From Candidatus Aenigmatarchaeota archaeon (GTDB lineage Archaea > Aenigmatarchaeota > Aenigmatarchaeia > QMZP01), in contig JAVZYR010000014.1 in NCBI GenBank assembly GCA_038999435.1, positions 1 to 17,390 of the forward strand: a stretch of 17,390 bases of DNA. Direction: 5' to 3'. This document shows, in pieces, positions 1 to 17,390 of the stretch (positions are counted from its first letter, which is position 1; each line of letters begins with the position of its first letter). The notes beneath the pieces are model-generated. The model was given only the letters and a program-made list of their open reading frames with translations. It had not been told where the DNA came from and did no database searches. The translations under genes and the position numbers were made by a program.

Positions 1-86
1 AAACAGCAGATAGAAATGTTGCTGGGCAAATGAAATCATGCGAAGAGATAACACGTGTTACTGATTGCGGGGGTTGCCCAAGATAG
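1..86 (+). CDS. Partial CDS (3' end), small Cys-rich protein, possibly pilin-like or secreted
   Basis: Frame starting at nt 3 reads TADRNVAGQMKSCEEITRVTDCGGCPR to TAG at 84-86. The Cys-rich tail resembles that of the next gene. The 5' end lies outside the window. Confidence 0.5.
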   Translation, partial: TADRNVAGQMKSCEEITRVTDCGGCPR

Positions 87-124
87 ATTTAACTAAATTT
101 TAATCTGTTGCGCTAATTATATTT

Positions 125-400
125 ATGCAAGGTATATCAACCCCTCTGCTCATTGTGATAACTTTAATAGTCATTCTCATCACAGCTCTTGTTATCCTAA
201 CGATTTTTTCAGGTGGCACGCAAGATATTGCAAGTGTGATAAATTCTTGGTTACATGGTCCTGGCAAACTACCTCCTGCATGCGCAACTGGTTGTAATGC
301 ATGGAAGGCAACATGCAAGCCAGGCGAGAGCATACCATATCGATCTTTCCCTGGTTGTGATTTAGATGGGGATTGTGTATGCCCACAAGTACAAAAATGA
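125..400 (+). CDS. Small class III signal peptide (pilin-like) protein with Cys-rich C-terminus
   Basis: MQG/ISTPLLIVITLIVILITALVILTIF: short leader, Gly, then a hydrophobic helix. Six Cys in the C-terminal half. Stop overlaps the scpA ATG (ATGA 397-400). Confidence 0.75.
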   Translation: MQGISTPLLIVITLIVILITALVILTIFSGGTQDIASVINSWLHGPGKLPPACATGCNAWKATCKPGESIPYRSFPGCDLDGDCVCPQVQK

Positions 401-1080
401 AAGAAGAAGATATTGTTCAGCTTCTGGCATCCGAATGGTCATGGGAACAGGTTCTATACAAAATAGTTGCAGCTGAAAATCTAAATCCATGGGACCTTGA
501 CCTGAAAATACTCTCAGATTCATTCATGAGATATGTGCTGAAGATGAAAGAGCTTGACTTTAAGATACCTGCAAAATATGTCATCATAGCATCTGTACTT
601 CTTCGTATGAAATCTGATGACCTGAGGATATTTAACTATGATGATGGCCTTGATGAATTCTCCTCAATCGAAGAGTTACAACCAAGACAGAAGATAGACA
701 TACCACCAATACAAATTCCGCATGGCAGGATATACAGAAAGCCTGTTATGTTGGATGATTTAATAAATGCGCTAAGGGCTGTACTAAAAACAGAAAAGAA
801 AAGACAAAAAAGATTTCACAACTTTGACATAAAACTCGATACTGTTGATATGAGCAAGAGGGCTGAAGAACTGTATGCATGCATATGCAAGATGATGAAA
901 GGGGAAAAGATAAGCTTCTCGCAATTGGTAAAGGAATGGAAGAAAGAAAATGTACTAAAGAATTTTATACCTCTAATACATCTTGATTTTGAAGGAAAGA
1001 TAAGATGTAAACAAGAAGTGCCATTTGATGAAATATTTATAGAGGTGAATGGGCATGGAAGAAAAGCTCGCACTACTTGA
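397..1080 (+). CDS. scpA: Segregation and condensation protein A (kleisin)
   Basis: N-terminal LNPWDLDL and IASVLLRMKS motifs; C-terminal FIPLIHL...QEVPFDEIFI winged-helix motif. Start moved from 373 to ATG 397 (ATGA coupling). Confidence 0.9.
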   Translation: MKEEDIVQLLASEWSWEQVLYKIVAAENLNPWDLDLKILSDSFMRYVLKMKELDFKIPAKYVIIASVLLRMKSDDLRIFNYDDGLDEFSSIEELQPRQKIDIPPIQIPHGRIYRKPVMLDDLINALRAVLKTEKKRQKRFHNFDIKLDTVDMSKRAEELYACICKMMKGEKISFSQLVKEWKKENVLKNFIPLIHLDFEGKIRCKQEVPFDEIFIEVNGHGRKARTT

Positions 1081-1543
1081 GGCGGCTTTATTTGTCTCGC
1101 CAGAGCCACTTCAGATAGAAGAAATTGCAAGAATACTTGGACTTGGCTCAGCAGGAGAGGTAAAGGCACTTCTTGAAAGATTGAAGAAGGAATGGTCTGC
1201 AAGGGCAATAGAGCTTGTTGAGACAGAGGCAGGATGGCAATTTAATGTAAAGCCAGAATATCTGAAAAAGGTCTCCCATCTCTCTCCGTACTATGAGTTA
1301 TCAGATGGTTGCCGAAGAACACTTGCAATCATTATATGGAAAGAGCCTGTCAAAAAATCAGAGATTGCTAAAATACAGGGCAACAAGGCGTATGGTTATA
1401 TAAAACAACTTGAGAAGGCAGGCCTTATAAAATCTGAAAAATGTGGACATACAGCTATCATAAGGCTGACTCAAAAATTTGAAAGATATCTTGGAAAAAA
1501 TAAAGAGGAAATAAAAAGGGCGATTGAGGAGATGGTTAAATGA
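1055..1543 (+). CDS. scpB: Segregation and condensation protein B (kite)
   Basis: LEAALFVSPEPL, IELVETEAGWQF, RTLAIIIWKEPVKKSEI and T-x-KF motifs. SD-like GAGGTGA at 1042-1048 favours ATG 1055 over ATG 1049. Confidence 0.92.
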   Translation: MEEKLALLEAALFVSPEPLQIEEIARILGLGSAGEVKALLERLKKEWSARAIELVETEAGWQFNVKPEYLKKVSHLSPYYELSDGCRRTLAIIIWKEPVKKSEIAKIQGNKAYGYIKQLEKAGLIKSEKCGHTAIIRLTQKFERYLGKNKEEIKRAIEEMVK

Positions 1544-3102
1544 TATTTTGGGCAGATAAACTTGGCAAACAAGTAATTGAAAGAGAGAATAAGTTAAAAA
1601 GAACAAAGATTTTAAGGGTAGAGTCAGGTATTGGTGCCTCGGGTATCCCCCATCTCGGCTCTGCCTCAGATGCAGTGCGTGCATGGGCAGTATGTCTTGC
1701 GATAAGAGACCAAGGTAAGAATTCAGAACTCATTGCTTTTTCTGATGACAGAGACGGATTAAGAAAGGTTCCATCTGGATTTCCAACAACATTGAAATCT
1801 GAAATTGGAAAGCCTGTGAGCCTAATAAAAGATCCTTTCTCATGCCATGCAAGCTATAGCGAGCATATGTCAAGCCTGCTCATCGATGCACTTGATAGGC
1901 TTGGAATTGAATACAAATTTCAATCAGGAAATGTTGCATATGCTAAAGGGATGTTAGACAAACAGATAGACCTTGCATTAAAAAATTCAGATAGCATAAA
2001 AAAGGTGATCAAGGACATGCTCGGACAAGAGCTTGTAACTGTCTTTTTTCCTATATGTCAAAGATGTGAAAGGATATACACAACAAGGGTCACAGGTTAT
2101 GAAAATGGAAAGATAATCTATTCATGTGATGGTGAATTTGAAGGAAAGGTTGAAGGCAAGCCATTGATTGTTAAAGGCTGTGGATATAAGGGAGAGTGTA
2201 CAACGAAAGATGGAAAGCTTGCATGGAAGGTTGAGTTTGCAGCCCGATGGGCAGCACTGAAGATATGCTTTGAGGCATATGGCAAGGACATTGCAGATTC
2301 TGTGAGGGTAAATGATTGGGTAAGTAAGAATATATTTGGATGGGAACCACCAATACATGCGCAGTATGAACTTTTCTTGCAAAAGAGTGGGGCAAAGATA
2401 TCTAAATCTGTTGGAAATGTCATAACACCTCAGCAATGGCTTACATGTGCATCACCACAATCACTAAATCTCCTCTTCTACAAAAGATTTGTTGGAACGA
2501 GGGAGATAGATCTGTCGTCAATACCTGTTTATATGGATGAGGTTGACAGGCTCGAACGTATATGGTTTGGTGAAGAAAAGGTGCAAAATGAAAGAGAACT
2601 TGCACATCTGAAAAGGCTCTTCGAATACATAAACTATCTTAACCCGCCAAAAAAGCCGCATATACACATTGCATATCACATACTTGCAAACATTGCAAGG
2701 ATCACACAAAACAAAGAGATTATAAGGCAGATACTTATTGACATGGGAAAGATAGAACCTGGCAAAGAAAGCCAAGATGTTGAAAAGAGGATTGAATGGG
2801 TGATAAATTGGATTGGAAAACAGGAAAAAGAGAAAGTGAAGATAGGCAGCGCTGAAGCTGTCCCGCTTTTCATGCTTGCGGAATGGCTTGAGAAAGAAAG
2901 GTCTGCAGAAGAGATACAAGGAAAGATATTCGAGCTGGCAAAAAGCCATGGCATACAACCACCAAAACTTTTCGAACTTGTATATGCAATACTTCTCGGC
3001 TCAACACGAGGGCCAAGAGCAGGAAAACTCATAAAGATACTTGGTTGCAAAAAGGTTTCTGAGGAAATTAAAAAGGCATTGAGTGGGCCCGCTGGGATTT
3101 GA
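1540..3102 (+). CDS. lysS: Lysine--tRNA ligase, class I
   Basis: FWAD start, SGIGASGIPHLGS (HIGH-like), DDRDGLRKVP, PICQRC, KLAWKVEFAARW, EAYGKD, KISKSVGN (KMSKS-like), C-terminal GPRAG. Confidence 0.96.
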   Translation: MIFWADKLGKQVIERENKLKRTKILRVESGIGASGIPHLGSASDAVRAWAVCLAIRDQGKNSELIAFSDDRDGLRKVPSGFPTTLKSEIGKPVSLIKDPFSCHASYSEHMSSLLIDALDRLGIEYKFQSGNVAYAKGMLDKQIDLALKNSDSIKKVIKDMLGQELVTVFFPICQRCERIYTTRVTGYENGKIIYSCDGEFEGKVEGKPLIVKGCGYKGECTTKDGKLAWKVEFAARWAALKICFEAYGKDIADSVRVNDWVSKNIFGWEPPIHAQYELFLQKSGAKISKSVGNVITPQQWLTCASPQSLNLLFYKRFVGTREIDLSSIPVYMDEVDRLERIWFGEEKVQNERELAHLKRLFEYINYLNPPKKPHIHIAYHILANIARITQNKEIIRQILIDMGKIEPGKESQDVEKRIEWVINWIGKQEKEKVKIGSAEAVPLFMLAEWLEKERSAEEIQGKIFELAKSHGIQPPKLFELVYAILLGSTRGPRAGKLIKILGCKKVSEEIKKALSGPAGI

Positions 3103-3158
3103 ACCCAGGTCGGCAGCACCCCAAGCTGCAATGCTAGACCAAGCTACACCACGGGCCC
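3084..3158 (-). tRNA. tRNA-Pro(GGG), intronless, CCA not encoded
   Basis: Reverse complement folds as GGGCCCG acceptor / D arm / GCAGC-TTGGGGT-GCTGC / CTGGG-TTCAAAT-CCCAG / CGGGCCC-A. Confidence 0.95.
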
Positions 3159-3959
3159 AAAAAGCCTTCTGCAAAACCTTTGTTCTTTTTTGAAATCCGA
3201 TTCTGTTGGTGCACTTCTATCTACTTTAGCTACTGTTTCAAGCAGCACATATCTACAATTGCTGTTTTTTATAATGGTTACAAGCCTTTCTATATCAAGT
3301 TGGCCTTCACCAAGAACAAGATGGTCTATAGGCCTTCCAGTTAGAATGCAGTCATGAAAATGTATAGCTTCTATCCTATTTTTATGCATCTTAAACCACT
3401 CATCAACATTATAATCCTTTTTTTGAATCCATCTTACAATCACTGCATGACCAATATCAAGGCATATTTTTTCTATTTTGTTAAAATGTTCTGGAAGGCC
3501 CATAAATAGACATGGATTGTTTTCGATAATTATGTTTATTTTATGCTTTTTCCCAAGCCTTTTTAGCCTATTCAATGCATAAAGAGCATATTTATCTGAT
3601 TTTCTTTTTATCTCCTCAAATCTATATGTTGGTATATGATTTAAGATATGAGCATTGTAATAGTATGGCTCAAGCCCTGATATCGATTCTATCGATTCTC
3701 TCATAACCTCAAGGCTAGCATTTCTTATCTCAGAAATAGGGCTTGCTATATCCATTCCAGCCCATGGTGCGTGGAATGCATAGCCAAGCCCAAATCTTTG
3801 TGCATTTGTGTGAATGCTTTCTGTTTTCTTAAATATATGAATTGGATAGTCAAGCGAGAGCTCAAAATAATCAAAGCCAAGATGTGAAACTCTTGATATA
3901 GCCCTCTCTAACCCAAGCCTCCTTATGTCCCCATACCATACAGGTATGCCTAATTTCAT
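3144..3959 (-). CDS. Sugar phosphate isomerase/epimerase / AP endonuclease 2 family TIM-barrel metalloprotein
   Basis: GFDYFEL, FHAP, IIIEN, CLDIGHA, IHFHD, DHLVLGEG and LLE motifs. The true start is probably ATG 3959 (MKLGIPV); the longer ORF to 4058 runs into tRNA-Arg. Confidence 0.85.
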   Translation of the reverse strand: MKLGIPVWYGDIRRLGLERAISRVSHLGFDYFELSLDYPIHIFKKTESIHTNAQRFGLGYAFHAPWAGMDIASPISEIRNASLEVMRESIESISGLEPYYYNAHILNHIPTYRFEEIKRKSDKYALYALNRLKRLGKKHKINIIIENNPCLFMGLPEHFNKIEKICLDIGHAVIVRWIQKKDYNVDEWFKMHKNRIEAIHFHDCILTGRPIDHLVLGEGQLDIERLVTIIKNSNCRYVLLETVAKVDRSAPTESDFKKEQRFCRRLFGPVV

Positions 3960-3974
3960 ATGGGCCCGGAGGGA

Positions 3975-4137
3975 TTCTCTCTGGAAACCCTCAAGGTTTC
4001 CAGCCATCCGGGAGCTGTTTCGCTTCGCTCCACAACGCTTCCGGAAGCGTGCCCGCAAGCGCTTTCTTCTTGAAAGGTTTTGGAAGCGGTCAGCTTCTTC
4101 TTTCCGCGAGCGCTTTCTTCTTGAAAGAAAGGGCTCA
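3975..4137 (-). other. 163-nt T-loop (59/60) intron of tRNA-Arg
   Basis: Interrupts TTCGAA^TCCCTC. Ends AGAG-AA, which partly pairs with TTCG, followed by a bulge. Multi-hairpin and GC-rich. The exact splice register is inferred from BHB geometry. Confidence 0.8.
4053..4127 (-). repeat. 24-nt direct repeat pair (23/24 identical) separated by 27 nt, inside the tRNA-Arg T-loop intron
   Basis: CTTTCAAGAAGAAAGCGCTCGCGG (4127-4104) and CTTTCAAGAAGAAAGCGCTTGCGG (4076-4053). Confidence 0.9.
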
Positions 4138-4159
4138 TTCGAACCCTCGACCCCCGGCT

Positions 4160-4192
4160 TTCTTCATTTTTATCAGCTCTTCTAAGAAGACT
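4160..4192 (-). ncRNA. 33-nt canonical 37/38 intron of tRNA-Arg; candidate minimal box C'/D' methylation guide
   Basis: BHB geometry: CTTC (32-35) pairs with intron GAAG; bulges TA^A and AA^A. Contains CTTAGAAGA-G-CTGA-TAAAA-ATGAAGA. The intron call is firm; the guide function is inferred. Confidence 0.6.
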
Positions 4193-4215
4193 TAGAAGAC
4201 CGGTGCTCTATCCAA

Positions 4216-4243
4216 TTGCTTGCCCTTTTATTTAAAAAGGGCT
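4216..4243 (-). other. 28-nt D-loop (15/16) intron of tRNA-Arg
   Basis: GCTC-AG^A-[GCCCTTTT TAAAT AAAAGGGC]-AAGC-AA^T: relaxed bulge-helix-bulge with an 8-bp intron hairpin. Confidence 0.85.
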
Positions 4244-4263
4244 CTGAGCTACGGGCCCATATC

Positions 4264-4845
4264 TTATTTTAGAAAAATTGTAATAAAGATTGCTGTCAAA
4301 GGTGGTATGAGAAGGTTGTCATCGATTATATACTTCAGCTTCTTGTTTTTAACGAGCACAGGTATTAGTTCCACGAATGTTGCAAAAACAGAGACTGGTA
4401 TTGAATACAGACCTATAAAATACCATGAAGTTAGTGAACCAAAAAAGAATGCAAGGCTGCCCTCAATGCTCTTTTCTCCTATCTTATGTCTACCTGCAAA
4501 TTTCCCAATCAATGTTGCAAGTGCATCACCAACAACAAGAATAAGGCATGCTGCTGATGCTGTGTTAAGAGGAAATAAAAGGAATGTCAGGCCCATAGAG
4601 AAGAAAAACCAGAACGCGCCAATGAGTGGGAATTCTGTTTCTCTTTCAAATGAGAGAATAAATTTTCTAAAATTTTTTTCAGCAGGATGTAACATCACGC
4701 CCCATCTCAAATAAACAAGATAGACAAACATGAAAAATGCTATCATAAAACACCAAGAAAATATCATACTTCCAATAAACTGGGCAATAATTATGAATAT
4801 CAACCCTGAGAGATGTACAAACTGTCTTCTTATCTCCCTTTTCAT
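4264..4845 (-). CDS. Dolichol/phytol (polyprenol) kinase family membrane protein (CTP-dependent)
   Basis: EIRRQFVHLSG, GDALATLIGK...KSIEGSLAFF and DDNL motifs; several hydrophobic helices. Confidence 0.85.
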   Translation of the reverse strand: MKREIRRQFVHLSGLIFIIIAQFIGSMIFSWCFMIAFFMFVYLVYLRWGVMLHPAEKNFRKFILSFERETEFPLIGAFWFFFSMGLTFLLFPLNTASAACLILVVGDALATLIGKFAGRHKIGEKSIEGSLAFFFGSLTSWYFIGLYSIPVSVFATFVELIPVLVKNKKLKYIIDDNLLIPPLTAIFITIFLK

Positions 4846-5759
4846 GCTGGTATGATACCAATCCTTATTACAAAAAGGAAAATCGCAAATGCTGCAACAA
4901 GCATTATCAGTGAATGCTTAGCCCCTGCCAATATGGATGATTCGCTCAACTGTCCAACTATAAAACCCATGAAAATAGCCTCTATTACAACGATTGTAAA
5001 GAAAAGTGAAGTATAATATAATGTTACTCCAGATGATAGACCAAGGGCTGCTCCAAGTATTATGAAATAATTACAGGGGAATGTTTTTGCCGATTGACAT
5101 GGATTTGAAAATCCAAAGCCGTATTGTGTTTGTGTTGGTTGTGCTTCTATGATTGGAACCATTATTGATATAATCAAAATCGCTATTCCTAAGAAAACAA
5201 AGAATATTCCATACATCAACATTGTATGCCCTCTTGCCATCGATTCTCTTTCAGCATCTATTTCTTTGAACATGAGCATATTTCGTGCAATTGCATCAAG
5301 TGTTGCTGCAACATCACCACCAGATATATTTGCCTCCTTCATCACTATCAGTGCTTCTGACATAAGCCTTGAACCTTTTACCCTTTTTTCAAATATTTCA
5401 AGAACACGTGTAATCGGAACATCCCATGTCAACTTTGCAGCAATCCTTCTTATCTCCTCAGACAATTTCCCATAATCTGTTTTTGATGCTGATATGATTG
5501 CCTGCTTCATTGACATTCCAGACCTAATCGAATCCGAGACATCCCTGATGAAGTTTGGAAATTGCATCTCAAGTGACTTAAGCCATGTATAGTGTGCATA
5601 TTTTACTAAAAAAATAGATATCACAAAAACAAGTGTAGCAATCATAATCATATTTCCAAGCACACCAACATCCATGCTTAACAAACCTAATATAACTAAA
5701 AATATCGCTATTGTTGTTGATGCAAGCATTATTTTTTGATTTTGTGCAAACTCTTTCAT
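4842..5759 (-). CDS. Type II secretion system F family / TadC-like pilus platform membrane protein
   Basis: FPNFIRDVSDSIRSGMS, DYGKLSEEI and SGGDVAATL T2SSF motifs plus TM helices. Start moved to ATG 5759 (ATGA overlap with the upstream stop). Confidence 0.88.
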   Translation of the reverse strand: MKEFAQNQKIMLASTTIAIFLVILGLLSMDVGVLGNMIMIATLVFVISIFLVKYAHYTWLKSLEMQFPNFIRDVSDSIRSGMSMKQAIISASKTDYGKLSEEIRRIAAKLTWDVPITRVLEIFEKRVKGSRLMSEALIVMKEANISGGDVAATLDAIARNMLMFKEIDAERESMARGHTMLMYGIFFVFLGIAILIISIMVPIIEAQPTQTQYGFGFSNPCQSAKTFPCNYFIILGAALGLSSGVTLYYTSLFFTIVVIEAIFMGFIVGQLSESSILAGAKHSLIMLVAAFAIFLFVIRIGIIPA

Positions 5760-6607
5760 GTCTCGTAAGGTGATATCGATTTCAACAATATTATGAATGC
5801 GAGTGAGAGCAGCGGCACAAAAAAGAATGTTATAAAAGATTGAAGCCATATTACACCATGACCTATCATAGGAGACATTATAGCAAGTAGCACAACAAAG
5901 AAAAGTGAACCGAGTATGACAAGTGTTGTATAGATTTCAGTATAAAGAGATATTTGTTTAGAATAATCAGTAAGCATTCTGCGGTAGCCTGCCATAAGAC
6001 TTTCTGTTTTGATCTTAAGATATTCTTCTAGATTCCCTCCTGCAGTTATGACAGATGACATACCAATGAGAAGCTCTGAGAATGCAGCAGATGGTGATCT
6101 CATTGCAGCCCTTTGAAGTGCTGTATTCAAGTCCATACCAAGCGCTGTTACATTTGTATATATCCTTTGTGCTTCATGACCAATTATACCCTTTCTCATC
6201 CTGAGCAACCGAAATATCTCTATTGGATTTGAGCCAGATGATGCAATAGTTGTCATATAAAAAGCAGCAAAGGGTAAGCTTCTTTCAATCTCTCTTTTCA
6301 GCATACCAATTCTCATCGTTGGATACCAATAACCAAATAGAAAAACGATTGATGAAGATATTATTGCTGAAATGATAGAAAATGTAAAAGCATATGTTGC
6401 GTGTGGTGCAAGAAATGGTATGAGTAGGGATGAAAATATGAGAGTGAACAAAAATGCTAAAAGGGAGAATAGAATGTATTGACAAACATATTCAAGAATA
6501 CTTTGTTTCATCCTTGCCCTTTTTAGTTCTATCTTGAGGTTTTCAAATGAGCTAAGATATGGCTCAACTATCCTTCCAAATAAACTGACTGCAAACTTTT
6601 CAAACAT
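5756..6607 (-). CDS. Type II secretion system F family / TadB-TadC-like pilus platform membrane protein
   Basis: IERSLPFAAFYMTTIASSG, AAMRSPS...FSELL and GGNLEEYL motifs; TM helices; directly follows the ATPase. Confidence 0.88.
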   Translation of the reverse strand: MFEKFAVSLFGRIVEPYLSSFENLKIELKRARMKQSILEYVCQYILFSLLAFLFTLIFSSLLIPFLAPHATYAFTFSIISAIISSSIVFLFGYWYPTMRIGMLKREIERSLPFAAFYMTTIASSGSNPIEIFRLLRMRKGIIGHEAQRIYTNVTALGMDLNTALQRAAMRSPSAAFSELLIGMSSVITAGGNLEEYLKIKTESLMAGYRRMLTDYSKQISLYTEIYTTLVILGSLFFVVLLAIMSPMIGHGVIWLQSFITFFFVPLLSLAFIILLKSISPYET

Positions 6608-6608
6608 A

Positions 6609-8327
6609 TCATAAACCTATCATTTCAATGACCTTTTCAGGTGTTGTGTAATAAGCTTGAATCACTTTTGTTGCTTCTCTGTAATCATATATACCATTTT
6701 CATATATCCACTCAAGTATCATCTTTCTTCTTATCAATTCTTCCTGTATGGCAGTATCAGCAAGACCTGTACGTCTTGCTATTTTTTTAAGCACAACAGA
6801 CCTTCCTTTTATTTCATGACTATCATTTAACGGATCCCATTCAAAAACCTTATTTGTTACAGGCCTTTCATTTTCAATCCCAATTATCTCAAGTATTGAA
6901 TCTGCCCTTCTTATATATCTTCCTTTATGCCTTGCGAGTGTGAGAAAAACGATAATATCTATATTCTCAAGTAATGTTGGAGGAAGTGAGATTGGAGGTG
7001 TTATCAACCTATCGATAAGCTGCGGGATTGTCGCAGCATGCATCGTTGCTAATGATGGATGGCCTGTTGCCATCTGTTGGAAGAGTACATATGCCTCCTT
7101 CCCTCTTACCTCACCAACGATTATGTAATCAGGCCTTTGTCTCAGGCTTGATTTAAGAAGATCGAAGAGTGTGACTTCACCAATCCCTTTTCTTACAGAT
7201 AGAGGGGTTCTTGCAACATGAGGTATCCAGTGCGGATGATAAAGCCTCAGTTCAGCTGTATCCTCGATTGATACAACCTTTAATGTTGGCCTTATAAATA
7301 GCGATAAAACATTAAGCAGCGATGTCTTACCTGTAGCAGTTCCACCCGAAATGAGAATTGATTGACCATAATCAACTGCAAGCCAGAGATATGCAAGTTC
7401 TGTTGAGCTCAATGTATTGAAATATATCATATGTGATGGTGTGAGTGGCTTCTCTGTAAACTTTCTTATTGTAAAGTTAGAGCCCTTTCTTGCTATGTCT
7501 GTTCCAAGCGTTGCCTGCACCCTGCTGCCATCAGGTAGTGTGCCATCGAGAAGTGGCTCTGCTATTGATATTGTTTTATTACATTTTTGAGCAAGTTTTA
7601 TAACAAATGTATTCAGCTCATCCGGATTTGTAAATATTACATTTGTTCTGACAGAACCTATTCGCGGATTTCTGTGATAGACATATACAGGTATGCCAAC
7701 ACCATCACAACTCAAATCCTCTATGTTTGGGTCAGCCATTAGTGGCTCAATGCGACCAAAACCCATCACATCCCTTTCAATGTAATATATGATTGTTGCC
7801 AATTTCTCTTCATCGGGTGGTATACCAATATTCTTTGCAGCCAGCAGCACTGCTTCTCTCAATAACTCCTTTGCCCTCACAACACCAAGTTTTGTAAAAT
7901 CGATATCAAGCCTTTCCTCGAGCTCCCTTTTTATCATCTCTATAGCCTCCTTATCTGCCATGCTAATTGGAGGTTCGATAACATTATAAACAAGTTGAAG
8001 TGTTGATGGGTCCCATAGTATGTGTGCCCATGCAAATACCCTCTGTCCCTTTTTAGGTTCTTTTGGTATTAAAGGATATTTTATATTTATCGTTTCAAGT
8101 GTCTCTTTTTCTTCTATTTCAACAACAGCCCTTGGTCTTAGTTTTGTTTCTATCTCTATAGCTTCTGGTTTTGGTTTCTCTATTTTTTCTTCAACCGCTA
8201 CAGCAGGAGCTGTTGGAACTATAACCGGTGGGGCTGATACAATCGGTCTTGTAGGTGGTTTATGTAGTGCTATATACCCTTCTCTAAGTCTTGCCAAAAG
8301 AGCCCTGATACTGTATCCATCGCTCAT
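6609..8327 (-). CDS. Type II/IV secretion (pilus assembly) ATPase, VirB11/CpaF/FlaI-like
   Basis: Walker A GGTATGKT, Asp box SIEDTAEL, LRQRPDYIIVGEVRG, His box TGH...TMHA, and FTIRKF. Confidence 0.95.
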   Translation of the reverse strand: MSDGYSIRALLARLREGYIALHKPPTRPIVSAPPVIVPTAPAVAVEEKIEKPKPEAIEIETKLRPRAVVEIEEKETLETINIKYPLIPKEPKKGQRVFAWAHILWDPSTLQLVYNVIEPPISMADKEAIEMIKRELEERLDIDFTKLGVVRAKELLREAVLLAAKNIGIPPDEEKLATIIYYIERDVMGFGRIEPLMADPNIEDLSCDGVGIPVYVYHRNPRIGSVRTNVIFTNPDELNTFVIKLAQKCNKTISIAEPLLDGTLPDGSRVQATLGTDIARKGSNFTIRKFTEKPLTPSHMIYFNTLSSTELAYLWLAVDYGQSILISGGTATGKTSLLNVLSLFIRPTLKVVSIEDTAELRLYHPHWIPHVARTPLSVRKGIGEVTLFDLLKSSLRQRPDYIIVGEVRGKEAYVLFQQMATGHPSLATMHAATIPQLIDRLITPPISLPPTLLENIDIIVFLTLARHKGRYIRRADSILEIIGIENERPVTNKVFEWDPLNDSHEIKGRSVVLKKIARRTGLADTAIQEELIRRKMILEWIYENGIYDYREATKVIQAYYTTPEKVIEMIGL

Positions 8328-8719
8328 TCAATAAATATTTTGTTTTCAGTCTTTTTTAATTCGAGCTTTCCAGAGGAGCTTGTTGCCCTGCCAAACATGT
8401 TGCAATCTATTTCAAGTTTAGCCTCTGCTGTATATCTTGCTGTTTGAAGTGTTATGTTATTTTCTGATAGCATTATAATATATGTCGATTCTCCAACTTT
8501 TGTTGGTATGTCTATATTCATGCTAACGTTCGATGGGTTGCTTGCAATTTCGTATATAGCTGAAATTATGTAGCTCTTTACCATTTCAAGTTGGGTTGCT
8601 TCTGTCTGTTCCCTTACATAATTCTGATTTGCCAAAAACAGTGATTCACACATAAGAAATATCGCTACACCAATTCCAAAAAGCAATACTGCTTCCAGTA
8701 TAACATTTTGGCCTTTCAT
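8324..8719 (-). CDS. Minor pilin-like protein (class III signal peptide)
   Basis: MKG/QNVILEAVLLFGIGVAIFL; coupled within the pilus operon. Confidence 0.75.
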   Translation of the reverse strand: MKGQNVILEAVLLFGIGVAIFLMCESLFLANQNYVREQTEATQLEMVKSYIISAIYEIASNPSNVSMNIDIPTKVGESTYIIMLSENNITLQTARYTAEAKLEIDCNMFGRATSSSGKLELKKTENKIFIE

Positions 8720-9288
8720 TCGAATGTTAGATTGATGTATGTTTTATAGCTATCATCTGATATCTCGGTTCTATTAAATACAGCCTTTATGAAGCCCTTT
8801 CCTGATGTGGTCGGTCCTTTCAAGTTTATTATATAGGTTCTGTTATTCTCAAGGGGTCTGAAATAAATCTCAATCCTCATTGTCTTTCCAAGCTTTTGAT
8901 AAACAGGTTGCCATGGCTTGTCTTTACCATACATACCGGGTTTTACACTGCTTACAAGCTCTGGAAAATACGTCTTTGCTTCAATCTCATCCAAAGCTAT
9001 TTGTGCTGAAAACTCTATCCATATCGAGTTTGGTTTTGTGGTAGCATCCCAACCCTGAACCCTTACAGTCATACCTGATGGTATCTTATAATGTTTTGTT
9101 CCGCCCTCATTTGCAACACTAACAATACCATCTGCAACTTGTGTAGCAAAGGCCTTTGCTTGCTGAAACTTTCCAACTGCTTCATTTAATTGCATAATTG
9201 GAATGATAGATTGATATGAAAATGCAATAAGTGCTATGAAAATCCCTACCAATATCACCATCCCCAAAATATTTGCTTGTAGTTTCAT
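8716..9288 (-). CDS. Minor pilin-like protein (atypical class III signal peptide)
   Basis: MKL/QANILGMVILVGIFIALIAF N-terminal hydrophobic helix; operon context. Confidence 0.7.
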   Translation of the reverse strand: MKLQANILGMVILVGIFIALIAFSYQSIIPIMQLNEAVGKFQQAKAFATQVADGIVSVANEGGTKHYKIPSGMTVRVQGWDATTKPNSIWIEFSAQIALDEIEAKTYFPELVSSVKPGMYGKDKPWQPVYQKLGKTMRIEIYFRPLENNRTYIINLKGPTTSGKGFIKAVFNRTEISDDSYKTYINLTFE

Positions 9289-9294
9289 CTAAAA

Positions 9295-9696
9295 TTAGCA
9301 ATTTACCAAACTTTCATCATATTTGGATGCTGTTGCAATATAGACAGAATATGAATTACCTTTTGTGATGTTTGGACTTGTGATGTTTATCTCTATTGCT
9401 TTTTGTGGCTCAATTGTGAAATTCTCAGGTGCTACCACTACTGGTATTACAGCCTCCCCCATTTTTTTAACTCTTATTGCAACAAAATCTGATCTTTCAA
9501 GAGGCAATGCTCCTGCGTTCGAAATTGTGAGATAAATGACATTATTTGCCCCTCCACAATCAATACCAGATATAACAAAAATCTTTGAAACTGTTGTAGT
9601 AAAATAACCCATAAAGAAAAGATAGGCTGCACCTGCAAGTGCTACAGTTATGAGAAGTAGCAAAATACTTGCAATCACAGCAGATATCCCTTTCAT
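9295..9696 (-). CDS. Archaeal type IV pilin (probable major pilin)
   Basis: MKG/ISAVIASILLLLITVALAGAAY is a classic archaeal pilin N-terminus. Start moved from 9741 to ATG 9696. Confidence 0.88.
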   Translation of the reverse strand: MKGISAVIASILLLLITVALAGAAYLFFMGYFTTTVSKIFVISGIDCGGANNVIYLTISNAGALPLERSDFVAIRVKKMGEAVIPVVVAPENFTIEPQKAIEINITSPNITKGNSYSVYIATASKYDESLVNC

Positions 9697-9697
9697 A

Positions 9698-10168
9698 TTA
9701 AGCACTCTTTGTTGTAGTTGGAGTAGGTTGATAGTATGCATATACCCTTTTCATTCTTTTATCAAGCATATCGAGTGTTGCCAACATTGCCTGTTGCGTC
9801 TCAAGTGCCTTTTTGTTCTGCTCAAGCAGCTCATCAAGCTTTTTTGTGAGCGGTTCTATCGTCTTTGCACCAAATCCTGCGATCATCTCTTCTTGTGCAG
9901 ATGCCTTTAACAATTTCATAAATTCATTGAATGCTGATATAATCTGGTCTATCTTTGGTGGGATTGCTGAAAGCTCAGTAACAAGCTCTGTATTTGACTT
10001 TATTACATTGTCAATGACCCTTTGGTTTGATTTTATAAGCTCGATTATTTGTTCAATAAGCCGCCTTGTCTCTGATGTGGTTGATGTTTCCTCAAGCCTT
10101 GCTAATCTCTTTTCAAGCCGTCTTATTGGTGATGCAGGTATGATTTCGTACTCCTCTTCTTCTACCAT
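9698..10168 (-). CDS. Hypothetical coiled-coil protein, first gene of the pilus operon
   Basis: Helical heptad-like sequence (IRRLEKRLARLE, LTKKLDELLEQNKKAL); abuts the pilin gene. Confidence 0.75.
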   Translation of the reverse strand: MVEEEEYEIIPASPIRRLEKRLARLEETSTTSETRRLIEQIIELIKSNQRVIDNVIKSNTELVTELSAIPPKIDQIISAFNEFMKLLKASAQEEMIAGFGAKTIEPLTKKLDELLEQNKKALETQQAMLATLDMLDKRMKRVYAYYQPTPTTTKSA

Positions 10169-10189
10169 ATTATTAATGGTTTTTCCTTT

Positions 10190-10197
10190 AATATAAA
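10190..10197 (-). promoter_or_regulatory. Putative TATA box for the pilus operon (leaderless transcript)
   Basis: TTTATATT on the - strand, 22-29 nt upstream of ATG 10168. No SD sequence seen. Confidence 0.45.
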
Positions 10198-10263
10198 TCT
10201 AATTTAATGCTTTTTGTAAAAGCCATTTACCTGTTAAACAGAATTAAAATAAACCATTAATTA

Positions 10264-11907
10264 TCAATACTCTTCTTCAAGACCAGGTGATTTTGGACTT
10301 GGCATGCCCTTCTCTTTTGGGCTTGCTGATATCATGTCATCTATTCTCAATATCATCTCTGCTGCCTCTGCTGCTGATTTTATTGCCTGTAGTTTTATTT
10401 TTAATGGCTCTATCACACCTGCCTTCAACATGTCAACAACTTTGCCTTCAAATACATCGAGCCCACCTGTCTTGTTACCTTTTTCATGAGCAGCCCTCAA
10501 TGCAACAAGATTGTCTATCGGGTCAAGACCTGCATTCTCTGCAAGGGATCTTGGTATTATCTCAAGTGCATCTGCAAAGGCATTTATTGCAAGTTGTTCT
10601 CTGCCATGGAAACCCTCTGCATATCTCCTCAGCTCCTTTGCCAGCTCAATTTCTATGGCACCGCCACCTGCAACAACCTTTCCAAGTTCGATTGCCGATG
10701 CAAGTCCTTTAACTGCATCCTCCATTGCCCTCTCAACCTCTGATACAATGTGCTCTGTTCCACCTCTTATGAAAATTGTAACCGCTTTTGGATTCTTGCA
10801 CTTTTCAACGAATATCATTGCCTCTCCAGCAATCTTTCTTTCCTCAACAAGGCCTGCCTCTCCAAGATCTGATGTTGAAAGGTCATTTAGATTTGTTATG
10901 ATGTTACCCTTTGTTGCCTTTGCAAGCTTTTCCATATCTGATTTCTTCACCCTTCTTGCAGCAAGTATCCCTTTCTTTGCAAGATAGTGCTGAATGCTAT
11001 CATCTATGCCTTTCTGGCAAAGCACAACGTTTGCGCCTGTCTTGGCAATCTTTTCAACCATATCTCTTAACATCTTTTCTTGCTGTTCTATGAATGCCTG
11101 CATCTTTTCAGGGCTATCAATGCTTATCTTTGCATCGCCTTCAAGCTCTTTAATTTCAAGTGCACAATCAAGAAGTGCAATCTTTGCATTCTTAACAGAT
11201 TTTGGCATGTTTGGATGTACAACCTCTTTATCAATCAGAATACCATCAATGAGCTGCGTATCATTCATCGATCCGCCTTCTTTTTTCTCAATTTTAACAT
11301 TGTCTGTATCAATGAATACCTTTTTGTCTTTTTCCTCAGCAATCTTCTTTATCGCTTTGACAGCAAGTTGAGCAAGCTCCTTTGATGCCTTTTCAGCAGA
11401 TTTGCCTGTCATTGCAGTCTCTGCAATTTGAATAAGCCTTGCCTCATCATCTATACTTATGTTCATTGCTACCTCATTTAATATCTCAAGTGCACGATTC
11501 TTTGCAATCCTAAAACCTTTTGTGATGACAGTTGGATGTATATCTTGTTCTAACAACTCTTCTGCTTTTTTGAGCAGCTCACCAGCAAGTACTGCTGCTG
11601 TTGTTGTGCCATCACCAACAATCTTGTCTTGAGTTTTTGCAACCTCAACAATCATCTTTGCAGCAGGATTTTCTATTTGCATCTCCTCAAGTATTGTTGC
11701 ACCATCATTTGTTATCACAATATCACCAAGTGAATCTACAAGCATCTTGTCCATCCCTTTTGGTCCCAATGTTGTTCTTACAGTATCTGCTATTGCCTTT
11801 GCTGCAGCTATGTTTGCTCTAAGTGCATCCTTTCCTCGAGTTCTTATTGTACCTTCTGGCAAAATGAGTATCGGCTGACCTCCTATTTGTGCAATTCCAT
11901 TAACCAT
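10264..11907 (-). CDS. ths: Thermosome subunit (group II chaperonin)
   Basis: [38 protein letters not shown] and ILRIDD motifs; SD GGAGG upstream. Confidence 0.98.
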
Positions 11908-11948
11908 AAAACCTCCAAAAGATATTATATAAATAAAATTACTATAGA

Positions 11949-11964
11949 TTTAAAAACTTTTCGG
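11949..11964 (-). promoter_or_regulatory. BRE + TATA promoter of the thermosome gene
   Basis: CCGAAAAG-TTTTTAAA on the - strand, about 42-57 nt upstream of the ATG; fits the archaeal BRE/TATA consensus. Confidence 0.65.
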
Positions 11965-12066
11965 TTTTAGCATCTACACATTTGAAACAATGTCTTATGA
12001 TTTACAAATCCACTGATTATTTAATGTAAATTTTAACATAATAAATTATATGGGCCCGTAGCTCAG

Positions 12067-12105
12067 TGCTGTCACACCTTTCAATAAAAAGTGTGACGCG
12101 AGCAT
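12067..12105 (+). other. 39-nt D-loop (15/16) intron of tRNA-Ile
   Basis: GCTC-AG^T-[GC T GTCACAC...GTGTGAC GC]-GAGC-AT^T: perfect 4-bp central helix with two 3-nt bulges. Confidence 0.88.
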
Positions 12106-12149
12106 TGGTTAGAGCAACGGTCTTATAAGCCGTGGGTCGAGGGTTCGAA

Positions 12150-12261
12150 TGAGCCCTTTCTTTCAAGAAGAAAGCGCTCGCGGGCACGCTTCCGGAAGCG
12201 TTGTGGAGCGAAGCGGAACAGCTCCCGGACGGCTGGAAACCTTGAGGGTTTCCAGAGAGAA
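12150..12261 (+). other. 112-nt T-loop (59/60) intron of tRNA-Ile
   Basis: Interrupts TTCGAA^TCCCTC. 110/112 identical to the tRNA-Arg T-loop intron apart from a 51-nt indel. Four hairpins. Confidence 0.8.
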
Positions 12262-12275
12262 TCCCTCCGGGCCCA

Positions 12276-12896
12276 TCATAAAAATTTTGAAAAATCCTCT
12301 CTATCCAAATCTATTTCTTTTAAAGATTTCTCAAACTTTTTGACATAATCTTCCAATTCAAATTTTTTCCATAACTTCTCTATCCTTTCTCTATCTGCAG
12401 CAACAACTGGCTTTTTTGGCACAACACGACAGCACCCTGCATGCCTTTCTGACCATAGCCCAAGCCTTTTTGACAGGCTTACAATCTCTTCCTTATCAAA
12501 GCAAAGTAAAGGTCTGATGATTGGCACAGATGAAAATGAAGAGAGTGCGACAAGATTTTTCATTGTTTGTGATGCTTTTTGCCCAAGCGATTCTCCTGTA
12601 ACAAGTGCAGAAAAACCCATCTTTTTAGCTATACAACTACCAACCTTGTACATGCCTGCACGACAAAGAAGACATTGATAGCCTTCTGCTTTTGCAACCC
12701 GAGCAAGAAAGTTGCCCCATGGCACGACATACATCTTACTGTCAATCTTTTTTGCAGCAGATAAAACGGCATTTGCAGCACCTGTACAATAAAATGGATA
12801 AAGAACAAAATGTAGAAGTTTCACTTTATACTTTTGAGCTATTAATTTTGCAGCAACAGGTGAATCTATACCTCCAGAAAAAAGTGCTAAGAACAT
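12276..12896 (-). CDS. thiI: ThiI-like tRNA sulfurtransferase, PP-loop catalytic domain only
   Basis: LFSGGIDSPVA PP-loop, CLLCR, VTGESLGQKASQT, IRPLLCFDKEEI and GCC. 206 aa, with no N-terminal THUMP region. Confidence 0.82.
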   Translation of the reverse strand: MFLALFSGGIDSPVAAKLIAQKYKVKLLHFVLYPFYCTGAANAVLSAAKKIDSKMYVVPWGNFLARVAKAEGYQCLLCRAGMYKVGSCIAKKMGFSALVTGESLGQKASQTMKNLVALSSFSSVPIIRPLLCFDKEEIVSLSKRLGLWSERHAGCCRVVPKKPVVAADRERIEKLWKKFELEDYVKKFEKSLKEIDLDREDFSKFL

Positions 12897-13321
12897 TATC
12901 CAGCAACAAGCTTTCTTCCAGGCATGACCAAAAGGGCAGCGAGATTTTCAATGATTTTTGGCTCTGCAGCACATATATCGGTTGCTGTAATGATGCCAAC
13001 AAGCCTATTCCCTTTTAATACAGGTAATTTTTTAATCTTTTTTTCAAGCATAATATCAACTGCCTCGTTAATATCCAATTCAGGGTCAACCATTATAACC
13101 TTTTTTGTCATTATATCTTCAACATGCGTCTCATATATATCACGTCTTTGGCTTATCGCATTCAATATATCCCTTTCTGTAATAATCCCAATCACTCTAC
13201 TATCATCAACTACTATCAGTGAACCTATGCGAAATCTTGACATTAGTTCAGCGGCATCCTTTATCGTCTGACCTTTCTTTATAGTCTTCACATCCCTATT
13301 CATTACATCTTTAACTTGCAT
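12896..13321 (-). CDS. CBS domain-containing protein
   Basis: Tandem CBS repeats (VKDVM...IGIITERDI; VEDIM...LVGIITATDI). Start moved to ATG 13321. Confidence 0.92.
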   Translation of the reverse strand: MQVKDVMNRDVKTIKKGQTIKDAAELMSRFRIGSLIVVDDSRVIGIITERDILNAISQRRDIYETHVEDIMTKKVIMVDPELDINEAVDIMLEKKIKKLPVLKGNRLVGIITATDICAAEPKIIENLAALLVMPGRKLVAG

Positions 13322-13880
13322 CCCTCTTTTCAAATCTTGGAACAAACATCCTGTATCTGTCCTTTTCCTCCAACTCATCAAATATCCTTCTCATGACCAT
13401 TTTAACAGGATCTGGCAGCAATGGTACACGTTTTTTTATTTCATCTATCGACTCGAATGGCTTTTCCTTTCTTGCCTCTATGATTGCCCAAAGATGTTTT
13501 TTGCCAATACCAGGTAGGAGCTCAAGTTGATGCATTCGGGTAGTTATTTGACCTGAGCGATTGAAAAAGTCAACGATGATCTTTGGGTTTGATGTGAGTA
13601 TCCTTTCTATAACCACTGGTAACTCCTCTCTTGCTGCTGTTGTAAGCTCCTCAGGTTTTATCTTTCTTCTAATATATTTTATCTTTTCCCTCTTTTTATC
13701 TCCAATATATACCCTTTCACCAATTGCAACAGACGTGTTTTCCCTTACAACAACCTCAAGAAGTGAAAAATATCTTTCTCCAATCACATATGCAACAGGC
13801 TGGGCCCTATCCATACCAGCATGACCATGTGCAAGAAAGTCAAGAACAATAGCCCATTCATCCTTTTTGAGCTCTTCCAT
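13311..13880 (-). CDS. DUF655 family putative RNA/nucleotide-binding protein
   Basis: IVLDFL, FSLLE, FFN...ITTRMHQLELLPGIGKK (HhH) and KPFES motifs; conserved position after rpoF. Confidence 0.92.
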   Translation of the reverse strand: MEELKKDEWAIVLDFLAHGHAGMDRAQPVAYVIGERYFSLLEVVVRENTSVAIGERVYIGDKKREKIKYIRRKIKPEELTTAAREELPVVIERILTSNPKIIVDFFNRSGQITTRMHQLELLPGIGKKHLWAIIEARKEKPFESIDEIKKRVPLLPDPVKMVMRRIFDELEEKDRYRMFVPRFEKRDAS

Positions 13881-13897
13881 ACAAAAAAATATGTAAT

Positions 13898-14227
13898 TTA
13901 TTTTAAAAAGGCCTTAACAACCTTTATTATCGCCTTTCTCTCCTCTTCACTCAAGCTTGAAAAGCTGTCCTCAAGTATAATCTTCAGTTCATCCTCGGTT
14001 TCTGGCATTAGATTTATGATCTTCACCCTCTCTTCTGAACTAAGCTTTCCTATCTTCTCAAGCTCTGCATCAAGCTCTTTTGCATCCTTTTCCTTTATTT
14101 TTGTGAATTTTCTCAGAAAATCGAGGGCTATCTTTTGATGATAGCCAATTTCCTTCTCTTTTGCCTTCTCTTCAAGTATCTTTTTTGCCTCAACCCATGT
14201 AACTGGCTTTTTTGCTTTTATCTCCAT
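13898..14227 (-). CDS. rpoF: DNA-directed RNA polymerase subunit F (Rpo4)
   Basis: EAKKIL, YHQKIALDFL and KIINLMPETEDELKIIL motifs; located between L21e and DUF655. Confidence 0.9.
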   Translation of the reverse strand: MEIKAKKPVTWVEAKKILEEKAKEKEIGYHQKIALDFLRKFTKIKEKDAKELDAELEKIGKLSSEERVKIINLMPETEDELKIILEDSFSSLSEEERKAIIKVVKAFLK

Positions 14228-14230
14228 TTT

Positions 14231-14515
14231 TCACCTCACAGCCCTTAAATGCTCTGGCTTTGATAATATGTATTTTTCCTTTTTACCTACTTTAATCTTT
14301 ACCATATAAGCATCGCCCCTCTTTTCTATAATCTCTCCTCTCATGCCCTTGAATTTTGGCCATGGCATGCCTTTTTGGCTTAGCGGAAATTGCTCTATAA
14401 TAACATTTTGTCCTATTTTAAATCTCTGTAGAAATCTTTCTGGTACAAACTTCTGTCTTATTTCTGATTTCAGTTTATGTCTTGTTTCTGATCTAAAACC
14501 TTTACTTGTTCGCAT
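14231..14515 (-). CDS. rpl21e: 50S ribosomal protein L21e
   Basis: SKGFRSETRHKL, QKGMPWPKFKG and KPEHL motifs. Confidence 0.95.
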   Translation of the reverse strand: MRTSKGFRSETRHKLKSEIRQKFVPERFLQRFKIGQNVIIEQFPLSQKGMPWPKFKGMRGEIIEKRGDAYMVKIKVGKKEKYILSKPEHLRAVR

Positions 14516-14536
14516 AATTTCTTTTAATTTCCCCCT

Positions 14537-15730
14537 TTATAACCATATCTTTATAACATCAAGTTTTAATGGTTTTGCAGACATGCCTAAAATAGATGAA
14601 ACGGATGGGGTTGTTCGGCCACCATCGCCTGTTATCATTTCCTTTACATAAAGGCCTGCCTGTGCCCTTATCACAAGTTCGAATCTTCTTTTTCCAATAA
14701 TTCTCCATTTAACATCTTTAACATATCTTTCCCTTATTATATCAGGTCTTCTTTTCAGCACCCTCTTCGGTGTTCTTTGTCTTATTCTATTTAACTTTGT
14801 CAGCCTTTTGAGAATCTTGCTATCAATTTCTTTATCTGTTTCGATAATTGCCCTATAGCTTTTATCAGGCTGTAAAGTCTTTATTTTAACAATATCTGAC
14901 CTGTCACAAAATCTCAAGGCACTGACCTTAATCTTTTTTGATTTATTTATCTCATTTCTCAACACGGCAAGCGATATACTTCTCTTTACTGGTTTTTTTA
15001 TCTCGAGCACAAACGGCCTTCCTGTAAGACATCTTACATCTATATCTTCTCTACCCATGCCATGAAAGTATGTCTTTTTACCCTTTGTCATCCTCAAAGC
15101 TGGCCTTGATAAAATCGATTGAATGGATTGTCTGTAACCCTCTTTTTCTGTTTGAGGTATGCCTGACACAAGCTTTTTATACATACCATAAATATAGAGA
15201 GGTTGTGGCTCTATGTCGATTCTTCCCTTATCATACATCATAAGCAGATCAGGTCTTCTCTCATCAGCCTTCTTTCCTGTTTTCTTTTCTATCGCTTTTC
15301 CAAGTTCTCTGTTTAGCTCCAATTTTATCGGTTCGTACCATTCTATACCAGCTGCCTTTATTACCTTATCCTCATTTTCAAGAATATTTTGCGATATCTT
15401 ACTCCCTACAACAAAAGTATGATATTCAAATCTCTTTGCCTTTGACAGCATATCTTTGGCGATATCATCAATTCTTTCAAAAAGATTACCACAAACAAAG
15501 CATTTTACTTTCTCTGCTTTTTCTACCTTAGATCTAAATTTGAATCCGATTAAATTCTCAATTTTTATATGAAATGGCCTTGCTTCGTATTCAAGAGCAA
15601 GAACTGTCCTTATGGCCCGTCCCCTTTCTGCATTGCTCAGGCCTGTGAGAAGTTGTGCAAAAAGCCTTCCAAGGCAATTATCGCATAGATAGTATCTTCT
15701 GAGTATCCTCTTTGCTCTTTCGCATATCAT
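14537..15730 (-). CDS. pus10: tRNA pseudouridine(54/55) synthase Pus10
   Basis: LCDNCLGR and CFVC zinc motifs, FHGMGREDIDVR catalytic Asp motif, QRTPKRV, GLYVKEMITGDGGRTTPS. Confidence 0.95.
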   Translation of the reverse strand: MICERAKRILRRYYLCDNCLGRLFAQLLTGLSNAERGRAIRTVLALEYEARPFHIKIENLIGFKFRSKVEKAEKVKCFVCGNLFERIDDIAKDMLSKAKRFEYHTFVVGSKISQNILENEDKVIKAAGIEWYEPIKLELNRELGKAIEKKTGKKADERRPDLLMMYDKGRIDIEPQPLYIYGMYKKLVSGIPQTEKEGYRQSIQSILSRPALRMTKGKKTYFHGMGREDIDVRCLTGRPFVLEIKKPVKRSISLAVLRNEINKSKKIKVSALRFCDRSDIVKIKTLQPDKSYRAIIETDKEIDSKILKRLTKLNRIRQRTPKRVLKRRPDIIRERYVKDVKWRIIGKRRFELVIRAQAGLYVKEMITGDGGRTTPSVSSILGMSAKPLKLDVIKIWL

Positions 15731-16239
15731 TCTATAATAAATGGTTCTATCGTCCTTATCTTTTTAAGCTCTGATTCGATGTTATCAAGCCTCTGCACAA
15801 TAAGGGCTGGGTCCATTTTTCTTAACTTTGCCTCAATCATTGCCTCCCTTGCCTTTAGTGCTTCAATGTCAGTGGTAAGTCTGCTCTTTTTAATCCAGTC
15901 TTGTATTTCAGCCAATGTAGAACTCATAGTACTTATCACCTCAGATAGCCTTGCAATCTCCTTTGAATTTACTGATATCAATTTTTTTGTTTCGTCAATC
16001 TCAGCTTTGATTGCAGATTCCCTCTCTGATATATCCTCTGGTTTTACTATTGTTGTTTCGAGTTCTGCCACTTTTTCTTTTAGCCTTTTTATATCGGGCA
16101 CAAATTTTGAAAGCTCTCTCTGCCCTTGTGTAAGCATGTTTAGTTGAGAGGATATCTTCTCATACCTTTCCTTCTCGCTCTTTTCTATGAAATCCTTTAT
16201 TGCCTTTTTAAATGCCACAATATCCTTTTCTGTTATCAT
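15727..16239 (-). CDS. Hypothetical coiled-coil protein
   Basis: K/E/I-rich heptad pattern; ATGA-type coupling at both ends. Confidence 0.75.
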   Translation of the reverse strand: MITEKDIVAFKKAIKDFIEKSEKERYEKISSQLNMLTQGQRELSKFVPDIKRLKEKVAELETTIVKPEDISERESAIKAEIDETKKLISVNSKEIARLSEVISTMSSTLAEIQDWIKKSRLTTDIEALKAREAMIEAKLRKMDPALIVQRLDNIESELKKIRTIEPFIIE

Positions 16240-16949
16240 AGCCCCTTTCCAATCTCCTTTATTATTCTTTCAACATCACTTATCTCACCCATTTTTGAAA
16301 ATCTCTGCATTATTTGTTTATTTGCAGCCTCAAGCTCTGAGAGCTTTTTTTCAATATTTAGAGGTACTTGCGTTCTTTCAATGGCCTTTTCAAGCTTTGC
16401 AATTCTTTCAAGTATATTTGGTGGTAACTTCTCAACAACCTCTATCTTTCTCTCGATTCTTTTCATGCCTGCTGGTTTAAGCCTATTAATAGCCTTCTCA
16501 AGGGCAGCAATTTGCTCAGTGAGTCTTTTATTTGCTGTTTCTAAAGATGATATTTTTTTCTCAATCCAAGGCACAGGCCTTATTTTTACAATCTTTGCCG
16601 TCTGTGCAGCCTTTTCAATATCCTGTAATTTTTTCTCTATTTTTTGAATTGTTGCCATCTTTATCTTTTCCTCAAGTTGACTTATCCTTCTCTCAAAATC
16701 GCGATATTCTGGTGATGCACGAACTGAAAAGTCGCCAAGTTTTATGTCCATTTCCTCAAGCCTTTTTTCAATCTCTCCAATCTGTGCAACAAGCCGCACA
16801 AGTTCTTTGCTTAGTCCTTCTTGAAGTTTTTTTATTGTTGCTGTATCCTCTTTCAGTTTCTTTATGTCTAACTTGTGAATAAGTTGTGCATTTTTTAGTT
16901 CATCCACATTTTCTTTAAGAACAGCAACCTTTCCTTCGAGGCTGACCAT
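16236..16949 (-). CDS. Hypothetical coiled-coil protein with internal repeats
   Basis: Long heptad runs; repeated IEKK(I/L)SxLExANK and IAxLEKAI segments. Confidence 0.75.
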   Translation of the reverse strand: MVSLEGKVAVLKENVDELKNAQLIHKLDIKKLKEDTATIKKLQEGLSKELVRLVAQIGEIEKRLEEMDIKLGDFSVRASPEYRDFERRISQLEEKIKMATIQKIEKKLQDIEKAAQTAKIVKIRPVPWIEKKISSLETANKRLTEQIAALEKAINRLKPAGMKRIERKIEVVEKLPPNILERIAKLEKAIERTQVPLNIEKKLSELEAANKQIMQRFSKMGEISDVERIIKEIGKGL

Positions 16950-16976
16950 ATTTATTTTTATTCCCTCTCATTTAAA

Positions 16977-17390
16977 TTAAAGTCTTTGTGATATCCATAC
17001 ATTAGGACATCTCTGATTCAATATCTTTATGCTGGAAAGCATGCCTTGAAGCTCTTCTGTTATGTTCGCTTTAATAATGCCCGAACTTCCTGGTTTAAGA
17101 GGCTTAGATTCTGTGAAATCGCTCCCATCCGTTGCATAAAAATGTTTTATTCCAATATCTGTGCCATTTACTATTTCAATCTCAAATGAAAATCCCCATA
17201 GATTTAATGTCCCTTTGTTTACAATCTTTGCCTCAAGGCTGTCATTAACCCCAAAATCCCATATTATTCCATGCACACCATAGCTTGTATCAAAGGCATA
17301 GGCAGCTGATGCACATTCTATGCCGGTTTGAGATTGATTTTGTGTCTGTTCTGCAATACTCCTTGTTAGCTCCATTGCCCATGGTACAAC
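16977..17390 (-). CDS. Partial pilin-like/secreted protein (5' end outside window)
   Basis: The frame stays open to the window edge (VVPWA-MELT...). IVNKG...L beta-sandwich-like motif, two Cys and several NxS/T sequons, as in archaeal pilin globular domains. Confidence 0.6.
   Translation of the reverse strand, partial: VVPWAMELTRSIAEQTQNQSQTGIECASAAYAFDTSYGVHGIIWDFGVNDSLEAKIVNKGTLNLWGFSFEIEIVNGTDIGIKHFYATDGSDFTESKPLKPGSSGIIKANITEELQGMLSSIKILNQRCPNVWISQRL

Follow-up and report, generated by a model that had tools for sequence, protein, structure and literature searches.

The window, a stretch of 17,390 nucleotides, is contig C14 of the assembly analysed here (designated G000; 549 kb in 30 contigs, 86% complete, ~38% GC), and the locus is present in four hot-spring metagenome runs, all of them DNA and all from one study; a look-up with a 10-kb stretch of the window listed no RNA run. 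The host of the inserts described below is a tiny hot-spring archaeon, Aenigmatarchaeota-like in character. Two tRNA genes in the window, tRNA-Arg(UCU) and tRNA-Ile(UAU), are interrupted by long inserts in the T-loop, between positions 59 and 60, and by further inserts elsewhere in each gene (Table 1). The neighbours of both are housekeeping genes, and no integrase or transposase was found near either. ARAGORN and the Rfam tRNA model (at its gathering score), applied to the window, miss both genes and call only a tRNA-Pro(GGG) at 3084-3158, a failure of standard tRNA finders that the initial annotation of this DNA had anticipated. Once the inserts are removed in silico, ARAGORN recovers complete cloverleaves of 74 nt for Ile(UAU) and 75 nt for Arg(UCU).

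Table 1. Interrupted tRNA genes of the window and the parts of their inserts
Feature	Position	Strand	Basis
tRNA-Arg(UCU), three inserts	3961-4258	-	acceptor/T-arm scan; ARAGORN 75-nt cloverleaf, anticodon TCT, after insert removal
T-loop (59/60) intron of tRNA-Arg, 163 nt	3975-4137	-	alignment, ARAGORN, module map
51-nt block, in Arg insert, absent from Ile insert	4057-4107	-	alignment gap columns, module map
Canonical 37/38 intron of tRNA-Arg, 33 nt	4160-4192	-	ARAGORN intron call; G001 ortholog sequence
D-loop insert of tRNA-Arg, 27 nt, absent from G001 ortholog	4217-4243	-	ARAGORN on spliced gene; ortholog comparison
tRNA-Ile(UAU), two inserts	12052-12275	+	acceptor/T-arm scan; ARAGORN 74-nt cloverleaf, anticodon TAT, after insert removal
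D-loop insert of tRNA-Ile, 38 nt	12067-12104	+	ARAGORN on spliced gene
T-loop (59/60) intron of tRNA-Ile, 112 nt	12150-12261	+	alignment, ARAGORN, module map
Module A of the Ile T-loop intron	12151-12183		
Module D of the Ile T-loop intron	12194-12253		
Tail of the Ile T-loop intron	12254-12261		

Both T-loop inserts are bounded by the TTCGAA and TCCCTC of the T-arm, and a MAFFT alignment of the two differs at 2 of 112 aligned positions and contains a single gap of 51 columns. Inserts of 163 and 112 nt at 59/60, with 110/112 identity apart from a 51-nt indel, had been described in the initial annotation, and coordinates, flanks and alignment all bear this out, as does the base composition, described there as GC-rich in AT-rich DNA (53% GC in the Arg insert and 58% in the Ile insert, against 38% for the window). 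Both inserts of that two-insert picture are present; missed were the D-loop insert of tRNA-Ile, the D-loop and 37/38 introns of tRNA-Arg and the larger modular family treated below. The 37/38 intron of tRNA-Arg is homologous to the sole intron of its ortholog in G001, a same-genus genome that is 71% complete (further G-numbers denote genomes of the same order). In the Arg T-loop intron the modules run A, L, truncated A and D, followed by the tail AGAGAGAA, and the 51-nt block corresponds to one extra module pair, comprising the end of A, L, a linker and the second, truncated A. This intron folds at -72.4 kcal/mol (z = -3.25 against shuffles) and that of tRNA-Ile at -59 kcal/mol (z = -3.41), the latter into three local hairpins. 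Chance similarity of the two inserts is excluded, since the same sequence occurs at 18 BLAST loci in a genome of 549 kb. The Arg and Ile genes share exon sequence too (identical 3' exons and 80% identity over the 20 upstream exon bases), so for this particular pair a larger conversion tract explains the likeness equally well as intron-only movement.

The tRNA genes of G000 were censused with a scan for a GC-rich acceptor stem and T-arm, in which a T-loop insert and any distance to the 5' end were allowed. Its permissive form returned 316 candidates, and a tightened form was used for the census, which covers genes of the scanned T-arm layout and misses those with other layouts. Brute-force removal of the D-region followed by ARAGORN gave noisy anticodon calls; the anticodons of Ser GGA and UGA, Val UAC and GAC, Lys UUU, Gln UUG, initiator Met and Ile GAU were read by eye. 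Thirty-four complete tRNA genes were found, 25 of which carry a 59/60 T-loop insert of between 11 and 306 nt, the shortest (11-19 nt) being free of family modules, and two further tRNA genes end at contig ends inside a T-loop insert. ARAGORN run with its intron option reports 10 genes in the whole genome, several of them mis-folded, and Infernal gives 16 tRNA matches, all within the 34-gene census.

When the 112-nt insert is compared by BLAST with the whole assembly, matches cluster at 18 loci on 10 contigs. The family resolves into module A, a 33-nt 5' hairpin (25 copies in G000); module D, a 60-nt 3' unit (15 copies) followed by AGAGAGAA; and modules L (12 copies), E (4 copies) and H, a hairpin with variable loops (5 copies). 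These modules occupy 18 T-loop inserts, 17 of them in complete genes and one in a truncated gene, and they are also present in a ~205-nt insert at a conserved site of the 23S rRNA and in two D-loop inserts, those of tRNA-Val(UAC) and tRNA-Val(GAC). BLAST with modules A, L, H, D and E gives 61 hits that cover at least 60% of a module, and all of them lie within tRNA or rRNA genes; on a map that includes hits down to half a module, modules and host genes always run in the same direction. Module number and order differ freely from gene to gene, and the T-loop insert is a mosaic of hairpin modules in varying number that carries no gene. The single mobile element envisaged in the initial annotation is therefore better described as a mosaic, whilst its non-autonomous nature and its sharing by unrelated tRNA genes at exactly 59/60 stand; the BLAST and module searches also answer the question, raised there, of whether the sequence occurs only at T-loops, in that it mostly does, but is found in two D-loop inserts and the 23S rRNA as well. 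Other introns of G000 are filled by a second module family (F1-F3), and the 16S rRNA carries inserts of a third.

Comparison between copies indicates that their similarity ends at the putative splice sites. When the 11 inserts that possess A as well as D are compared pairwise (55 pairs), average identity is 95.5% over the first 34 nt and 97.1% over the last 68 nt, whilst in the same pairs it falls to 61.5% over the 20 exon bases upstream and to 66.7% over the 13 downstream. The Ser(UGA) intron agrees with that of Thr(UGU) at every one of 117 positions, between exon flanks of 60-69% identity, and mean column identity across 13 D modules of 13 different tRNAs is 98%. In G001, the syntenic tRNA-Arg(UCU), whose flanking DNA matches that of G000 on both sides, has an uninterrupted D-loop and a T-loop with the sequence GGTTCGAATCC, the 37/38 intron being its sole insert. 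For Ile(UAU), the G001 assembly has a gap at the corresponding locus. Of 19 G001 tRNAs that were typed, 15 have a same-anticodon partner in the G000 census, and in eight of these 15 pairs (Thr CGU, Arg CCU, Ala GGC, Cys GCA, Arg UCU, Thr UGU, initiator Met and Gln UUG) a T-loop insert is present in G000 and absent from G001, a comparison that is biased because only Infernal-detectable G001 tRNAs entered it. Loss in G001, instead of gain in G000, is formally still conceivable. The restriction of similarity to the intron and the empty site in a same-genus genome nevertheless uphold the earlier claim that the element has spread between tRNA genes.

A covariance model of module D, which recovers 15 copies in G000, yields none at E < 0.001 in 90 other genomes of the order; three hits in two of these genomes, at E = 0.003-0.006, were taken as chance. 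BLAST of the intron against 40 relatives returned only hairpin-A-like matches in the rRNA genes of G012, an exact 25-mer of module D has 0 matches in genome_contigs, and two scans of viral_contigs likewise gave 0. Among the genomes searched, the family is specific to this species.

In all 25 T-loop inserts of the census, tRNA positions 54-57 are able to form base pairs with positions -6 to -3 of the intron, three in 17 inserts and four in the remaining 8, compared with an average of 1.73 pairs when other windows of these introns are taken. Covariation is seen at the 57:-6 pair (A-U in five cases, G-C in two and G-U in one), and at the Arg and Ile junctions this central helix consists of three pairs and a G-A mismatch. 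The proposed register leaves a 3-nt bulge (N, N/U60, the slash marking the splice site) beside the T stem. Minimum-energy folds of both genes favour a shifted register with a 1-nt bulge, and a fold constrained to the bulge-helix-loop register lies 2.4 kcal/mol above the minimum in both, with the intron hairpins all kept. These junctions depart from the strict hBHBh' motif (two 3-nt bulges, a 4-bp helix and a closing intron helix), the 5' site of the Arg and Ile introns facing a multi-hairpin loop rather than a helix of the two intron ends; the relaxed hBH/BHL motif (an exon helix, the 3' splice site in a 3-nt bulge, a short central helix and the 5' site in a loop) can be formed, with three to four pairs, by 25 of 25. 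The geometry of the 59/60 junction would be the equivalent of that of a 37/38 intron in the anticodon arm.

The assembly encodes enzymes suited to such junctions. At the start of contig C7 lies an EndA fragment of 174 aa that aligns end-to-end with residues 219-387 of PDB 4FZ2 (E = 4e-55), the structure of the ARMAN-2 epsilon2 endonuclease (PMC3488258), and the fragment therefore appears to belong to an ARMAN-2-like epsilon2 splicing endonuclease. The gene is cut by the contig end, its N-terminal half and specificity loop lying beyond contig C7. RtcB is also encoded (568 bits). The epsilon2 enzyme of ARMAN-2 is reported to cut pre-tRNA-Cys in vitro at a 59/60 hBH intron of 13 nt (Fujishima et al. 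2011, PMC3239211; PMC12397907). The epsilon2 type is given as known only from Micrarchaeum and Mancarchaeum in a 2018 paper (PMC5829648), and it now appears to reach beyond Micrarchaeota. As for the removal by the host endonuclease that the initial annotation had claimed, an endonuclease of the type that cuts 59/60 introns is present, whilst excision itself is a prediction.

These observations are very probably explained by a family of spliced introns that has proliferated recently, splicing being deduced from junction geometry and enzyme content. Both inserts would be endonuclease-spliced archaeal introns of the relaxed hBH/BHL type, located between 59 and 60. In the pre-tRNA the T stem would serve as the exon helix, and U54-R57 would pair with the four intron bases just before the last two, placing the 3' splice site in a 3-nt bulge (A, A/U60) and the 5' splice site after A58-A59, directly ahead of the first intron hairpin. 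An epsilon2-type endonuclease would cut both sites and RtcB would join the exons, which would restore a 7-nt T-loop and free the intron; the predicted junction reads ...GGTTCGAA joined to TCCCTCC in both tRNA-Arg(UCU) and tRNA-Ile(UAU). The intron itself is a chain of GC-rich hairpins, with A at the 5' end, D and AGAGAGAA at the 3' end and L, H and E units between them. The whole intron would recently have been copied as a unit into many T-loops, units of its 5' part being present as well in two D-loop introns and the 23S rRNA insert, after which module number would drift through unequal recombination or slippage, processes to which the tandem variation in module number points. Copying may have occurred at the DNA level, through gene conversion guided by microhomology or through template switching, with the conserved T-arm as the anchor and with subsequent selection for spliceable inserts; this part of the scheme is tentative, its likelihood falling somewhat short of even.

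Several other accounts of the inserts have to be weighed against this one. That they are assembly artefacts, a collapsed or chimeric repeat put into tRNA genes by the assembler, accords with contig ends that tend to coincide with these repeats, in G000 as well as in the public runs, but is extremely improbable given that in every interrupted gene the 5' and 3' halves flanking the insert form matching acceptor and T stems, and that contigs from four runs independently enter the inserts from all four exon sides, ending 13-15 nt inside them (at 3989, 4125, 12163 and 12247). The initial annotation had named misassembly as a possible flaw, and on this point all four exon-intron junctions are confirmed by the public contigs of four runs; the intron interiors are not bridged by these contigs, which stop inside the introns, and module counts consequently rest on one assembly. 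Scarcely more probable is an account in which the inserts are never removed, the genes being either pseudogenes disrupted by a repeat or tRNAs with a giant T-loop expansion. Rejection of the genes by standard detectors would fit such a view. However, the exons are intact and complementary, 25 of the 34 tRNA genes would have to be dead, and a T-loop insert of 112-306 nt would be expected to destroy the D-loop/T-loop elbow, an established element of tRNA structure. Both tRNAs, moreover, are needed, since no second Arg(UCU) or Ile(UAU) gene occurs among the 34 complete tRNA genes and 16 Infernal tRNA matches, the codons that the two tRNAs decode are the most used for their amino acids (across 199 ORFs that are 300 codons or longer, AGA accounts for 44% of Arg codons and AUA for 54% of Ile codons), and the assembly, at 86% completeness, gave no match to the TiaS domain (PF08489), on which the alternative AUA decoder depends. 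Intact intron-less genes for these tRNAs elsewhere, which the initial annotation had regarded as the mark of pseudogenes, were looked for in the assembly and none was found. A further proposal, less remote than the preceding two yet still improbable, is that the excised intron or its modules are kept as a functional RNA, e.g. a stable circle, a protein-binding scaffold or a guide. The strong structure of the inserts, GC-rich in an AT-rich genome, and the presence of a module-A-like hairpin at the head of introns in distant archaea lend this some appeal. Against it, no Rfam match is obtained even at E up to 1, module D gives no match at E < 0.001 in the 90 other genomes of the order, module number and order vary freely between genes and the copies are too alike for covariation to show; the function suggested in the initial annotation for an excised circle is left unsupported by the first two of these results. 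Module E does contain CTGA and TGATG, but by eye their spacing is unfit for a C/D box or K-loop, and a C/D-box or k-turn assignment was rejected.

The history of the family can also be read in other ways. Under concerted evolution, the introns at each site would be old and homogenized by gene conversion, and the intact T-loops of G001 would represent precise losses. In agreement with this, 59/60 inserts are present in 25 of 34 genes, including the 11-19-nt ones that lack modules, T-loop introns with a related 5' hairpin exist in three other genera of the order, and heavy interruption is widespread, with only 5-23 Infernal-detectable tRNAs in 21 of 24 relatives (G001 has 23, G029 30 and G002 47). 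From these low counts across the order, heavy tRNA interruption is lineage-wide, whereas the sequence family of G000 is not. The account is nonetheless unlikely: the T-loop is uninterrupted in G001 in eight of the 15 anticodon-matched pairs, G002, of the same family and assembled into 6 contigs, has 47 detectable tRNAs, numerous precise losses are hard to explain without a reverse transcriptase, and the copies differ by 0-9% whilst flanking coding regions share no more than 64-75% identity between G000 and G001. RNA-mediated copying, in which an excised intron would be re-ligated into another pre-tRNA (by reverse splicing or RtcB mis-ligation) and the chimeric RNA reverse-transcribed and recombined into the gene, would account neatly for similarity that begins and ends at the splice sites and for copies that are all co-oriented with the host RNA, with none outside stable RNA genes. 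No reverse transcriptase domain (RVT_1) was found in the 86%-complete assembly, though, an intron-less T-loop offers the endonuclease no cleavage site, and related hairpins in a pilin-like leader and in intergenic-looking DNA are inexplicable by RNA splicing, all of which renders this route less probable still than concerted evolution. Copying at the DNA level is favoured here because no reverse transcriptase was found, and it is also backed by the tandem module variation and by related hairpin units in non-RNA contexts. Of the two routes named in the initial annotation, reverse splicing is thus unsupported, no RVT_1 match being found in the 86%-complete assembly, whilst gene conversion remains among the DNA-level candidates.

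A MITE-like transposon was considered and rejected. The intron contains only local hairpins and lacks terminal inverted repeats; there is no target duplication of fixed length, the junctions sharing 2-4 nt (GAAT, AAT or AA); and all 61 module hits lie in RNA genes, with the mapped modules all co-oriented with the host. Target-site duplication was likewise discarded, as hosts with TTCAAA retain the same 3' junction, AGAGAGAA/T, as hosts with TTCGAA. This unchanged junction implies that the intron brings its 3' GAA along and that these bases do not derive from the target. Membership of a self-splicing group I/II or other Rfam family was also dismissed: in an Rfam search of the window at gathering score, and of three intron-bearing loci at E up to 1, the matches were the tRNA-Pro(GGG) and two weak, sub-threshold ones, none in a family intron.

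Module A has relatives beyond the family. A covariance model of this hairpin finds 26 copies in G000. At E <= 0.001 it also matches 18 of the 90 other genomes searched in the order, several of which have more than one copy, and G001 is not among them. The context of the best hit was read in 12 of the 18 genomes. T-loop 59/60 introns contain the best hit in three other genera (G022, G026 and G063), and further best hits are located in a D-arm insert (G027), in 16S and 23S rRNA (G020 and G090) and in intergenic-looking DNA, where the G034 example is flanked by a 12-nt direct repeat. More distantly, a module-A-like hairpin heads anticodon-loop (37/38) introns of 111 and 125 nt in an Altiarchaeota MAG and another archaeal MAG, and within G000 two weaker A-related units stand in frame in the leader of a pilin-like ORF. 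A search of metagenome_contigs with the module-A pattern gave two loci, one of which was rejected as a chance match in a coding region; the other was taken as the same contig as a Ruminococcaceae match in genome_contigs. It is possible, if rather doubtful, that module A belongs to a group of small mobile hairpin elements spanning the order and possibly several phyla, whose landing in a structured RNA gene creates a spliceable intron. If so, such an element would first turn into an intron and the whole intron would then be copied between T-loops, and the T-loop family would be a live example of the birth and multiplication of protein-less archaeal introns. MITEs and Rickettsia palindromic elements are small palindromic repeats that survive in tolerated sites, and the A-related hairpins resemble them in being multi-copy in the order and, in part, located outside RNA genes, one having a 12-nt direct repeat on its flanks and one related pair being translated in a pilin-like leader. 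In contrast, the G000 intron lacks terminal inverted repeats and a consistent target duplication, and as a whole is never reversed and never found outside tRNA and rRNA genes.

The kind of intron described here is already known, both as 59/60 BHL introns and in the form of intron transposition; what is new is the size, the modular build, the near-saturation of T-loops and the sharing with rRNA. The closest parallels are the 59/60 introns of Candidatus Micrarchaeum acidiphilum ARMAN-2, e.g. that of pre-tRNA-Cys(GCA), which are alike in position, in hBH/BHL geometry and in the use of the T stem as exon helix (PMC3239211). The two organisms also share an enzyme type and a small, DPANN-type genome with many interrupted tRNAs, but the ARMAN-2 example measures 13 nt whereas the modular inserts of G000 measure 112-306 nt and are built of repeated modules. 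In Thermoproteales, tRNAs that differ in identity can carry very similar introns, and these are not restricted to a single position (Fujishima et al. 2010, Mol Biol Evol 27:2233, as summarized in PMC4090602 and PMC3239211). The similarity implies recent gain by copying, through a mechanism called unknown and supposed to act on DNA (PMC4090602), a supposition with which the DNA-level copying proposed for G000 agrees. G000 is like Thermoproteales in having near-identical introns across tRNA identities, similarity confined to the intron and presence or absence at orthologous sites. The transposed introns of Thermoproteales are reportedly short, of the order of tens of nt; by comparison, the units of G000 are long, modular and tandemly variable, occur also in 23S rRNA and can be set against an empty syntenic site in a congener. 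Protein-less BHB introns are known in archaeal rRNA genes, e.g. the 16S introns of Thermoproteales, and the 23S insert of G000 is similar to these in the type of site but shares its sequence with tRNA introns. A literature search, with subscription journals outside its scope, found no description of modular, repeat-built T-loop introns.

How archaeal protein-spliced introns arrive at new sites was called unknown in a 2014 review (PMC4090602), and a 2026 preprint on Asgard tRNAs concludes that the route of arrival remains open (10.64898/2026.10.13.758758). G000 offers a rare combination of features in this regard, namely ~20 near-identical copies whose boundaries coincide exactly with those of the intron, an empty site at the syntenic position in a congener, module numbers that vary, an endonuclease of a known broad-specificity type and no reverse transcriptase found, and may therefore be an unusually clear case for how such introns multiply. 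The interruptions matter in practice as well. About a third of the tRNA genes of G000 is all that standard tools retrieve, so that tRNA counts and completeness estimates are misleading for lineages of this kind, and the repeats themselves fragment assemblies at tRNA and rRNA loci.

The hairpin modules that make up the T-loop introns of the Aenigmatarchaeota assembly (G000) are also found in its 23S rRNA gene, where they build an insert of ~205 nt at GAACTGAAA^CATCTTAG whose two ends can pair with one another over about 10 bp. Two further inserts, of 33 and 121 nt, are present in the 16S rRNA, the longer of which contains two copies of a different repeat. A hairpin-A-like insert, resembling the 33-nt 5' module of the intron family, occupies the same 16S rRNA site in two other genera of the order, represented by G012 (loci L041 and L043) and G020 (L087), and the 23S gene of G012 carries another. 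A direct repeat of 7-8 nt (TTTCGCG) borders these rRNA inserts of G012 and G020. The 16S insert of G012 is in antisense orientation relative to the rRNA and, judged from its flanks, so is that of G020, a call that is limited in both cases by the near-palindromic sequence of the hairpin. Coordinates are collected in the table.

Genomic features discussed in the text
Feature	Location	Locus	Strand	Remark
rRNA genes with inserts	G000:C8:1-714 and 1156-2756	L035		
Splicing endonuclease gene fragment	G000:C7:3-527	L032		truncated by contig end
tRNA-Tyr(GUA) with 37/38 intron	G000:C6:17057-17155 and G001:C103:2310-2406			
Hairpin unit	G034:C4:60290-60318	L089		intergenic-looking DNA
Two tandem hairpin units	G000:C17:6229-6321	L099 630-722		in frame
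Second-family modules (F1-F3)	G000:C16:1-250 and 13780-13963			both contig ends
Module-A-like sequence		L038		Altiarchaeota MAG
Module-A-like sequence		L039		archaeal MAG
Module-A-like sequence		L036		Thermoplasmatales MAG
AP-endonuclease-2-fold protein, longest ORF	window 3144-4058		minus	
Pus10 gene	window 14537-15730		minus	

Hairpin units also occur outside RNA genes. A 12-nt repeat, AGAATTAAAAGG, borders the unit of G034, a genome of the same order, on either side and looks like a target-site duplication; if it is one, it would argue for mobility of the hairpin unit at the DNA level. A 231-aa ORF on contig C17 of G000 opens with weak relatives of module A, and a pilin-like signal (..RGQTT and a hydrophobic stretch) comes after them; the cleaved leader peptide seems to have been extended by a repeat. 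In distant archaea, near-identical module A sequence (30-44 nt) is found at three loci; anticodon-loop introns of tRNA-Leu and tRNA-Ala (111 and 125 nt) open with it, and on the Thermoplasmatales contig an inverted-repeat element has this sequence as each of its two ends. The two ends of contig C16 are made up of modules of the second G000 intron family: one end is a truncated tRNA-Gly(UCC) T-loop intron, and the other continues into AT-rich DNA in which no tRNA exon can be seen.

The C-terminal 174 residues of the G000 splicing endonuclease match PDB 4FZ2 (E = 4e-55), and by this sequence criterion the enzyme is of the epsilon2 (ARMAN-2) type. In a 2018 paper this type is recorded solely in Micrarchaeum and Mancarchaeum (PMC5829648). 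The host of the present fragment is Aenigmatarchaeota-like.

In both G000 and the same-genus genome G001, the motifs CTGA, ATGATGA and CTGA occur within the 37/38 intron of tRNA-Tyr(GUA). These resemble C/D-box elements, which are known in the euryarchaeal tRNA-Trp intron. As a search of the G000 assembly (86% complete) returned no TiaS domain and a tRNA-Ile(UAU) gene is present, AUA is probably decoded by the UAU anticodon rather than by an agmatidine-modified CAU.

Within the window, the longest ORF of the AP-endonuclease-2-fold protein overlaps the 3' end of tRNA-Arg(UCU) and part of its intron. The true start of this gene is probably further downstream, since its Pfam match begins only at residue 56, and gene callers may therefore over-extend it. 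The window that holds the T-loop introns of tRNA-Arg(UCU) and tRNA-Ile(UAU) also encodes Pus10, the archaeal tRNA pseudouridine 54/55 synthase that targets the T-loop.

Follow-up and report, generated by a model that had tools for sequence, protein, structure and literature searches.

Can an intron of 33 nucleotides guide the modification of the very tRNA that it interrupts? The question is raised by a tRNA-Arg(UCU) gene on the minus strand of the window, by which we mean the whole stretch of 17,390 nucleotides that was analysed. In a first-pass annotation the anticodon intron of this gene had been read as a minimal box C'/D' guide directed at the wobble base of its own tRNA. Our comparison of homologous genes suggests that the intron probably is a minimal single-kink box C/D-type guide, acting on its own precursor and aimed at U34; 2'-O-methylation of U34 would then be the result.

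The gene was missed in a search of the window both by ARAGORN and by Rfam at gathering score, each of which returned tRNA-Pro(GGG) as the sole tRNA. Its exons, which are separated by three introns (Table 1), agree with those of a same-genus ortholog poorer in introns (L006), in which the anticodon intron is the only one. The fold of the whole precursor has a z of -4.66, and the hairpin of the D-loop intron appears in it. This D-loop intron is absent in the orthologs L006, L007 and L008, where GCTCAG runs straight into YTGGATAGAGC. The position of the T-loop intron is ambiguous between 56/57 and 60/61 because GAAT is found at both of its ends. The intron is a member of a family of repeated, modular introns, parts of it matching 27 places in the own genome, including positions 12127-12276 of the window, and it contains a K-turn-like hairpin of which a regex search found 4 copies in the own genome, 2 with CTGA and 2 with CTAA. 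The assembly that holds the window comprises 549 kb in 30 contigs and is rated 86% complete; the locus is present in 4 DNA sequencing runs of one study, labelled hot springs metagenome.

Table 1. Features of the tRNA-Arg(UCU) gene, numbered by window position
Feature	Position	Strand	Remarks
tRNA-Arg(UCU) gene	3961..4258	-	G1=4258, A73=3961, anticodon T34 C35 T36=4196-4194; three introns
tRNA numbering around the anticodon intron		-	C27=4203, T31=4199, T34=4196, A37=4193, intron 4192-4160, A38=4159, G39=4158
D-loop intron, hairpin, ~28 nt	~4216..4243	-	borders uncertain by 1-2 nt
Anticodon intron, 33 nt	4160..4192	-	canonical 37/38 position
Guide element CTTAGAAGA	4178..4186	-	conserved core AGAAG=4183-4179; A4181 pairs with U34 (4196)
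D'-type box CTGA	4173..4176	-	two bases (A4178, G4177) after the guide core
Spacer TAAAA between CTGA and ATGAAGA	4172-4168	-	minus-strand read
C'-type box ATGAAGA	4161..4167	-	minus-strand read
GAAG, 3' strand of BHB central helix	4162..4165	-	in the window gene identical to the kink GA-AG bases
T-loop intron, ~163 nt	~3974..4136	-	placed at 56/57 or 60/61
K-turn-like hairpin within T-loop intron	4086..4108	-	stem CGCGG/CCGC, AAA bulge, GAAG facing CUGA, 3-nt loop

Read on the minus strand, the anticodon intron consists of the guide, one nucleotide, CUGA, seven nucleotides and GAAGA, and all the strings and coordinates on which the first-pass annotation had built were found to be correct. The guide element is the exact reverse complement of T31-A37 and the next two bases; in the window gene these two read AG whether the pre-tRNA (i1, i2) or the spliced tRNA (A38, G39) is considered. 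That the fifth base upstream of CTGA faces U34 is a direct reading of the sequence. Together with CTGA and the TAAAAAT that separates the A of CTGA from the G of GAAGA (7 bases), the C'-type box can form a K-loop with the pairs G.A, A.G, A-U and G-C. A canonical bulge-helix-bulge (BHB) motif, a 4-bp helix between two 3-nt bulges that contain the splice sites, is also present at 37/38, in the window gene and in most orthologs, in which C32-C35 (4198-4195) pairs with GAAG at four of four positions; in the window gene its bulges are U36-A37-i1 and A-A-A38. Neither the 33-nt intron nor its homologs hold more than one kink, so that they lack the bipartite C/D and C'/D' arrangement, and the 33-nt intron has neither another antisense element nor a further guide for position 39. 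Because this second box pair is absent, we set the intron apart from the ordinary C/D sRNAs, as a guide-like variant. The kink of the T-loop intron was considered as a source of the missing pair and rejected as a general answer, since L006 is without a T-loop intron. An H/ACA-type reading was dropped as well, there being no lower stem, pocket or ACA. The local fold of the anticodon intron is unremarkable (z = -0.99 against shuffles), which counts against the guide. In the window sequence taken alone the signal is weak; the case for more than chance rests on comparative data.

The gene was compared by BLAST with 41 genomes (40 relatives and its own), which yielded seven intron-spanning orthologs. 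From these and the window gene, alignment A1 and covariance model R1 were built, and R1 was searched in all 91 genomes of the window's order and in a phylum-wide sample of 151 genomes, which all belong to one class. Since R1 also matches other tRNAs, the loci were parsed by a script which required a 5-bp anticodon stem, U33, R37 and a downstream T-arm. An Arg(UCU) arm was recognized in 27 of the 30 loci of the first order-wide search. Among the 20 further best matches of R1, 17 were parsed as Arg(UCU), one more was so parsed later, and two are Lys(UUU); the additional Arg(UCU) arms are 16 from other orders and one from G078. In total, 63 genomes have a parsed Arg(UCU) arm, of which 47 are among the 91 of the window's order and 16 belong to other orders within the class. 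An intron-less Arg(UCU) was found in none of these 63, R1 itself having been built from intron-bearing genes. Those 39-nt intron-less matches of R1 that were checked proved to be tRNA-Arg(CCU) in six genomes and, in G026, tRNA-Trp; none is Arg(UCU). A first anticodon-arm scanner gave 1084 mostly false matches, and stricter versions of it were used; a class named Variant D, for which any 4-mer was accepted, gave false modules in false arms, and only NNGA counts are used here.

The motif [AG]GAA[GA], followed by exactly two bases and NNGA, was found in 59 of the 63 Arg(UCU) arms. U34 lies opposite the fifth base upstream of the box in all 63 arms, and the spacer is invariant. The remaining four arms, from genera g14 and g9, have TCTA or TCAA at the box and lack its G; they are counted against the guide reading. 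The boxes and their spacing, which the first-pass annotation had asked to see conserved, are so in the homologous introns, these four arms departing in the box alone, and none of the refuting outcomes it listed that lend themselves to computation came about. Among the 59 distinct sequences the D' box is TCGA in 20, CTGA in 15, TTGA in 15, ATGA in 2, TGGA and AGGA in 1 each, TCTA in 3 and TCAA in 1, the last sequence being a mis-parse.

The kink could be parsed in 58 of the 59 distinct sequences; the odd rows of this parse (L159, L074, L148 and L064) are mis-parses by the script, and by eye they have the same layout. After the box there follows a stem of 2-8 bp in 47 of the 58 arms and a loop in 11, and the 3-nt bulge is N-R-U, with GA behind it, in 54 of them. 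Here R-U-G-A corresponds to the box C core and Y-Y-G-A to a box D whose first half is relaxed, and from their combination arise the two sheared G.A pairs of a K-turn. Each intron has one such K-turn or K-loop box pair, degenerate beyond GA: on the C' side GA is followed by AG, GA, CA or AA and not by UGA, and the D' box is often UCGA or UUGA. These departures from consensus also count against a guide. The stems were counted by a script because the MAFFT alignment A2 could not align the variable hairpin. They comprise 38 distinct sequences with compensatory changes, and the first pair is G-C in 36 arms, G-U in 4, U-A in 3, C-G in 3 and A-U in 1. The K-loop proposed for CTGA and ATGAAGA fits the window gene, and the same form (CUGA, 7 nt, GAAGA) recurs in G001 and G028 as well as in several genomes from other orders. 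However, it is a minority form, and most relatives have a stemmed K-turn, which resembles the loop-capped terminal C/D motif. The deviation from RUGAUGA had been explained by GAAG serving also as BHB strand. This holds in the window gene but cannot be the full explanation, because the kink GA-AG is the BHB strand in 16 of the 58 arms and separate from it in 42, where GA is still not followed by UGA. Of these latter arms, 27 have the kink GA four bases upstream of the BHB strand and 15 have it at other offsets. It follows from this separation that the kink is conserved in its own right.

Pairing of the guide was counted over nt 31-37 and i1-i3 in alignment A2 (27 arms, 26 distinct). The helix is 89.4% paired, as compared with 80.6% in shuffles, none of 500 of which reached the observed value, and slid registers gave 40-51%. 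The core AGAAG is invariant in alignments A1 and A2, and there is little variation in pairs 32-37, the anticodon loop being fixed. At i1 the pair is A-U in 11 arms and U-A in 10, and at i2 all four Watson-Crick types occur (C-G 6, U-A 5, A-U 2, G-C 2); position 38 of the spliced tRNA is always A. The extension of the guide therefore covaries with the first intron bases i1 and i2, which indicates that its partner is the unspliced pre-tRNA. The pair at nt 31 is U-A in 8, C-G in 4, A-U in 2 and U-G in 2 sequences of A2 and is open in 10, and in the larger set it is held in 26 of 58 arms, a further point against the guide. Thus the complementarity of nine bases to positions 31-39, as first described, is exact in the window gene, but the duplex that is conserved consists of 32-37 plus the first 2-3 intron bases. 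The counts for this helix have less statistical weight than their size suggests, the genomes being related to one another.

Guide pairing and BHB are mutually exclusive. When the 27 arms are folded without constraint, the minimum-energy structure of 20 has the anticodon loop paired with the guide and no BHB, and forcing the BHB costs 1.6 to 8 kcal/mol, in energies which leave out G.A pairs and proteins. As the guide fold is that of minimum energy in most arms, the precursor probably starts in it and would have to refold to be spliced.

Is the layout confined to tRNA-Arg(UCU)? The own genome was scanned for an anticodon arm with an intron which carries a perfect 6-base complement of nt 31-36 and in which the base 5 upstream of NTGA faces position 34. 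There were 16 matches; the four with short introns are real tRNAs, namely Arg(UCU), Leu(UAA), Trp(CCA) and Glu(UUC), and the other 12, with gaps of at least 60 nt, look like chance. The guides of the own-genome Leu(UAA), Trp(CCA) and Glu(UUC) all point at N34, and in Glu(UUC) the kink GA and the BHB strand are separate. When the own-genome Leu and Trp genes were taken through the order by BLAST and the matches were parsed, the layout was found in 14 of 16 Leu(UAA) arms (the remaining 2 are variants), in 20 of 21 flagged Trp(CCA) arms (the 21st has one mismatch) and in 4 of 6 Leu(CAA) arms, 2 of which carry a guide matching UAA. A single-contig relative, G057, has modules in Trp, Arg(UCU), Met(CAU), Gln(UUG) and Lys(UUU), and Met(CAU) modules occur also in G109 and G090. 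As in Arg(UCU), N34 is opposite base 5 in the Leu, Trp, Glu, Gln and Met modules. The spacer of Lys(UUU) is of the usual two bases in four genomes from other orders; in seven genomes of the window's order it is of four bases, with C32 at the fifth position.

The layout is absent from the own-genome introns of Val(UAC), Asp(GUC), Ile(GAU) and Thr(UGU), from the His(GUG) introns of four relatives and the Ile(UAU) introns of two, and from the 69-nt Thr(UGU) intron of G057. The latter genome has no anticodon intron at all in Ala, Ile(GAU), Thr(GGU, CGU), Asn, Asp, Lys(CUU), Val (three), Ser(GCU), Phe, Arg(UCG) and Arg(GCG), and Arg(CCU), Arg(UCG) and Lys(CUU) have none either; these three served as negative controls, together with the introns of His(GUG), Asp(GUC), Ile(GAU), Ile(UAU), Thr(UGU) and Val(UAC). 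The window's own tRNA-Tyr intron has a perfect K-loop, CUGA-6 nt-AUGAUGA, and no upstream guide in linear form. Covariation of the guide with the anticodon, which had been named as a check on the proposal, was observed: the guide is rewritten across eight tRNA families, Arg-UCU, Leu-UAA, Leu-CAA, Trp, Glu-UUC, Gln-UUG, Met-CAU and Lys-UUU. By the genetic code, the carriers would be the decoders of purine-ending split-box codons (AGR, AAR, GAR, CAR, UUR, UGG and AUG).

The proteins on which such a guide would depend are encoded in the own genome. Fibrillarin, Nop5 and L7Ae all exceed their Pfam cut-offs (PF01269, 266 bits; PF01798, 219 bits; PF01248, 107 bits), their presence having been named as a check in the first-pass annotation; there is a weaker second match of the L7Ae family, and the splicing endonuclease EndA is encoded at a contig edge. 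Nop5 has 309 aa and aligns with residues 93-372 of Sulfolobus Nop5. Its coiled coil and RNA-binding domain are present. Compared with solved archaeal Nop5, its N-terminal domain is short by about 50 residues, which counts against the proposal. So does the result for canonical double-box C/D sRNAs, of which two crude regex scans of the 549-kb, 86%-complete assembly found 0 (0-1 in shuffled genomes). Elp3 was not found in the own genome (86% complete) and exceeds its cut-off in 8 of the order's 91 genomes. The idea that the module replaces Elp3-type U34 chemistry was weakly supported, as two genomes, G013 and G028, carry both Elp3 and the Arg module.

Might the kink be simply a site for L7Ae, with a role in structure or timing and no methyl group added? 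It could hold the anticodon in a hairpin or serve precursor folding and BHB presentation, perhaps with a coordination of several introns. Many RNAs that are not guides bind L7Ae through K-turns, a further K-turn-like hairpin is present in this gene's T-loop intron, and guide hairpin and BHB are alternative folds. In addition, a synthetic single-site archaeal complex was active in vitro but non-specific for the methylated site, specificity requiring both C/D and C'/D' (Hardin and Batey, PMC1635284), and this is counted against a guide with one kink. Such hemi-complexes, and a half-mer RNA of the box C/D type that was crystallised with its target (PMC6239191), resemble the introns in having one kink and one guide. 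They are, however, laboratory constructs, and the hemi-complex lost site specificity (PMC1635284), whereas the introns, as read from sequence, would be a natural equivalent. The spacer is strictly conserved in the natural introns, which argues that the ruler still works. A purely structural role would leave unexplained why this invariant spacer always puts N34 at the fifth position, why the device is limited to tRNAs with a wobble base that is known to be targeted for methylation elsewhere, and why multi-intron tRNAs such as Ile(UAU) in the window are without it. We therefore regard such a role as unlikely, though it is the strongest of the alternatives.

Considerably less probable is a real guide for another modification, or one which, after excision and circularisation, acts in trans on rRNA or another tRNA. 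Excised archaeal tRNA introns and C/D sRNAs do circularise (PMC7994747), the K-loop of the tRNA-Tyr intron might be of this kind, and the two Leu(CAA) genes with a guide for UAA would fit a target in trans. Nevertheless, the guide tracks its own anticodon in every family, and its 5' extension covaries with its own first intron bases, which are found in the precursor only.

The role of chance was assessed by 102,000 shuffles of 51 homologous introns with the last six bases kept. A 6-nt guide alone arose in 27,281 shuffles, and the kink rule, which is lenient, was satisfied in 84,490, a result counted against the guide; the complete layout (6-nt guide, 2-nt spacer, NNGA, kink) arose in 360 only. 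Chance, or a by-product of BHB formation and of the internal TCTTC-TTA-GAAGA hairpin, would suit the double duty of GAAG in this gene, its A/G-rich intron and the non-significant single-sequence fold, but it is contradicted by the helix counts, by the kink parse with its compensatory stem changes and its 42 arms with a separate kink, and by conservation over 63 genomes, so that hardly any weight can be given to it.

The preferred reading, a guide in cis for U34, has a precedent in the pre-tRNA-Trp intron. That intron has both C/D and C'/D' motifs and two guides, for C34 and U39, and its guide spans the exon-intron junction. A junction-spanning guide within the 37/38 intron of its own precursor is found in Arg(UCU) too. 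In the euryarchaeal case (Haloferax volcanii; sR50 of Pyrococcus) the likeness extends to the 37/38 position, the own wobble base as target, the fifth-base rule, action before splicing, and guide pairing and BHB as alternative folds (PMC4090602, PMC11408192). Reviews of 2014 and 2024 describe it as a unique guide nested in a tRNA intron (PMC4090602, PMC11408192), and the median length of the tRNA-Trp intron is 65 nt (PMC4090602). The introns of the Aenigmatarchaeia differ from it in having one kink and one guide, within 28-95 nt (33 nt here), and in occurring in Arg(UCU) and seven further families.

A second precedent is the 66-nt intron of elongator tRNA-Met in Nanoarchaeum equitans, described as a C/D-like RNA that has a GC hairpin and a single copy each of box C and box D (Randau 2012, PMC3491384). 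It is likewise intron-borne, C/D-like, from a DPANN archaeon and outside tRNA-Trp; the parts of that description used here contain no target rule, comparative set or Arg(UCU) (PMC3491384). Stand-alone sRNAs with N34 as target are known in Pyrococcus, for Leu(CAA), Leu(UAA), Met and Trp (PMC7994747), and in Pyrobaculum, where sR26, sR27, sR45 and sR46 aim at N34 of Trp, Gln, Val and Thr (PMC6009581). They share with the introns the target position, largely the same tRNAs and the use of one of two guides (PMC7994747, PMC6009581). Apart from sR50 of Pyrococcus, which is the tRNA-Trp intron, the sRNAs so described are separate two-kink genes that act in trans, whereas here the guide would be part of its substrate. 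For one-kink intron guides of tRNA-Arg or of this lineage, no description was found in a literature search that lay mostly outside subscription journals.

On these grounds we propose the following course of events. In the nascent pre-tRNA, the guide segment of the intron would pair with the anticodon loop (nt 32-37) and with the bases at the start of the intron. CUGA and UGAAGA would fold into a K-loop, or into a stemmed K-turn in most relatives, and bind L7Ae, which would then recruit Nop5 and fibrillarin; two such introns may share one Nop5 dimer. With the fixed two-base spacer, the fifth base upstream of the D-type box faces U34, so that fibrillarin would 2'-O-methylate the wobble ribose, after which the RNA would refold. 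Um34, s2Um34 and mchm5Um do occur in archaeal tRNAs (PMC7668247). The other tRNAs which read purine-ending codons of split boxes would be served by the same device, and from the standard genetic code the benefit is likely to be a restriction of wobble at position 34.

A bolder generalization, for which we judge the chances to be somewhat below even, is that throughout the class every tRNA that reads purine-ending split-box codons (Arg-UCU, Lys-UUU, Glu-UUC, Gln-UUG, Leu-UAA/CAA, Trp and Met) carries its own complete one-kink cis guide. Each would be a natural single-site C/D enzyme in which the fifth-base ruler is retained despite the lack of a second box pair, perhaps because each Nop5 dimer serves two precursors, and splicing would be gated behind wobble methylation. 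Such modules could represent the ancestral state of box C/D guides, or else their most reduced one.

Archaeal box C/D guides of the textbook type need two box pairs. The introns described here would be a conserved one-kink version, in eight tRNA families and at least 63 genomes, where the intron-borne examples in the reviews and reports cited above are tRNA-Trp and the tRNA-Met of Nanoarchaeum. They would offer a natural test case for the fifth-base ruler with a single kink, and the layout is an annotation signature for tRNA genes which standard detectors miss. It would also explain why these particular tRNAs keep their introns, and would show how very small genomes, in an order where Elp3 is over the cut-off in so few members, secure accurate reading of two-codon boxes.

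Some intron modules depart from the layout of the Arg module, the 33-nt anticodon intron of tRNA-Arg(UCU). In seven genomes of the window's own order, the Lys(UUU) module was found to have a four-base spacer (C-R-U-R) ahead of the D' box, so that the fifth position is C32 instead of U34; in four genomes of other orders, the Lys(UUU) module has the usual two-base spacer. The copy in the genome that contains the window (G000) carries, in addition, GG in place of GA after the bulge. In two tRNA-Leu(CAA) genes (loci L094 in genome G053 and L110 in genome G005), the intron guide fits a UAA anticodon loop and places an A opposite C34. Either the anticodon of these genes may have changed recently, or the guide may serve the sister tRNA. 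The Arg module itself has TCTA or TCAA as its D' box in four genomes (loci L062, L068 and L069 of genus g14, and L067 of genus g9). These boxes have no G for the sheared A.G pair; the guide, stem, bulge and GA are retained.

Two regular-expression scans of the 549-kb G000 assembly gave no match to a canonical double-box C/D sRNA gene (0-1 in shuffled sequences). Despite this, the genome retains fibrillarin, Nop5 and L7Ae. The N-terminal, fibrillarin-binding domain of its Nop5 is about 50 residues shorter than that of solved archaeal Nop5. A textbook K-loop (CUGA, 6 nt, AUGAUGA) was seen in the 27-nt intron of tRNA-Tyr(GUA); in the intron's linear form, no guide precedes it. Circularisation of the intron would place a 10-nt stretch between C' and D'; inspection of the Tyr exons by eye found no complement to this stretch.

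The long T-loop intron of tRNA-Arg(UCU) is composed of recurrent modules, which were located at 27 places across the G000 genome. It contains a hairpin with every mark of a K-turn, namely a CGCGG/CCGC stem, an AAA bulge and GAAG opposite CUGA. The hairpin could serve the tRNA-Arg precursor as a second site for L7Ae. The genome contains four copies of it, of which two carry CTAA.

One of the 27 places is the T-loop intron of tRNA-Ile(UAU), whose anticodon loop differs from that of tRNA-Arg(UCU) only at position 35. This gene has D-loop and T-loop introns and lacks an anticodon intron. It was not detected when ARAGORN was run on the window, and Rfam matched it only in part, under the gathering score.

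Locations of the features described here (G, genome; C, contig; L, individual locus; other positions are those of the window)
Feature	Location	Strand	Size or score
tRNA-Tyr(GUA) intron with K-loop	G000:C6:17085-17111 (L089)		27 nt
tRNA-Ile(UAU) gene	about 12050-12276	plus	
Module match, tRNA-Ile(UAU) T-loop intron	12127-12276	plus	
tRNA-Arg(UCU) long T-loop intron	3974-4136	minus	
K-turn-like hairpin in that intron	4086-4108	minus	
Nop5 gene	L002:1492-2421 (G000:C6)		309 aa
Lys(UUU) modules, four-base spacer	G000:C11:12030-12090; L070, L083, L173, L197, L198, L202		
tRNA with anticodon UUA	G057:C1:693829-693902 (L180)		62.9 bits

Finally, a high-scoring tRNA with anticodon UUA was found in a relative of the same family (genome G057). 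A BLAST search with this locus found no counterpart in G000. Such an anticodon would decode the stop codon UAA.

Follow-up and report, generated by a model that had tools for sequence, protein, structure and literature searches.

The 112-nt insert in the T-loop of the tRNA-Ile(UAU) gene described here is probably one composite intron at position 59/60, removed by protein enzymes as a single piece and without any need for the tails that lie inside it. The insert consists of four hairpin cassettes, and these belong to a family that fills the T-loop site in many other tRNA genes of the same genome. The window, that is, the whole stretch of 17,390 nucleotides that was analysed, is contig C14 of a 549-kb genome in 30 contigs that is 86% complete. 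The DNA originated from hot-spring metagenomes; a search for sequencing runs that contain it gave five DNA runs and no RNA run.

The tRNA-Ile(UAU) gene and the anatomy of its T-loop insert

After both inserts of the gene had been removed in silico, ARAGORN recognised a tRNA-Ile with the anticodon TAT for most of the boundary choices tried, and the exons alone reconstituted a cloverleaf tRNA. A preliminary description of this DNA had taken the host for a second copy of tRNA-Arg, which this assignment contradicts. In its unspliced form the gene gave only a partial match to the Rfam tRNA family (12101-12158, 21.5 bits). The insert in the D-loop is arranged as one nucleotide, a hairpin, the tetramer GAGC, whose partner is the GCUC of the D-stem, and two further nucleotides. 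The coordinates of all features are collected in Table 1.

Table 1. Features of the tRNA-Ile(UAU) gene, its inserts and the paralogous tRNA-Arg(UCU) gene (positions in the window).
Feature	Positions	Strand	Basis or remark
tRNA-Ile(UAU) gene with two inserts	12052-12275	+	Acceptor stem from G12052; discriminator A12275
D-loop intron, about 15/16 (boundaries ±2 nt)	12067-12105	+	Direct reading; ARAGORN tolerates several boundaries
T-stem 5' strand (12139-12143) and T-loop nt 54-59, TTCGAA (12144-12149)	12139-12149	+	Direct reading
T-loop (59/60) intron, 112 nt, probable composite of four cassettes	12150-12261	+	Between A59 and T60 (12262)
Cassette A: hairpin 12151-12179, spare G12180, tail CGGG+CA	12151-12186	+	Direct reading, folding
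Cassette C: palindrome 12186-12201 + TG, no tetramer+2 tail	12186-12203	+	Folding
Cassette D: 1 nt + hairpin 12205-12225 + CGGA + CG	12204-12231	+	Direct reading, folding
Cassette E: 1 nt + hairpin 12233-12255 + AGAG + AA	12232-12261	+	Terminal splice motif adjoining T60
T60 and T-stem 3' strand (12263-12267)	12262-12267	+	Closure of the 3' splice-site bulge, jointly with the final two bases of the intron
tRNA-Arg(UCU) paralogue with three introns	3961-4258	-	Called tRNA-Arg(tct) by ARAGORN with 47 of 50 boundaries

The hairpin of cassette A has 12-nt arms that are 92% complementary (-12.1 kcal/mol, z -2.8). Fully complementary arms were found in the palindrome of cassette C (8 nt, z -2.1), which in other copies of this cassette carries a 5-nt loop insertion, and in the hairpin of cassette E (9 nt, z -3.9). 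The hairpin of cassette D, with 5 bp and z -1.8, is weak when taken alone. Folding was strong for the insert (z -2.8) and for the whole tRNA-Ile gene (z -5.0), and no stem links the two ends of the insert. Three of the hairpins are followed by a tetramer and two further nucleotides, and the tetramers can pair with UUCG of the exon. The tail of cassette A (12181-12186) forms all four pairs, two of them G-U, and is put one nucleotide out of register by G12180. Four of four pairs are also formed by the tail of cassette D (12226-12231), and three of four by that of cassette E (12256-12261), in which G57 faces an A. The preliminary description had read the insert in much the same manner, as four separate hairpins without one closing stem, three of them followed by such tails. 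Arm complementarity and folding supported the hairpins at the coordinates that it gave, and direct reading supported the tails, the terminal one with three pairs only. It had further assigned the modules 12204-12231 and 12232-12261 the layout of a stand-alone 59/60 intron (1 nt + hairpin + 4 nt + 2 nt), which is exact, and had conceded that the first module is off by one nucleotide and that the palindromic one does not fit, as the spare G and the palindrome without a tail indeed show.

The insert is rich in G and A, and tetramers fully complementary to UUCG occur at 9 of its 109 positions, those with at least three of four pairs at 30 of 109. The chance that two of the three internal hairpins would be followed by such a tetramer within one nucleotide was estimated at about 0.07. 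The hairpins exceed chance expectation because they recur as cassettes across the genome, whereas the tetramer pattern does not clearly do so. An alternative fold of 12187-12231 (-16.4 kcal/mol), with the CGGA tail base-paired to UCCG of the palindrome, was considered as the reason for the presence of this tail and rejected, because copies with the 5-nt insertion in the palindrome loop lose the pairing and keep the tail. Unitig contigs built from four of the DNA runs were compared with positions 3700-12500 for variation in the cassettes; they end within this insert (at 12163 and 12247) and within the corresponding insert of tRNA-Arg (at 4125 and 3989). As these contigs stop at the repeats, the internal order of the cassettes is that of the original assembly alone.

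Splice motif and tRNA endonuclease

T-loop nt 54-57 supply the exon side of the central splice helix. These nucleotides face the intron positions -6 to -3 (12256-12259) with three pairs and G57 opposite A. They are followed by a 3-nt bulge at the 3' splice site (A12260 and A12261 of the intron, T12262 of the exon) and by the 3' strand of the T-stem. An inner helix that closes the 5' bulge, which the strict hBHBh' motif requires, is absent. As no stem joins the ends of the insert, the motif is of the relaxed hBH or bulge-helix-loop form and not of the strict one. Introns of 11-19 nt in other tRNA genes of this genome have no inner helix either, so the enzyme must cut their 5' site in a loop. 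The terminal helix, with three pairs and the G57/A opposition, is weaker than the helix that the internal CGGA could form with all four pairs.

A fragment of the EndA gene was found on another contig (C7:3-527). It encodes 174 residues, is cut by the contig end and contains the catalytic domain PF01974 (77 bits). The fragment aligned end to end with residues 219-387 of the Protein Data Bank entry 4FZ2 (E 4e-55), given in the portion of Hirata et al. (2012; PMC3488258) drawn on here as the three-unit epsilon2 endonuclease of ARMAN-2. In vitro, the ARMAN-2 enzyme cleaves the strict motif as well as an intron at 59/60 with a relaxed hBH motif, according to the relevant parts of two reports (PMC3239211; PMC3488258). 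This homology indicates that the genome encodes an endonuclease of the epsilon2 type, which is predicted to be able to cut relaxed motifs; the broad-specificity loop lies upstream, beyond the contig end.

In a folding model at 37 C, nt 54-56 paired with the last bases of the insert with a probability of 0.88-0.95, and pairing with the internal tails reached at most 0.005. These pairing probabilities are a weak pointer, as no proper bulge-helix-bulge conformer was favoured by the model. The nearest-neighbour model preferred a shifted register, in which nt 54-56 pair with the last three bases and U60 alone is bulged, over the 3-nt bulge, and the folding model therefore says little on the form bound by the enzyme.

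Taken together with the enzyme type, this anatomy suggests the following course of splicing. T-loop nt 54-56, and possibly 57, would pair with the terminal tetramer 12256-12259. This helix and the T-stem would frame the 3-nt bulge A-A/U60 as a relaxed hBH motif that defines the 3' site. The 5' cut would fall after A59, two nucleotides past this helix; the first hairpin begins at intron base 2. The rest of the insert would be a tolerated multi-hairpin loop. The epsilon2-type endonuclease would cut at both sites and a ligase would join the exons.

The paralogous tRNA-Arg(UCU) gene and the cassette family

The acceptor and T arms of the tRNA-Arg(UCU) gene on the opposite strand are identical to those of the tRNA-Ile gene. 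Its T-loop insert (3975-4137, 163 nt) consists of the element of the tRNA-Ile gene plus a 51-nt repeat unit. Positions 11-112 of the Ile insert are 97% identical to the Arg insert, and the 51-nt surplus can be placed anywhere inside a direct repeat of about 25 nt.

The genome was searched with a tRNA pattern that required both halves of the T-arm, the 3' half at most 520 nt from the 5' half, and acceptor strands that match. From 65 raw matches, 25 tRNA genes were retained by inspection and 40 matches were dropped as duplicates or as not tRNA-like. At least 25 tRNA genes thus carry an insert at 59/60, with lengths from 11 to 306 nt; seven inserts have 11-38 nt and 18 have 89-306 nt. All 25 end in the same manner, with a tetramer that forms at least three of four pairs with nt 54-57, two nucleotides (mostly AA), T60 and the T-stem. 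Four of four pairs are formed in 8 inserts and three of four in 17, the background for at least three being the 30 of 109 positions given above. Among the 13 inserts with a terminal tail other than AGAG, 8 have a terminal tetramer whose first base pairs with nt 57. Every long insert (18 of 18) opens with a stable hairpin at intron base 1 or 2, and these hairpins belong to three unrelated families. ARAGORN detected ten tRNA genes in the genome, and Rfam ten above the cut-off; standard tRNA finders thus overlook most of its tRNA genes. A broken pseudogene or a gene disrupted by a repeat was considered and rejected in view of 25 genes with perfectly matched exon halves and a single, splice-compatible insertion position. 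No uninterrupted duplicates of the intron-bearing tRNA genes were found in the genome by ARAGORN, Rfam and the pattern search.

A short-word BLAST of the tRNA-Ile gene against its own genome revealed pieces of the insert in nine other contigs, in varying combinations. Inserts in four other, unrelated tRNAs match the four-cassette element with 94-95% identity, and the order A-C-D-E was assembled independently in six genes. Cassette A is present in 20 instances in the T-loop inserts of 14 tRNA genes and was also found in two D-loops and in the 23S rRNA. Cassette D has 15 instances, every one of them directly 5' of cassette E, and cassette E is terminal in 13 of the 25 inserts, with its hairpin abutting the terminal tetramer. 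Other genes contain further cassettes, namely F (a hairpin with the tail CGAG+CA), the small hairpin B, H (a hairpin of about 57 nt) and the unrelated J family. Cassette H begins right after CGGA+AA in two genes and one base later in a third. Reading of the insert sequences further revealed traces of rearrangement. The block C-D-E is duplicated in tandem in two genes, whose joints lie at an 8-nt sequence found both at the end of E and in a loop variant of C, and one copy of D (C18:841-1066) lacks the 5' arm, lost at a microhomology of 4 nt.

Beyond these 25 genes, cassettes were matched only in a tRNA-Val D-loop, the 23S rRNA insert and three arrays at contig ends, and none was found within a protein-coding gene of this genome. 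Two of the arrays (C16:1-170 and C18:2-48) were taken to be truncated tRNA T-loop inserts; the third (C16:13795-13963) has no recognisable RNA gene beside it, and no host gene was identified for it. The identity of 94-100% between copies suggests that the cassette family is young. The sequence comparison indicates that the four-cassette element reached the tRNA-Ile gene as a block, by acquisition or by inheritance.

Relatives and the sister genome

The four-cassette element was absent in the 60 relatives searched. The lone weak match among them, a hairpin within an rRNA on the opposite strand, was judged to be a different element. Public collections, from which the records of this genome itself may be excluded, were searched with hairpin patterns. 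Those of the A and E hairpins gave no match in metagenome_contigs. In genome_contigs the E pattern gave 11 matches, all bacterial, which were taken as chance without inspection.

A genome of the same genus (G001), in which 22 of 27 Rfam tRNA matches lie above the cut-off, allowed a closer comparison. Eight of its tRNA genes were read with an intron at 59/60, of 10-49 nt. In all eight the terminal tetramer forms four of four pairs with nt 54-57 of its own gene, its first base being C opposite G57 (6 of 6) and U opposite A57 (2 of 2), and in two the terminal motif is CGGA+AA. At genes common to both genomes the inserts differ strongly. The tRNA-Ala(GGC) gene, in the same gene neighbourhood, has no insert in G001 and one of 178 nt here; tRNA-Glu(CUC) has 12 nt against 109 nt, and tRNA-Pro(CGG) 10 nt against 178 nt; tRNA-Val(UAC) is uninterrupted in G001 and has two inserts here. 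The short G001 introns of 10-12 nt (Pro-CGG and Glu-CUC) are unrelated to the cassettes. Position 59/60 had been called a hotspot in the preliminary description, and this view was confirmed by its occupation in 25 tRNA genes here and in eight of G001. These comparisons suggest that 59/60 is an old hotspot in the genus and that the cassette family has expanded recently in the present lineage. Near-identical introns occur in non-homologous tRNAs and are missing from the G001 orthologues, which is the mark of a transposing intron. The preliminary description had also raised the question whether relatives carry different subsets of the modules as complete introns; G001 was found to be without the element, and none of the 60 relatives holds it.

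One composite intron or stepwise removal

The preliminary description had explained the insert by mini-introns that were added serially at one site and that need stepwise, recursive splicing. The exon tetramer would first pair with the nearest tail, the unit would be excised and the ends ligated, the next unit would thereby be brought to A59, and the cycle would be repeated. Serial addition at the tRNA-Ile locus does not agree with the presence of the same element, at 94-95% identity, in four unrelated tRNAs; what spread was the composite and not a single cassette. That paralogous inserts should vary by whole modules was right insofar as they differ in cassette content, but the differences lie at direct repeats and microhomologies and not at the predicted borders of mini-introns. 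Obligatory recursion itself appears very unlikely. It is favoured by the exact layout of the D and E modules, by the tails of D and F, which form four of four pairs in 10 of 15 and 10 of 12 copies, respectively, and by the occurrence of CGGA+AA at the end of real short introns in G001. A tiling of the insert into 37, 45 and 30 nt is also possible, given one spare base and one unit with two hairpins. However, only two of the four units are exact, one is off by one base and one is without a tail, and at least one step would thus have to remove a two-hairpin unit that no stem closes. An enzyme able to do this would also be able to remove the unclosed four-hairpin whole. Strict tiling succeeded in none of the 18 long inserts. 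A relaxed tiling (three of four pairs, one base of slack, short loops) divided most inserts into many pieces of 9-15 nt and was dropped because it fits almost anything and has no discriminating power. The tails themselves also argue against recursion. Those of the first cassette form four of four pairs in 9 of 20 copies, three in nine and two in two, and include four CAGG and one CGGC; internal copies of E form one and two of four pairs. In tRNAs with A57, the internal tails retain in 15 of 16 cases a base unable to pair with it, the terminal tails of these tRNAs pairing with nt 57 in 5 of 10, and this missing covariation is weak evidence because the family is young. The A and F hairpins are followed by homologous sequences (16 of 27 positions identical, a value reached by 3 of 2000 shuffles), and in their alignment the two tetramers are offset by one base. 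The tails are therefore not independent cases and the one-nucleotide offset in register is real. Moreover, the D copy without a 5' arm persists among the inserts, tandem arrays of the J family stand at the same site without such tails, and at an internal tail the T-stem, with its 3' strand 30-75 nt away, would leave the 3' bulge unclosed. The negligible internal pairing in the folding model points in the same direction. With internal tails that are degenerate and do not track nt 57, and with a palindrome without a tail, a need for stepwise splicing was not confirmed. The frequency of UUCG-complementary tetramers in the insert and the tetramer+2 beside the T-stem at the end of all 25 inserts speak against such a need as well.

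The same anatomy could serve a branched and facultative pathway, in which the exon tetramer pairs with any of the three tails and the same tRNA results from one, two or three steps. This is possible but doubtful. Enzymes of the epsilon2 and (alpha-beta)2 types cut relaxed motifs with one well-formed bulge, as stated in the pertinent parts of the literature (PMC3239211, PMC5829648, PMC3488258), and the folding model placed three structures with alternative helices within about 2.5 kcal/mol. Against it, the internal tails show no sign of maintenance, and added ligation cycles would be costly without an evident gain. Alternatively, the cassettes could be mobile mini-introns at the RNA level: an excised intron would be re-inserted at an existing 59/60 splice junction by a reversed endonuclease and ligase reaction and then fixed in the DNA, which would lead to a tandem pile-up with live internal 3' sites and to branched, partly recursive removal; we consider this unlikely. 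It is highly improbable that the insert is processed through two half-sites, an HBh' motif at the first hairpin for the 5' cut and an hBH motif at the last tail and T-stem for the 3' cut, with the tetramer switching its partner and no ligation in between. The stable hairpin at the start of all 18 long inserts, drawn from three unrelated families, and the E hairpin that abuts the terminal tetramer in 13 of 25 inserts would fit such a course, and the section on splice motifs of a review allows the 5' and 3' sites to be independent hBH and HBh' entities (PMC4090602). However, the tail of the first cassette is degenerate in 11 of 20 copies, an inner hairpin is dispensable for the short introns found here, and the 5' hairpin may simply be the end of a mobile element. 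Finally, a functional RNA hosted in the insert, such as a guide RNA, or a cassette order produced by the assembly is extremely unlikely. The strong folding of insert and gene would suit a functional RNA, but Rfam matched nothing except the tRNA, and the shuffling, duplication and truncation of the cassettes among the copies would be intolerable for one. The breakage of contigs from four DNA runs within the repeats would be compatible with an artefact, against which stands the order A-C-D-E in six independently assembled genes.

We therefore prefer the reading of the insert as a single composite intron. The internal tails CGGG+CA and CGGA+CG are then most readily explained as remnants of cassettes with which short 59/60 introns formerly ended, and they may still act as optional alternative pairing partners. 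In layout and motif, the two exact modules and the tail CGGA+AA have the appearance of 59/60 introns that were once complete. It counts against the preferred reading that two cassettes fit the stand-alone layout and that CGGA+AA is terminal in G001, so that the internal tails look functional in form.

Relation to known systems and significance

The closest likeness is to ARMAN-2 (Candidatus Micrarchaeum acidiphilum), which, in the parts of Fujishima et al. (2011; PMC3239211) that were available, has the same 59/60 position, a relaxed hBH motif and the T-stem as outer helix. The enzyme is of the same epsilon2 type, as seen from the match of the EndA fragment to 4FZ2, and a tRNA-Ile(UAU) gene is also present there. 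No intron lengths and no repeated cassettes are mentioned in these parts; the inserts discussed here reach 112-306 nt, share hairpin cassettes among at least 14 genes and contain internal tails that resemble splice motifs. A second likeness is to the Thermoproteales, in which transposition of tRNA introns is summarised in a review (PMC4090602). The relevant passages of this review mention near-identical introns in unrelated tRNAs, lineage-specific gain and a splice motif thought to define the target. In the present genome, unlike the cases treated in those passages, nearly all copies lie at 59/60, the introns are mosaics of cassettes that undergo duplication and recombination, and cassettes are also found in the 23S rRNA and in D-loops.

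Mosaic palindromic repeats are known from bacteria as REP/BIME and as the palindromic elements of Rickettsia. They resemble the cassettes in being short hairpin units that vary in order and number and have multiplied within one genome, whereas the cassettes are confined to tRNA and rRNA inserts or contig-end arrays, with none inside protein-coding genes. Stepwise removal has been demonstrated in the recursive splicing of long spliceosomal introns and in the twintrons of Euglena plastids, which depend on the spliceosome or on self-splicing machinery. The idea that one removal regenerates the next splice site is common to these systems and to the stacked mini-introns proposed for the present insert; the machinery differs. 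A full-text literature search gave no account of introns that are stacked at one tRNA position or removed from it recursively, no report of recursive splicing for archaeal protein-spliced introns and no description of T-loop introns built from cassettes. A 2026 preprint on Asgard tRNA introns makes no mention of nested, recursive, stepwise, tandem, T-loop or DPANN. What is new is the construction from cassettes, the length, the near-saturation of one position and the same cassettes in rRNA, whereas position, motif class and enzyme match ARMAN-2. On present evidence, what has been found is mainly a known class of intron in an extreme but explicable form.

If the internal tails were used, recursive splicing would join the archaeal repertoire and an RNA-level mechanism of insertion would be indicated, which is unlikely on present evidence. 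Were the cassettes indeed mobile mini-introns, archaeal protein-spliced introns would here provide their first known instance of recursive splicing and of stacking targeted to a splice site. Archaeal tRNA introns are usually short and have one splice motif. In this one small genome the T-loop site of most tRNA genes is filled, with inserts of up to 306 nt, whereas the sister species has short introns or none. The family thus appears to offer a recent, datable case of intron spread and growth, and a natural test set for the minimal structure needed by an epsilon2 endonuclease.

Cassettes in 23S rRNA and D-loop inserts

The hairpin cassettes A, B and H that occur in tRNA inserts of this genome also compose an insert of about 190 nt in the 23S rRNA gene; this insert is flanked by the conserved stretches GGGGAACUGAAAC and AUCUUAGUA. 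A long-range stem (about 10 bp) closes it off, whereas the tRNA inserts lack such closure. No convincing splice motif could be drawn for the 23S rRNA insert.

Cassette A was also found in the D-loops of two tRNA genes, one of them tRNA-Val(UAC). In both genes, its CGGA+AA tail (a tetramer able to pair with exon nucleotides 54-57 in T-loop inserts, plus 2 nt) has no complementary exon partner, and the two D-loop inserts revealed no convincing terminal tetramer. The hairpin of cassette H contains CUGA-AUGAUG-UCUGA, which resembles C/D-box motifs, yet leaves no space for guide sequences.

Features discussed in this section (all in the window's own genome)
Feature	Location	Strand	Remarks
tRNA-Ile(UAU) gene	window 12052-12275	+	
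tRNA-Arg(UCU) gene	window 3961-4258	-	
tRNA-Pro(GGG) gene	window 3083-3158	-	uninterrupted
23S rRNA insert	C8, about 322-507	-	outside the window
Cassette A, D-loop	C3:7277-7423		position about 15/16
Cassette A, D-loop	C18:605-741		position about 15/16
Cassette H	C2, C8, C18		hairpin of about 57 nt, inside T-loop inserts
J array	C16:1-240	-	tandem, at 59/60 of a tRNA gene; contig end
J array	C16:13795-13963		opposite contig end
Splicing endonuclease gene (L013)	C7:3-527		truncated by contig end

Other cassette families and distribution among tRNA genes

A second cassette family, J, has a unit of about 60 nt and is unrelated to the first. In the sequence after the second J array listed, a tRNA 3' exon was not recognisable. 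A genome of the same genus possesses its own family of introns at 59/60 (between tRNA nucleotides 59 and 60), and in four of its tRNA genes (L034, L035, L038, and L039), with introns of 14, 38, 45, and 49 nt, one hairpin starts with the same bases.

The tRNA-Pro(GGG) gene carries no insert although the tRNA-Arg gene, with its several introns, is only some 800 nt away, and colonisation therefore does not extend to every tRNA gene of this genome. The tRNA-Ile(UAU) and tRNA-Arg(UCU) genes have identical acceptor and T arms and anticodons differing by one base; their T-loop inserts are related, whereas their D-loop introns are unrelated. The pair may have arisen by duplication, with later divergence in the anticodon arm.

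Splicing endonuclease

The splicing endonuclease encoded by L013 is of the three-unit epsilon2 type, as judged from the match of this incomplete gene to the ARMAN-2 (Micrarchaeum) enzyme (Protein Data Bank entry: 4FZ2; E 4e-55). A 2018 paper (PMC5829648) records this type for Micrarchaeum relatives only. The host of L013 is classified as an Aenigmatarchaeote.
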